Position numbers and translations under genes: made by a program
In this document: positions 1 to 64,000 of the stretch, piece after piece
Layout of the letters: each line of letters starts with the position of its first letter
Numbering within the stretch: the first letter of the stretch is position 1
Notes under the pieces: model-generated
Database searches by the model: none
What the model was told of the DNA's origin: nothing
Seen by the model: only the letters and a program-made list of their open reading frames with translations
Assembly (NCBI RefSeq): GCF_032116555.1
Contig: NZ_CP134949.1
Location: forward strand, 1,240,001 to 1,304,000
Length of the DNA: 64,000 bases
Direction of reading: 5' to 3'
Source: Halorarum halobium
Lineage (GTDB): Archaea > Halobacteriota > Halobacteria > Halobacteriales > Haloferacaceae

Positions 1-1
1 G

Positions 2-1882
2 ACGGTCACGCATTCGTTCGACTCCCCCGGAGAGTACACGATTTCCGCGACAGTGACCGACGAGGACGGGAGCTCGGCCACCGCGACACACCAGGTCGAG
101 GTGTACGGTGCGGGGGAACCGGTCGTCTCGATTTTCGGGCCGGATACGGCGCCTGCCGGATCGACCCAGTCGTACACGTTGGAGGCCTACGATCCGGACG
201 GTGGCGAACTCACGATATCGTGGGACCCTGCACAGACGCAACTCGAACGAGACGCGACGAGGTTCCGGAACCACGTCTCAATGGACTCGCCACCGGGCGA
301 TACGGCTACCGTCTCGGTACGGGTTAGTGACGATGAAGGGAACTCTGTTACCGTGGAGAAGCGGACTAGAGTAACTCAAACGACAAGAGTTACTTCTCGA
401 AAAAACACTACTCCAATAGTTGGTGATATTCGATCATACTATTATCTCGACGATTCTACTCAACAATCGGACACGGATACGATCGAGGGTGGGACCTACG
501 CCTTCTCCGCAGACATTACGAGCGGGACCCCGGGACCCGTTTCTGTCGAGTGGGAATTTAACGATAGTACTACTATCACAAAATCATTGGGTGAATTAAA
601 TGGAACACGAACTTCGAGTATCGAACATCAGTTCGTCTCCGAGAAGGGATCGGTACGTTCTATCGCTCTCTGGGTAGAGGCGACTGACGAAAACGGTAAC
701 AGTAGTAGACAGAAATGGACGAGCAGAGTCAACACGATCGCAACCCATTCAAATATTTCGTTTAAAGCCTCTGGAGGCGGTGAGACGGTAGGTTCGGGGG
801 GAACCCTCGAAGTTACAGTGGGGTCTGAGGTCGTTTTCGACCTTTTCTCGTATCAGCACTATAAGATTGAAATGGGTGACGGAGTAGTGGTCACGGGGCC
901 TGACTCGACTGAGTGGCAGGAAGTTACACACGTTTACGACGAGGTCGGAACGCATTCGGTTCAATTGACCTCCATTCAGGGGTCCGATGGATACGCGCTC
1001 AAACGGGTCAAGGTAAAGGTAACCCGAAACTCCTACACCGAGTATCGATACAAGGTCTCCAACGATCAGCACGAGAAGACTATCGCACCATCACGGCCAC
1101 CGGGAAATGACTGGAACAAGGTGGAAATTAACCACGCAGAGAGGTATCTGACGGGCCAGACGTACACCCACCAGGGAAGTCAAGCCGACCATCTCGATCT
1201 GGGTGACAACTGGATCGTCACCGACTCATATACGGAACAGCGGCAACGGACTGATCATCAGGTCGCTAGATCGGACCCGGACGGTAGCGGTGAGACTTGG
1301 ACGCTCACGGACTCGAACGTCCGTCAGGAGACGAGGACGGTCTACGAGAACCAGTACCGGTGGTACGAAGACAAGTATGGCGTGCCGGGATGGTCCCAGA
1401 CCGGGGAGACGCGAACCGATCTCGTCGTTGTCGGAGATGGTCACGATCACGACCGAACTCGGCACGAAGAGACGACCCGGGGTTCATGTGCGGATCGACG
1501 TCTTGACCCCACTCCCGGCGGCGGCTTCGGCGTGGTCTGTGTCGAATGGAACTACAATACTCGGGTCTGGTACTCGGGACACGATCACGACGGGAGGACC
1601 TACTACGATACCGACTACCGCTATCACAGGGAGGTTAAACAGACGAAGGACGTCTGGCTGCACAGGTACAGCCGTACAACGACCGAGGCTGTTCCGGTTA
1701 CGGTGTTTAGCGAAACTGCAAGTCGAAACTACTGGGTCTGGAAGCGACTTATCAATTCGAAATATTCAACAGAATACTCCTTAACTAAACCAAGGAAAGG
1801 AGCTTACGTTGATGGTACGCTTGAAAGTGTGGTGGTTAACTGTGGTGGAAAAGGTGGGCACCATGATGACCTGATGTGTTGA
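2..1882 (+). CDS. PKD/Ig-like repeat cell-surface protein, 5' end outside the window
   Basis: The frame is open from base 2 (TVTHSFDSPGEYTISATVTDEDG). Several PKD-like motifs follow (VEWEFND, IEMGDG..VTHVYDEVGTHSVQLT), then a Thr/Trp/Tyr-rich C-terminal half. Confidence 0.8.
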   Translation, partial: TVTHSFDSPGEYTISATVTDEDGSSATATHQVEVYGAGEPVVSIFGPDTAPAGSTQSYTLEAYDPDGGELTISWDPAQTQLERDATRFRNHVSMDSPPGDTATVSVRVSDDEGNSVTVEKRTRVTQTTRVTSRKNTTPIVGDIRSYYYLDDSTQQSDTDTIEGGTYAFSADITSGTPGPVSVEWEFNDSTTITKSLGELNGTRTSSIEHQFVSEKGSVRSIALWVEATDENGNSSRQKWTSRVNTIATHSNISFKASGGGETVGSGGTLEVTVGSEVVFDLFSYQHYKIEMGDGVVVTGPDSTEWQEVTHVYDEVGTHSVQLTSIQGSDGYALKRVKVKVTRNSYTEYRYKVSNDQHEKTIAPSRPPGNDWNKVEINHAERYLTGQTYTHQGSQADHLDLGDNWIVTDSYTEQRQRTDHQVARSDPDGSGETWTLTDSNVRQETRTVYENQYRWYEDKYGVPGWSQTGETRTDLVVVGDGHDHDRTRHEETTRGSCADRRLDPTPGGGFGVVCVEWNYNTRVWYSGHDHDGRTYYDTDYRYHREVKQTKDVWLHRYSRTTTEAVPVTVFSETASRNYWVWKRLINSKYSTEYSLTKPRKGAYVDGTLESVVVNCGGKGGHHDDLMC

Positions 1883-1973
1883 GGATCTATAATAAATTTA
1901 ATAAGTATATGTGGGAATTTAGAACAAGAGTGAGCTGCGAACACGCTCTGGACAAAATTTGGGGTGACATATC

Positions 1974-2681
1974 GTGAGTGAACATAGCAAAGACGGGAGA
2001 AACGGTAAAAATTCTCCCAATGGAAAGTTCCAGCATTCGGACACTGGTTGTCGTTTGGCATTGGCAGCGATGTTGCTGAGTCTGATGCTGGTCCTTTCAG
2101 GTTGTAGTGCGGTTGCCAATTATGCGGAGGGAACCGACAGAAGTTCTCCATCTCCAACACCGACTGATTTACCCTATTCCACACAGTCTGGATTCGGCCA
2201 GCCGGATGAATCAATTTCTACCCCTCGACCACTCCAGAACAAAACGCCTCGTAGTGATATTAACGTGAGTTTGGTGGAGGAATCACTTGTTACTGAACTA
2301 AATACATATCGAACCCGAAAAAACCTGGGCCAGCTAGTCTCTGATCCTCGTTTAGCTATCATTGCAAGGAACCACTCTCATGATATGGCTAAGCAGGGGT
2401 TCTTTTCGCATACCAATCCGGACGGACTAACGAGCGAAGATAGAGCTAGGCGGAACAGTTATAATTGTGGAATCTCCGCGGAAAATATACACCACGATGG
2501 ATGGAAGACGGGAAATCTCTCAACTGAAGATGAACTTGCTGAAGAAACAATTGGTGCGTTCATTCAATCGCCGCCTCATAATCAGGCGATGCTCATCATC
2601 GACCTCACAACAGTAGGTATCGGAATCTATGTTACTAGTGATAGGCATGTGTATGTAACAATGATGCTTTGCGGCAGTTGA
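1974..2681 (+). CDS. CAP/SCP-domain lipoprotein
   Basis: Hydrophobic signal ending in the lipobox LSGC. CAP motifs: LNTYR, ARNHSHDMA..FFSH, AENI, SPPHNQAML, VGIGI. True start uncertain. Confidence 0.85.
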   Translation: MSEHSKDGRNGKNSPNGKFQHSDTGCRLALAAMLLSLMLVLSGCSAVANYAEGTDRSSPSPTPTDLPYSTQSGFGQPDESISTPRPLQNKTPRSDINVSLVEESLVTELNTYRTRKNLGQLVSDPRLAIIARNHSHDMAKQGFFSHTNPDGLTSEDRARRNSYNCGISAENIHHDGWKTGNLSTEDELAEETIGAFIQSPPHNQAMLIIDLTTVGIGIYVTSDRHVYVTMMLCGS

Positions 2682-2728
2682 CTTAATTAATACGAATATA
2701 TAAGTAATATTGGCTGGCCAGAGCAGGT

Positions 2729-3424
2729 GTGAGAAATTCAACCCGCCGCAAGTTCCTGGCAGGATTTCTTTGCACCACTATGACAGCCCTGAGCGGCTGC
2801 ACCAAATTACTCGAAGAAAGCAACTCACAACCGGACCGGACTCGAAACCCGAACGAAACCTACACCACGGCCCAGAAGACGACCACCTTCTCACACAAGG
2901 GAACGCGGACGCCGTTTCCCGGTGTCGAATCGATCTACGCCGGTGGACCGGGTGGCACCCTCGTCATCACCTACTTCGACTACTCACACGACGCTTCGCT
3001 CAGGTGGTGGCGCGAGGAGTACCCCGAACTCAGGGACCTTATCGAGGACGGGAAACTGCGACTGACACTCATGATGTTTCCAAAGCCCGTGGACCGCTGG
3101 TCGGTGATGCTCCCTGCCGCACTGTTTCAGGTCCGTGCGGAGACCGATCGGGAAGCCGCGTGGGCGTTCCATGAGTCGCTCGTTTCGGCCGAAGAGTACT
3201 CGCTGGACCTGATCGAGCGGACCGCAGCCGATGCCGGGGCCGACCCGGAGTCGGTAACCGCGGCCGCACGGCAACGACGCCGGCGGAATCAGATGTTCGC
3301 CGACAAGGCGATGGGCGAGGACAGCGGCGTCGAGTTGCTCCCGGCGATGCGCTGGGGATTCGAGTCGATCGGGGGCACCTCGGCGGCCGACGTTCGATCG
3401 TTCATCAAAGAGCAGAACTCGTAG
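2729..3424 (+). CDS. Tat-exported DsbA/thioredoxin-fold lipoprotein lacking CxxC
   Basis: TRRKFL twin-arginine signal plus LSGC lipobox. DsbA-like segments YFDYSHDAS, AWAFHESL and GVELLP (cis-Pro loop). Confidence 0.7.
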   Translation: MRNSTRRKFLAGFLCTTMTALSGCTKLLEESNSQPDRTRNPNETYTTAQKTTTFSHKGTRTPFPGVESIYAGGPGGTLVITYFDYSHDASLRWWREEYPELRDLIEDGKLRLTLMMFPKPVDRWSVMLPAALFQVRAETDREAAWAFHESLVSAEEYSLDLIERTAADAGADPESVTAAARQRRRRNQMFADKAMGEDSGVELLPAMRWGFESIGGTSAADVRSFIKEQNS

Positions 3425-3492
3425 ACGCTTCACTCGGGGGGCGACGTCACTTCACTCCGAACCGGAAATATCACCTCTGGGCAGCTGACCTC

Positions 3493-3726
3493 TCAGAAGC
3501 GTTCGTCGGCCAGCCGCTCCGCGTGCTCGCTCGACTCCGCGACGATCCAGCGGACCTTCGCCGCCTCACCGTACGCGAGTTCCTCCTTTAGCTCGTCGCG
3601 CAGCACACCGACTCCGTAGCCGAGTGATTCGCCCGACTCGTCGCCAAGTTCGTACACGCCGTACCGTTCCGGAGCGGTGCCGACGGCGGCCCGGTCGAAC
3701 TCGCGCCACTGCTTGTGGAGGCTCAT
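3493..3726 (-). CDS. small haloarchaeal protein with GIY-YIG-like motif
   Basis: 77 aa, acidic, GVYELGD..LGYGVG.LRDEL. Overlaps the upstream ORF by 4 nt. Confidence 0.7.
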   Translation of the reverse strand: MSLHKQWREFDRAAVGTAPERYGVYELGDESGESLGYGVGVLRDELKEELAYGEAAKVRWIVAESSEHAERLADERF

Positions 3727-4193
3727 CTGTCCCCGCCCTCCCCCGTCCCCTCACGCGACTCCGCGTCGACGAACTCGTAACTCTGTTCGCCCCAGTCGTC
3801 CTCGACGAAGGCGAACACCCGTCCGCGGGCAACCGCCGGATCGGCATCCAGTTCCGTGCGCTGGCCGCCCGGTCGCCGGGCAGTCACGCCCGGAAACAGT
3901 TCCTCCTCGTCGCCCTCCCCCAGGATGACCCGGCCGACGCCGGTGTCCGCGAGGATGTCGTCGTGCGTCTTCAGATCGTTCACGTACAGCAGGACGCCCT
4001 CCGACTCGGTCGGGTCCGTGACGAGGACGTGCGTCTGCTTTCCCGGCTGGGTCGTGAGCGACCCTTCGACGGTCTGGGGGACGCCGTGATAGAACGTGAC
4101 CCGGCCGTCGAGGTACTCGACCTCGACGCCCTCCTCGCGCAGGGCGACCGAGACGGTCGCGGGGGCGACGTCGCTCCGGTTCGGCGCGCTCAT
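3723..4193 (-). CDS. haloarchaeal hypothetical protein (DUF5796-like)
   Basis: Acidic 156-aa ORF (GVEVEYLDGRVTFYHGVP), divergent from aroK. Family label is from recall. Confidence 0.7.
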   Translation of the reverse strand: MSAPNRSDVAPATVSVALREEGVEVEYLDGRVTFYHGVPQTVEGSLTTQPGKQTHVLVTDPTESEGVLLYVNDLKTHDDILADTGVGRVILGEGDEEELFPGVTARRPGGQRTELDADPAVARGRVFAFVEDDWGEQSYEFVDAESREGTGEGGDR

Positions 4194-4377
4194 GGGCGAC
4201 CGTACTGGCGGCGGGGGAATAAGCCCCGCGACAGCGGTCGTGCCCGTCCGTCACGCGCGGCTCTCGAGGCGGCGGGGTGGGCTTTGGCCTGGCCGGCGAC
4301 GGGCAGTGCTCAGGTCGAACGGCGGCGAACGGTGTGACGACCGCCACACTCAAACCCGGTCCGCACGCCGTTCCCTC

Positions 4378-5250
4378 ATGGAGGGCCGCGCGACCGCGCC
4401 AGGGGCCGGGACCGTCGTCAACGCGCTCGCAACCGGCGTCGGATCGGCGTTCGCACTCGACATCGAGACGACGGCGACCGTCAGTCTCGACGCCGAGGCC
4501 GACGCCGTAACCGGGGAAATCGCGGACGACCCCGACGGGGAAACGACCCTCATCGAGCGTTGCGTCGAGCGCGTCGTGACGGAGTACGGGACGGACGAGG
4601 GCGGCACGGTGCGGACCGAGAGCGAGGTGCCGATGGCCGCGGGGTTGAAATCCTCGAGCGCCGCCGCAAACGCGGCGGTGCTGGCGACCCTGGACGCGCT
4701 GGGCTGGGAGGTCGCCGACGACCCCGACGCTGACGTGACCAGAACCGACGCCTGTCGGCTCGGCGTGGCCGCAGCACGCGACGCGGGCGTCACCGTCACG
4801 GGAGCGTTCGACGACGCCTCGGCGAGCATGCTCGGCGGCGTCACCGTGACGGACAACGGCGCCGACGACCTGCTCGACCGATCGTCGTTCGAGCACGACG
4901 CGCTCGTCTGGACGCCGCCGGAACGGGCCTACAGCGCCGACGCCGACGTGGAGCGCTGCGAGCGAGTCGCGCCGATGGCCGACCTCGCGGCTGACCTCGC
5001 CCTCGGTGGCGACCACAAGCGGGCGATGACCGTCAACGGCCTCGCGTTCTCGGCGGCGCTGGATTTCCCGACCGATCCCGCCGTCGAGGCGATGCCGAAC
5101 TGTGCGGGCGTCTCGCTGTCGGGCACCGGTCCGAGCGTCGTGGCCGTCGGCTCGGTCGCGGGACTGGACCGCGTCGAGGAGCAGTGGGCGAAACGAGCGG
5201 GCGAGACGATCAGGACGCGAACGCGGAACACGGGGGCCAGAGTCTCATGA
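4378..5250 (+). CDS. aroK: archaeal shikimate kinase (GHMP family)
   Basis: GAGTVVNALATGVGSAF, PMAAGLKSSSAAANA, TVTGAFDDASAS, LSGTGPS. ATG at 4378. Confidence 0.95.
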   Translation: MEGRATAPGAGTVVNALATGVGSAFALDIETTATVSLDAEADAVTGEIADDPDGETTLIERCVERVVTEYGTDEGGTVRTESEVPMAAGLKSSSAAANAAVLATLDALGWEVADDPDADVTRTDACRLGVAAARDAGVTVTGAFDDASASMLGGVTVTDNGADDLLDRSSFEHDALVWTPPERAYSADADVERCERVAPMADLAADLALGGDHKRAMTVNGLAFSAALDFPTDPAVEAMPNCAGVSLSGTGPSVVAVGSVAGLDRVEEQWAKRAGETIRTRTRNTGARVS

Positions 5251-5540
5251 ACGATACGCAGAATCCGGACGAGATGGAACTGGACGAGCTCCGCAAGGAG
5301 ATCGAGGACATCGACCGCGAACTGGTCGAACTCATCGCACGGCGAACGTACGTCGCCGACACGATCGCGGGCGTGAAAGCCCAGCGTGACCTCCCGACGA
5401 CCGACGAGGATCAGGAGCAGCGCGTGATGGACCGGGCCGGTGAGAACGCTGAACGGTTCGACGTCGACGCGAACCTGGTGAAGGCCATCTTCCGGCTTCT
5501 CATCGAGTTGAACAAGGTCGAGCAGCGCGAGAGCAGGTAG
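5247..5540 (+). CDS. chorismate mutase (AroQ type)
   Basis: LDELRKEIEDIDRELVELIARR. ATGA overlap with the aroK stop. Confidence 0.92.
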   Translation: MNDTQNPDEMELDELRKEIEDIDRELVELIARRTYVADTIAGVKAQRDLPTTDEDQEQRVMDRAGENAERFDVDANLVKAIFRLLIELNKVEQRESR

Positions 5541-5606
5541 TTAACCGGCACGCGACCACGCGGTCGATTGCCGGTCGAAATTCGTGGAAGGTGGCGAGCC
5601 CCCGGC

Positions 5607-5948
5607 TCAGGATGGCGGCTCCGATTCGAGGGGGCCGAAGCGACTGGCGACTCCGTAGAGGAGAACGGCCACGGTGCTGATGACCAGCCCGATACTGAAG
5701 AGGATCGTGAGGAGTTCGCGGGGGGACTGAACGATGAACTGCCTCCCGACCGCGACGGAGTAGAGGCGGAACACGACGCCGTCGAACGCGAACGCGGCCA
5801 GGAACCCACCGATACTGACACACCCGATACCGAGAGTCCACCGTAATCGCGCCGGTACCGTGAGGGACCGACGTGTGCCATCAGCGTACGTGACGCCCAT
5901 GGCGAGCAACACGACGGGAGGCGCAACGACCAGAGGGTGAAGGGACAC
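5607..5948 (-). CDS. small membrane protein
   Basis: Three hydrophobic segments. Minus-strand TTTAT about 30 nt before the GTG start. Confidence 0.65.
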   Translation of the reverse strand: MSLHPLVVAPPVVLLAMGVTYADGTRRSLTVPARLRWTLGIGCVSIGGFLAAFAFDGVVFRLYSVAVGRQFIVQSPRELLTILFSIGLVISTVAVLLYGVASRFGPLESEPPS

Positions 5949-6070
5949 GTGTCCGAACTCGAATCAGCCCCTGATAAATGTCGCACACTGGACGAACGGC
6001 GTGAATCGCGGCATTCCAACCCGGATCGGCCGCAGTTTCACTCGACGTGTCGCCGGCTGCGGAGGTCACC

Positions 6071-6751
6071 TCAGTCCGTCCAGCGTCTGTGGACGCGCTC
6101 GGTGACGTTCGGATACTCGTCCCGCAGCGTCTCGACGTCGGTCTGGCCGCCGACGTTGACGACGTGGACCTCGCCCCGCCGTCCGGGGTAGGCGTCCTGG
6201 AAGTCGTAGACGACCCCGACAACGGTGGTCCCGTCCGGGACGTCCTCGCTGCCCACGAGAAACCCGACCTGCCTGTCGACGTTGTACTCGACGAGGTTGT
6301 TGATCGCGTCCTCGCGGGGGAGATCCGACGGAAGCGACTCGACGCCCGCTTCCAGGTGCGGTTCCAGCAGGTCAAGGCAGTGTTCGATCCCCGCGGGCTC
6401 GGAGATCCCGTCGGTCAGATCGTCGTAGGCGGCAGTGACGGCGCCACACCCGGTGTGTCCGACGACGACGACGGTGTCGGTGTGGGTGTGTGCGACGGGA
6501 TAGAGAACGTCGCCGGAGACGACCGGTCCCGAGTCGGTCCGCTGTACGACCCGATTGCCGATGTTGCTACACGTGAAGACGCGGCCGGGCCGGTCGTTGC
6601 CCCACATGTGATCCTGGAGCACGCGTGAGTCCGAACAGCAGACGGTGACCGCGTCCGGCCGCTGGGAGTCCTGCACGTCGTCGAACCGCGACTCGAACTC
6701 CCCGAGGTGGTCCGAGTTCCCCTCCAGCATCTCGACTAGCGTTTCGAGCAT
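6071..6751 (-). CDS. beta-class carbonic anhydrase
   Basis: Zinc ligands in CSDSR and HTGCGAV. Confidence 0.92.
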   Translation of the reverse strand: MLETLVEMLEGNSDHLGEFESRFDDVQDSQRPDAVTVCCSDSRVLQDHMWGNDRPGRVFTCSNIGNRVVQRTDSGPVVSGDVLYPVAHTHTDTVVVVGHTGCGAVTAAYDDLTDGISEPAGIEHCLDLLEPHLEAGVESLPSDLPREDAINNLVEYNVDRQVGFLVGSEDVPDGTTVVGVVYDFQDAYPGRRGEVHVVNVGGQTDVETLRDEYPNVTERVHRRWTD

Positions 6752-6861
6752 ACGTCGTGAGAACGAGAACGACTCCCCGACCTATACGTTTTGGTCGTCC
6801 GGTTCGGGGCGGTCACCACTGGCGGAGGTGAGTCGGCTCGGCGTCGAACTGGCTCGTGGAC

Positions 6862-7077
6862 TCAGAACTCGGCGTGGCGGAGCCACTCGACCGCCGTCAT
6901 GACGAACCAGCCCATCCAGACCGAGAAGGCGACGAGGGCGGCGGCGTAGTAGGCCACCTCCGACCCCACCGCGGCCGCGACGCCGAAGGCGAGCACGACG
7001 ATGGCGAGCGCGAGGAGGTGGTGACGCCACTCGCCCGGGGAGTCTGACGCCTCGACGCGCGCCGGCGGCTTCGACAC
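6862..7077 (-). CDS. small two-TM membrane protein
   Basis: Two hydrophobic helices (LLALAIVVLAFGVAAAV; YYAAALVAFSVWMGWFV). Confidence 0.6.
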   Translation of the reverse strand: MSKPPARVEASDSPGEWRHHLLALAIVVLAFGVAAAVGSEVAYYAAALVAFSVWMGWFVMTAVEWLRHAEF

Positions 7078-7235
7078 GGCGGGGATTGGCCACCGACGAC
7101 CAAATAGCTGCGGCCGGGTTCGGGAGGAGCGCCGCGTTCCCCGCCGAGGACATTATATTACCTAATATGCTATTCAGTCTCTAAGGAACACCCAAAGCAA
7201 CGCTCAAATACCGTCGATTGATAGCCGGTGTCACG

Positions 7236-7379
7236 ATGACGGACTCCACCATGAAAGACGTGAGCCACACGCCGCCACACGGCGTCTCGGCCGACGCCGT
7301 GTGGGAACGAGGCGGGGAGAACGAACCGACACCCGAAGCCGACGCGGACGCGGCCGACCGGACGCCCGCGGACGACTGA
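7236..7379 (+). CDS. 47-aa acidic small protein (absent from the ORF track)
   Basis: ATG 7236 to TGA 7379 reads MTDSTMKDVSHTPPHGVSADAVWERGGENEPTPEADADAADRTPADD. AT-rich region upstream (7150-7210). Confidence 0.6.
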   Translation: MTDSTMKDVSHTPPHGVSADAVWERGGENEPTPEADADAADRTPADD

Positions 7380-7567
7380 TTTTGCGCCCACTCACGGACG
7401 ATACTCACGGACCCGCCGAGCCGTAACCGACGCCTCCTGGACCCGCCGGCGACGTGAATTCCGGCCGGCCCGCTCCCCGCGGCGACTCGGTTCCGCCCCG
7501 CGACCGTGATTTTCATCGGCGATAGTCGCGGCGACGCCCTTTACTCCCGGCGACTGGAGCAACGCGT

Positions 7568-8563
7568 ATGATTCGCGTCGACGGGCTACGGAAGGTGTAC
7601 GGCGACTTCGCCGCCGTGCAGGGGAGCACCTTCACGGTCGAACCGGGGGAGATATTCGGCGTCGTCGGGCCGAACGGGGCCGGGAAGACGACGACGCTCA
7701 AGAGCGTCGCGGGGCTCATCGAGCCGACCGAGGGGACCGCGACGGTCGCGGGGTCGCCCGCCGGCGACCCGACGACCCGATCGGAGCTCGGCTTCCTCCC
7801 CGAGGAGTCGCCGCTGTACGAGGACATGACCGCCCGCTCGTACCTCCACTTCTTCGCCGACCTGTACGACGTCCCGACCGACGTGGCGACCGAGCGCATC
7901 GAGTCGGCGCTCGACGACCTCGAACTCGACCACCGGGACCGACGCCTCGGCGACGTCTCGAAGGGGATGAAGCGGAAAGTCGCAATCGCGCGCTCGCTCG
8001 TCAACGACCCGGACGTGCTGGTGTACGACGAGCCGGCATCGGGGCTCGACCCGCTGACGACGAACTACGTGCTGGAGTTCACCCGCGAACTCGCCGCGTC
8101 GGGCAAGACCGTGCTGTTCTCGGCGCACAACCTCCACCACGTCGAGTCGATCTGTGACCGCGTCGTGATCATGAACGAGGGCGAGATCGTCGCCCGCGGC
8201 ACGGTCGAGGAGATCCGGGCCGAGTACGGCGAGACGACGTACCGGGTCTTCACCACCGTCCCGGTCGAGGACGCCGAACCCGACGGCGACCGGCACGTCG
8301 TCTCCGTCGAGTCGATGGACGCGGTCGAGGCGGTCCGGGACCGGGCCACGGCGGCCGGCGGCGACGTCGTCGACATTCGGACCAGGGAGTCGACGCTGGA
8401 GGAGATCTTCCTCGACGTCGCGGAGCAGCCGATGCCGGGACGGAGTCGCGTCGTCACGGACGACGAGGCCGGCGTGGAGGAGGCCGGGACCGCGGACGAG
8501 GACGAGGGCGGGAGCGGGCCCGAGGACGGGGAGCGACGGCAGACGCCGAGGGCGGGCGAGTGA
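7568..8563 (+). CDS. ABC exporter ATP-binding subunit
   Basis: Walker A GPNGAGKTT, signature SKGMKRK, Walker B VLVYDEP, H-loop SAH. Confidence 0.95.
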   Translation: MIRVDGLRKVYGDFAAVQGSTFTVEPGEIFGVVGPNGAGKTTTLKSVAGLIEPTEGTATVAGSPAGDPTTRSELGFLPEESPLYEDMTARSYLHFFADLYDVPTDVATERIESALDDLELDHRDRRLGDVSKGMKRKVAIARSLVNDPDVLVYDEPASGLDPLTTNYVLEFTRELAASGKTVLFSAHNLHHVESICDRVVIMNEGEIVARGTVEEIRAEYGETTYRVFTTVPVEDAEPDGDRHVVSVESMDAVEAVRDRATAAGGDVVDIRTRESTLEEIFLDVAEQPMPGRSRVVTDDEAGVEEAGTADEDEGGSGPEDGERRQTPRAGE

Positions 8564-10353
8564 GGCTCGACCCCCGCGGAATCGCCCGCATCGCCCGCTG
8601 GGAGGTCTCCCGCACGGCGGGCGTCGTCGACCGACGGACGGCCGTGCTCGGGCTCGTCGCGGTCCTGCTCGCCGGCGGCGTCGCCGGCGCGGCCGCGGCG
8701 GGGGGCGGCGTCGGGCTCGATCGCGACATCTACCGCGTGGCGGTCCCGGCCGACAGCCCGTATCACGACCCCGTCGCGTCGTCCACGCCGCTCGAAGCGG
8801 TCGCGCCCGGCACCGCCGGCGCCGACGTGATCGTGACCGACGGGGACACCGACGACGCGCGGGCGGTGGTCACTGCGGGTGACACGCCGCGAGCCGGTGC
8901 CGCGCTGGCGACGTTCCGTGACGCGGTCGAGGCGCACAACGACGGGCTGATGGCGCTGGAGGGGAACCGCTCCGCCGCGTACCCCGTGTCGGTCACGCTG
9001 TCGTACGTCGAACGCGACTCCGAGCGGATCGGCGGCGGTGGCGGCGACGGCGGCGGAGCTGGCGGCTCAGGTTCCGGCGACGAGGGTGGCGGCTCCGGCG
9101 GTGACGCTGGCGGTTCGACGGGCGGGGGCGCGAGCGGGGACTCGGGTGGCGGCTTCGGCGTCCCGGACTTCACCGGCGGCGGCCTGTTCGGCGGCCAGTC
9201 GACCGGCTCGCCGGCCGACATCGCGCCGCCGTTCCCGTTCGCGTCCCTGGTCCTGGCGTTCGCGTTCCTCGTCCCGATGAACTTCGTCATCCAGGCGTAC
9301 GGCTCCAGCGTGCTGAACGAGCGCGTCAACCGACGGGGGGAACTCCTGCTCGTCGCGCCGGTGAGCCCGCTCGACATCGTGGCCGGCAAGACGCTGCCGT
9401 ACGTCGCCGTCTCCCTGCTCGCGACGACGGTCATCGCGCTCGCCGTCGGCGGCGGCGTGCTCTCGGTCGCGGCCGTGTTCCCCATCGCGCTGGCGTTCCT
9501 CGCGGCGACGTTCGTCGGCGCGATGTTCGCCCGGTCGTTCAAGGAGCTCACCTTCGTCACCGTCACCGTCTCGGTGTTCCTGACGACGTACGCGTTCGTC
9601 CCGGCCATCTTCACGAACGTCACGCCCATCGCGCTCATCTCGCCGCTCACGCTCGTGGTCCGGGACCTCCAGCCGGCGGCGGACCCGACCGGGCTCGGCG
9701 AGTACCTGTTCTCGGCCGGGCCGTTCTACGTCACCTCGGGCATCCTGTTCCTGATCGGCACCGGCGTCTACCGCGAGGAGGACATGTTCACCCAGCGGGC
9801 CGTCCCGCTGAAGTTCCTCGACTCGCTGGCGGTCCGGCTCCACCGCGGGCGCGACGTCGCCGTCCTCGCCGCGCTCTCGCTCCCGTTCGTGTTCGTGCTC
9901 GAACTGCTCGCGGTCGCGGTGCTGTTCGTGCTTCCCCAGGAACTGGCCGTGATCGCGCTGCTGGTCGTCGTGGCGGTCGTCGAGGAGGTGGCAAAGAGCG
10001 TCGCCATCTTCGCCGGCTTCCACCAGTCGCGCTTCCGGCCCACGCTCGGGACGGCGGTGAAACTCGGCGCGCTCGCGGGGCTGGGGTTCTTCCTCGCCGA
10101 GAAGGCGACCGCCATCGTCCAGCTCGTCGGGCTCGACACGGTCCCGGTGGGACAGGCAGCCTTTGCCCCCGCGGGCGTCGGCGTCGTCGGCACCGCCGGG
10201 CTGCTCGCGGCACCGCTCGTGTTGCACGCCGTCACGGCGATCGTCGCGGCGCTGGGCGCGACCCGCGGGAAGCGAGCGTACGCCGCGACGCTCGCGGTTG
10301 CGATGGCGATCCACTTCGCCTACGACTACACGGTGGTGACGACCCTTGGCTGA
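8560..10353 (+). CDS. ABC-2 type permease with C-terminal PrsW-family protease domain
   Basis: Permease motif ERVNRRGELLLVAPVS..DIVAGK and a Gly-rich linker. PrsW-like motifs VVEEVAK, GFFLAEK, LHAVTA, IHFAYD. Confidence 0.85.
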   Translation: MRLDPRGIARIARWEVSRTAGVVDRRTAVLGLVAVLLAGGVAGAAAAGGGVGLDRDIYRVAVPADSPYHDPVASSTPLEAVAPGTAGADVIVTDGDTDDARAVVTAGDTPRAGAALATFRDAVEAHNDGLMALEGNRSAAYPVSVTLSYVERDSERIGGGGGDGGGAGGSGSGDEGGGSGGDAGGSTGGGASGDSGGGFGVPDFTGGGLFGGQSTGSPADIAPPFPFASLVLAFAFLVPMNFVIQAYGSSVLNERVNRRGELLLVAPVSPLDIVAGKTLPYVAVSLLATTVIALAVGGGVLSVAAVFPIALAFLAATFVGAMFARSFKELTFVTVTVSVFLTTYAFVPAIFTNVTPIALISPLTLVVRDLQPAADPTGLGEYLFSAGPFYVTSGILFLIGTGVYREEDMFTQRAVPLKFLDSLAVRLHRGRDVAVLAALSLPFVFVLELLAVAVLFVLPQELAVIALLVVVAVVEEVAKSVAIFAGFHQSRFRPTLGTAVKLGALAGLGFFLAEKATAIVQLVGLDTVPVGQAAFAPAGVGVVGTAGLLAAPLVLHAVTAIVAALGATRGKRAYAATLAVAMAIHFAYDYTVVTTLG

Positions 10354-11503
10354 CCGGCCGAACCCGGAGCCGTCCGCCCGCGTCGCCACCGACGGCGATC
10401 GAACGGAATCGGACGACGGGACCGCCGGCAGCGACGCGCGGCTCACCATCGCGCGCCGGGAACTGGCGTCGCTCCGGAGCGAGAAGACCATCGTGCTCGC
10501 GCTGCTCATCCAGCTGTTCGTCGCGGCGTTCTCCTCGTTCCTCGTCGTGGGCCTCGTCTCGCTGTACGACCCCGGGGCGGGCGAGGGGATCACCGTCGAG
10601 ACGGCGGTCGCCGGCGACGACGCCCGACAGCTCCTGGCGGCGGTCGGCGAGGCGGACGCGATGGAGGGCCGGCTGTACGACTCGACCGGGGCGGCGGCGG
10701 ACGCGTTCGCCGACCGCCGGGTCGACGCGGCGCTGCTCGTGACGGAGACGCCGGGGAACCGGTACGAGGTCCGGGTGCTGGTGCCCGACGGGAACGTCGG
10801 CACGACGGTCGTCGTGACCCAGGCACGGCAGGCGCTCCGCGCGTTCGAGCGCACCGAGCGCGGCCAGCGGGAGGCGTATCTCGAATCCCAGACTCTCGCG
10901 CTCCCGCACGGGTCGAACGCCTCGCCGTACTTCGGCTTCACCTACACGGTGCTGGTCCCGCTACTGTTGTTCCTCCCGGTGTTCATCGCCGGGTCGGTGA
11001 CGGTCGACTCGCTCACCGAGGAGCTCGAACGCGGGACGCTCGAACTGCTCCGCGTCGCGCCGGTGACGATGACCGACATCGTGGAGGGGAAACTGCTGGC
11101 TGCGGCCGGGCTGGCACCGCTCCAGGCGGCGCTCTGGCTGGCGCTGCTCTCGTTCAACGGGACCGCCATCGCGCCGGGCACGTCGGCATTCGAGACGGCA
11201 GTCGGCGTCGCCGGCCTGCTCGCGCTCGTCGCGGCCGCGGCGGCCATCGTGACGTCGATGGGCGCGACGCTCGCGCTCGTCGCGCCGGACCGCCGGGCCG
11301 CACAGACGGTGTACTCGGTCGGCGTCCTCGGCCTGTTCGGCGCGGCGGCGCTCTCGCCCGTCAATCCGGCGAACGTCGGCGCGCGGCTGGCGGTCGGGAG
11401 CGCGGACGCGGCGACGTTCCTGACCGTCGGCGCGCTGGTCGTCGGCGGCGTGGCCGCGCTTCTGGGCGCACGGCACGTGGTCGGTCGGTACTCGCCAGCG
11501 TAG
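10346..11503 (+). CDS. ABC-2 type permease
   Basis: TIARREL, EELERGTLELLRVAPV...IVEGK, multiple TM helices. Overlaps the previous gene. Confidence 0.9.
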   Translation: MADRPNPEPSARVATDGDRTESDDGTAGSDARLTIARRELASLRSEKTIVLALLIQLFVAAFSSFLVVGLVSLYDPGAGEGITVETAVAGDDARQLLAAVGEADAMEGRLYDSTGAAADAFADRRVDAALLVTETPGNRYEVRVLVPDGNVGTTVVVTQARQALRAFERTERGQREAYLESQTLALPHGSNASPYFGFTYTVLVPLLLFLPVFIAGSVTVDSLTEELERGTLELLRVAPVTMTDIVEGKLLAAAGLAPLQAALWLALLSFNGTAIAPGTSAFETAVGVAGLLALVAAAAAIVTSMGATLALVAPDRRAAQTVYSVGVLGLFGAAALSPVNPANVGARLAVGSADAATFLTVGALVVGGVAALLGARHVVGRYSPA

Positions 11504-11560
11504 GCGAAGGGGATCGAACCGGTCCCGGAGACGGCGGACGCGGGATCCCGGCGTCGACGC

Positions 11561-12985
11561 CTATCGGGCCAGCGTCTCGACGACCGTCTCCTCGGCACAG
11601 ACCAGGTTGTACGCGCCCTCGTCGTCGTTCCAGAGGACGAGGACGTTCTCGAACGAGAGCACGGCACCGTAGGAGGCCGCCCGGAGGTCCTCGTTCAGCA
11701 TCGACTCGCCCGTCAGCACCGCGTAGTGTTCCACCCGCTCGGACCCGTCGCCCAGCTTGAACAGCGGGTTCGCGTCCGGCCCCGCGAGGTTCGCCGAGAG
11801 CTTCACGGCCAGCAGGTTCACCCGGTCCGTGACGTGGTCCCCGGAGTCGGCCATCCGGGCGTGTCGCTCCTCGCTGGCGACGACCGGGACCCGGCGTTCG
11901 CCGTCGGTCCGGAGCACCGCGTACGAGAACTTCACGTCGGCGTTCACGAACTCTCCCGGCTCGTCCCCGGGGCCGCGCGGGGCCGCGTCGTCGAGGCGAC
12001 GCTGGAACGCCGGCACCGCGAGGTCGGGTCGCTCCTCGAACGACCAGCCGCGGTCCGAGGGCGCCTCCCCCGGCCAGAGCCGGAGGTCGGGCGCGTAGAC
12101 GGTCACGTCGGACTCGGGAGTGGCGACCGCCCGCTCCACCGAGCGCATCCCGGTCGAGGTGTTCAGGTCAGCCGGCGCCAGCAGGGCGCACGCGCCGTCG
12201 GCGGCGAGCGCGTCGAGGTAGTTCGCCACGACGGCTTCCGGATCGGCGAGTTCCGAGAGCACGTTGCCGAAGAGCACCAGATCCACGTCGCCGACGGACT
12301 CCGGGTCGAACTCCTCTGCAGTCTTGCGGTGGATGGTGGCCCGAAAGTTCCGGCGCGTCTCGCCGAGCAGGTCCGCCAGCACGTCCGCGTTCGCGCTCGG
12401 TTCGACCGCGTGGTAGTCCACGACCGCGTCGTCCGGGAGGTAGTCGTGGAGGCCGAGCGCCGGGCCGCCGGTGCCCGCGCCGACGTCGAGCACGCGGAGC
12501 CGACGGGGGAGCAGGCCCCGCGCGGCGAGCGTGTCGAGGACGTAGCCGACCGCGGCGTAGAAGTCCGGCAGGTGGTAGATCGCGTAGCCGAGCGCGGCGT
12601 CGGCGTCGTAGGTCACCTCGCGGCCGCGGTAGTAGTCCTCCTTAAGGCGTTCGATGACCCCGCGGAGCACGTCCCCACTCTCGCCTTCGTGCCAGCCCGG
12701 CCCGTAGCGCTCGACCAGCAGGTCCGCCAGGGCGTCGGCGTACGCCCCGGGGAACGCCCCGGGGTCCCAGCCCGGCGGATCGACCGGCCCCTCGGCCGCG
12801 GGCACGAACGTCCCGTCCACACGCTCGAACAGGCCGAGGTCGAACGCCTCCTCGCGGAGCGCCTGCCGAACGACCGCCGGGTGCGGCTGGTCGGGGAGGT
12901 ACTCGAAGATTTCCTCGGGGTCGACGGGCCGGGCGTTCCGGAGGTACTTCGCCGTGTCGCGGAGCGCCTCCCTGTCGACGCTCAT
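11561..12985 (-). CDS. class I SAM-dependent methyltransferase (Rsm22-like)
   Basis: VLDVGAGTG, YAIYHLP, DLVLFGNVLSEL, KFSYAVLR. Confidence 0.82.
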   Translation of the reverse strand: MSVDREALRDTAKYLRNARPVDPEEIFEYLPDQPHPAVVRQALREEAFDLGLFERVDGTFVPAAEGPVDPPGWDPGAFPGAYADALADLLVERYGPGWHEGESGDVLRGVIERLKEDYYRGREVTYDADAALGYAIYHLPDFYAAVGYVLDTLAARGLLPRRLRVLDVGAGTGGPALGLHDYLPDDAVVDYHAVEPSANADVLADLLGETRRNFRATIHRKTAEEFDPESVGDVDLVLFGNVLSELADPEAVVANYLDALAADGACALLAPADLNTSTGMRSVERAVATPESDVTVYAPDLRLWPGEAPSDRGWSFEERPDLAVPAFQRRLDDAAPRGPGDEPGEFVNADVKFSYAVLRTDGERRVPVVASEERHARMADSGDHVTDRVNLLAVKLSANLAGPDANPLFKLGDGSERVEHYAVLTGESMLNEDLRAASYGAVLSFENVLVLWNDDEGAYNLVCAEETVVETLAR

Positions 12986-13824
12986 TCGCCGCTCCCGCGG
13001 TCCGTGTCCGCGCCGGGGTCCGGGTCCGCGTCGGGGTCAGCGTCCGCGCCGGCTTCGGCGGTCCGCTCCCGCGGGTCGCCGCCGACGGACGTCCGAGCCC
13101 TTTCGAACAGCGCCGTGAACTCCTCGGGGTCCGCGTCGGCGAGTTGCCGGGCCGCAGCCGCGACCGCATCCGCGCCGCCGAACGCCTCGCGGATGTCCCC
13201 GTACACGCGCGAATCGCCCTCGGTCACGGTGCCGGCGAGCTCCGCGAGCGGCTCCGAGACGGGCGTGTGGAACTCCTCGGGCACGTCTTCGGCCGCGAGC
13301 GCGTACGCGAGGACGGCCGTGTGGGCCCCGGTCTGGACGGCCTCCATCGCCCCGTCGTGTTCGGCGGCGGTCGTCTCGAACACGTCGTTGCCCGCGTCGG
13401 CGAGCGCCTCGCGGACCCGCCCGACGACCGGCCCCGCCTCGCCCGGAACGAACGCGACCCGTCCGGGACCGCGGGGCGGCGCGAACAGCGGGTGGAAGCT
13501 GGCGTACTCGCCCTCGGCGTGTCTGGCCATCGCCGCCAGCGGGTCGGCCATCGCGCCGGAGACGTCGATCAGCGCGCCGCTCGCGGCGCTGGCGGCGTGG
13601 GACTCGACCGCGTCGGCGACGGCGGGTATCGGCACCGCGAGCGCGACGCAGTCGAACGCCTCGTCGGTGTCGAGCGGGACGACCCGCCCGTCGACCAGTT
13701 CGTCGGCCGCGTCCATCGCGGCCTGGGGGTTCGCGTCGGCGAACGCGACCCGGTCGACGGCCGGGCGGAGCGTCCGCGCGAGCCAGCGCCCAATCTCGCC
13801 CGCGCCCACGACGAACAGTCTCAT
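12982..13824 (-). CDS. tyrA: prephenate dehydrogenase
   Basis: MRLFVVGAGEIG Rossmann motif, SFHPLFAP, EHDGAMEAVQTGAH. Start reassigned to ATG 13824. Confidence 0.88.
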   Translation of the reverse strand: MRLFVVGAGEIGRWLARTLRPAVDRVAFADANPQAAMDAADELVDGRVVPLDTDEAFDCVALAVPIPAVADAVESHAASAASGALIDVSGAMADPLAAMARHAEGEYASFHPLFAPPRGPGRVAFVPGEAGPVVGRVREALADAGNDVFETTAAEHDGAMEAVQTGAHTAVLAYALAAEDVPEEFHTPVSEPLAELAGTVTEGDSRVYGDIREAFGGADAVAAAARQLADADPEEFTALFERARTSVGGDPRERTAEAGADADPDADPDPGADTDRGSGE

Positions 13825-14048
13825 GGCCTCGGCTACCCGGAGACGGGGTGAAAACGTGTCGGTCCCCACCCCGCCGTTCGTGGGGGCGTCCGTGTGCCCG
13901 TGGCGGTCATCCAGCGTCGCGGGGGCCGTCTCGATTGGCTCTCTCGATCGGTCCGGATCGAACAGTCCCCGACGGCACACGCTTATCGTCGTTCCGCGTG
14001 AGCCTCATCCGAGGTGACACGCCCCGCCTCGGCGGGGACGAGAGAACG

Positions 14049-14915
14049 ATGCGCCAGGAAATCCAGCGGAACCGAGCCGAATCGTTTCGGGAACGACACA
14101 GCGACGCCGCGGACGGACCGCTCGTGCTGCCGAACGCCTGGGACGCGGCGAGCGCCATCGTCTACGAGACGCTCGGCTTCGCCGCCGTCGGCAGCTCCAG
14201 CGCCGGCGTCGCCGCCTCGCTCGGGCTCCCCGACGGTGAGGTGGTGGGCCGGGACGAGATGCTCGCCGCGGTCGGGCGGATGGCCGACGCGGTCGACCTC
14301 CCGGTGAGCGCGGACGTCGAGGCCGGCTACGGCGACGGCCCGGAGGCGGTGGCGGAAACGGTCCGACTCACCATCGAGGCCGGTGCCGTCGGCGTGAACT
14401 TGGAGGACGGCACCGGCGACCCCGACGACCCGCTCGTCGACGTGGAGACGCATGCGGCGAAGATCCGCGCGGCCCGCGAGGCGGCCGAGGAAGCCGGCAT
14501 CCCGCTCGCCATCAACGGCCGGACGGACGTCTTCTGGAGCGAGGTCGGCGACGGGGCGGACCGCGTCGCGCGCACCGTCGAACGCGCGAACGCCTACCGG
14601 GAGGCCGGGAGCGACTGCCTGTTCGTCCCCGGCGTGACCGACCCCGAGGAAATAGAAGCGCTCGTGGACGGCATCGACGGGCCGATCAACGTGCTCGGCG
14701 GCCCGGGCGCGCCCTCCGTTCCCGAACTCGGCAACCTCGGCGTGGCGCGCGTCAGCGTCGGGTCCGGGCCGATGCGAGCCACGCTCGTACACCTCCGGGA
14801 CGTCGGCGAGGAACTCCGCGAGGACGGGACCTACGGCGGCATGGAGAACGCGATCCCGTACGGGGATCTCGCCGAACTGCTCCGCGGTCGGGTCGACCAC
14901 GGCGCCGACGAGTAG
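14049..14915 (+). CDS. isocitrate lyase/PEP mutase family protein
   Basis: LPNAWDAASA, PVSADVEAGYG, GVNLEDG, INGRTDVF, GSDCLFVPG. Confidence 0.9.
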   Translation: MRQEIQRNRAESFRERHSDAADGPLVLPNAWDAASAIVYETLGFAAVGSSSAGVAASLGLPDGEVVGRDEMLAAVGRMADAVDLPVSADVEAGYGDGPEAVAETVRLTIEAGAVGVNLEDGTGDPDDPLVDVETHAAKIRAAREAAEEAGIPLAINGRTDVFWSEVGDGADRVARTVERANAYREAGSDCLFVPGVTDPEEIEALVDGIDGPINVLGGPGAPSVPELGNLGVARVSVGSGPMRATLVHLRDVGEELREDGTYGGMENAIPYGDLAELLRGRVDHGADE

Positions 14916-14958
14916 CCCGGTCGGGACGACCACGGCACCGACGGCTGACACGACCGAC

Positions 14959-16137
14959 CTACTCCAGTTCCAGTTCGACCGGGTAGTCGGTGAAGTTCTC
15001 GTGGCCGTCCTCGGTCACCACGGCGATGTCCTCGATGCGGACGCCGCCGACCGCGGGGTCGTACAGCCCCGGCTCGATGGTGACGACGTGGCCCGGCTTC
15101 AGTTCCTCCCCCCGCGGGTTGAGGGCAGGCCCCTCGTGGACGTCGAGGCCGACGCCGTGGCCCGTCGAGTGGATGAACCCGGTCTCGGTCGTCGGATCCG
15201 AGCGGAGCGTCGCGTACCCGGCGTCCTCGTACACGTCACAGACGGCGTCGTGGACGTCCCTGCCGGTCGCACCCGGTTCGAGCGCGTCGAAGGCGGCGTC
15301 CTTCGCCTCGCGGGTCACCTCGAACCGCCGCCGGACCTCCGCGTCCGCCTCGCCCTTCACGAACGTCCGCGTCATGTCGGCGTGGTACTTCGAGGCTTTC
15401 TCCCGCGGGAAGACGTCGATGATGATCGTCTCGTCGGCTTCGAGGGGACCGCTCCCGCGATCGTGGGGGTCCGCGGCGTCCGCGCCGCAGGCGACGATCG
15501 TCTCGTCGAGCGCGCAGCCGTGTCGGAGCAGCGTCACCTCGATCTCCTCCTGGACGCGCTCGCTCGTCAGGAGCTCGCCGTCGACGGTGAGCGTGCCATC
15601 GTCGTCGACGTCGGCCGACCGGAGCAGCGCCTCGGCCGCGCCCATCGCGGCCTCGTTCGCGCGCTGGGCGCGCTTCACGTTGTCGACCTCCTCGGGCGTC
15701 TTCGTCGCCCGGACGGAGCCGACGACGTCGTCGTGGTCGACATCGACCGAGACGCCCGCCTCGCGGAGCGCGTCGGCCAGGCCGAGCGGGAACCGGTCGG
15801 GAACGAGCACGGCGTCGACGTCGAGGTCGGCGAGGAACGCGGCGTCCGTCCGGGCGGCGCCCGCCACCTCGCCGTGTTCCTCGACGTTCTCGTGGTGGTC
15901 GTACTCGGCGAGCCGTGCGACCGTGTCGGCGCGCGACTCCGCTCTCGCGCGGCCGTACTCCAGTCCCGAGACGAGCATCGCCAGCGTCTCGCCGGTGTAC
16001 ACGGTGAAGAACGGGTCGGGCGCGTCGAACCCCGAGAGGTACAGCTGGTTCGAGTCGTCGCCGGCGGCGTCGATGCAGTAGGCGTCCGCGGCCGTCTCCG
16101 AGAGCAGTGCGTCGAGCGAGGAGAGGTCCGGGTCCAT
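14959..16137 (-). CDS. M24 family Xaa-Pro peptidase
   Basis: [41 protein letters not shown]. Confidence 0.93.
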
Positions 16138-16241
16138 ACGTTCGGCAACTCCGCCGCCGGTGAAAGCCGTTGTCCATCCGGACTCCTCTCCCCCGGCCTT
16201 CGGGCACAAGGCTTGAGTTTTCGCGGCGAGTTGTTGAATCG

Positions 16242-16886
16242 ATGGCCACCGTGGCCGCGTTCACGGTCCCGGCCGGGGAGTTCCCGCTCGGGAGCGTGTT
16301 CGAGGGCGTTCCCGGCGTGACCGTCGAACTCGAGCGGGTCGTCCCGACCGGCGGCGACGTCGTCCCGTACTTCTGGGTCCGGGGAGCCGACGGGGACGAC
16401 GTCGAGAGGCGGTTCCGCGAGCACCCGGGGGCGAGCGACATCCGGCTCATCGACGCCGTGGGCGACGAGCAGCTGTTGCGATGTTCGTGGACCCCCGAAC
16501 ACGTCGGCGTGTTGCGCGCGATCGAGGAGACCGGCGTCACGCTGCTCTCCGGGACGGGAACGAGCGACCGGTGGACGTTCGAGGTCCGCGCCGACGACAG
16601 GGAGACGCTCTCCCGATTCCAGGCGTTCGCGCTGGAGCACGACCTCCCGCTGACGCTGACGACGATCCAGGAGCTCCCGGCGACCGCGGGCGAGGCGAAC
16701 GACGTGCTGACGGGGCCACAACGGGAGGCGCTGGTGCTCGCGTTCGAACGCGGCTACTTCGATCCGACCAGACGGGTGACCCTGGAGCAGCTAGCGGCCG
16801 AACTCGGGATCACCCGGCAGTCGCTCGCCGGCCGGCTCCGGCGGGCCCACCGCAACCTCATCGAACACGTGCTCGTCGCCGGATGA
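16242..16886 (+). CDS. Bat-type (HTH_10) transcriptional regulator
   Basis: C-terminal LTGPQREALVLAFERGYFD..RRVTLEQLAAELGIT.QSLAGRLRRA. Confidence 0.9.
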   Translation: MATVAAFTVPAGEFPLGSVFEGVPGVTVELERVVPTGGDVVPYFWVRGADGDDVERRFREHPGASDIRLIDAVGDEQLLRCSWTPEHVGVLRAIEETGVTLLSGTGTSDRWTFEVRADDRETLSRFQAFALEHDLPLTLTTIQELPATAGEANDVLTGPQREALVLAFERGYFDPTRRVTLEQLAAELGITRQSLAGRLRRAHRNLIEHVLVAG

Positions 16887-16949
16887 CTAAAGTGGACTAC
16901 ATAGTCAGTGGCCAGACGGATACCCCGGGTCGCCGTCACGGCCGGTAGG

Positions 16950-17507
16950 ATGCACGACTGCCGAGACGTCTCGACTCCGGGCCCTGCAAGCCGCGAGTAC
17001 GGGGCGGGGCTCTGTCGGTTCGACGAGTTCCAGTTCCACGCGGAGACGAACAGCTACCAAGCCACTTTCGATTCGGGGACCGTCCCCGCGTCCATCGCCG
17101 TCATCGACGCGCTCTCGCTCGTTCTCGACAGGCCGGCCGAGGAACTCCCCTCGCTCGGTTCGAGCGTCGACCTCGAGGCGCTCGACGCCCTTCTCACGCC
17201 GAGCCTCCCGGACGTTCCGGGGACGACGAGCATCACCTTCGCGTATCACGGCTGGGACGTGACCGTCGACGACGCCGGCGGACTGACGGCCGACGGCGCG
17301 CTGCCGGAGGAAGTGGACGCCGGAGACGGCATCGACGCGACGGAGGCGGTCGGGGTGGAGACCGGCCTCGACGTCGAAACGGACCTCGATGTGGAGACCG
17401 GCCTCGACGCGACCGACGGCGTGGACGGACGCCCGGGCGATGGCGTCGACGCCGAGGACGGGTTCGATGCCGGCTCCGACGCGGGGGCGACGGGAAGCCC
17501 CGACTGA
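16950..17507 (+). CDS. HalOD1 (halobacterial output domain 1) protein with acidic tail
   Basis: [10 protein letters not shown]...[19 protein letters not shown]...[12 protein letters not shown]. Start codon uncertain. Confidence 0.8.
17355..17408 (+). repeat. in-frame 18-bp tandem repeat x3 ([18 protein letters not shown])
   Basis: gtggagaccggcctcgac, gtcgaaacggacctcgat, gtggagaccggcctcgac. Confidence 0.85.
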
Positions 17508-17563
17508 GCCGGAGACGTCGCCGCCACCGGTACACACTTGCCGCCGGGAGCGCAGCGACGGAC

Positions 17564-18856
17564 ATGGACGTTCACCTCTCGCCGTCGCGGGTTCGGGGCC
17601 GTGCGCGCGCACCGCCCTCGAAGAGCTACACCCACCGGGCGCTGCTCGCGGCCGGCTACGGCGACGGGACCGTCGTACGCGACCCGCTCGACAGCGCCGA
17701 CCCGCACGCGACCGGCCGCGCGGTGACGGCGTTCGGCGGGTCGGTAGAATGGGACGAGGACGGATCGGCCGCCCGCGTCGAGGGGTTCGACGGCCGGCCG
17801 GAGACGCCCGAGGACGTGATCGACTGTGGCAACTCCGGCACGACGATGCGGCTCGTCACGGCCGCCGCGGGGCTGGCCGAGGACCTGGTCGTGCTGACCG
17901 GCGACGGCTCGCTCCGCTCCCGGCCGCAGGGACCGCTCCTCGACGCGGTCGCGTCGCTGGGCGGACGCGCCGAGTCGACGAGGCGCAACGGGCAGGCACC
18001 GCTGGTCGTGGGCGACGGGATGGCCGGCGGCGAGGTGTCGATTCCGGGCGACGTCTCCTCCCAGTTCGTCACCGCGCTGTTGATGGCCGGCGCGGTGACC
18101 GACGACGGGGTCGCGGTCGACCTGGAGACCGAACTGAAGTCCGCGCCCTACGTCGAGATCACGCGCGAGGTGCTCGCGGACTTCGGCGTCGACTCGGAGC
18201 GGACCGGGACCGGCTTCCGGGTTCCGGGCGGCCAGTCGTATCGCGCCGACGAGTACGCCGTGCCCGGCGACTTCTCCTCGATGTCGTACCTGCTGGCGGC
18301 CGGCGCGGTCGCGGCCGCCGACGGTGAATCGGTCGTCGTCGAGGGCGCTCGCCCGAGCGCGCAGGGCGACTCTGCGATCGTGGACGTGATCGAACGGATG
18401 GGCGCCGGGATCGACTGGGACCGCGAGGCGGGCGAGATCACGGTCCGCCGCTCGTCGCTCTCGGGCGTCACCGTCGACGTCGGCGACACGCCGGACCTGC
18501 TCCCGACGATCGCGGTCCTCGGGGCGGTGGCGGACGGCGACACCCGCATCGGCAACGCCGAGCACGTCCGCTACAAGGAGACCGACCGGGTGAGCGCGAT
18601 GGCCGAGGAACTGGAGACGCTCGGCGCGAGCGTCACGGAGGAACCCGACTCGCTCACCGTCCACGGCGACGACTCGGCCCTGCGTGGCGGGACGGTCGAC
18701 GGGCGCGGCGACCACCGACTCGTGATGGCGCTCGCCGTCGCGGGCCTCGTCGCCGAGGGAGAAACGACCGTCCGCGGCGCGGAACACGTCGAGGTGTCGT
18801 TCCCCGGGTTCTTCGAGACGCTGGCCGAACTGGGGGCGTCGGTCCGGCGGGACTGA
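17564..18856 (+). CDS. aroA: 3-phosphoshikimate 1-carboxyvinyltransferase (EPSP synthase)
   Basis: [42 protein letters not shown]. Confidence 0.97.
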
Positions 18857-18966
18857 CGCGCCCGACCGAGCGTCGATCGGGCGTCCAGCAGCGTCGGCCC
18901 GGACGGCCGACGCGGGACGCCCACCGGAGCCAGCACCGTTTTCGGCGTGCCCGCCGAGGTGCCAGC

Positions 18967-20136
18967 ATGGACACCGACCCGTTCGTGTTCGACTTTCGGC
19001 CCGGCGCGATCCACTACGGGCGCGGCAGCGTCGCCGGCCTGGGCGACGTGCTCGCTGACGCCGGCCGTGACCGCGGACTCGTCGTCTGCGGCTCCAACGT
19101 CGGCGCGAACCGCGACCTGATGGACCCGATCGAGGCCGGACTCGGGGAGCGACTCGCCGGCGTGTTCGACGGAACGACCCCCGACAAGCGCGTCGCCACC
19201 GCCGTCCGCGTCGCGGACCGGGCCGACGAACTCGACGCCGACGCGCTCGTCCCGGTCGGCGGCGGATCCAGTCTCGACGTGGCGACGGTCGCCAGCGCCC
19301 TCCGCGCGGACGGCCGGACGCTCGGCGACGTCCGGGACGAGGTGGAAGCGACCGGTGGCATCGCGCTCCCCGAGGACGAGGACGCGTTGACGCCGCTGGT
19401 GCCGGTGCCGACGACGCTCGCCGGCGCGGACATGTCGGTCATCGCGGGCGTCACCGTGGACCTGGGCGGGGAGGTCGTCAGCACCGGCGTCGGCGGCGAG
19501 GCGCTGATGCCGGCGGCGTTCTGTTATGACCCGGCGCTGTTCGAGACGACGCCCGCGGGCGTGCTCGCCGGCTCCGCGATGAACGGCTTCGACAAGGCCG
19601 TCGAGACGCTCTACTCGCGCAACCGTTCGGCCATCACGGACGCGACCGCGACGCGCGCAATCGACGCGCTGCTCGATGGGCTCCCGGCCATGCTCGACTC
19701 GGCGGACGCGATGGACCGCGCGGTCGCGGGCATCGTCCTGGCACAGTACGGCGTCTCGCGACCCGGCTCGATGACGCTGAACGTCCTGCACGCGTTCGGC
19801 CACGGACTCCGGGACGCGTTCGGCATCCAGCAGGGCGTCGCCCACGCGGTCGTCGCGCCCAGCGTCCTGCGGGACCTGCTCGAGTCCGACGCCGACACCG
19901 AGGCGCTGCGCGACGCCTTCGACGCTGCCGGCGCGGCCGGCGTGGTCGACGCCGTCGCCCGGCTCCGGGACGAACTGGACCTCCCGACTCGGCTCTCCGC
20001 GGTCGAGGGCGTCCGCGAGGACGGGCTCGCGGAGGCGGCCCGCGTGACGGCGACGGACTCGCTGCTCGCGAACGCCCCGGAGGGGTACGAACTCGACGCG
20101 GGTGCGACCGAACGGCTGCTCCGGGACGCCTGGTGA
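18967..20136 (+). CDS. iron-containing alcohol dehydrogenase family protein (atypical metal site)
   Basis: VGGGSSLDVA, VPTTLAGA, YDPAL, LHAFGHGL. Confidence 0.85.
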   Translation: MDTDPFVFDFRPGAIHYGRGSVAGLGDVLADAGRDRGLVVCGSNVGANRDLMDPIEAGLGERLAGVFDGTTPDKRVATAVRVADRADELDADALVPVGGGSSLDVATVASALRADGRTLGDVRDEVEATGGIALPEDEDALTPLVPVPTTLAGADMSVIAGVTVDLGGEVVSTGVGGEALMPAAFCYDPALFETTPAGVLAGSAMNGFDKAVETLYSRNRSAITDATATRAIDALLDGLPAMLDSADAMDRAVAGIVLAQYGVSRPGSMTLNVLHAFGHGLRDAFGIQQGVAHAVVAPSVLRDLLESDADTEALRDAFDAAGAAGVVDAVARLRDELDLPTRLSAVEGVREDGLAEAARVTATDSLLANAPEGYELDAGATERLLRDAW

Positions 20137-20242
20137 GCGGGCGACAGGTTGCAACCTGGCCCGTTCCCGGCGCGGTCGAAACGGCGTGGAACGATCCCCG
20201 AGTTGACGAACGCCTATGCCGCGGGGCCGCGTAGAACGGCCC

Positions 20243-21634
20243 ATGAGCGAGCAGCCCGCCCGCCCCCCGTCGTCAGTTCCCGGCCCCGACGGAACGCCCC
20301 TCCTCGGCTCGTTTCTCGACGTCAGGCGCGACTCGTTCGGCTTCAGGGAGCGGCTGGCGAGCGAGCACGGCGGCCTGGCCAGGTACACGGTGCTCGGAAC
20401 CGACGTGTTCCTGCTCACGGACCCGGACCTGGTCGAGCAGGTGCTCGTCCAGGACAACCAGCGCTACGTGAAGGGCGAGCTGTTCCAGCAGCAGCTCGCC
20501 CCCGTGCTCGGGAACGGCCTGCTGAACAGCGAAGGGGAGTTCTGGCGTCGCCAGCGCCACCTCATCCAGCCGGCGTTCACGCCCGATCGGATCGCCGAGT
20601 ACGCCGGGATGATGACCGACAGCACGCGCCGCGCGACCGCGAACTGGGAGGACGGCGACGTCCGGGACGTGCACGGCGAGACGATGGCGCTGACGCTCGA
20701 CATCGTCGCGACCGCGCTCATGGGCGTCGACATCCGGGACCGGACGCCCGCGGTCGGGGCCGCGCTCGACACCGTGATGGAGGCAGCCGCCGGGTCGCTG
20801 CTCGACCTGCTGCCGCCCTGGGTGCCGACGCCGGCCAGACAGTCCGTCGACGAGGCGGTGGCGACGCTGGACCGCATCGTCGACGAGATCATCGCCGAAA
20901 AGCGGGGTGACCCCGGCGATGACGTCGTCTCGGCGCTGTTGCGCGCCGAGGACGAGGAGGGGGAGTCGATGAGCGACGAGCAGGTGCGCGACGAGGTGAA
21001 GACGCTGCTGCTGGCGGGCCACGAGACGACCGCGCTCTCGCTCACGTTCACGCTCCACCTGCTGGCGCGACACCCCGAGGTCGAACGACGGCTGCTGGCC
21101 GAACTCGACGCAAAGCTCGACGGCGAGACGCCGACGCTCGGGGCCGTCGGCGACCTCCCGTACCTGGAGCAGGTCGTCCAGGAGTCGATGCGCTTGCTGC
21201 CGCCCGTCCACGGCATCCTGCGGGAGCCGACCGAGGACGTCACGCTCGGCGGCTATCGGATCCCGGCGGGGTCGACGCTCTCGATCAGCCAGTGGGTCGT
21301 CCACCGCGACTCCGACGTCTACGACGACCCGGAGTCGTTCCGGCCGGAGCGCTGGACCGACGAGCTGGAGGCCGACCTTCCCAGACTTGGCTACTTCCCG
21401 TTCTCGGCCGGCCCCCGTCGCTGCATCGGCGACCGGTTCGCCATGCTGGAGGCGAAGCTCGTGCTCGCCACGCTCCTCCAGTCCTACCGGTTCGAACTCG
21501 TCGGCTCGGGGGAACTGGACCTGATCGCGAGCATCACCTCGCGCCCGTCCGATCCCGTCAGGATGCGGATCCGGGAGCGGGCCGTCGGGGCGACCGGCCG
21601 CCGAACCGACGAGGCCGTGCCCGCGGAGGACTGA
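20243..21634 (+). CDS. cytochrome P450
   Basis: I-helix AGHETT, ExxR (ESMR), FRPERW, heme motif FSAGPRRCIG. Confidence 0.96.
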   Translation: MSEQPARPPSSVPGPDGTPLLGSFLDVRRDSFGFRERLASEHGGLARYTVLGTDVFLLTDPDLVEQVLVQDNQRYVKGELFQQQLAPVLGNGLLNSEGEFWRRQRHLIQPAFTPDRIAEYAGMMTDSTRRATANWEDGDVRDVHGETMALTLDIVATALMGVDIRDRTPAVGAALDTVMEAAAGSLLDLLPPWVPTPARQSVDEAVATLDRIVDEIIAEKRGDPGDDVVSALLRAEDEEGESMSDEQVRDEVKTLLLAGHETTALSLTFTLHLLARHPEVERRLLAELDAKLDGETPTLGAVGDLPYLEQVVQESMRLLPPVHGILREPTEDVTLGGYRIPAGSTLSISQWVVHRDSDVYDDPESFRPERWTDELEADLPRLGYFPFSAGPRRCIGDRFAMLEAKLVLATLLQSYRFELVGSGELDLIASITSRPSDPVRMRIRERAVGATGRRTDEAVPAED

Positions 21635-21737
21635 GGCCGGTAGCTGGGTCGGTTCCGCGAGGGCCGGGATCCGGGGTCCGATCCTTCGATTGCGCCGAGT
21701 GGAAGCTTGAAATGGTCCGCCGCCCGAGCCGAAGGTA

Positions 21738-22919
21738 ATGAACGGCAACGAGTTCGGCCGGCTCTTCCGGGTCACCACCTACGGTGAGAGCCACGGCGAC
21801 GCGATGGGGTGTACCGTTTCGGGGGTGCCGGCCGGCGTCGAACTGGACGAGGAGACGATCCAGCGCGACCTCGACCGCCGCAAGCCCGGGCAGTCGATGA
21901 TCACGACCAGCCGCGGCGAGCCCGACGAGGTGACGATCAACTCCGGGCTCCAGGACGGCTACACGACGGGCACGCCGGTCGGGATGGTCATCCAGAACAA
22001 GGACGCCCGCTCGGGCAAGTACGAGCCGTTCGTCACCGCGCCGCGGCCCTCGCACGGCGACTTCACCTACTCCGCGAAGTTCGGGACGCGCAACTGGGGC
22101 GGCGGCGGCCGCTCCTCGGCGCGCGAGACGGTGAACTGGGTCGCCGCCGGTGCGGTGGCGAAGGCGGTGCTCGACGGGAGCGAGTACGACGTCGAGATCA
22201 AGGCCCACGTCAACCAGATCGGCGACGTCGAGGCCCCGGAGGTGAGCTTCGCGGAGATGCTGGAGCACTCGGAGGAGAACGAGGTGCGGTGTGGCCACCC
22301 GGAGACGGCCGAACGGATGCGCGAACGCATCGACGAGTACCAGGAGGCGGGCGACTCCATCGGCGGCGCGATCGCGTTCGAGGCTCGCGGGGTCCCGCGC
22401 GGGCTCGGCGCGCCGCGCTTCGACTCGGTGCCCTCGCGGCTCGGCCGCGCGATGATGGCCATCCCGGCCACGACGGCGTTCGAGTTCGGCCTCGGGCGCG
22501 ACGCGCGGGAGGTCGCGGGCCACGAGCGGAACGAGAACTGGGAGTTCGACGACGGCGAGGGTCACGACGAAACCGTCAGCGACGAGGGCGACCCGGTGCC
22601 GGTCGGCAACGATCACGGCGGGCTTCAGGGCGGCATCACCACCGGCGAACCGATCTACGGCGAGGTGTCGTTCCACGCGCCGACGTCGATTCCGAAGGAG
22701 CAGACGACCGTCGACTGGGAGACGGGCGAGGAGAAGGAGATCCAGGTCGTCGGCCGCCACGACCCGGTGTTGCCCCCGCGGGGCGTGCCGGTGGTCGAGG
22801 CGATGTTGTGGTGTACGGTGCTCGACTTCATGCTGCTGGGGGGGCGGATCAATCCGGATCGACTGGATGGGGATGTGGGGGAGTACGACACGGAGTACCA
22901 TCCGAGCAGTCCGGAGTGA
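21738..22919 (+). CDS. aroC: chorismate synthase
   Basis: TTYGESHG, RPSHGD, GGGRSSARET, GGITTG, GRHDP. Confidence 0.97.
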   Translation: MNGNEFGRLFRVTTYGESHGDAMGCTVSGVPAGVELDEETIQRDLDRRKPGQSMITTSRGEPDEVTINSGLQDGYTTGTPVGMVIQNKDARSGKYEPFVTAPRPSHGDFTYSAKFGTRNWGGGGRSSARETVNWVAAGAVAKAVLDGSEYDVEIKAHVNQIGDVEAPEVSFAEMLEHSEENEVRCGHPETAERMRERIDEYQEAGDSIGGAIAFEARGVPRGLGAPRFDSVPSRLGRAMMAIPATTAFEFGLGRDAREVAGHERNENWEFDDGEGHDETVSDEGDPVPVGNDHGGLQGGITTGEPIYGEVSFHAPTSIPKEQTTVDWETGEEKEIQVVGRHDPVLPPRGVPVVEAMLWCTVLDFMLLGGRINPDRLDGDVGEYDTEYHPSSPE

Positions 22920-22990
22920 GCCTGCGACCGAAGTAGAACCGGCGTGGGGCGCCAGCAGGACGAAGTATCCCCGCTCCGAAACGTGCCACG

Positions 22991-23419
22991 ATGTACGACG
23001 AGGTCCTCCTGCCGACCGACGGAAGCGACGGCACCGAGGCCGCGCTGGCACACGCCGAAGCGCTCGGCCTGGCGTTCGACGCGAGAGTCCACGTCCTGTT
23101 CGTCGCCGACACGAACCGCGACAGCGTCGCCACGCTCGCGGGGGGCGAGACGACGGACGTGTTGAGCGAGAAGGGCCACGAGATCGTCGAGGAGACGTCG
23201 GCCGCGCTGGACCCGGCCGTCGACAGGGTGACGGAGGTGCTCCAGGGCGACCCCCACGGGACCATCGTCGACTACGCCGACGAGTACGGCGTGGACCTCG
23301 TGGTGATGGCGACCCACGGCCGGCGGGGGCTCGACCGGTTCCTGCTCGGCAGCGTCACCGAGCGGGTGGTTCGGACCGCGAACGTGCCCGTGATGACGGT
23401 TCGGCTGGACGAGGAGTAG
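22991..23419 (+). CDS. universal stress protein (UspA family)
   Basis: VLLPTDGS, DLVVMATHGRRG..RFLLGSVTERVVR. Confidence 0.93.
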   Translation: MYDEVLLPTDGSDGTEAALAHAEALGLAFDARVHVLFVADTNRDSVATLAGGETTDVLSEKGHEIVEETSAALDPAVDRVTEVLQGDPHGTIVDYADEYGVDLVVMATHGRRGLDRFLLGSVTERVVRTANVPVMTVRLDEE

Positions 23420-23554
23420 GCGGGAGATCGACGGCCTGGGGGGATCGAGAATCGGCGTGAGTCCGTGAGCGCACGACGCGGGAGGTTCGGAGGGCGTGGA
23501 GACCGAGCCGACTCTGGCCCGTTCTCCGGCGGGACGCTCGGTGGGGACGGCCGG

Positions 23555-23689
23555 TTACTGGAGGTACGAGGGCTCCTCGGCGTCGCAGTTCTCCTCGTGC
23601 TGGCGGGCGTCGTCGGGGTCGTCCAGCAGGAGCCCGCACCGCTCGCACTGGTACCACGTCATGTCGTCCCGCTCGGTCTCGGTGACCAT
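23555..23689 (-). CDS. 44-aa zinc-finger microprotein (absent from the ORF track)
   Basis: Minus strand reads MVTETERDDMTWYQCERCGLLLDDPDDARQHEENCDAEEPSYLQ-stop, with a C-x2-C-x12-H-x3-C pattern. Confidence 0.82.
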   Translation of the reverse strand: MVTETERDDMTWYQCERCGLLLDDPDDARQHEENCDAEEPSYLQ

Positions 23690-23754
23690 ACTCGGACGTT
23701 GGACCGCGTCGGTAAATCGCTACCGGCGACTCGTCCGCCGGCGCGCCCCTCGGC

Positions 23755-24207
23755 TCAAAAGTCGGGGAGGTCCTCGGGCGCGTCGAACTCGCTCTCCCAG
23801 TCGACGTACTCCTCTTTCAGCACCTCACAGACGACCTGCCCGAACTCGGTGAGCCCGGCGTTGATGGCCGACACCTGCGACCACGAGTCGAGCCCCGGGT
23901 GCAGGTCGCGCTCCTTCCAGTCCTCGGGGATGCCGGGCGCGTGATAGCCCACCCGGTCGGCGAAGTCGTCCCAGAAGAAGTCGAATCGGGCGACGAGATC
24001 GAGCGCCTCGACGATCATCCACTCGGTCTCGTCGAGGTCCGCGCCGGCCGCCCACTGGTCGAACGCCTCCGCCCAGGCCCCCTCGCGGAGGAACGCCTCC
24101 AGTTCCTCGCGCCGGTAGTTCTCCCCGCCGACCTCCGTGTCGTCGTAGCTGCTCGGGTCCACCGCGTTCAACTCCGGCGGCTCCGGCGGCTCCACGTCGA
24201 GGCTCAT
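23755..24207 (-). CDS. haloarchaeal hypothetical protein
   Basis: Acidic, Trp-rich ORF starting MSLDVEPPEPP. Confidence 0.75.
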   Translation of the reverse strand: MSLDVEPPEPPELNAVDPSSYDDTEVGGENYRREELEAFLREGAWAEAFDQWAAGADLDETEWMIVEALDLVARFDFFWDDFADRVGYHAPGIPEDWKERDLHPGLDSWSQVSAINAGLTEFGQVVCEVLKEEYVDWESEFDAPEDLPDF

Positions 24208-24344
24208 GCGGGACCGTTTCCCGTCGCCCGGCAAAGACCTGCCGCAGGAACGTGAGCGACCGCCGGGCGGAACGCGAGAGTGTTCCCGCGGGAACGGACG
24301 TCCTCCCGTGAGAGCGTCGGAGTTAACCGAGCGCGGACGAAGCG

Positions 24345-25406
24345 ATGCCCATGCCCAATCGGAGGGAGTTCCTCGCCGCCGCTGGCACCGCGGCCGCCGG
24401 CGGCCTCGCGGGCTGCGTGCGGGTCGGGAGTTCGGCCGGCTCGTCCGGGGAGAGCGCGACGCCCGACACGACCACCGTTTACGAGGCGACGCTCCCCTCG
24501 GTGGTCGGCGTGCTCGTCTACGGACCGAACGGTCCCGTCGCGGAGGGGTCGGGGTTCGTCGGTCCCGACGGCGTCGTGATCACGAACGAGCACGTCGTCG
24601 CCGACGCGACTGACGTCCGACTCAGGTTCGAGGGCAACGAGTGGCGCGGGGCGACCGTCGTCGGCACGGACGCCTACAGCGACCTCGCGGTCCTGCGCCC
24701 TGCCGAGCGCCCCGAATCGGCGACCCCGCTCCCGTTCGTCGACACCGACCCGGAGCCGCCGGTCGGCACGGACGTCCTCGCGATCGGCTCGCCGTACGGC
24801 TTCGACGGCTCCGCCTCGGAGGGGATCATCAGCGGCGTCGACCGACTGCTCCCCGCGCCCAACGAGTTCCAGATCGCCGACGCCGTCCAGACGGACGCCG
24901 CGCTGAACCCCGGAAACAGCGGCGGGCCGCTCGTCACGCTCGACGGCGACGTCGTCGGCGTGGTCAGTTCGGCCGGCGGCGAGAACGTCGGCTTCGCCAT
25001 CTCGGCCGCGCTCGCGACGCGGGTCGTCCCGGCGCTGGCCGCGGAGGGTCGGTACGACCACCCGTACATGGGAACGAGCCTGCTGGAGGTCACGCCCGCT
25101 GTCGCCGAGACGTACGACCTCGCGGACGTCGGCGGCGTCGTCGTCGCCGAGGTGCTGGCGGGCGGGCCGTCGGAAGGGGTCCTCCGGGGAGCGGACGCCG
25201 AGACGGTGACGGACGGCGTCGCCGTGCCGACCGGCGGCGACGTGATCCGGGGGCTGAACGGCGACGACGTCGAGACGATGGCGGACCTCTCGAACACGCT
25301 CGCGCTCGACACCGGCCCCGACGAGACGGTTCCGGTCACGGTGTTGCGCGAGGATGAGGAGCTGACCGTCGACCTCACGCTCGGCGCGCGACCGCAGCCC
25401 TCCTGA
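24345..25406 (+). CDS. HtrA/S1C serine protease with PDZ domain, Tat lipoprotein
   Basis: NRREFL..LAGC signal. Catalytic triad in TNEHVV, DLAVL, GNSGGPL. Confidence 0.93.
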   Translation: MPMPNRREFLAAAGTAAAGGLAGCVRVGSSAGSSGESATPDTTTVYEATLPSVVGVLVYGPNGPVAEGSGFVGPDGVVITNEHVVADATDVRLRFEGNEWRGATVVGTDAYSDLAVLRPAERPESATPLPFVDTDPEPPVGTDVLAIGSPYGFDGSASEGIISGVDRLLPAPNEFQIADAVQTDAALNPGNSGGPLVTLDGDVVGVVSSAGGENVGFAISAALATRVVPALAAEGRYDHPYMGTSLLEVTPAVAETYDLADVGGVVVAEVLAGGPSEGVLRGADAETVTDGVAVPTGGDVIRGLNGDDVETMADLSNTLALDTGPDETVPVTVLREDEELTVDLTLGARPQPS

Positions 25407-25490
25407 CGGTCGGTCCGTCGACGCCCCGGCGGTCGTCCCGGTCGGCACGTCCGACGAACTCATCCCGGTCGGTTCGGAACGCTCCGCGCT

Positions 25491-27884
25491 TCAGTCGTCG
25501 TCAGCCGCGACGGTCTCCCCGTCGAACGCGAAGCCGGAGTCCCCGCTCGTTCCCCCGCGCCCCGCTTCCTCGGCCACGCTGTCCCCGTTCACCTCGCGCT
25601 CGTGCTCAGTCTCGAACTGCTCGGTGAGGCTCCGCAGTTCGGTGGCGCGCTCGGAGACCCGTGCCACCTCGCCGCTCACCTGATCGAGCGACGCGCTCTG
25701 CTCCTCGGCGGCCGCGGAGACGGTGTCGGCCTCGGCCGCGGTCTCCTCGCTCACGGTCGCCACGTCCTCGGCGAGCGTGGCGACTTCCTCGGCCGAGGCG
25801 GCCTGGTCGTCGGCGGCCCTGCTGATCGACTGGACGCCGTCGTTGGCCGACTCCACGGCGTCCACGACGTCCTCCAGCGCGGAGAGGCCCGCTTCGATGG
25901 TCTCTGTGCCGTCCGCGACCCGCTCGCGCATCCCCTCGATGTCCGCGACGGCGTCGTCGGTCGAGTCCTGCACCTGCTCGACCAGGCCCGCGATCCTGGC
26001 GGTCGCCTCCCGCGTCTCGGTTGCGAGCGACTTGACCTCCTCGGCGACGACCGCGAACCCCTCGCCCGCCTCGCCCGCACGGGCGGCCTCGATGCTCGCG
26101 TTCAGCGCGAGCACGTTCGTCTGTTCCGCGATGCCGTCGATGAGTTCGACGATCTCGCCGATCTCCTCGACCTCGGACTCAAGCCCGCCCACGGCGTCCG
26201 CCGTCTCCTCGCTCGCGGACTCGATCGCCGCCATCTCGTCGACGGCCGCGTCCGCGAGCGCCGTCCCCTCCTCGCCCGTCTCGACTGCTTCCGTCGACTG
26301 CTCCGCGACCTCGCCGGCGGTGGCCGCGACCTCCTCGACGGCCGCAGAGAGCTGTCCCATCTCCGAGGTGACCTCCGAGAGGTGCTCGGACTGCTCTGCC
26401 GCGCCGGCCGAGATCTCGTCGGTCGCGCTCGCCACCTCGCGGCTCGCCTGCTCGGCCTCCGCGACGCCCTCGCTCGCCTCCGTGCTCGACCGCGCAACCT
26501 CGTCGGCGACGCTGTCGACGCGACCGACCGTGCGCTCGAGGTCCGCGAGCATCCCGTTGCACGCGTGGGCGACCGAGCGCATCGCTTCGTTGTCGGTCTC
26601 GGCGGGCAGCCGCACCGTGAGGTCGCCGTCGGCGGCCGCGTCGAGTCGGTCGCCGTACGCGGCGGCGACGCGTTCGAGCTCCTCGTTCGTCGCCTCCATC
26701 TCCGCGATTAGCGAGCGCAGGTCGGCCCGCATCGACAGCAGCGACTCGCCGAGCTCGCCGGGCACGTCCTCGTCGAACGCGGCCGCGTCGAACTCCTTCC
26801 GGGCCACCGCGTCGGCCTGTGCGGACGCCGAATCGAGGTACTCGGTCACGTCGACGATGGCGTTGCGAACGTCGCCGACCTCGTCGATGCGGTCCGTCCG
26901 GGTCGCGTCGACGTCCGTCTCCCCGTTCGCGAGCGCCTCGGCGCGCCCGGCGAGCCCCCGGAGCGTCACCCCGGTCGTCCGGCCCATCGTCACGCCCAGC
27001 ACGACGAACCCGAGCAGCGACAGGCCGATGACGATCAGGAACCCGCGCCGGACGTCCGTGGCAAGCGCGTACGCGCTCGATTTGGGAACCGTCGTGACGA
27101 CGACCCAGTCGGTCCCCTCGACCGGAGCGTAGGCCGTGACGACGTCGCTGCCGTCCGCCTCGTGAACGCCGGATTCACCCGAAGACGCGGCGTTCACTGC
27201 GGGCGCTTCCGTACCGCCCGGGTAGGTGCTTCCCGCACGGTCGACGTCGGAGGCGAACTGGACGGTCGCGGTCCGGCCGTCGACGACGCGCGTGAACCGT
27301 TCGGTCCCGGCCGACCGCAGCGCCGCGTCACGGGCGGTCGCGTTCACGGTCATCACGACCGCGTTCGTGGTGCCGGGCACGTAGCTGGCGAACGCCACCT
27401 TCCGTTGATCGTCGTCGCCGAAGACGCTCGAAACGGCCGTCCCGACGGGGGAGAGCCCGACCAGGGACTGGCTCCCGGTCTCCTCCCAGACCACGCCGTC
27501 GAGCGTCGTGCCGACCGCGGCCTCGTCGCTGCTCACGTTGACCCGCATCGTCTCGGCGTCGACGTAGTGGAGCGCCGCCACGTCGCCGGGGAGCCGGTTC
27601 ACCTCGGTGCCGAACAGCGTCTTCATCCCCGTGTCGTCGCGCCCCTTCGCCATGTCGGAGACGAGCCGCGTCGTCTGGCGGTGCTCCTCGACCCAGCCGC
27701 CGAGGTCCGCCGCGTTCAACTCGGCGCTCGAACGGAGGTCGTCGTGGGTCCGCTCGCGGAGGTCCGACGCGACCTGTCCCTGCATCGCCGCGCCCACGCC
27801 GGCGACGACGACCAGCGTCAGGAGGGTCACCGCCGCGAACTTCCGCAGGTACGAGCGGCGGATCGCGTCCGGAACGAGTGTCAT
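25491..27884 (-). CDS. membrane-bound methyl-accepting transducer (Htr) with Cache-like sensor and HAMP domains
   Basis: Two TM helices, [16 protein letters not shown] (RIDEVG), signalling tip [34 protein letters not shown]. Confidence 0.95.
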
Positions 27885-28036
27885 ACCGAGGCTCGCGGAA
27901 GCCGCAAGTTAAACTCGCGGCCGCAGTTCTCGTCGGTGAGAACGGCGTTCCGGGACGCCCGTTCGGTCGCCCGGAGACCGCCGGGTCGGCCTGATCGGGA
28001 GTTCTTGCCGTCGGGCCGATCCAACTCCCGGTCCGG

Positions 28037-28528
28037 TCAGCCCTCGAGCCGGTCCGCAACGTTCTCCAGCTGGGTCCGCCGCTCCTCGACGGCGACCCGC
28101 CGGAGTTCCGACTCGTTCTCGCTCGGGCACTCGAGCGAGGGGACGGGCGTCGGGCGGCCGTCGTCGTCGAGCGCGACGAACGTGAAAAACGAGGAGGTGG
28201 TCACGCGCTCATCGCCGGTCCGCGGGTTCTCGGCGCGGACGTCGACTTTCACGTCCACGCTCGTCCGGCCGGTGTTGAACACGTACGCCTCGACGACGGC
28301 GACCTCGCCCAGATCGATCGGCGAGATGAAGTCGACGTGGTCCATCGACGCGGTGACGACCTGTTCGGAGGCGAAGCGCATCCCGGCGATGGCCCCGCAG
28401 ATGTCCATCCAGTGGAGCACCGTCCCCCCGAGCGCGCGGCCGAGGTAGTTCGTGTCGTTCGGCAACAGGAGTTCGGTCATCTCGGTGTACGACTCGGCGA
28501 GCGCCACCCCGTCGCGTCCGTCCGTCAT
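28037..28528 (-). CDS. acyl-CoA thioesterase (hotdog fold)
   Basis: LLPNDTNYLGRALGGTVLHWMD, VVTASMDHVDF, GRTSVDV, FTFVALD. Confidence 0.92.
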   Translation of the reverse strand: MTDGRDGVALAESYTEMTELLLPNDTNYLGRALGGTVLHWMDICGAIAGMRFASEQVVTASMDHVDFISPIDLGEVAVVEAYVFNTGRTSVDVKVDVRAENPRTGDERVTTSSFFTFVALDDDGRPTPVPSLECPSENESELRRVAVEERRTQLENVADRLEG

Positions 28529-28625
28529 GGCTCGGCGTTCGACCCCTCGGCGTATGAACCCCGGCGTTGGGTCGCCGGTGTGTCGTGATGGCTCGCCACG
28601 GAACCGACTCCGTTGCCCTCCCGGC

Positions 28626-30002
28626 TCACTCCGTCCGCAGTTCCTCGACGCTCTCCTCGACCTCCCGGACGCGCTGGCGGCCCTCGGCGGCGGTGTCGGC
28701 GACGGCATCGAGCCGGTCCTCCAGCGTCTCGATCTCCGAGACCGCGTCCTCGACCATCGCGGCGACCTCCTCGGCCGAGGCGGCCTGGTCGTCGGTCGCC
28801 TCCGCGACCTGCGCGGCCCCGTCGGCCGTCTCCTCGACCGCCGCCGAGATCTCGGAGAGCGCCTCGGTCACGCCGTCGATGCGCTCGATGGCGGCCGACA
28901 CCTCGTCGGTCGTCGCGTCGAGCAGCCTGGCGGTCTCGTGGCTCCGCTCTTGCATGTCGCCGACGAGGTCGTCGACGCGCTCGGCGTGCTCGCGGCTCTC
29001 CTCGGCGAGCGACTTGACCTCCTCGGCGACGACCGCGAACCCCTCGCCCGCCTCGCCCGCCCTGGCGGCCTCGATGCTCGCGTTCAGCGCCAGCATGTTC
29101 GTCTGCTCGGCGATGCCGTCGATGAGTTCGACCACCTCGCCGACCTCGTCGGCCCGGTCGGTCAGGTCGTCGACCGCGCCCGCGACCTCGTCGGTCGCGT
29201 CCTCGACGCCGGCCATCGCGTCGGCGACGTCGGTGGCCGCGTCGTCGCCCTCCTCCACGAGGTCGCGCGTCCGGTCGCTGGCGACGGTCACCTGCTCGGC
29301 GCTGGCGGCGATCTCCTCGACGCTGGCGCTCTGGTCGGTCATCTCCCCCGCGATCTCCCGCATCCGCTCGGCCTGCTTGGCCGCGAACTCGTCGGCGTCG
29401 TCAGCGAACTCCGCGACCTCGTCGACGGCGTCCGCGAGGTCGGCGGTGCGTTCCCGGATCGCGCCGCTCACCCGCGACTGGAGGCGTTCGAGGTCGCGCT
29501 GTCGCCTGACGTGGTCGGTCACGTCCGCGGCGACCGAGAACGCCCCGACCGGTTCGCCGTCCGGCGCGGTGAGCGGGACCGCGTACACCTGCAGCGCCTT
29601 GTCGCTCCCCGGGATCTCGCGGACGTCGTCCTCGGCGACCGTCTCCCCGAGCCGCGAGACTTTTTCGGCCAGCGTCTCCTCGGTTCCCTCGGTGCCGAGC
29701 ACCTCGTGGGCGTTGTTGCCGACTGCCTCCGCCTCGCTGATGCCGACCATCTCGGTGTGGGCCTCGTTCCAGTGGGTGATCTGCCCGCCGTCGTCGACGA
29801 CGAGCGCGCTCTCGGGGAGCGCCGCGACGAGCCCGTCGAACATGTCGCGCCAGAACGCCGCTTCCAGTCGGTCGCGCTCGGCCGGCCCGGCAGGGTCCGC
29901 GCGTTCGAGATACGACTCGGCGAGCCGTTCGGCTCCGTCCGTCGTCGGCCGGCCTCCGCCGGGTACGTGTCTCCCGGCGGATCCGCCCTCGGTGTCGCTC
30001 AT
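28626..30002 (-). CDS. soluble PAS-domain methyl-accepting transducer
   Basis: PAS segment ([19 protein letters not shown]) plus MCP signalling domain. No TM helix. Confidence 0.92.
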
Positions 30003-30092
30003 GTCGTCGGCGGATACACCTCGGCCGTGTTATAGCTTCCCGGGCAATTATTCGTCCTGATTCTGGGGCCGCCGCTTCCCGCCGTTCCCGCC

Positions 30093-30563
30093 TCAGCGCC
30101 CGCGTTCCTCGTCCCCGAACTCGTCGCCGCCGCTCATCTCGATCGACTCGGGCGACTGGCCGGCCGCGTCGACGACCTCGTCGCCGACGAGGATGGGGCA
30201 CTCGAACCGCGTGGCGAGCGCGATGGCGTCGCTCGGGCGGGCGTCGAAGACGAACGACTCCGGCTCGCCGTCCTCGTAGCGTTCCGCGTCGACCTTGCCG
30301 TAGAACGTGCCGTCGGTGATGTCGTCGATGCGGACCGAGTCGACCGCGCCGCCGAACTCGGTGAGCATCTCCACGAGGAGGTCGTGGGTGAGCGGGCGGT
30401 CGAAGACGCCGCCGTCCATCGCCAGGCGGATCGACTGGGCCTGATCGCGCGTCACGAAGATCGGGAGCACTTCCCCGCGAACCCGTAACACGACCGCGGG
30501 AACCTCCTCGCCGTCGGGGCCGACGCCGACGCCGATGCCGGCGACCTCCGCCTCGTGGTCCAT
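30093..30563 (-). CDS. bifunctional nuclease family protein (DUF151)
   Basis: LPIFV...AQSI, RPLTHDLL, DARPSDAIALA. Confidence 0.9.
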   Translation of the reverse strand: MDHEAEVAGIGVGVGPDGEEVPAVVLRVRGEVLPIFVTRDQAQSIRLAMDGGVFDRPLTHDLLVEMLTEFGGAVDSVRIDDITDGTFYGKVDAERYEDGEPESFVFDARPSDAIALATRFECPILVGDEVVDAAGQSPESIEMSGGDEFGDEERGR

Positions 30564-30670
30564 GCGAGTACGTTCGGGCGGCGGGTAGGAATACCTACCG
30601 CGTGCTCCGTTGGGATCGTTCTCAAAAGGGGGCCGTGCCAGTCGTCCTCTGAAGTGATTTGACCGTCGCT

Positions 30671-30981
30671 TCGACCGCCTCGAAAGCCCCCGCGGTTATC
30701 GACTCGGTGCGGCCGCTGCGCTCCTCGCATCACTCGCTTCGCTCGTTCGCTGTGCTTCTCGTCCCTCGCACGAGCGGTCTCGCTACGCTCGACCGCCGCG
30801 CCACGTGGATTGCCCAACCGATGCGGTCGGCGCGTGCCGGCGGGCCTCCGTGCCCGCCGGGTGCGCGCGAGGGATGAGCGAGGAGCGCAGCGACGAGCGA
30901 ATCGGCTGGGGAGGCGTGTGGCTGTGCAGTGGCGGGGCGGGTGGGACTGAAAGGGGCCGCGGGGGCTTTCGAGGCAGTCGA
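30671..30981. mobile_element. non-coding MITE-like palindromic element with 25-bp terminal inverted repeats
   Basis: tcgaccgcctcgaaagcccccgcgg (30671-30695) is the reverse complement of ccgcgggggctttcgaggcagtcga (30957-30981) at 24 of 25 positions. Internal segments are shared with 36561-36810. No target-site duplication seen, so mobility is inferred. Confidence 0.6.
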
Positions 30982-31098
30982 TGCACCCACCGAACCAACG
31001 ACCGAGCCGAGACGGTCGAACCGACCGAAGAACCACCGGAATCACCCCGACGACCGACTCCGACACACGTAAACGGGGTCGGAGGGAAGACGCCGCCA

Positions 31099-32826
31099 AT
31101 GAACGAGGACACCGACGACGGCGTCCCCGCGCCGCCGGAGCCGTCCGGGTCGGCCGGCGAGGGGAGCGTCCGCGTCGTCGGCACCGCCCACGTCTCCGAG
31201 GAGTCGGTCACCGAGGTCGAGGAGACCATCGAGGCGGAGCGGCCCGACGTCGTCGCGGTCGAACTCGACGAGGGACGCTACCGTCAGATGAAGGGCGAGA
31301 CGCCCGACGACCTCGACCCGGGCGACCTGCTCCAGGGCAACACCGTCTTCCAGTTCCTCGCCTACTGGATGCTCTCGTACGTCCAGACGCGGATGGGCGA
31401 CCGGTTCGACGTCGAACCCGGCGCGGAGATGATGGCCGCCGTCGAGACCGCAGAGGAGTTCGGCCTCGGCGTCGCGCTGGTCGACCGCGACATCCAGACC
31501 ACCATCCAGCGGTTCTGGGCCCGGATGTCGGTCCTGGAGAAGGCCCGAATGGTCGGCGCACTGGCGTTCGGCGTCACCGACCCCAGGATCGCCGGCGTCG
31601 CCGTCGGGCTGGTCGTCGGCCTGCTGCTCGGTCCCGTCCTCGCGCTGTTCGGCGGGGCCGTCGGGCTCACCGACGCGCTGCTGGCGCAGGTGGCGACCGG
31701 CGCGTTCGCGGGCGTCGTTGTCGGCGTTCTGGCGAGCTATCTCGCGGCGGAACTCGGGCTGGACTCGACGACGGGCCTCTTCGGCAGCGTCGCCGCCGGC
31801 GCGGTCGGCGGCTCGGTCGTGTTCGTCACGGGCGCGGGCGCCGGTGCGGTCACCGGGCTGCTCTCGCCGTTCGTCGTCGGCGCGATCGGCAGCCTCGTCC
31901 TGGGCCTCGTCGTCGGAATCGGCGTCGGACTGCTCGCCGCGGCGACGATGAGCCTGACCGGCATCGGGCTGGCGAGCGAGGAGGAACTGGAGGAGATGGA
32001 GGGGTTCGACCCGGCCGAACTCACCGACACCGACGTGGTGAGCGCGATGATGGAGGAGTTCCGCCAGTTCTCCCCGGGCGGCGCGGAGGCGCTCATCGAC
32101 GAGCGCGACGCGTTCATCGCCCACCGGCTCGTCGGCCTCCGGGAGGCCGGCTTCTCGGTCGTCGCCGTCGTCGGCGCGGGCCACCGCGAGGGGATCGAAC
32201 GCTACCTCGCGGACCCGGCGACCATCCCCCCGATGGAGTCGATCACGGGGACGGCGAAATCCCGCGGCGTCCCCTGGGGGAAGGTCGTCGGCTACGGCGT
32301 CACCGTGGCGTTCCTCGCGTTCTTCCTCCTGCTGGCGATGGCGGGGGTCCGGAACGAACAGCTCCTCACGCTGTTTGCCGCGTGGTTCCTCATCAACGGC
32401 GTGTTCGCGGCCGGGCTGGCGAAGGCGGCCGGCGCGCGCTGGAGTTCCGCGGGCGTCGGCGGGCTGGTCGCCTGGATGACCTCCATCAACCCCGCGCTCG
32501 CGCCCGGCTGGTTCACCGGCTACATGGAACTGCGCCACCTGACCGTCAACGTCGCCGACATCGGCCGGCTGAACGAACTGCTCGCCGACGAAACGCGCCC
32601 CATCGGCGACGTCCTGCGCGACATGCTCGACGTGCCGCTGTTCAAGCTCATCGTCATCGTGGCGATGACGAACATCGGGAGCATCATCGCCACCGTGCTG
32701 TTCGGGCTGTACGTGCTCCCGCAGTTCTCCAGCAGCTTCGACGCCGGCGTCACACGGCTCATGCTGGAGGGGGCACGCGAGAGCGCCCGCATCGTCTGGA
32801 CGACGGTCCGGGGGGTGCTCGCGTGA
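31099..32826 (+). CDS. TraB/PrgY/GumN family membrane protein
   Basis: VVGTAHVS, VAVELD..R, PGAEM, LVDRDIQTT, LIDERD, AVVGAGH. C-terminal TM helices. Confidence 0.92.
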   Translation: MNEDTDDGVPAPPEPSGSAGEGSVRVVGTAHVSEESVTEVEETIEAERPDVVAVELDEGRYRQMKGETPDDLDPGDLLQGNTVFQFLAYWMLSYVQTRMGDRFDVEPGAEMMAAVETAEEFGLGVALVDRDIQTTIQRFWARMSVLEKARMVGALAFGVTDPRIAGVAVGLVVGLLLGPVLALFGGAVGLTDALLAQVATGAFAGVVVGVLASYLAAELGLDSTTGLFGSVAAGAVGGSVVFVTGAGAGAVTGLLSPFVVGAIGSLVLGLVVGIGVGLLAAATMSLTGIGLASEEELEEMEGFDPAELTDTDVVSAMMEEFRQFSPGGAEALIDERDAFIAHRLVGLREAGFSVVAVVGAGHREGIERYLADPATIPPMESITGTAKSRGVPWGKVVGYGVTVAFLAFFLLLAMAGVRNEQLLTLFAAWFLINGVFAAGLAKAAGARWSSAGVGGLVAWMTSINPALAPGWFTGYMELRHLTVNVADIGRLNELLADETRPIGDVLRDMLDVPLFKLIVIVAMTNIGSIIATVLFGLYVLPQFSSSFDAGVTRLMLEGARESARIVWTTVRGVLA

Positions 32827-33455
32827 ACGGGCTCTCGTTTTCCGCCCCGGAGCGCCGGGACCTGCTCGTCGCGTGGCTGGCGCTCGGACTCGCGTTCGCG
32901 CTCTTCTTCATCGGCGGCGGCCCGGCGGTCATCGCGGCGCTCTCCTCCGGGGGCCTCGGGGGGCTCGCCACGGCGTTCGTGATCAGCCTGCTCACGGCGG
33001 GCGTCGGCTTCCTGCTGCACGAACTCGCCCACAAGGTCGTCGCGGTACGATACGGCCAGCGGGCGGCGTTCCGAGCCGACTACGGCATGCTGTTTCTCGC
33101 CGTCGTCTCGGCGCTCGCGGGGTTCCTCTTTGCCGCGCCGGGCGCGGTCCACCACCAGGGACGGATCACGAAGCGCGAACACGGGCTCATCGCGCTCGCC
33201 GGGCCGGCCGTCAACGTGGTTCTCGGAACGCTGTTCCTCCCGATCCTGCTGCTCGCCCCCTCGGGGAGCGGACCGCTCGCGCTGATCGGCTCGTACGGCG
33301 TCGCGGTGAACTACCTGCTCGGCGCGTTCAACCTCATCCCCTTCGGCCCGCTCGACGGCGCGACCGTCCGCTCGTGGAGCACCCCGATCTGGTTCGTCAG
33401 CTTCCTCGTCTGTGCGGCGCTCGCGGTGTTCTTCGGGTTCGCCGCGCTGCCGTAG
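32823..33455 (+). CDS. M50 (site-2) intramembrane zinc metalloprotease
   Basis: HELAH, IALAGP, FNLIPFGPLDG. GTGA overlap with the previous gene. Confidence 0.9.
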   Translation: MNGLSFSAPERRDLLVAWLALGLAFALFFIGGGPAVIAALSSGGLGGLATAFVISLLTAGVGFLLHELAHKVVAVRYGQRAAFRADYGMLFLAVVSALAGFLFAAPGAVHHQGRITKREHGLIALAGPAVNVVLGTLFLPILLLAPSGSGPLALIGSYGVAVNYLLGAFNLIPFGPLDGATVRSWSTPIWFVSFLVCAALAVFFGFAALP

Positions 33456-33528
33456 GGGTGCGATGGCGGCCCGCCGCACGTTGCCACCATGGGCCAAACC
33501 TAACCAACTGGTTCCCGTAGAGGCCCCC

Positions 33529-34929
33529 ATGGAGAGCGTGAACCCGGCGACCGGCGAGACGGTCGGCAGCTACGAGGAACCGAGCGACGGGGAGGTCGAG
33601 GCGGCGCTCGAAACGGCGACCGAGACGTTCGAATCCTGGCGCGGGACCACCGTCCAGCACCGGGCCGACCTGCTGGTGGACGCGGGCGACCTGCTCCGCG
33701 AGCGCGTCGACGAGTACGCCGAACTGATGACCCGCGAGATGGGCAAACCCGTCTCACAGGCTCGGGCCGAGGTGCGAAAGTGCGCGACGCTGTGTGACTA
33801 CTACGCCGAGCGCGCGGACGAACAGCTCGCGGACGAGGTGATCGGTAGCGAGTCCGACGCCCACACGCTCGTCTCTTACGAACCGCTCGGGCCGGTGCTC
33901 GCGGTGATGCCCTGGAACTTCCCGTTCTGGCAGGTGTTCCGCTTTGCCGTGCCGAACCTCGCCGCCGGCAACGTCGGCCTCCTGAAACACGCCTCGAACG
34001 TCCCCGGCTGTGCGCGCGCCATCGAGGAAGTGTTCCACGACGCGGGGTTCCCCGAGGGGTCGTTTCGGACGCTGCTCGTCGGCTCCGGGGAGATCGACGC
34101 CATCCTCGAGGACGAGCGTGTCCGGGCGGCGACGCTCACCGGGAGCGTGGGCGCCGGCCGCGCCGTCGCCGAGAAGGCGGGCGCGGAACTGAAGAAGACG
34201 GTGCTCGAACTCGGCGGCAGCGACCCGTTCGTCGTCCTTGACGACGCCCCCATGGACCGCACGGTGGGGAGCGCCGTCTACGGTCGCTGTCAGAACAACG
34301 GCGAGTCCTGCATCGCCGCCAAGCGGTTCATCGTCGCCGACGAGGTGTACGACGAGTTCCTCGACCGGTTCGTCGCGGAGATGGCGGACCTGACGATCGG
34401 TGACCCGCTCGAGGAAGGCACCGACATCGGGCCGATGGCCCAGCAGGGACTCATGGAAGAACTGCACGAGCAGGTCGAGGCCACCGTGGCCGCCGGCGCG
34501 ACGGTCCACACCGGCGGCGAGCCGATGGACCGGGAGGGATCGTACTACCCGCCGACGGTGCTCTCGGACGTCCCCCCCGGCTCGCCCGCGGACACCGAGG
34601 AACTGTTCGGTCCGGTCGCCTCGGTCTGGCGGGTCGAGAGCGAGGCGGAGGCCGTCGAACTGGCGAACGACTCGCGGTTCGGCCTCGGCGCAAGCGTCTG
34701 GACCGACGACCCCGAACGGGGGGAACGGGTCGCCAGGCAGTTGGAGGCCGGCTGCTGTTTCGTCAACGAGATCGTGAAGTCCGACCCGCGGCTCCCGTTC
34801 GGCGGCGTGAAGGAGTCGGGGTACGGCCGCGAACTCTCCCGACACGGCATCCGGGAGTTCCTCAACCGGAAGACGGTCTGGGTCCAGCACGGGGACTCCT
34901 CGACCGGACTCGACTCCCTGTCGGAATGA
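33529..34929 (+). CDS. NAD(P)-dependent succinate-semialdehyde dehydrogenase (Sad/SsaD type)
   Basis: AVMPWNFPFWQVFRF, LKHASNVP, LELGGSDP, catalytic GESCIAAKR, EELFGP. Confidence 0.9.
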   Translation: MESVNPATGETVGSYEEPSDGEVEAALETATETFESWRGTTVQHRADLLVDAGDLLRERVDEYAELMTREMGKPVSQARAEVRKCATLCDYYAERADEQLADEVIGSESDAHTLVSYEPLGPVLAVMPWNFPFWQVFRFAVPNLAAGNVGLLKHASNVPGCARAIEEVFHDAGFPEGSFRTLLVGSGEIDAILEDERVRAATLTGSVGAGRAVAEKAGAELKKTVLELGGSDPFVVLDDAPMDRTVGSAVYGRCQNNGESCIAAKRFIVADEVYDEFLDRFVAEMADLTIGDPLEEGTDIGPMAQQGLMEELHEQVEATVAAGATVHTGGEPMDREGSYYPPTVLSDVPPGSPADTEELFGPVASVWRVESEAEAVELANDSRFGLGASVWTDDPERGERVARQLEAGCCFVNEIVKSDPRLPFGGVKESGYGRELSRHGIREFLNRKTVWVQHGDSSTGLDSLSE

Positions 34930-36518
34930 CGGTCGCGGACCTGGTCGTCGACTGTCTCGAGGCGGAGGGCGTCGAGTACGTGTTCGGGCTGCCGGGCGAG
35001 GAACTGGAGGACCTGCTGTTCGCGCTCGAGGACTCGTCGGTGACGTTCGTCCCGACGCGCCACGAGCAGGGCGCGGCGTTCATGGCGAACGTCCACGGGC
35101 GGCTGACCGGCGAGGCGGGCGTCTGTCTCGCCACGCTCGGCCCGGGCGCGACGAACCTCATCACCGGCGTCGCCGACGCGCAACTGGACAAGGCGCCACT
35201 GGTCGCCATCACCGGACAGGGCGGGCGCGAACGGCTCCACAAGGAGAGCCACCAGCGGCTCGACGTCGTCCACGCGTTCGAGCCGCTCGTGAAGTGGAAC
35301 GCACAGCTCTCGGACCCGGCCGCGACGACCGAGACGGTCCGCAAGGCGTTCAAGGTGGCCGAACACGAGAAGCCCGGCGCGACACACGTCGAGGTGCCCG
35401 AGGACGTCGCTGGCGAGGCGGTCGATGGCGAACCGCTGGCCGACCACGGCCCGGTCGCGCGACCGGCGCCCGACGACGAGGCACTCGCCTCGGCCGTCGA
35501 GACGCTCGAGGGAGCAGAGCGACCGCTCGTGCTGGCCGGGAACGGCGCGGTCCGGACGAACGCGGCCAGCGCGCTCCGCTCGTTCGTCGACGCGACTGGG
35601 ATGCCGGTCGTGGCGACGTACATGGGAAAGGGCGCCATCTCGGACCGCGACGAGCGCTCGCTGATGACGCTCGACTCCGGGCCGGAGTCGGCCGCGGGCG
35701 GCGCCGTCGAGCGGGCCGACTGCGTGCTCGCGATCGGCTACGACATCGCCGAGCACGACCCGTCGGGCTGGAACCCCGGCGGCGAGAAGACGGTCGTCCA
35801 CGTCGACGCCGAACCCGCCGAGGTGTACGCCGACTACACGCCCGAGGTGGAACTGCTCGCCGACCCGACTGCGGCGCTGGACCGGCTGGCCGACAGCATC
35901 GACAGCCAGTGGGACGCCTGGTGCGTCGACGCCCACGAGACGGTGTACGAGCACGCGACGCGGACGCCCGACCCCGGGGACACGGTGTCGGTGAGCAACA
36001 CGCTCCCGATCCTGCGGGAGGCGATGGCCGACAGCGACGTGCTCGTCTCGGACGTGGGCAGCCACAAGCTCGCCATCGCGCGCGAGTTCCCGACGTACGA
36101 ACCGGGCAGGTGCGTCATCTCGAACGGCCTCGCGAGCATGGGCATCGCGGTCCCTGGCGGCCTCGCCGCCGACCTCGCGCTGGAGGACGACGTGGTCGTG
36201 GCGACGGGCGACGGCGGGTTCCTGATGAACGCCGCGGAACTGGAGACGGCGACGCGGCTCGGCTGTTCGTTCACGGTCGTCGTCTACCGCGACGGCGAGT
36301 ACGGCGTCGTCGCCGAACACCAGGAGCAGCATCGCGGCGAGTCGGTCGGCGTCCGCTTCGACAACCCCGACCTCGTCGCGTTCGCGGAGAGTTTCGGCGT
36401 CGATGCGACCCGGGCGGAGTCGCTCGACGAGTTCGGCGACGCCGTCGACGCGACCGAGTCGGACGAGCTTTCCCTGATCGAGGTCGTCCTGTCGGACCCG
36501 CCGGACCGGCGGGCGTGA
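34926..36518 (+). CDS. ThDP-dependent enzyme of the acetolactate synthase family; candidate 2-oxoglutarate decarboxylase
   Basis: FGLPGEE, RHEQGAAFMA, LGPGATNL, HKESHQ, SNGLASMG, GDGGFLMN. ATGA overlap with SSADH. Confidence 0.85.
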   Translation: MTVADLVVDCLEAEGVEYVFGLPGEELEDLLFALEDSSVTFVPTRHEQGAAFMANVHGRLTGEAGVCLATLGPGATNLITGVADAQLDKAPLVAITGQGGRERLHKESHQRLDVVHAFEPLVKWNAQLSDPAATTETVRKAFKVAEHEKPGATHVEVPEDVAGEAVDGEPLADHGPVARPAPDDEALASAVETLEGAERPLVLAGNGAVRTNAASALRSFVDATGMPVVATYMGKGAISDRDERSLMTLDSGPESAAGGAVERADCVLAIGYDIAEHDPSGWNPGGEKTVVHVDAEPAEVYADYTPEVELLADPTAALDRLADSIDSQWDAWCVDAHETVYEHATRTPDPGDTVSVSNTLPILREAMADSDVLVSDVGSHKLAIAREFPTYEPGRCVISNGLASMGIAVPGGLAADLALEDDVVVATGDGGFLMNAAELETATRLGCSFTVVVYRDGEYGVVAEHQEQHRGESVGVRFDNPDLVAFAESFGVDATRAESLDEFGDAVDATESDELSLIEVVLSDPPDRRA

Positions 36519-36560
36519 CGGCGAGTCCCGGCGGGGCGACCAGACGCCGTGCGGACGGCG

Positions 36561-36810
36561 CGCGGCGGCCAAGCGAAGCGCGGCCGCTCGTGCGAGGGAC
36601 GAGAAGCGCAGCGAACGAGCGAAGCGAGTGAGTGAGCATCGCAGGAGGCTGGGGAGGGCGAGGTCCGGTGGCGGCGCGGGGTGGGACTGAAAGGGGCCGC
36701 GGCTGTCGGCGAACCCCGACCCCTCAAGCACCGCAGGAACGAGGCCGAAGGCCGAGTGACGAGGAGCGCAGCGTGGGTCGCGGGAGCCGACAGCCGCGGG
36801 GGCTTTCGAG
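36561..36810 (+). repeat. intergenic structured repeat, same family as 30671-30981 and 54539-54906
   Basis: 36561-36630 matches the reverse complement of 30731-30800. The GGGACTGAAAGGGG...GGGCTTTC module contains a perfect 14-bp stem (36697-36710/36786-36799). Confidence 0.85.
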
Positions 36811-36900
36811 ACAGGCTGAGCGACCGACGGAGAACACACATTCCGGTTCACAGCGTAGCGGGTCGGAGGGCTTTTGCCCCGCCGCACCGCCCCCGAGAGC

Positions 36901-37932
36901 ATGGGAGACGACGGCGGGAACGGAGACGCCGAGAACGCCGAGGAAACCGACACTGACGTCGAGGAACTCACCTACGCCGGCGCTGGCGTGGACATCGACG
37001 CCAGCGAGGCCGCGACCGCGGCGCTCGTCGGCGCGGCGAACGCCGGCGACGACACGGAAACCGAGAGCGACTACGCGGGCCTGCTCGACATCGGCGACCG
37101 CTACCTCGCGCTGGCGACCGACGGCGTCGGGACGAAGCTGCTCGTCGCGGAGGCGCTGGGCGACTACTCGACGGTCGGCATCGACTGCATCGCCATGAAC
37201 GCGAACGACCTCGTCGCCGCCGGCGTTCGCCCGGTCGCGTTCGTCGACTACCTCGCGGTCGACGACCCGGACGAGGCGTTCGCCGAGCAGGTCGGCGAGG
37301 GGCTCCGCGCCGGCGCCGAGGCGGCCGACCTCGCGCTGGTCGGCGGCGAGACGGCGGTGATGCCCGAGGTCGTGAAGGGGCTCGACCTGGCGGGCACCTG
37401 CGCGGGGCTCGCCCGGAAGGACGCCGTCTTCGCCGGCGAGGCGGAGGCGGGCGACGCGCTCGTCGGGTGGGAATCCTCGGGCATCCACTCGAACGGGCTG
37501 ACGCTGGCCCGCGAGGCGGTGACGCGGGAGGGCGACTACACCGACCCGTGTCCGTTCGAGGGCTACGACACCGTGGGCGCGGCGCTGCTCGAACCGACGC
37601 GGCTCTACATGGACCTGCTCGACCCGATGCGCGAGCACGGCGTCCGCGCTGCCGCGCACGTGACCGGCGGCGGGTGGACGAACCTCGACCGCCTCGGCAC
37701 GTTCCGCTACGAGATCGACGACCCGTGGCCGGTCCAGCCCGTGTTCGACCTCGTGCAGGAGCGGGGCAACGTGAGCGACGGGGAGATGCACCGGACGTTC
37801 AACATGGGGACCGGCTTCGTCGCGGCGCTGGACCCGGACGCCGCCGAGTCGCTTGCGGTCGCGACCGACGGTCGGGTGATCGGTCGCGTCGAGGAGGGCG
37901 ACGGCGTGTCGATTCGCGGCATGAAGCTGTAA
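36901..37932 (+). CDS. purM: phosphoribosylformylglycinamidine cyclo-ligase
   Basis: TYAGAGVDI, TDGVGTK, GGETAVMP, SSGIHSNG, HVTGGG, TFNMGTG. Confidence 0.97.
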   Translation: MGDDGGNGDAENAEETDTDVEELTYAGAGVDIDASEAATAALVGAANAGDDTETESDYAGLLDIGDRYLALATDGVGTKLLVAEALGDYSTVGIDCIAMNANDLVAAGVRPVAFVDYLAVDDPDEAFAEQVGEGLRAGAEAADLALVGGETAVMPEVVKGLDLAGTCAGLARKDAVFAGEAEAGDALVGWESSGIHSNGLTLAREAVTREGDYTDPCPFEGYDTVGAALLEPTRLYMDLLDPMREHGVRAAAHVTGGGWTNLDRLGTFRYEIDDPWPVQPVFDLVQERGNVSDGEMHRTFNMGTGFVAALDPDAAESLAVATDGRVIGRVEEGDGVSIRGMKL

Positions 37933-37964
37933 GCGGTCTGTCCCGTGAGGAGACTGTCCGCGAG

Positions 37965-38978
37965 TCAGGGCGTCACGACGAGCTTGCCGACCGCCTCGCG
38001 GTCTTCCATCGCCGCGAAGGCCGCACCCGTCTCCTCGAGCGGGAACGTCTCGTCCACGACCGGCGAGAGGTCGCCCCCGGCGACGAGTTCGACGAGCCGC
38101 CGCAGGTCGTGCTGGGTCCCCATCGTGCTCCCGACGATCCGCTTGTGTCGGAGGAACAGGTCGGCCACCCTGACCGTCGACGTGCCGCCGGCCGTTCGGC
38201 CACAGACGGCCATGGTGCCGCCGCGGCGGAGGACGGCCTGGCCGAGTCCGGTGAACTCGCCGCCGAGGTGGTTGATGACGGCGTCGACCTTCCCGTCCGC
38301 CTCGACGCGTTCGCGGATCTCGCCCGCGTCGACCGATCGGATCCCGCGGTCGAGCCCCAGGTCGCGCACCCGGTCGAGCTTCGCCGCGGACGAGGACGTG
38401 CCGACGCTGCGCGCCCCGAGGACGTCACAGAGCTGGACGGCGGCCAGTCCGACGCCCCCGGTCGCGCCGGGGACGAACACGCGGTCGCCCGGGCCGACGT
38501 CGGCCCGCCGGAGCATCCGGAACGCGGTCACGTACGCCGTCGGCAACGCGGCCGCGGTCGCCGCCGCCACGCCGTCGGGGAGGGGGAGCAGCCGGTCGGC
38601 GCGGACGAGCGCGGACTCCGCGAGCCCGCCGTGGTACAGCGAGAACTCCCGACACTGGCTCTCGGGGCCTTCCCGGCAGTGCCGGCAGGTGCCACAGGTC
38701 TGGTTCGGACAGAGGACGACCCTCTCCCCGGGGGAGACGGTCGAGACGTCGTCGCCGACGTCCCGGACGACTCCCGCGACGTCGAGGCCGCTGACGAACG
38801 GCAGGTCGGCGGCATCGACCATCGCGGAGTCGCCCTGGAGGATCCAGAGGTCGTGGCGGTTGATCGAGCAGGCTTCCACGTCGACGATCGCCTCGCCGGT
38901 GCCGGGCTCGGGCGTCTCTCGGTCGATCAGGGTCACGCCGTCGGGACCGATCAGGTCCGTGAACGCTGCGGCTCGCAT
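37965..38978 (-). CDS. zinc-binding MDR-family oxidoreductase
   Basis: Structural zinc motif CGTCRHC...C, GATGGVG, GKLVV. The GHE motif is replaced by GLD (quinone-reductase-like). Confidence 0.88.
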   Translation of the reverse strand: MRAAAFTDLIGPDGVTLIDRETPEPGTGEAIVDVEACSINRHDLWILQGDSAMVDAADLPFVSGLDVAGVVRDVGDDVSTVSPGERVVLCPNQTCGTCRHCREGPESQCREFSLYHGGLAESALVRADRLLPLPDGVAAATAAALPTAYVTAFRMLRRADVGPGDRVFVPGATGGVGLAAVQLCDVLGARSVGTSSSAAKLDRVRDLGLDRGIRSVDAGEIRERVEADGKVDAVINHLGGEFTGLGQAVLRRGGTMAVCGRTAGGTSTVRVADLFLRHKRIVGSTMGTQHDLRRLVELVAGGDLSPVVDETFPLEETGAAFAAMEDREAVGKLVVTP

Positions 38979-39056
38979 CGGTCGGTAGACGGAGGGGGAT
39001 CGGAAGTCAGTGTCGCCGGTTCGGGCCGACCGGTCGCGCGGTCGGGATCGCCAACC

Positions 39057-39596
39057 CTACGAGAGCTGTGCTGCCAGGTCAGCCTCGGTGATGATCCCCA
39101 CGGCCTCGCCGCCGTCGGTCACCATCACGGCCTTGTAGTGGTCGAGCAGGTTCCTGATCTCGTCGACCGTCGCGTCGGTGCCGACCGTCGGGAACGACTC
39201 CGACATCACCTCGCCGACCGGCAGGTCGCCGGCGTCCTCGCCGGCGTGGATGACGTCCGACTGCGAGATGGAGCCGACCGGGATGCCGGCCTGGAGCACC
39301 GGGAGCTGTGAGTACGCCTCGGCGTCCATCTCCTCGACCGCCTCGCGGACGCTGTCGTCGGGCGCGACGCTGATGATCTCCTCGTGCATCAGATCCCGCG
39401 CACGGACCACGTCGCCCTCGACCTCGTCGAGCGCCTCGACGATGCCCCGCAGCGTCGAGAGTCGCGGGTCGACGTCGCCGCCCTCGATCCGGGCGATGAG
39501 GGGCTGGGAGACGCCGGCGCGCTCGGCCAGCGCCGACTGAGTCAAGTCGAGGGCCGTGCGCCGTTCGCGCAGGTCCTGTGGCGTCGGGAGTTCCAT
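39057..39596 (-). CDS. HTH (Xre) plus CBS-pair transcriptional regulator
   Basis: LTQSALAERAGVSQPLIARIEGG.VDPRLSTL followed by two CBS motifs. Minus-strand TTTTAA at 39620-39625. Confidence 0.92.
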   Translation of the reverse strand: MELPTPQDLRERRTALDLTQSALAERAGVSQPLIARIEGGDVDPRLSTLRGIVEALDEVEGDVVRARDLMHEEIISVAPDDSVREAVEEMDAEAYSQLPVLQAGIPVGSISQSDVIHAGEDAGDLPVGEVMSESFPTVGTDATVDEIRNLLDHYKAVMVTDGGEAVGIITEADLAAQLS

Positions 39597-39674
39597 ACCG
39601 GCCACATAACTTCGGGTAATTAAAAGCGTTCGGTCGCCGTCGGTTCCGTCCGACCGGCCGGTCGCTCCGGGCGC

Positions 39675-40040
39675 TTACTCGTCGGTCTCGTCCTCGCCCT
39701 CGGTCTCGATGACCTCGATGACGTCGAGGGGGACGTCCCGGAGCGCGCCGCCGACCTCGCTCTTGGCGATGCGGCTCGCGTGCTCCTCGCCGTCGGCGTT
39801 GAAGATCTCGATCTCCAGCATCAGGCCGACGAGCGACGTGCTCGCGGCGATGAACGCCGAGTCGAACGGCTCGCCGCAGGCGGGACAGCCCGTCGCGCCG
39901 ACGTCGACCTCGACGTACTCCTTGTCCTGCTGGTTGAGACGCTTGCCCGCCTCGCTGACCGCCACGCCGATGGCGTCGTCGATGTCCTCCACGTCACGGA
40001 CCAACCATGCCGCTTCGAGGGCGACCAGGTAGTTGCTCAT
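39675..40040 (-). CDS. DUF555/UPF0212 family protein
   Basis: LEAAWLVRDV..DDAIGVAVSEAGKRLN, CPACG. Confidence 0.85.
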   Translation of the reverse strand: MSNYLVALEAAWLVRDVEDIDDAIGVAVSEAGKRLNQQDKEYVEVDVGATGCPACGEPFDSAFIAASTSLVGLMLEIEIFNADGEEHASRIAKSEVGGALRDVPLDVIEVIETEGEDETDE

Positions 40041-40381
40041 GGCCGTAGGAGGGGCGGCGGGGTTTCGACTCTTGTGGTTCGCTCGCCCCCGTGTGAGGCA
40101 CCGACAGGGCGGTTTCGGCGAACGCGGCCCGACCCGACACGTCGCCGCTCGCGGCGCGGACGCCGCGACGTGGGAACGCAGACCCCATCCCGGCGTTCCC
40201 CGTAAGTTACGCCGATAACGCGCGTTGGCGTCGGCGAAGCACCGGTTCGTTGGCCGGGCCGAGCGAAACTCACATGATCGACCGGGATGATCCGGACAAA
40301 TCGCAAGCGGGCGTCGAACTCAAACCCGATAGTCGAGGCGATACAGTTATATATGCAGCCGGGTTCCCATCCGGCCACGCA

Positions 40382-40564
40382 ATGACCGCGACCGACACGG
40401 CCCGGCGCGCCGGGCTGTTCACCCTACACCAGTTCACCGTCCTTACCGGGATCCTGCTGTTCCCGCTCGTGCTCGCCACGCGGCGGGCGGGCGTCAGGCT
40501 CGGCCTCGACCGCCTCGTCGCGCGGATCTCTCGCGCGTACAGCGAACAGCGCGACCGACGGTAG
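40382..40564 (+). CDS. small membrane-associated protein
   Basis: 60 aa with one hydrophobic helix. TTATATAT at 40347-40354, about 30 nt upstream. Confidence 0.65.
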   Translation: MTATDTARRAGLFTLHQFTVLTGILLFPLVLATRRAGVRLGLDRLVARISRAYSEQRDRR

Positions 40565-40644
40565 GCTGGGACGAACCGGACGAGCCGACCCCGCCGGTTC
40601 TGGAAGGAATGACTTTATCAGCGCCGACCGCCAACCGAGTGGTA

Positions 40645-41379
40645 ATGCGACCATCCGGCGATATGGCCGACCTCGACCCGCTCGGTGGCGACGAGACCGT
40701 CTTCGGTCCGGAACTCGGCGAGTTCCCGAACGCCGACCAGCGGGCCAAGGCTGCCGACACGGGTGAAGGGATGAAGACCGGCACGACGACCGTCGGCATC
40801 AGGACCGACGAGGGCGTCGTCCTCGCGACCGACATGCGCGCATCGCTCGGCCGCATGGTCTCCTCGAAGGACGTCCAGAAGGTCGAACAGATCCACCCGC
40901 GCGGCGCGCTCACCATCGCCGGGTCGGTCTCGGCCGCACAGAACCTCATCCAGACCCTGAAGGCCGAAACGAACCTCTACGAGGCGCGCCGGAGCAAGGA
41001 GATGAGCATGCGCGCGCTCTCGACGCTGACCGGGAACCTCCTGCGCTCTGGCGCCTTCTACGTCGTCCAGCCCATCCTCGGCGGCGTCGACGAGGAGGGC
41101 CCCCACGTCTACTCCATCGACCCGGCCGGCGGCATGACCGAGGAGGAGTACACCGTCACCGGCTCGGGCAGCCAGTACGCGCTCGGCGTGCTCGAACAGG
41201 AGTACAGCGACGACCTCACCGTCGGCGACGCGGAGGCCGTCGCGGCCCGCGCGATCAAGTCCGCCGTCGAGCGCGACCTGGCCTCGGGCAACGGCATCAA
41301 CGTCGCCGTCGTCACCGAGGACGGCGTCGAGATCTCCCGGCACAAGGACATCGACGCGCTGCTCGGCGCGGAAGCCTGA
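40645..41379 (+). CDS. psmB: 20S proteasome beta subunit
   Basis: Propeptide then KTG/TTTVG, DMRAS, GSGS, ERDLASGNG. TTTAT at 40614-40618. Confidence 0.97.
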   Translation: MRPSGDMADLDPLGGDETVFGPELGEFPNADQRAKAADTGEGMKTGTTTVGIRTDEGVVLATDMRASLGRMVSSKDVQKVEQIHPRGALTIAGSVSAAQNLIQTLKAETNLYEARRSKEMSMRALSTLTGNLLRSGAFYVVQPILGGVDEEGPHVYSIDPAGGMTEEEYTVTGSGSQYALGVLEQEYSDDLTVGDAEAVAARAIKSAVERDLASGNGINVAVVTEDGVEISRHKDIDALLGAEA

Positions 41380-41425
41380 TCGGGTAGCCGACCCACGACC
41401 CCGGGCCGCTTCGTTTCCGATCCGA

Positions 41426-42451
41426 TCAGAAGTCACCCAGCGTCGCCTGTCCCTTCCTGAGCGCCGTTGCCCGGAACCCCCTGCGCGTCAACTCGGTCGC
41501 CAGTTCGTCCGTCGAGCCGTGCATCGTGTACACCTCGTCCGGGTCCGCGACCTCGACGAGCGCGCACAGCTCCGGGAAGTCGCAGTGGTCCGACAGCGCG
41601 AACGTCGCGTCGTAGTTTCCGCGGTAGCGGAACGAGTCGTCGATCGCCCATCCGGAGAAGCCGGCAGCGAGCGCGCCCCGCTCGGTCCGCAGTCGCTCGG
41701 CGAGCGAGCGCGTGGCCCGCCCGCGCGGGAGGACGAGCGCGTCGCCGGGCCCCAGGCCCGCGGGGCTCGAACCCGCGGGGCCGGAACCCCCGGAAGCGGC
41801 GTCCGCGTCCCACACCGCCGCGTCGAACGTCGCGTCGACGTGTGGAGCCAGTGCGTCGGTGATCCGCGCGACGGACTCGGTGACGAACACCCGCTCGCGG
41901 TCGCTTTCGGCCGCGAGCACCTGCAGTTTCTGCGCGCGGCCGAGCGAGTAGCCGAACAGCAGGACGGGGCGGTCCATCGTGTCGGCCAGCCAGTCGTGGA
42001 TCTCGCGTTCCACCTCGGCCTGTGGCGGGAGGACGTACTCGGGGCTCCCGTACGTCGCCTCGACCACGAGTACGTCGACGTCCGGCGGATCGAAGCCGTC
42101 GAGGTAGAGCCGGTCCCGCGTCGAGACGTCGCCCGTGACGCAGTAGCGCGTCCCGTCCGGGTCGGTGATCACGGCCGCCCTGGAGCCGGCGACGTGACCG
42201 GCGTTCACGAGTCCGACGCGGGGGTCGTCCGTGCGTTCGACGTCCGCCGACGGGCGGCGCTCCCGCGCGATGTCGGCGGTCGCGGCCGAGCAGACGACGG
42301 GGCCCGGGTTCCCGCGGAACAGGTGGTCGCCGTGCGCGTGAGTCAGCACGTTCACGTCGCCGTCGGGCGAGCCGGCGTCGACGACGACGCTCGTCCCGTC
42401 CGAGAGGTCGACGTGGACGCCGTCGTGCAGCGAGACGCCGGTGTCGGTCAC
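41426..42451 (-). CDS. MBL/beta-CASP-type nuclease
   Basis: LTHAHGDH, NAGHVAGS, TGD, VEATYG, YSLGRAQ, LSDHCDF, TMHG. Probable GTG start at 42451. Confidence 0.88.
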   Translation of the reverse strand: MTDTGVSLHDGVHVDLSDGTSVVVDAGSPDGDVNVLTHAHGDHLFRGNPGPVVCSAATADIARERRPSADVERTDDPRVGLVNAGHVAGSRAAVITDPDGTRYCVTGDVSTRDRLYLDGFDPPDVDVLVVEATYGSPEYVLPPQAEVEREIHDWLADTMDRPVLLFGYSLGRAQKLQVLAAESDRERVFVTESVARITDALAPHVDATFDAAVWDADAASGGSGPAGSSPAGLGPGDALVLPRGRATRSLAERLRTERGALAAGFSGWAIDDSFRYRGNYDATFALSDHCDFPELCALVEVADPDEVYTMHGSTDELATELTRRGFRATALRKGQATLGDF

Positions 42452-42595
42452 GCCTGGGGGGAGGGGGCCGACCGACAAGACGCTTCTCCGCGGGACGGAA
42501 GTGGACGTGAGTTCGCGGTCGCGCAGTCGCAGTTCACGGTCGCACCGCGGTCGTCCGCCGTCGCGCCGCGCGGGAAGTCCGGGTCGAACGCTTGG

Positions 42596-44143
42596 CTACC
42601 AGTCGGCAAAGCAGCCGTCCAGCAGCGTCTCGGACTGGCGGGCGACGTACTCGCGCTGCATCCCTCCGATTGCGTCCGCGAGCGGGAGTCCCTCGTCCAG
42701 CCGGTCGCGGACCCGTCGGCGCTTCCAGCCGGCCGGCGTCACGCCCGCCTCGGCCCGGTGTCGAAGCGGGGCGAGGTAGCGCTTGGCGGTCTCCTCGTCG
42801 CAGCCGGCGTCCTCCAGCCCCGCCTCGGCGTGCGAGAGGACGTCCTCGAACGCGCGCTCGCTGCTCGTCGTCTCCGCGCCGTCGGTCGTCAGCCACGTCA
42901 GGTCCGCGTCGATGCCGTCCTCGACGGCCGCGTAGAAGTTCGACTCGGCGACGTCCCAGTCGAGGTCGGCGACGGGGTGGCGGCGGCGCGGCAGGCTCTC
43001 CATCAGGCCGGCGAACGCCGCGAGGAACGCGACCGAGTCCCTGACGGTGGGCTGGGCCGGCAGCGGTCGGAACTCGATCCGTGCGTTCGCGGCAGAGCGG
43101 GTCGGGCCGTCGAACACCGGCCGGACCCAGCGCCAGAACGTGCCGTGTTTGCGCCGCAGCGTGGCGAACGCGTCGTCGAAGCGGTCGCCGTCCCCGGTCG
43201 GCATCGGGACGACCGTCTCGTCGGCGGCGATGCGGTCGACCGCCTCCGAGACCGTCTCGAGGTCGTCGGGGAACCGCACCTTGTCCTCGCTCACGCCCCG
43301 GTTGAGCACCGACTCGAACACCGGAACCCGGTTCTCGTGCCAGCCGTCGGCGACGATCTCCTCGGCGGTCGCGTCCGACTCGTAGAGGTCCGGCGGGAAG
43401 AACGGGGAGTTGACGCCGAGCGCGAGCAGCGGCCCGGCGATCCGCAGGCCCAGGTTGTGGTACGTCGGCACGTCGACGGCCGTCGGCACCTGGTAGTGGG
43501 GCTGGATCGACGTGATCAGGCTCTCCGGCATCACGGTGTCGGCGATCAGGTCGACGTGCGGGGCCTCGACCCGGAACGAGTCGGCGGCCGAGGGGCCGTT
43601 CGCCATCGCGTGGTACCGGACGGCGTCGCTCATGTTCGTGGCGACGCGGACGCCGTCGTCGAGGATAGAGTCGGTGAGGTACGCCCGGGCCGTCTCGCCC
43701 GCGGGCGGGATGGTCCAGAGCCCGTCGCTCACGAGCCGCATCCCCTCGGACGCGGTCGTTTCGAGCGCGGCCGACAGCCTGGCGCGAACCTCGGCGGTCT
43801 GGGCGCGCAGCCCGTTCGGGTTCAGCGGCTGCGGGCTCGTCGTCATCTCGGCGTTGTGGAAGCCGAGCTCCTTCTCGAAGCCGATCAGGTCGAGCAGCCG
43901 CCTGGGCACCCGGCAGAGCGCGTACGCCTGCTCGTCGGCCGCGTCGCCGCGCCAGCGCCCTTCCGAGACGGCGTAGAACTCGTACTCGAGGCCGACGATC
44001 GACTGGTGGTTGTCGAACGCGCCCTCCCCGATGAGCGCTTTCACCGTCTCGGCGTCGACGGCGGCCCGGTGGCTGAACTCCTCGGCGTCCACGTCGAGTA
44101 CGTCCCCGACGCGCCCTGCGAAGTCGGCGTCCCCGTCTGCCAT
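42596..44143 (-). CDS. glutamate--cysteine ligase (GCS2)-like carboxylate-amine ligase
   Basis: VGLEYEF, KELGFHNAE, SIQPHYQV, LALGVNSPF, RIEFRPLPAQPT. Confidence 0.75.
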   Translation of the reverse strand: MADGDADFAGRVGDVLDVDAEEFSHRAAVDAETVKALIGEGAFDNHQSIVGLEYEFYAVSEGRWRGDAADEQAYALCRVPRRLLDLIGFEKELGFHNAEMTTSPQPLNPNGLRAQTAEVRARLSAALETTASEGMRLVSDGLWTIPPAGETARAYLTDSILDDGVRVATNMSDAVRYHAMANGPSAADSFRVEAPHVDLIADTVMPESLITSIQPHYQVPTAVDVPTYHNLGLRIAGPLLALGVNSPFFPPDLYESDATAEEIVADGWHENRVPVFESVLNRGVSEDKVRFPDDLETVSEAVDRIAADETVVPMPTGDGDRFDDAFATLRRKHGTFWRWVRPVFDGPTRSAANARIEFRPLPAQPTVRDSVAFLAAFAGLMESLPRRRHPVADLDWDVAESNFYAAVEDGIDADLTWLTTDGAETTSSERAFEDVLSHAEAGLEDAGCDEETAKRYLAPLRHRAEAGVTPAGWKRRRVRDRLDEGLPLADAIGGMQREYVARQSETLLDGCFADW

Positions 44144-44240
44144 GGGCTGGGGTGGGCTCGCGTTCCCCTTGAACGCGTCGGGCGAATCGCGGTCGCCGCA
44201 GGTGAGAAGCGTTATGGTCGGCTCCGAGAGAGGTGGACCG

Positions 44241-44708
44241 ATGCGATCGGTCGGACTCGTCCAGGCGATCCCGAACGAACCGCTCGAACCGGCCGCAGCC
44301 GGGAGCGTCGACGACACGGAGTTCTTCCGGCTGAAGCGCGAGTTCGCACGCACTAGCTACGACGACTGGCTCGTCCTCGCTGCCGACGCGGGCGTCCTCG
44401 GCCCGGCCGAGACGGTGACGCCGGACGGGACGACGATCGAGGGGATGGAGCCGGCGGCCCGGGCCCGGTGGGCGATGGACGTGGTCGGCGACGTCGCGGC
44501 GATCGTCCGCGAGCAGGAGTACGAGGAGGTGGCGGTCCTGGCGAGCCGAGCGATGCGGACCACGCTGAACGAGCGCGGCGGGTTCCGGACCCGGATCGGC
44601 TCGGCGGGCGCGAGCACGAGCGAGCCGCTGGCGGGCTTTGGCGGGGCCGAGCGGCAACAGCAGTGGCTGACCGAACAGCTCGAGATCAGGCGACGGGACC
44701 GCTCGTGA
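44241..44708 (+). CDS. hypothetical protein, divergent DUF6884-like
   Basis: MRSVGLV...FFRLKREFA..YDDWLVLAA..GVLGP...WA..V...G...QQQWL resembles the recalled DUF6884 pattern. Confidence 0.6.
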   Translation: MRSVGLVQAIPNEPLEPAAAGSVDDTEFFRLKREFARTSYDDWLVLAADAGVLGPAETVTPDGTTIEGMEPAARARWAMDVVGDVAAIVREQEYEEVAVLASRAMRTTLNERGGFRTRIGSAGASTSEPLAGFGGAERQQQWLTEQLEIRRRDRS

Positions 44709-44753
44709 GCGCCGAGTCGGCGGATTTATTCGCCGCCACCGGCCAGCGTCGGT

Positions 44754-46535
44754 ATGGACTTTGCGGCATTCGCGGAGCGGGCTGACGGGATCGAGGCCGA
44801 GGAGGCAGACCTCGGCACCGTCGGCCTCGTCGCCGACGCCCTCGCCGACGCGGACGCCGACCTGCCGGTCGTCGCGCGCTTCCTCCAGGGCAGGCTGTTT
44901 CCGGGCTGGGATACCCGGAAGCTCGCGGTCGGCCCGTCGCTGTGTTACGAGGCGATCGCCCGCGCCGCCGGCACGAACGTCACGGCCGACGACGTCGAGG
45001 ACAGGCTGGCCGAGACGGGCGAGATCGGCGCGGTCGCCGCGAGCTACGAGTTCGGCGGCCAGACCGGCCTCGCAGCGTTCGGTGGCGGCGACGATGCCCG
45101 CGGGAGCAGTGCTGAGGAAGGCGGCGACGACGCCGACCGATCCGGCGACGGGAGAGGCGGGTCCCCCTCGGGAACCGATCTCACCGTCCGCGAGGTGGAC
45201 GAGTCGTTTGAGCGGGTCGCCGCGGCAGAGGGCGTGGGGAGCGAGGACGTCCGCAGGGACACGCTGTTCGGCATGTTCAATCGCGCCTCCCCCGCGGAGG
45301 CGAAGTACCTCGCGCGGCTCGTCCTCGGCGAGATGCGGATCGGGGTGGGCGGGGGCACCGTCCGGGACGCCATCGCGGAGACGTTCCTCGACGCGAACGT
45401 GACGAGGCCGGTCGAGGAGCGCGAGGAGGACGACGGGACGGCCGAACTGGTCGCCGCCGTCGAGTCGGCACTGCAGGTGACGAACGACTACGGCCGCGTC
45501 GCTGAACTGGCACGGTCGGAGGGACTCGCGGGTCTCCACGACGTTTCGCTGGAGGTCGGCCGACCGGTTCGCGCGATGCTGGCACGGGCCGGGACGGTCA
45601 CCGACGCGCTCGCGGAGTGGGACCGGGCCGCCGTCGAGACGAAGTACGACGGCGCACGCGTCCAGATCCACCACGACGGCGATTCGACCGCCGTGTACTC
45701 GCGGAACATGGAGGACGTGACCGACGCGCTCCCGGAACTGGTCGAACACGCCGAGGAGCACCTCGACGCCCCGGCGATCGTCGACGGCGAGGCGGTCGCG
45801 GTGGGCGAGGACGGCGAGCCGCTCCCGTTCCAGGAGATCCTCCGCCGCTTCCGCCGCAAGTACGACGTCGACCGGCTCCGCGAGGAGGTGTCCGTGGAGC
45901 TCCGGGCGTTCGACTGTCTCCACGCCGACGGGACGGACCTGCTGGACGCGCCGCTGACGGAACGTCACGAGCGGCTCTCCGAGGTGCTGGACGCCGGCGT
46001 CTCGGAGCTACTCGTCTCGGCGGCCCCCGACGAGATCGAGTCCCACGAGGCGGACGCGTTGACCGCGGGCCACGAGGGGATCATGCTGAAGAACCCGGAC
46101 TCGACGTACTCGCCCGGCAAGCGCGGGAAGCACTGGCTCAAGCGCAAGCCGGACGTGGAGACGCTGGACCTGGTCGTCACCGGGGCCGAGTGGGGGGAAG
46201 GGCGCCGGGCGGAACTGCTGGGGACGTTCCTCCTCTCGGCCCGGAACGGCGAGGCGTACGAGACCATCGGGAAGGTCGCCACGGGCATCACGGACGAGCA
46301 ACTCGTCGAGTTGACCGACCTGCTGGAACCGCACGTCGTCGACGAATCGGGGACCGACGTGGACCTCAGACCCGAGGTCGTGTTCGAGGTCGGCTACGAG
46401 GAGATCCAGGCGTCGCCGACGTACTCCTCGGGCTACGCGCTCCGCTTCCCGCGGTTCGTCGCGGTCCGCGAGGACAAGGAGCCGCCGGCGGCCGACTCGC
46501 TGGAGCGGGTCGAACGGCTCGCGGACGAACAGTAG
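44754..46535 (+). CDS. ligA: ATP-dependent DNA ligase
   Basis: Motif I ETKYDG.RVQIH, IVDGE, AFDCL, EGIMLK, WLKRK, LRFPRF. TTTATT at 44725-44730. Confidence 0.97.
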   Translation: MDFAAFAERADGIEAEEADLGTVGLVADALADADADLPVVARFLQGRLFPGWDTRKLAVGPSLCYEAIARAAGTNVTADDVEDRLAETGEIGAVAASYEFGGQTGLAAFGGGDDARGSSAEEGGDDADRSGDGRGGSPSGTDLTVREVDESFERVAAAEGVGSEDVRRDTLFGMFNRASPAEAKYLARLVLGEMRIGVGGGTVRDAIAETFLDANVTRPVEEREEDDGTAELVAAVESALQVTNDYGRVAELARSEGLAGLHDVSLEVGRPVRAMLARAGTVTDALAEWDRAAVETKYDGARVQIHHDGDSTAVYSRNMEDVTDALPELVEHAEEHLDAPAIVDGEAVAVGEDGEPLPFQEILRRFRRKYDVDRLREEVSVELRAFDCLHADGTDLLDAPLTERHERLSEVLDAGVSELLVSAAPDEIESHEADALTAGHEGIMLKNPDSTYSPGKRGKHWLKRKPDVETLDLVVTGAEWGEGRRAELLGTFLLSARNGEAYETIGKVATGITDEQLVELTDLLEPHVVDESGTDVDLRPEVVFEVGYEEIQASPTYSSGYALRFPRFVAVREDKEPPAADSLERVERLADEQ

Positions 46536-46620
46536 TTCACCGCCCGTGGTCCACGGCACGGACGGCGGGACGCTCGATCCGGACGGCAAGAATCTTCACC
46601 CGACCGGACCGAGCGAACCC

Positions 46621-46821
46621 ATGGACGTTCGCGCCGTCGCCGAGCATCCGATGGCCGCGCTGTTCTCGCTGGCGTTCGTCGTCGCGCTCGCCGCGACGGT
46701 CGCCGCCGCCGTTTCGGGCGGCTCGCAGGTCACGACGCTCAGACTCGCGGCGCTCACGACGGTCCTTCTCGCGTTCTCGGTCGGCTTCGCCGCCGAACCG
46801 CTCGGCGAGCGATACCTATAG
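46621..46821 (+). CDS. small two-TM membrane protein
   Basis: MDVRAVAEHP followed by two hydrophobic helices. Confidence 0.65.
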   Translation: MDVRAVAEHPMAALFSLAFVVALAATVAAAVSGGSQVTTLRLAALTTVLLAFSVGFAAEPLGERYL

Positions 46822-46846
46822 ACGGCGGCCGGTCGAACCGGGTGGT

Positions 46847-47620
46847 ATGACGGTCAGACACGACGACCTCCGGGTGACGTGGTACGGCTACGCGACGGCG
46901 CGACTGGAGGCGACCGACGGCACGGTCGCCTACGTCGACCCCGGCCGCTACGGCGTGCTGACGGGCGAGTGGACTCCGCCCGGCGGCGGCAACCCGCGCG
47001 AGGCGGCACATCCCCGCGCGACCGACCACCGGCCGACCGACGCGGACCTCGTGCTCGTCACCCATGGCCACCACTACGACCCCGACGGCATCGAGCGCGT
47101 CGCCGCGGACGACGCGACCGTCGTCGCCTTCGAGGGCATCGACGCCGGCGACGTCGACAGGGACGTGAAGCCCGTCGACGAACTCCCGTTCGACGTGGTC
47201 CGGATCGGCGAGGCCGACCACGTCGCGGTCGACGGCGTCGGCGACGTCTGGTCCCTCCCGGCGTACAACGATCCAGACGGTCCCCACACGCAGGACGACG
47301 GCTCGGTGCTCCACCCCCGCGGGACCGGCGTCGGCTACCGGTTCACCCTCGGATCGGCGGGCACCTCGGTGTTCTGGCCCGGCGACTCCGACGCGCTGGA
47401 CGCGTTCGCCGAACTCGACGTCTCGCTGTTTCTGGCCAACGTCTCGGGCACGGTCTGTATGAGCGCTCCTGAGGCGGCTGACCTGGCCGAGCGAATGGAC
47501 CCGGACCTGGTCGTTCCCATCCACTACAACACCCAGTCGTTCCTCGAGGCGGACTCGGCCGCGTTCGCGGCCGACGTGGCGGGGCGGTCGGTTCCGGTCG
47601 CGCTCGACGAGTCGTCGTAG
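46847..47620 (+). CDS. MBL-fold metallo-hydrolase (UPF0173-like)
   Basis: VTWYGYA, YVDPG, LVTHGHHYD, PGDSD, VVPIHY. Confidence 0.88.
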   Translation: MTVRHDDLRVTWYGYATARLEATDGTVAYVDPGRYGVLTGEWTPPGGGNPREAAHPRATDHRPTDADLVLVTHGHHYDPDGIERVAADDATVVAFEGIDAGDVDRDVKPVDELPFDVVRIGEADHVAVDGVGDVWSLPAYNDPDGPHTQDDGSVLHPRGTGVGYRFTLGSAGTSVFWPGDSDALDAFAELDVSLFLANVSGTVCMSAPEAADLAERMDPDLVVPIHYNTQSFLEADSAAFAADVAGRSVPVALDESS

Positions 47621-47695
47621 CCGAACGGACCGCGTAGCCACCAGTTGGTTGTCGGACGCGCAAGGGCTTTCCTCGTTCCCCGTCTCCCACCTGCC

Positions 47696-48652
47696 GTGGT
47701 CTCCCCCGCCCACGCCCCCCGGTTCTGTCCCGACTGCGGGACGCCGCCGAACGCGGCCGACCGCTTTTGTGCACAGTGTGGCCGCCACCTTCGACTCGAC
47801 GATCCGACGGCCGCTTCCGCCGACGCCGACCCGGACGACATCGCCTGGCTCCGCAGGCGGGTCGAGGACTTCAGGGTCCGCGGCTGGGCGGTCGAACACG
47901 ACCACGGCGACCGCGTCGTGCTGGTCGACAGGGGGTTCGGCTCGCTTCCGGTCCACCTCGTGTTGCTCGTGCTGACCGGCGGGTTCGGGAACCTGCTGTA
48001 CGCCTGGTACCGCCGCACCTCCGGCGCGCCGCGTCGGGAGGTCCGCGCGGACGGAACCGAGCGCTCCTACTCCCACGACGCCGGACTCGGCGTGGACCCC
48101 TGGACGGCGGCGGGTGCCACCCTGGGGTTCCTGCTCGTGGTCGCGGCCGCGGTCACGTTCGCCGCGGGGGCCGCCTCGGTCACGTCCGGCCCGCTCACGC
48201 TGCTCTCGGGCGGGCTGTTCCTCGCCGTCGCGTTCGCCGTGACGCTCTTCCCGCTGGCCGCCCGGCAGGGCGACGTCCCGCGCTCGACCCACGGCCGGAA
48301 GCGGACGGTCACCACCGACCGCGTCCGGAACCCGCCCGAGCGCTGTGCCGCGTGTGGCGGTCGGGTCCGCTCGGGCGTCCGCCGCGGCTACGCCGACCGG
48401 TGGTATCTCGCGGGCCTCCCGCTCCGGACGTACGAGGAGGGGGAGAACGTCTACTGTCGGCACTGCTTCGAGGGCAGTGAGGGGCCGTCCCGGGACGGGA
48501 CGTCGATGGAGGGGGAACCGGCGTCGGCCGATGCGGAATCGGCCGATGGGGAACCGGAATCGGTGGGCGGGACCCCGACGCCGGCGGACGGGAACGCGAC
48601 GCGTGCCGACGCGGGGGCGGCCCGGCCGACCGAGACGGAACGGGAGCCCTGA
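47696..48652 (+). CDS. zinc-ribbon membrane protein
   Basis: N-terminal CPDCG..FCAQCG, TM helices, C-terminal CAAC...YCRHC. Start uncertain. Confidence 0.75.
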   Translation: MVSPAHAPRFCPDCGTPPNAADRFCAQCGRHLRLDDPTAASADADPDDIAWLRRRVEDFRVRGWAVEHDHGDRVVLVDRGFGSLPVHLVLLVLTGGFGNLLYAWYRRTSGAPRREVRADGTERSYSHDAGLGVDPWTAAGATLGFLLVVAAAVTFAAGAASVTSGPLTLLSGGLFLAVAFAVTLFPLAARQGDVPRSTHGRKRTVTTDRVRNPPERCAACGGRVRSGVRRGYADRWYLAGLPLRTYEEGENVYCRHCFEGSEGPSRDGTSMEGEPASADAESADGEPESVGGTPTPADGNATRADAGAARPTETEREP

Positions 48653-49771
48653 TCAGATGACGCCCATCTCATCGAGCCGCTCGGGGAGGTAGGTGTCGGT
48701 CACGAAGTCGAGCCCCTGCGCGGCGAGCGCCTGCTGTTCGGCCTTCTTGTCGATGTCGAGCTGGAGCTCGATCTGTTCCTCCCAGAAGTCGGTCTGGAAG
48801 CGCGGGTCCTCCAGTTCCGACTCGAGGGCGTTGACGTCGGAGTCCGAGAGCGGGTCGGTCGGCAGGTCGTAGTCGACGATGTCCTGCGGGCGGATGCCGA
48901 CGTACTCGGCCTCGGGCGTGGCGAGATACTCCGAGAGGTGTGCCGACTTGATCGAGCCGTACGCGACGGAGCCGAAGATGCGGTAGGACCACGGGTCGCC
49001 GTCACAGAACACGACGACCGGGGCACCGAGTTCGTCGTGGAGGCGCTTCGTGATGCGCCGGGTCGCGCGCGCCGGCTGTCCCCCCAGGTGGACGACGAGA
49101 CAGTCGTACTCGTCGTCGAACCCGTTCTCGACGAGCCGGTCGCGCATGCCGCCGGTCTCGACGCACATGACGAAGTCGACGTCGTGATCGAGGAACTCGA
49201 TCGTGTCCGGGTTGTTGGGGATCTGGTAGCCCCCCTGCCCGACGTCGTCCTGACAGTGGATCTCGCGGTCGCCCCGCCGGGTCTGCTCGCGGAGGCGGAG
49301 CGGGCCCATCAGCTTCGCGCCCGACTCCTCCGGGCGCATGTGGAAGTCCTCGCGGGTGACTTCCGAGACGATCTCCAGGTCCTCGACGAGCTGGTTCGAC
49401 TCGTCCTGGCTGGTGAACTGCGCCTCCTCGGAGTCCCACGACTCGCTGAGGTAGTACAGCTCACGCAGGGTGGACGAGCGGTCCTCCTCGAGCTGCTGGT
49501 CGAGGAAGTCGACCGTGTAGATCGCTCGGAGGAGCTTGCGGGCCCCGCGGACCGAGTTGGCGGTCCGCGAGGAGGTGCGGTCGCCGTACACCCAGACGTC
49601 GCTCTCCTCGTCGAAGACGATGTTGCTCTTGGTCCTGGTCGGCAGCGTCATCCGGGGGACGTCGCCGCCCTCGAACTGGTCGTAGAACTGTGCGGCGAGC
49701 TCCACGAGCTGTTCGCGGGCCCGCTCCTCGTTCAGCCGTGCGTTCGTCTCGGAATCCGAATCAGTGCTCAT
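48653..49771 (-). CDS. top6A: DNA topoisomerase VI subunit A
   Basis: STLRELYY (catalytic Tyr), [28 protein letters not shown]. Confidence 0.97.
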
Positions 49772-49772
49772 G

Positions 49773-52196
49773 TTATGCGTTCACCGTGAGTTTCTCCGCC
49801 TCGACGCCGTCGACGTTGACGTCGAACTCCGCGTCGTCCGCCACCGTGTACTCCAGGGTCGCCTCCTCGCCGCCGGCGACGCTGGGTGACCACTTCACGA
49901 ACCACTCGCCGTCGAGGTCGACGACGTTCGCGCCGTCGGAGACGCCGCTCGGCTCCGCGGAGACGATGTCGGTCACGTCGAGCTCCTCGGTCCGGTCCGA
50001 GTGGTTCTCGACGACGAGCCTGACGGTGTCGCCGTCGTGCTCGCGCTCGACGCTGACGTTGTTCATGATGCGCGCCATCGCCCCCTCGATGTTCGGCCGC
50101 TCGCGCCCGACCACGGCCGACACCTTGTCGGCCATCTCGGGCAGGATGCGGCCGAGCACGTCCTGCTTCTCGCGGCGCTTCTGGAGCGAGCGCCGCTTGT
50201 TGAGATACGACTTCAGCTCGCGGGCCGCCTCGCGTACCGCCAGTTCGATCTCGTCTTCGATCTCGGGCAGGTTGGCGAGGGCGTCCTTCGACTCGCTCGT
50301 GAACGGGACGTTCGTGGAGGCGACGTGGATCATCACGACCGCCGGCCCGCTCGGCATCCCCGAGCCGCCGGGCTGGTCGAGCCCGTAGTTGCGCCAGCCG
50401 ATCGACTTCACCACGTCGGTCGTCGCACACGCGCCGCGCTGGTAGACGAGCGGGACGCGGTTGGCGAATCGGAGCAGGTCGACCTGACCCTCCGAGTCGA
50501 GTTCGCCGCCGTACGCGATGCCGGCCTCGACGATGAACGGGTCGCCGCCGTGGACCTCGGCGTCCCGCGTCGCCGCCGCGTAGAAGTCCGCGTCGAACTC
50601 CTTTTTCAGTCCCGCCTCGACGAGTTCGTCGGTGATGGGCGCGAGACAGTCGGTCGGCGGCGCGAGGATGTCCGTCTCGCGCATCCCCTCGAGCAGGGCG
50701 GAGGCCGCGTCGCGGTCGCCCGCGACCTCCTTCACTTTCGGGAGGTCGTCGGGGACGGTGGCCATCCGGGACCACAGCGTCTCGACGACGTTCTCGCGTG
50801 CGGTCTCGCCGACGGTCGCGTCGTCGTACTCCTCGGTGTCGGCAGCGGCCTCGTCGACCCACGCGCGGAGGGTCGCCTCCGTCGCCCTGTGCCGTTCGCC
50901 GCCGGCGGCGATCCGCCGGGCGAGCCGTTCGGCGAGGCCGTGTTTCGTCTCGTCGTCCTTGCGGGTCGAGGTCGCCTCGTCGACGACGGCGTACAGGTCC
51001 GACGTCAGCCGGTCGCGTGCCTCCGCCTCGCCGTCGGGGTCCGAGTCGTATCCGGCCAGTTCGGCCCAGGCGGCTTCGACCGCGTTGTCCCGGACCGTGC
51101 TCCCGAACGTGACGTCGTACTCCTCCTCGGTCGCGTCAGCGACGTTGTCGACGACCTCGCGGAGCTCGTGGCGGGCCGTCAGCTCCCGGGAGGTGAGCGT
51201 GCTCGTGACCTCCGCGGCGAAGAAGTCGGTCGCCTCGGATCCCTTGTTCGAGACGGCGTCGGTGAGCGCCGAATCGAGATCGGCGTCCACGCCGGCGCTC
51301 CAGCCCATCGCCCGGCCGAAGTGGCGGTCGCGGAAGCCGGCACACACCTTGTCGGCGGTCTTCTTGCCGACGCGGGTGAACTCCTCCTGGAGGAAGCCCG
51401 AGACGCTGTAGGACTCGGTCGCCTCCAGCATCTTGATGAGCGTCCCGAGTTCGACGCCGTGGGGGTGCGGGCGGATCTCCTCGGTCTCGGCCGGGAGCTG
51501 GTCGGTGCCGCGCTCGAACTTCAGCGGCTCGTCGGAGCCCGGTTCGCGGAGTTCAAGCCGCGCGTGGGGGTTGACGACCGCGGTGTGCTTGATGTAGTCG
51601 TGGAGCTGTGCCCGGGCGCGCATGTTCGCCTCCATCTCGACCTCGATGCGCGTGCCGTGCGAGCGGTCCCAGGCGGTCGGCTCGTCGGCCTTGATCTCCG
51701 GCTCGTTCGTGTCCGTGTCGATGATGAGCTCGAAGTACTGGGCCTCGGCCTGTCCCTTCGGCCGGCTGGTGATCTTCGCCGGCTTGCCGGAGGTGAGCTG
51801 CGAGTAGAGGACGGCCGCGGAGATGCCGATCCCCTGCTGCCCGCGCGACTGCTCGCGTGCGTGAAAGCGGGAGCCGTAGAGCAGCTTCCCGAACACCTTC
51901 GGGAGCTGTTCCTTGGTGATGCCGGGCCCGTTGTCCTCGACGATCAGCCGGTAGTAGTCGCCGACCTCGCGGATCTCGACGTAGACGTCCGGTCTGATGC
52001 CGGCCTCCTCGCAGGCGTCGAGGGCGTTGTCGACCGCCTCCTTGACGGCGGTGACGAGCCCCCGTGCCCCCGAGTCGAAGCCCAGCATGTGCTTGTTCTT
52101 CTCGAAGAACTCGGCGATGGAGATCTCGCGCTGGCTCTCGGCCAGCTCGTCGGCGATCCCCTCCTCCTCGCCGAGCTGCGACTGGAACGATGACAT
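49773..52196 (-). CDS. top6B: DNA topoisomerase VI subunit B
   Basis: [47 protein letters not shown]. Confidence 0.97.
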
Positions 52197-52225
52197 TCTC
52201 GTGGACCCTCCTACCGGGCGGGGGC

Positions 52226-52259
52226 TTAAAACGGCTTCTCCAGCGGAGTGGAAGTGAAA
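52226..52259 (-). promoter_or_regulatory. top6B promoter: TATA box plus upstream TTTCACTTCCA motif
   Basis: Minus-strand TTTTAA at 52226-52231, 30 nt before ATG. Minus-strand TTTCACTTCCA at 52249-52259. Confidence 0.6.
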
Positions 52260-52428
52260 ACCACCAGCCGACGGGCGCGGAAATCCGGTCCTACGACCCG
52301 AAACGGCATCGTTCCGGACCGAAATCGTGCCGTTTCGGACCGAACTCGGCGCGGTTCCCGTACCCAGGGCAGTCCGCAGGAAACCCTCGCCAGAACGCCC
52401 AGCGGGCCGGTAGGGCCGCCGTACTTGA

Positions 52429-54477
<2,049 letters not shown>

Positions 54478-54538
54478 ATGGATCGTCTGCGATATTCATC
54501 CTCAATCGAGCGACGTCGACCGGACGACGGGGAGGCGC

Positions 54539-54906
54539 GAAAGCCCTCGGGCTCTCGGCTCGGGGGCCTCGCTGCGCTCCTCGCCTCGGTCGCTCCGCTC
54601 CCTCGGCTGCGGTGCTTGCGTCGTCCGCCGTCCCCGAGAGCCCTCGCCCTTTCGGAGTCCGCCAGGAGGCGGTCGTCCCACTTTGGACGCATGCACGCTC
54701 ACACCCGGCGGCTCGCACGCGCCGGGGTGTGGAGGAGCGCCGCTTCCCGGCCTCCCCGCCAGCGCCGTCGGCTGAACAGCCGGCAGGGTGGGAATCCGGA
54801 AGGGGGCGCACGCTCGGCGAACCCCGGACCCGCAAGCACCACAGGCGAGCGTAGCGAGCCGAGGAGCACAGCGCGGTCCGCGGGAGCCGAGCGTGCGCGG
54901 GCTTCC
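54539..54906. repeat. two inverted copies of the structured intergenic repeat between gyrB and gyrA
   Basis: Minus-strand module at 54539-54660 and plus-strand module at 54786-54906. Both carry CAAGCACCRCAG and GAGGAGCRCAGCG cores enclosed by long stems. Confidence 0.85.
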
Positions 54907-54980
54907 GCGAACGTTCCCGCTGTTCCCCGTAGAGACGAATCGACTGACAGCAGCCACGACGCAACCGAAGGCAGATACGA

Positions 54981-57539
54981 ATGAGTTCAGAGCCACCAGT
55001 CGACCCCGGCGACGTCAGAGCCGCCCAGGTCGAACACGTCCGCATCGAGGAGGAGATGGAGCAGTCGTACATCGACTACGCGATGTCCGTCATCGCCGGC
55101 CGGGCGCTCCCGGACGTCCGTGACGGCCTCAAACCGGTCCACCGGCGCATCCTCTACGCGATGCACGAGATGGGGCTCACCTCGAATACGAGCCACCGGA
55201 AGTCCTCCTCCATCGTCGGCGAGACGATGGGTGATTACCACCCGCACGGCGACTCGGCCATCTACGACACGCTCGTCGGCATGGCCCAGGAGTTCTCCAT
55301 GCGCTACCCGCTCGTGGACGGCCAGGGGAACTTCGGGTCGATGGACGGCGACCCCGCCGCGGCGATGCGGTACACGGAGGCCCGGATGGCCCCCATCGCC
55401 GAGGAACTGCTCGAGGACATCGAGCGGGACACCGTCGATTTCGCCTCGAACTACGACGATCGCCTGCAGGAGCCCGAGGTGCTGCCCTCGGCGTACCCGA
55501 ACCTGCTGGTCAACGGCTCGACCGGCATCGCCGTCGGGATGTCGACGAAGGTTCCCCCGCACAACCTCGGGGAGGTCATCGACGCGACCATCGAACTCAT
55601 CGACGACCCAGACGCGACAGTCGGTGACCTCATGCAGCACGTCAAGGGGCCCGACTTCCCGACCGGGGCGAACATCGTCGGGCGCAACGCCGTCCGGAAA
55701 GCCTACGAGACCGGCCGAGGACGCGTCCGCGTCCGCGCCGAGTTCGAGGTCGAGGAGTTCGACGGTGACCGACGGCGCATCGTCGTCACCGAGGTCCCCT
55801 ACCAGCAGAACAAGGCGCGCCTCGTCGAGCGCATCGCCGAGGACGTGAACGAGGGCGTCCTCGAGGGAATCTCCGACCTGCGCGACGAGTCCGACCGCGA
55901 CGGCGTCCGCGTCGTCATCGAACTGAAGCGGGGCGCGAACGTCGAGGTCGTGAAGAACCAGCTCGTCGAGCACCACCTCGAACGGACGTTCGGCGTCATC
56001 AACCTCGCGCTGGTCGACGGCCAGCCGCGCGTGCTCACCCTGAAGGAGACGCTCGCGGAGTACATCGACCACCGCAAGGAGGTGGTCACCCGCCGGACCG
56101 AGCACGAACTCGGCGAGGCCGAGGACCGCGCGCACATCCTCGAGGGCCGGCTGAAGGCGCTCGACAACGTCGAGGACGTCGTCGAGACGATCCGGAACAG
56201 CGAGGACCGCGACGAGGCGAAGGCCGCGCTGCGCGAGACGTTCGACTTCTCGGAGGCCCAGGCCCAGCACATCGTCCGGATGCAGCTCGGCTCGCTCACC
56301 TCGCTCGAGGCCGCCGAGATCGAGGAGGAGTACGAGGACGTGATCGCCCGCATCGAGCGACTGGAGGAGATCCTGGCCTCCGAGTCCGAACTGCTGGGCG
56401 TCATCAAGTCAGAACTCCGCGAGATCAGGGAGGAGTACGACGACGAGCGCCGGACCGGCTTCGTCGAGGACACCGGCACCGTCACCCACGAGGACCTCAT
56501 CCCCGAGGAGGAGTCGGTCGTCGTCGTCAGCGAGGACGACTACATCAAGCGGATGCCGGCCGCCGAATTCCGCGCGCAGAACCGCGGCGGGAAGGGCATC
56601 ATCGGCGCGGATCTGAAGGAGGGCGACCGCGTCTCCTCGGTGTTTCTCGCCTCGACCCACGACTACCTGCTCTGTTTCACCACCCACGGACAGGTGTACC
56701 AGCTGAAGACGTACCAGGTGCCCGAGATGGGCCGCACGGCCCGCGGGAAGTCCGCCGTCAACGTGCTCGATCTCGACGACGGCGAGGAGATCACCGCGGT
56801 CGTCAACTGCGACGACATCGGCGGCGCGGGTGCGAGGGACGGCGACGACGCTGACGGCGACGCGGACGCCGCGACCGGCGTCGACGGGGACGAGGCCCCG
56901 GACCAGTACCTCACGATGGTCACCCGCGACGGCTACGTGAAACGAACCGCGGGCGAGGAGTTCCGAAACATCCTCTCGACGGGCATCCGGGCCATCAAAC
57001 TCGAGGACGGCGACGAACTCGCCGACGTCGAGGTGACCGACGGCAGCCGCGACCTCGTCATCGGCACCCGCGGCGGCATGGCGATCCGGTTCGACGAGTC
57101 CGAGGTGCGTGCGATGGGCCGCTCCGCGCGCGGCGTCCGGGGCATCGATCTGGAGGCCGGCGACAGCGTCGCCGGCCTGGCCGCCATCGACCCGGCCCAG
57201 CACGACTGGGTGCTCACGGTGACGCGAAACGGCTACGGCAAGCGGACCGACCTCGACGAGTACCGCGTCCAGAGCCGCAACGGCAAGGGGCTCATCGACA
57301 TCAAGACGAACGAACGGAACGGCCCGTCCATCGCGGTCGAGGCGGTCACGTACGGCGATCACCTGTTCGCCATGAGCGAGCGCGGCCAGATCGTGCGCAC
57401 CCGCGTCGAGGACGTCTCCACCATCGGGCGGAACACGATGGGCGTCACGGTGATGGCGCTCGACGAGGCTGACTCGGTGGCGACGGTCGACGTGCTGCCC
57501 GCCGCCCGCGTCGAGGATTCGGCGGACGACGACGAATAA
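54981..57539 (+). CDS. gyrA: DNA gyrase subunit A
   Basis: [33 protein letters not shown], GyrA box QNRGGKG, C-terminal pinwheel repeats. Confidence 0.98.
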
Positions 57540-57591
57540 CGGATCCGCGGCCCCGGGAACGCGGTCGCCGATCACCGATCGGGTTCCCTCC

Positions 57592-58263
57592 TCAGTCCGC
57601 CCCGGTGTCCTCGAGTTCGTAGTACGCGTCACAGCAGGCGGTCGACTCGACGCGCCGGGCCTGTTTCGCGGGCGGCAACTCGGCGAGCCGCGTCGTCTCG
57701 CACCGGCGACAGCGATCGAACAGTACGTCGCCGCAGTCACGACACCGCAGCAGGTAGCGACCCCGGTGGAACGCGGGACAGTGCGGGTCGGCGTCGACGG
57801 CCTCGGCGCGCCGTCGGAACCACGCGCCGTGGCCGGTCGTCCCGAATCGCTGGAACTGCTCGACGTGAACGAGTTCGTGACGGAGCGTCCGTCGCCACTC
57901 CGCCTCGTCGTAGGCGTCGACCGCCCGGCGGGAACAGACGACCTCGCAGGCGTCCAGGCTGTCGAACCGCGACCGGTCGAGCACGTCGCCGTGTTCCCGA
58001 CGAACCTCCCGCCAGTCGACGGGGCGACCGACCTCGGTGCCCGGAAGCTTCGGGTGTTTCACCGCGGCCGCCCGGCGCTTCGCGCGGTCGGAGACGCTCC
58101 ACCCGACGTTGCGGTCGAGGCTCACCTCGACGTCGAACTCGATGACCGCCACCCGGGCGTAGCGCTCGCTGTAGGCCACGATCTCCGCGTCCGTCCCGAC
58201 GTCGTCGAAGTCGATATCGACCGTGGCGGGAGGACGATAATCGTTCTGTCGGTGCCGGTTCAC
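57592..58263 (-). CDS. SprT-like zinc metalloprotease with C-terminal Cys cluster
   Basis: RAKRRAA, TLRHELVH...GHGAWF, then CRDC..CRRC..CC. Confidence 0.78.
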   Translation of the reverse strand: MNRHRQNDYRPPATVDIDFDDVGTDAEIVAYSERYARVAVIEFDVEVSLDRNVGWSVSDRAKRRAAAVKHPKLPGTEVGRPVDWREVRREHGDVLDRSRFDSLDACEVVCSRRAVDAYDEAEWRRTLRHELVHVEQFQRFGTTGHGAWFRRRAEAVDADPHCPAFHRGRYLLRCRDCGDVLFDRCRRCETTRLAELPPAKQARRVESTACCDAYYELEDTGAD

Positions 58264-58307
58264 CGGCGCACGTCCGGCGTGTCGCCGCCCGGGACCCGCC
58301 CGACCGA

Positions 58308-58979
58308 TCAGGAACGGAACGGCCGCGCGAGTCGCCGAAGGATTCGTCTCCCGTTCGAGCGGACGAACGCGACCGCACCGACCTTCGACTCGTCGAGGGC
58401 GTACCGGTCGGCCTCGGCTGGGTCGTCGTCCACCCGGTACACGACGTCGTCGTCGGTGGCGAACGCGAGCGCCTCGCGGACGCGCGACTCGGTGAGGTCA
58501 CAGGCCTCGGCGAGTTCGGGGACGGTCCGTGGCGCCTTCTCCAGTTCGTCGGTGATCAGGTGAGCGTGGTTCATCACCAGCATCACCTCGCCGGCGTCCA
58601 TCTCCTCGTCCCGCTCGCTCCAGGGTTCCCGGTCGGGGCCGCGGCGGGCGTCGAGGAGGAACCAGCCGCCGGCGAGGGCGGTGAGGGCGGGGAACCACGC
58701 CGGGCCGCCGGTCCCCGCTCCGGCCGTGAGTTCGTAGGTCAGCCACGCGAGGCTGGCGAGGAGGATGAACACGCCCTCGCCGACGGCTAACGACTGGTCG
58801 TCGATGCTCGGTGTCTCCCGGAGGACCCCTCTCGACTCGATCAGCACGACTCCCAGTGCGATCCCCACGGTCGTCCAGACGGAGTCGGTGAACCAGTAGA
58901 CGAGCGCGAGGATCGCGACCATCGGGAGGGCGTTTCGAACCGTGAGTCGCTCACGGGCGATTCGGGCGATGGCTGACAT
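58308..58979 (-). CDS. membrane protein with C-terminal winged-helix-like domain
   Basis: Four TM helices, then PRTVPELAEACDLTESRVREAL. Confidence 0.7.
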   Translation of the reverse strand: MSAIARIARERLTVRNALPMVAILALVYWFTDSVWTTVGIALGVVLIESRGVLRETPSIDDQSLAVGEGVFILLASLAWLTYELTAGAGTGGPAWFPALTALAGGWFLLDARRGPDREPWSERDEEMDAGEVMLVMNHAHLITDELEKAPRTVPELAEACDLTESRVREALAFATDDDVVYRVDDDPAEADRYALDESKVGAVAFVRSNGRRILRRLARPFRS

Positions 58980-59099
58980 CGTATCGGAGGGACGCGGCCT
59001 CGCCCATTAATGTTCCCGACCGGATCGTTTCTCGCGTGCCGACGGGTCCTCGATCGACGGACCCGACGAGCGAGGGGGCACCCGGAAACGTGGCCCGTG

Positions 59100-60005
59100 C
59101 TACAGAATCTTCTTCCCGAACGCGCTGGCGGCGAGTTCGGTCGCCAGCTCCCCGGTCTCGTTGTGCTCGTCGAGCACCGGGTTCACCTCGACCACCTCCA
59201 TCGAGCGGAGCGCCCCCGAGCGCGCGACCCGCTCCATCGCGTAGTGAGCCTCCCGGTAGGTGACGCCGCCGCGGACCGGCGTCCCGACGCCGGGCGCGAT
59301 GCCGGGGTCGAGCCAGTCCATGTCGAGGCTGACGTGGACGCCCTCGACGTCGTCGCTCGCGACCGAGATGGCCGCCTCGACGACGTCGGTGATGCCGCGC
59401 TCGTCGATGTCCGACATCGTGAACGCGGTCATCTCGCCCTCGTGGATCGCTTCCCGCTCGGAGTCGTCCAGCGACCGCAGGCCGACGTAGACGAAGTTCT
59501 CCTCCCGGAGCCCCGGCGCGTTCGCCCACTCGACGCCGTCCCACTCGCGGTAGCCCATGGCGGCGGCGACCGGCATGCCGTGGACGTTGCCCGACGGGGA
59601 GGTCGTCGGGGTGTTGTAGTCGCCGTGGGCGTCGAACCAGATCGCGCCGACGTCCGCGTCTCTCGCGCTCCCGCCGATCGTGCCGATGGCGACCGAGTGG
59701 TCCCCGCCGAGCACGAGCGGCGTCGCGCCGTCGGCGATGGTGTTGGCCACCTCGTCGGCCAGACGGGTGCACACCTCCTCCGTCTCGCGGAGGAACTTCG
59801 CGTTCCCCTCGCTCGGGGTGCGGTAGTCGGGGTCGCGCTCCTCGGCGCGCGGGACGAGGAGGTCGCCCACGTCCGTCGTCGCCACGCCTGCGGCGGCGAG
59901 TTCGGCACCGAGACCGCCGTACCGGATCGCCGACGGTCCCATGTCAACGCCGCGTCGGTCCTGTCCGTAGTCGGTGGGGACGCCGATGATGCGAACCGCG
60001 CTCAT
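59100..60005 (-). CDS. rocF: arginase
   Basis: GVDMGPSAIR, LGGDHS, WFDAHGDYNT, SGNVHGMP, SLDMDWLDP, EVNP. Confidence 0.95.
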   Translation of the reverse strand: MSAVRIIGVPTDYGQDRRGVDMGPSAIRYGGLGAELAAAGVATTDVGDLLVPRAEERDPDYRTPSEGNAKFLRETEEVCTRLADEVANTIADGATPLVLGGDHSVAIGTIGGSARDADVGAIWFDAHGDYNTPTTSPSGNVHGMPVAAAMGYREWDGVEWANAPGLREENFVYVGLRSLDDSEREAIHEGEMTAFTMSDIDERGITDVVEAAISVASDDVEGVHVSLDMDWLDPGIAPGVGTPVRGGVTYREAHYAMERVARSGALRSMEVVEVNPVLDEHNETGELATELAASAFGKKIL

Positions 60006-60137
60006 GTCCGAACAGTCCCCCGTCGCCGGTAAAGCGGTGTCGAAGGCGACGACTCCGGCGGCGGTCCGCGGTCGAAAGTGACGACCGCGATGGCGATCGT
60101 TTTCGGCCGCAGGACCGCAGAACGGCGCGTCCTCGGC

Positions 60138-61052
60138 TCAGTCCAGATACGGCGCGCAGACGCGGCGAACGCCCTCCTCGAAGCCGATCTGTGGCTCCCA
60201 GCCGGTCGCCTCGTGGACCTTCGAGACGTCCGCCTTCGTGTCGTGGACGTAGCCGTCGAACGGCGTCTCGACGTACTCGGGGTCGACGTCGGTGCCGAGC
60301 GCGTCGTTGATCATCGAGACCATCTCGTTGAACGTGTAGCTCTCGCCGGTCCCGAGGTTGTAGACGCCGTCGAGCCGGTGATCAGCGACGGTCTCGATGC
60401 CGCGGACGACGTCCTCGACGTGGGTGAAATCGCGGGTCTGGGAGCCGTCGCCGAACAGTTCCGGCGCGGTGCCGTTCGCGATCAGGTCGGCGAACTGGGC
60501 GACCGTGTTGGCGTACTCCCCCTTGTGTTCCTCCGCGCCGGCGAAGCCCTGGTAGACGGAGAAGAATCGGAGCCCCGCGACGTCCATCCCGTGGTGGTTG
60601 CGGTAGTAGTCGGCGTACTGCTCGCGCGCGAGCTTCGACGCCTCGTAGCCCGTGCGCGCCTCGACGTCCATCTCCTCGGGTGAGGGTTCGGTTCGACTGC
60701 CGTAGATGGAGGAGGTGGAGGCGTAGACGACCCGATCACAGCCGGTCCGACGCGCCTGCTCGACCGTGTTGACGAACCCCTCGACGTTCACGCGTGCCCC
60801 TCGCGCCGGGTCCTCCTCGTGCATGTTCCGCGAGGACATCGCCGCGAGGTGGAACACGACGTCCACGTCGGCCGGGAGGTCACCGTCGAGCACCGAGGCC
60901 TCGACGAACTCCACGTCGTCCCCGAGGTTCTCGGGCGTTCCCAGGTAGAGGTCGTCGAGCGCGACGACGTCGTTGTCCGCGGCCAGTCGGTTCGCGAGGT
61001 TGGAGCCGATGAAGCCGGCCCCGCCAGTGACCAGAACCCGCTTGCCCTGCAT
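60138..61052 (-). CDS. NAD-dependent epimerase/dehydratase (extended SDR)
   Basis: VTGGAGFIGS, YASTSSIYG, YEASK, GSQTRDFTHV. Confidence 0.92.
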   Translation of the reverse strand: MQGKRVLVTGGAGFIGSNLANRLAADNDVVALDDLYLGTPENLGDDVEFVEASVLDGDLPADVDVVFHLAAMSSRNMHEEDPARGARVNVEGFVNTVEQARRTGCDRVVYASTSSIYGSRTEPSPEEMDVEARTGYEASKLAREQYADYYRNHHGMDVAGLRFFSVYQGFAGAEEHKGEYANTVAQFADLIANGTAPELFGDGSQTRDFTHVEDVVRGIETVADHRLDGVYNLGTGESYTFNEMVSMINDALGTDVDPEYVETPFDGYVHDTKADVSKVHEATGWEPQIGFEEGVRRVCAPYLD

Positions 61053-61158
61053 ACCCTGAGGGGGTAGAGCCTGCGGCAAAGCGGTGTCGGTCGCTCGTCC
61101 CCGGATCGCCGCGAGCGTTCCGTGGTTTTATGCGGGTTCCGGCGCAAACCCCATTTAA

Positions 61159-61692
61159 ATGTCGTCCATCGAACTCACCGACAGCCAGCGAAAGATCCTC
61201 AACGAGCTCGTAAACCTCTCCAGGGAGCAGGAGGGCGCAGTGAAGGGCGAGACGATCGCCGAGGCCGTCGAGCGCAACCCCGGCACGATCCGGAACCAGA
61301 TGCAGAGCCTCAAGGCGCTCCAGCTGGTCGAGGGGGTCCCCGGTCCGAAAGGGGGGTACAAGCCGACCGCGACCGCCTTCGAGGCGCTCGACCTCCAGGA
61401 CTTGGACGAGCCGGCCGCGACGCCGCTCCACCACGAGGGGGAGAAGCTCGAGAACGTCAACGTCCAGGAGATCAACCTCACGTCGGTCCACCACCCCGAG
61501 CTGTGCCGGGCCGAGATCCACCTGCAGGGATCGGCACGTGACTTCCACGAGGGCGACTCCGTCGTCGTCGGCCCGACGCCCCTCTCGAAGCTCACCATCG
61601 AGGGAACCGTCGACGGGAAGGACGAGACCGCGAGCGTCCTCATCCTGAAGATCGACGGGATGAAGGCGCCCTCCGAGGAGCCGTCACACTGA
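61159..61692 (+). CDS. winged-helix transcriptional regulator
   Basis: LTDSQRKIL...VKGETIAEAVERNPGTIRNQMQSLKALQLVEGVPGPKGGY. Confidence 0.85.
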   Translation: MSSIELTDSQRKILNELVNLSREQEGAVKGETIAEAVERNPGTIRNQMQSLKALQLVEGVPGPKGGYKPTATAFEALDLQDLDEPAATPLHHEGEKLENVNVQEINLTSVHHPELCRAEIHLQGSARDFHEGDSVVVGPTPLSKLTIEGTVDGKDETASVLILKIDGMKAPSEEPSH

Positions 61693-61877
61693 ATCGGGCC
61701 GGTTCGAGACGACGGTTTCCGGGACCGATCCCGATGGAGGACTTTCGGCATTCCCCGAGAATCGAGCGTTCGCGTCGGTCGCCGTCGCCCGCTCGGATCG
61801 ACCGACGGTCTCACCGCTGGCTGTTCGACGTGACCGACAACTGACCTCGAGGACGGACGTCCGTCGTTTTCCTGCCG

Positions 61878-63059
61878 TTACATGTCGCCCCAGGCGTTGA
61901 GTCCCCGTCCGTACGAGGAGACCGAGGCGATCCAGCGCGCGGCGATGGCCTTCTTCAGCAGCTTCGCGCCGGTGCCGCCGAAGGTGTTGATCGGAACGCC
62001 CTGCACGTCGTGGGCGACCGCCTGCTCGCCGACCGAGATGACCGTCCCCTTGTCGTCGTGTTGCCACGAGCGGAGCGGCGCGCCGCGGACCGCGCGCGCG
62101 AGGTTCTCGCCCGCGACCTCGGCGGCCTGCCAGGCGGCCTGCGCGGTCGGCGGTGCCACGTCGTCGTCGCCCTGGTCGATCAGCGCGCTGTCGCCGATGG
62201 CGAACACGCGGTCGTCGCTCGTCTCGAAGGTGGACTCGGCGAACACGCGGTTCGAGCGCTCGTCCTTCTCCAGGTCGACCTCGGTGATCTCCTCCTGGCC
62301 GGTGATGCCGCCGGTCCACAGGAGGATGTCGTAGGGAAGCTCCTCTGGCTCCTCGTCCTCGCCGCCGCCCAGATAGGCCGCGTCCTCGTCGACCTTGGAG
62401 ATGAAGTCGCCGGTGAGGATGTCGATGTCCTTCCCGAGCAGGCGCTTGCGGAGGGCTCCCTGCACCTCGGGATCGTTGCCCGGGAACACCTCGTCGAGCC
62501 CCTCGACGAGCGAGATGTCGATCGGCGAGCGCGTCGCGTCGCGGTACTCGGCGATCTCGCCGGCCGCCTGGATGCCCGAGAGCCCCGCGCCGCCGACGAG
62601 CACCGTCGCCGGATCCATCTCGGTCGCGTCCTCGGCTGCCGTCTCGAGTTCCCGGTGGATCTCTCGGGCGTCGTCGAGCCCCTTCAGCGTGAGCGAGTGT
62701 TCGCGGAGCCCGTCGATGCCGTAGAACGCCGTCGCCGAGCCGACCCCGACCAGCAGGTAGTCGTAGTCGATATCGGCGCCGTCCTCGGTCTCGACCGTGC
62801 GCTCGTCGGTGTCGACGTCGGTGACGCGCCCCTTGCGGAACTCGGTCGAGTCGTCCTTGATCTCCTCGACGGGGATCGCGACCTTCGACTCCACCGACGG
62901 GTCGCGGATGCAGCGGTGGACCTCGTGGAGCACGAGGTGGTAGTCGTGCTCGGAGACCCACGTCAGCGTCGCCTCACCGGGTTCGATCTCCTCCTCGAAC
63001 GCCTTCACAGCGCCTGCACCGGCGTAGCCCGAGCCGATGACGACGACGTTCGTACTCAT
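61878..63059 (-). CDS. ndh: type II NADH dehydrogenase family flavoprotein
   Basis: VVVIGSGYAG, YDYLLVGVGS, VGGAGLSGIQ.AGE, FAIGD, PPTAQAA.Q. Minus-strand TTTATT at 63082-63087. Confidence 0.88.
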   Translation of the reverse strand: MSTNVVVIGSGYAGAGAVKAFEEEIEPGEATLTWVSEHDYHLVLHEVHRCIRDPSVESKVAIPVEEIKDDSTEFRKGRVTDVDTDERTVETEDGADIDYDYLLVGVGSATAFYGIDGLREHSLTLKGLDDAREIHRELETAAEDATEMDPATVLVGGAGLSGIQAAGEIAEYRDATRSPIDISLVEGLDEVFPGNDPEVQGALRKRLLGKDIDILTGDFISKVDEDAAYLGGGEDEEPEELPYDILLWTGGITGQEEITEVDLEKDERSNRVFAESTFETSDDRVFAIGDSALIDQGDDDVAPPTAQAAWQAAEVAGENLARAVRGAPLRSWQHDDKGTVISVGEQAVAHDVQGVPINTFGGTGAKLLKKAIAARWIASVSSYGRGLNAWGDM

Positions 63060-63252
63060 GGCCGGCGATTTCGAGTCCTGGAATAAATGGGTATTGAAAC
63101 GGCCTCCAACGTGCAACGTTGCCGTGACCGGTTCTCCTATCCGGTTCGGCCGGATTCGGGCATCGCCGTGTGGGGCCGTGTCGAGCGAACCGGTCGCAGT
63201 TCGTCGGTGACGCCCCGAACGCGGGACCACCCCTGCCGGGGTGTCGTGCCGG

Positions 63253-64000
63253 CTACTCCAGCGAGAGGCCCGCGTGCCAGCGGTCGACGCCGGCCTCGGC
63301 TTTCACCCGGTCCATCCGCGCGAGCAACGCGGCCGCGAGGCTCGCACACTCGACGGCGCGCGACTCGCCCTCGGTTCTGAACTCGCCGGTGATCCGGTTC
63401 GCGTACACCGTACAGACGGCACCGGCCCGGAGGCCGTACACGTTCGCGATGGTCATGATCGCCGACGCCTCCATCTCGATGTTCTTCACGTTCGCCTCGC
63501 GGAGCTCCTCGACGAGCGAGTCCGCGCCGGCGGCCTCGAACCCCTCGAACCCGGGTCGACCCTGCCCGGCATAGAAGGAGTCGGCCGACATCGTGAGGCC
63601 GACGTGGTAGTCGTACCCGAGCCGCTCGGCGGCGGCGACGAGCGCCGAGACGACCTCGTGGTCGGCGCTCGCTGGGTAGTCCTCCCGGACGTACTCCTTG
63701 CTCGTCCCTTCCTGCCGGACGCCCCCCGAGGTGATGACGAGATCGCCGACGTCCATCCCCTCCTGGATCGCCCCGCAGGAGCCGACCCGGATGAACGTGT
63801 CGACGCCGACCCGCGCGAGCTCCTCGACCGCGATGGCCGCCGAGGGAGAGCCGATGCCGGTCGAGGTGACCGAGAGCGCCTCGTCGTCGTACGTGCCCGT
63901 GGCGGTGCGGTACTCGCGATGCTGGCCGACCTCGACGTGGTCGTCCCAGACCGCCGTCACCTTGTCCACGCGCTCGGGATTGCCCGGAAGCAGAACCGTG
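63253..64000 (-). CDS. udp: uridine phosphorylase, 5' end outside the window
   Basis: LLPGNPERV, HREY, STGIGSPS, IRVGSCG, DSFYAGQGR, NIEME, ANR. Confidence 0.9.
   Translation of the reverse strand, partial: TVLLPGNPERVDKVTAVWDDHVEVGQHREYRTATGTYDDEALSVTSTGIGSPSAAIAVEELARVGVDTFIRVGSCGAIQEGMDVGDLVITSGGVRQEGTSKEYVREDYPASADHEVVSALVAAAERLGYDYHVGLTMSADSFYAGQGRPGFEGFEAAGADSLVEELREANVKNIEMEASAIMTIANVYGLRAGAVCTVYANRITGEFRTEGESRAVECASLAAALLARMDRVKAEAGVDRWHAGLSLE

Follow-up and report, generated by a model that had tools for sequence, protein, structure and literature searches.

A folded, dispersed non-coding module of Halobacteria that also caps the leader upstream of ssb on T4SS plasmids

Introduction

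What is a folded non-coding module of about 125 nt, recurring between genes along a 64,000-nt stretch of the Halorarum halobium genome (the window), and what does it do there? A sequence-only reading of the window had described three full modules and several partial ones, and regarded them as a structure-selected element outside any named family, serving either as single-stranded DNA (ssDNA) handled by a trans-acting HUH/Y1 enzyme or as a structured RNA. Here we ask how far the element extends, whether its structure is selected, in which nucleic acid it would fold, and where it might have a function.

Results and discussion

Modules within the window

All the copies that the sequence-only reading had placed in the window are present, and their stems, closing helices, core motifs and GNA loops match its description. 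That reading had overlooked the pairing of the two copies at 54.5-54.9 kb in a single head-to-head doublet, the domain upstream of the first copy, and the size of the family, all set out below. The first full module (36680/36683..36807, + strand) comprises an S motif, a closing helix P1 (GAAAG/CTTTC), a GGG/GGG internal loop, a 14-bp helix P2, tandem GA, the cores AAGCACC and GAGGAGCGCAG, and an apical c(GAA)g loop. It is preceded by an upstream "U" domain (~36557..36679, +) of further GNA mini-hairpins, GGCTGGGGAGG at 36647-36657 and a linker, which is common to many other loci and near whose start, at 36557, matches in relatives begin. On its other side, a variable 3' tail (36808..36860, +, end approximate) lies between the module and the upstream region of an AIR-synthase (purM-like) gene. 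The remaining two full modules form one head-to-head doublet between gyrB and gyrA: the left arm (54539..54660, −) has an apical c(GGA)g and the plasmid-type start CTGGCGGACTCCGAAAGGG, the same as at plasmid locus L039, the central spacer occupies 54661..54786, and the right arm (54787..54906, +) carries the P1 variant GGAAG/CTTCC and an apical c(GTA)g. The partial copies at 30.7-31.0 kb make up a second doublet, in which a left half-arm (30682..30757, −) retains the apex, G core, P2 3' arm and E end, and a central region with a U domain (30758..30939, +; GGCTGGGGAGG at 30904-30914) leads to a minimal 31-nt module of the form S-CCGCGG-E (30940..30970, +), whose absent core is most simply explained by deletion between two CCGCGG copies at the foot of P2. 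The neighbours of the window modules are gyrB and gyrA, a TPP enzyme and the AIR-synthase gene, and a bifunctional-nuclease gene and a TraB-family gene. In the same region (49773-57539), a Topoisomerase VI B gene is divergent from gyrB-gyrA.

The window belongs to a 3.68-Mb assembly of three contigs. On contig C1, GAGGAGCRCAGCG occurs 61 times and GGGACTGAAAGGGG 65 times, each against 0 in a shuffle, and given these counts a chance origin of the window modules is excluded. Folding of the module strand of the three full copies gave z-scores of -2.5, -3.0 and -0.05 as DNA and -4.3, -4.6 and -1.4 as RNA, such that the third copy is not significant by itself.

Copy number and taxonomic range

A profile built from 50 copies recovered 131 module arms in this genome, 0 of them inside genes as called by a simple gene caller, and the family occupies more than 100 loci, arranged as singles, 19 head-to-head pairs and 18 short core-deleted forms, often behind a U domain. 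The gene-orientation contexts of 106 loci (33/30/29/14) follow the genomic background (477/553/418/239). A pattern of the two cores was present in 156 of 251 Halobacteria genomes, at 0 to 56 copies each (reversed control, 0), and in 0 of 126 other genomes searched from the phylum. The element is class-wide, real, structure-selected and non-coding. Phage records yielded no module match; viral contigs yielded 20 matches to the S motif only, with a module after none of them, and 0 to the plasmid-type core. The S motif has a likeness to archaeal ORB boxes, which was put aside: the TTCC half is missing, and the motif pairs in cis. In one genome (G020, loci L001-L012), doublets are tail-to-tail with outer flanks that are inverted repeats as well, and in several of them a conserved GTGTCAACGTTAGC precedes S by about 45 nt.

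Covariation of the helices

The closing helix P1 covaries, with four sequence variants overall: in this genome, 65 copies read GAAAG/CTTTC and 20 GGAAG/CTTCC, with 1 discordant (n = 86), and a further 59 modules from fetched loci, 57 of them concordant, add CAAAG/CTTTG and CGAAG/CTTCG. For P2, 6 of the 68 full copies were dropped as out of register; in the remaining 62, 742 of 806 cells are Watson-Crick, as against a mean of 522 and a maximum of 577 in shuffles; when only the 40 distinct arms are counted, the figure is 479 of 520 versus 320. In an alignment of 23 sequences, 96% of cells are paired, both sides have changed in 15 of 25 pairs, and 0 of 500 shuffles scored as high, these shuffle controls being of a kind that ignores relatedness. 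The unpaired parts of the module (GGG/GGG, tandem GA and the two cores) are its conserved parts.

Pairing of this sort might also arise without function, in quasi-palindromes whose covariation comes from template switching between arms and gene conversion between loci. Among the fetched loci, the core has an inverted orientation between the P2 arms in three distinct copies and the normal one in 70, which shows that template switching between arms does happen and can create some covariation; in addition, mosaic sharing between loci is extensive, and at one orthologous site (L245/L246) the module diverges as fast as its flanks. However, template switching would erase mismatches, yet 60 of 62 copies retain the GGG/GGG internal loop, and the non-Watson-Crick cores hardly vary. 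Nor would such a process be expected to hold the G and A of the GNA loops while leaving N free, on one strand only, or to fix the position of the plasmid copy across families (both described below), and we consider functionless quasi-palindromes very unlikely.

Folding as DNA or RNA

RNA favours GNRA tetraloops, and tandem GA pairs are found in RNA as well. The apices of the module are c(GNA)g in 53 of 59 measured (N being A in 20, G in 15, C in 15 and T in 3), and GNA-type triloops number 150 on the module strand versus 13 on the other. In two genomes of another genus, tetraloops counted by hand comprise 17 GNYA, 4 GNRA and 1 other (n = 22), and ANC triloops are present too. The d(GNA) loop closed by a C-G pair is a very stable DNA loop (PMC3201870, whose reference list also names the sheared A-C pair and d(cGNNAg)), and sheared GA pairs in tandem are known as motifs of DNA, as are GNNA loops (PMC10085684). 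G-T cells account for just 23 of 806 cells in P2 (2.9%), and modules in tandem contexts lie sense to flanking genes 42 times and antisense 30 times, with no clear strand bias. A search of the window against Rfam returned 0 matches at the gathering score, and that of seven loci a single sub-threshold match (28.7 vs 70 bits).

From the DNA-type loops, the few G-T cells, the absence of a sense bias and the lack of an Rfam match, we infer selection on single-stranded DNA; the module most probably acts as an ssDNA fold of its purine-rich (GNA) strand. The proposal that it is a structure-selected element of ssDNA type without a named family is thus borne out by the covariation, the loops and the Rfam searches. 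The same observations disfavour the structured-RNA alternative, by which a small RNA, ribozyme or cis-regulator would be made from many loci. Good RNA-fold z-scores for two of the three window copies, the tandem GA pairs and TTTATAAA, a possible TATA box flanking the element on both sides in one genus, all speak for an RNA; against these stand the DNA motifs at the apices, the rarity of G-U-type cells, the indifference to the strand of flanking genes, the Rfam result and, on plasmids, a GNA strand that is antisense to the backbone genes. On balance, a structured RNA seems highly improbable.

Search for a mobilising enzyme

REP and REPIN elements have a GTAG/CGTC foot and RAYT transposases. The module resembles REPs, REPINs and BIMEs in forming more than 100 extragenic, orientation-free hairpins with inverted doublets, lineage-specific expansion and mosaic arrays, but its unit is much longer, it has no GTAG/CGTC foot, and no RAYT/Y1 gene is flanked by copies. 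MITEs are marked by terminal inverted repeats that match a transposon and by a target-site duplication; doublets of the module give inverted ends, but singles and tail-to-tail forms exist too. The module may also resemble integron attC sites. A further comparison is with the PATEs and SMR-A elements of Haloquadratum walsbyi (PMC3119063), which are likewise haloarchaeal, transposase-free, palindromic and heterogeneous, undergo core deletions and are targeted by other short palindromic repeats; like PATEs, the module is short, non-coding, palindromic and present or absent between relatives. Compared by description, it differs from them in its tie to a plasmid ssb leader. In a literature judged mostly by titles and the openings of abstracts, and with the PATE sequence tables outside the comparison, we found no description of the element.

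A PATE- or REPIN-like, non-autonomous element would be one explanation: an IS200/IS605 TnpA or a RAYT-like HUH enzyme would mobilise it in trans, P1 would be the pairing of guide and cleavage site, and the plasmid copy would be an old insertion or a hotspot. Such an origin would account for extragenic, orientation-free copies, patchy copy number, inverted doublets, core deletions, nested palindromic inserts as known for PATEs and the four covarying variants of P1, and many genomes of the class have Y1_Tnp (81 of 121). Yet the enzyme that the sequence-only reading had postulated found no support: Y1_Tnp has no match in this genome or in four other high-copy genomes, and although PATE palindromes resemble IS605-type ends, a profile search of 30 IS200 tnpA loci (±1.5 kb) detected the module at 0 of them (best E 0.27). 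Nor was a copy seen in the flanks examined of the genome's single tnpB. An autonomous partner gene was sought between module arms and beside low-copy modules, without success: no gene enclosed by two arms stood out in this genome, and no neighbour gene is common to 20 loci from low-copy genomes. PATEs have a conserved targeting oligonucleotide of 4-6 nt and no target duplication; at four polymorphic sites, with flanks about 80-96% identical and junctions not base-resolved, no conserved target oligonucleotide was evident. Movement in trans by such an enzyme is, in our view, quite unlikely, and on chromosomes the element behaves like REPs and PATEs without the transposase association that defines them. 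The single tnpB (G000:C1:488790-488990) lies just 3' of a tRNA-like sequence, and the genome has no tnpA.

A conserved leader upstream of ssb on plasmids

The plasmid copies offer a different context, and their position upstream of ssb, which is new, is the main clue to the function of the module. There, the module caps a conserved, folded non-coding leader of 550-660 nt. The module matches 62 plasmid records at 78 places, mostly one per record; six such plasmids were examined, and in four of them an OB-fold SSB-type gene lies at a distance of about 450-600 bp, one has a TFIIB gene with a similar N-terminus, and one is interrupted by an IS110. The leader matches 178 plasmid records at 279 places, with several copies on some plasmids. 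Among the 60 leader matches listed, an SSB/RPA-type gene lies under 42 and a TFIIB gene under 5, and 47 of the 60 alignments stop within a few bases of the module's CTTTC end. Leaders are present in 61 of 121 genomes of the class, and of 30 leader loci 26 stand before an SSB-type ORF and 1 before a TFIIB-like ORF (3 gave no start). The module itself is found at 27 of 36 leader loci; two lack it, one is divergent, and in six near-identical loci the module ends are kept and the core is replaced. Both strands of the leader give good folds (z about -5.3), and an alignment of six leaders, one row of which was mis-cut, revealed no conserved TATA-like duplex. Beyond CTTTC, about a dozen downstream contexts can be distinguished by eye in 31 loci, the ssb side being constant; related plasmids nonetheless remain alignable past CTTTC. 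Hypermutation of the tail, as would be expected of an error-prone primer, was not borne out: tail identity of 0.65, versus 0.82 downstream, fits a neutral spacer.

In the present genome, a second copy of ssb plus leader sits in a low-GC chromosomal island (G000:C1:2747800-2749210), and leader fragments occur in low-GC islands at G000:C1:2938130-2938374, 2974326-2974636 and 2978303-2978424; these are probably remnants of integrated plasmids. On two plasmids, C2H2/HNH-repeat endonuclease genes are located directly 3' of ssb (L036:2322-3455 and L039:2269-3270).

Plasmid backbone, primase and candidate relaxase

Contig C2 (G000:C2:62000-110000; loci L041, L042 and L075) is a plasmid that encodes a T4SS, an AEP-like primase, SSB, TFIIB and ArdC. 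Its genes run in the order VirB6-like, VirB4, VirD4-like, a 674-aa protein, small genes, HalOD1, module, leader, ssb and tfb, with ardC further on, and it also encodes Orc1/Cdc6 and an integrase. The same order of tra genes, primase, small genes, module, leader, ssb and tfb, with co-oriented backbone genes, recurs on pHTS96 and pNG600, which belong to other plasmid families; a third named plasmid shows the ssb side only and lacks tra genes within 20 kb. For the backbone genes, including those downstream of the leader, the GNA strand serves as template. The gene content of C2 matches the core described for Halobacteriales plasmids (Orc1/Cdc6, SSB, TFIIB, an ArdC-like protein and a T4SS; PMC13532300), as found on pHdsl9-3-like T4SS plasmids; the available text of that source describes no oriT, relaxase, non-coding leader or hairpin.

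The 674-aa protein that follows VirD4 has an invariant DxD motif, and relatives of it are fused to D5-type helicase domains. Its structural model (pLDDT 87; a single-sequence model, at pLDDT 45, was unusable) weakly matched AEP primases and a DnaG-type zinc domain (best E 0.016, no match reaching 0.001), and by these weak fold matches the protein appears to be AEP-like. On pHTS96, the same slot is taken by a different, PriS-like primase.

All plasmid records with module or leader are typed non-mobilizable and thus carry no known relaxase. A scan covering part of the 132 listed ORFs (47 proteins from C2 and one C1 island, plus 25 further plasmid proteins) detected no known relaxase family. MOB_C relaxases have a PD-(D/E)xK-type fold. 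The C-terminal part of the 1467-aa VirD4-like protein (L041:7957-8634) carries an H...PD...ExE...K motif that is conserved in 90 relatives, and this PD-(D/E)xK-like domain might be a candidate relaxase; it has no Pfam or PDB match, and an atlas search of the tail was blank.

C2 has two further features. Two co-oriented ORFs 3' of ssb, one full and one partial, match the NCBIfam family "biosurfactant protein 1", for which a role in plasmid establishment seems more likely. The contig also carries anti-phage genes (L076:3940-16340), comprising a CBASS-like set (SMODS, ThiF-JAB and TIR-SAVED), GmrSD, a ThsB-like TIR protein and an 8xMP protein.

A possible priming signal or transfer origin

The plasmid context admits two readings. 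In the first, the module would be the oriT hairpin of the plasmid or another strand-transfer site, nicked near CTTTC by an enzyme that is possibly the PD-(D/E)xK-like domain fused to VirD4, and the chromosomal copies would be oriT-like substrates of rolling-circle-type copying. The location between the tra operon and the establishment genes is suited to this, as is the sharp end of plasmid homology at CTTTC, beyond which the neighbour varies and ssb remains constant; the non-mobilizable typing together with the VirD4 motif, and a fixed 57-nt duplication (see below) that could reflect staggered nicking, point the same way. However, the VirD4 domain lacks a family or structural match, some plasmids have several leader copies and related ones can be aligned across CTTTC, and a nick of the GNA strand at this place would send the tra genes first and ssb and ardC last, contrary to the usual order. 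We therefore regard a transfer origin as possible but unlikely.

The second reading, to which we would give about an even chance, is that of an ssi/Frpo-like ssDNA signal of conjugative plasmids with non-autonomous derivatives on chromosomes. Its functional home would be the conserved leader upstream of ssb (sometimes tfb) on haloarchaeal plasmids and integrated elements that bear a T4SS and a primase. The GNA strand would be the strand that enters the recipient, where the leader would fold and act like bacterial ssi or Frpo; the plasmid primase, or the host transcription machinery, would recognise the fold, and complementary-strand synthesis would begin just 3' of the CTTTC end and proceed through the leader into ssb, tfb and ardC. 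Under this proposal, these would be the first genes that can be expressed.

Two bacterial systems provide the precedent. Frpo is situated upstream of ssb in conjugative plasmid F (PMC11541004), and it shares with the leader an extended non-coding fold immediately 5' of a plasmid ssb gene, a backbone with ArdC, and a folding strand that is the template of the downstream genes. Frpo lies in the leading region as defined by oriT, and its promoter elements form as a duplex in the stem; among the six aligned leaders, no conserved TATA-like duplex was seen. The leader differs in being archaeal, without -35/-10 logic and 550-660 nt long, and in that its terminal hairpin has been amplified on chromosomes. 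For plasmid RSF1010, priming by the AEP primase RepB' takes place 3' of the ssiA hairpin (PMC4434180). Like the module, ssiA and ssiB are hairpins between single-stranded flanks, and their plasmid likewise codes for an AEP-fold primase of its own; but ssiA is 40 nt long and serves vegetative replication, whereas the module has about 125 nt and several non-canonical internal loops.

As an ssi/Frpo-like signal, the element would be a precise cis-acting candidate for the transfer of common haloarchaeal T4SS plasmids, for which the literature covered describes no oriT, relaxase or single-strand signal. It would also allow predictions of the strand transferred and of a start site about 33 nt beyond the hairpin, and it comes with a candidate primase. 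Copies on pHV4 make the hypothesis testable in Haloferax volcanii, and the module family is a natural covariation data set for non-canonical DNA motifs.

Turnover on chromosomes

Chromosomal copies come and go between relatives. The gyrB-gyrA gap, widened here by the doublet and its flanks, measures 509 bp, against 180 bp without modules in a second genome (G001) and 13, 4, 24 and 97 bp in four further genomes; a module occupies the purM site here and in G002, and the site is empty in G001; and the doublet at 30.6 kb is present in all three species of the genus, each time with different modules. Four sites in another genus display filled, empty, decayed and nested alleles. Identical copy pairs in this genome span 150 nt at a distance of 6 kb and 118 nt (S to E) at a distance of 899 kb, and how alike two copies are shows no relation to how far apart they lie in the genome (rho 0.05, p 0.13). 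Four further families of short palindromes are concentrated at modules (19 of 22, 8 of 9, 5 of 5 and 20 of 30 copies, vs 3.6% of the genome), much as SMR-A elements are at PATEs (PMC3119063). Families of this kind, at least four in number, insert in or beside modules, for example at G000:C1 104300-104750, 452800-453100 and 905490-905570.

End repeats recur at +57 nt; this holds for 10 of 64 ends in the present genome and for 17 of 44 in another genus, with minor peaks at 72, 51 and 114 nt. In this genome, the 57-nt duplication begins about 24 nt inside the module and, counted from the CTTTC end, extends from about -24 to +33. In several loci, the repeat mirrors the arm of its own locus, a pattern indicative of recurrent, measured events; a single old duplication, inherited since, may nonetheless explain the repeats, above all in the other genus.

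If the ssi/Frpo-like reading holds, the chromosomal singles, doublets and core-deleted forms would be non-autonomous derivatives, arising and turning over by copying and conversion between sites, and the fixed 57-nt duplication would be a mark left at the fold by measured priming or nicking. Movement from plasmid to chromosome, rather than the reverse, is suggested by the breadth of the plasmid occurrence and its fixed position. A replication or transfer signal of plasmids would then have seeded a REP-like family of chromosomal repeats for which no transposase was found. A resident plasmid is now neither needed nor sufficient: genomes with no leader match have chromosomal expansions (27 copies in G068, 15 in G041 and 10 in G060), and G031 has leaders with no match to the core. 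In a bolder version, the priming signal would have turned into a transposase-free selfish element whose fold recruits a plasmid or host primase-polymerase at a measured distance and so drives copying, site replacement and the 57-nt duplications; such an element may also ease the establishment of chromosomal DNA after transfer. We think this version possible but unlikely. In the one genus in which the possible TATA box TTTATAAA accompanies the element (L124, L154 and related loci among L115-L183), it occurs in both flanks, within decaying 57-nt repeats.
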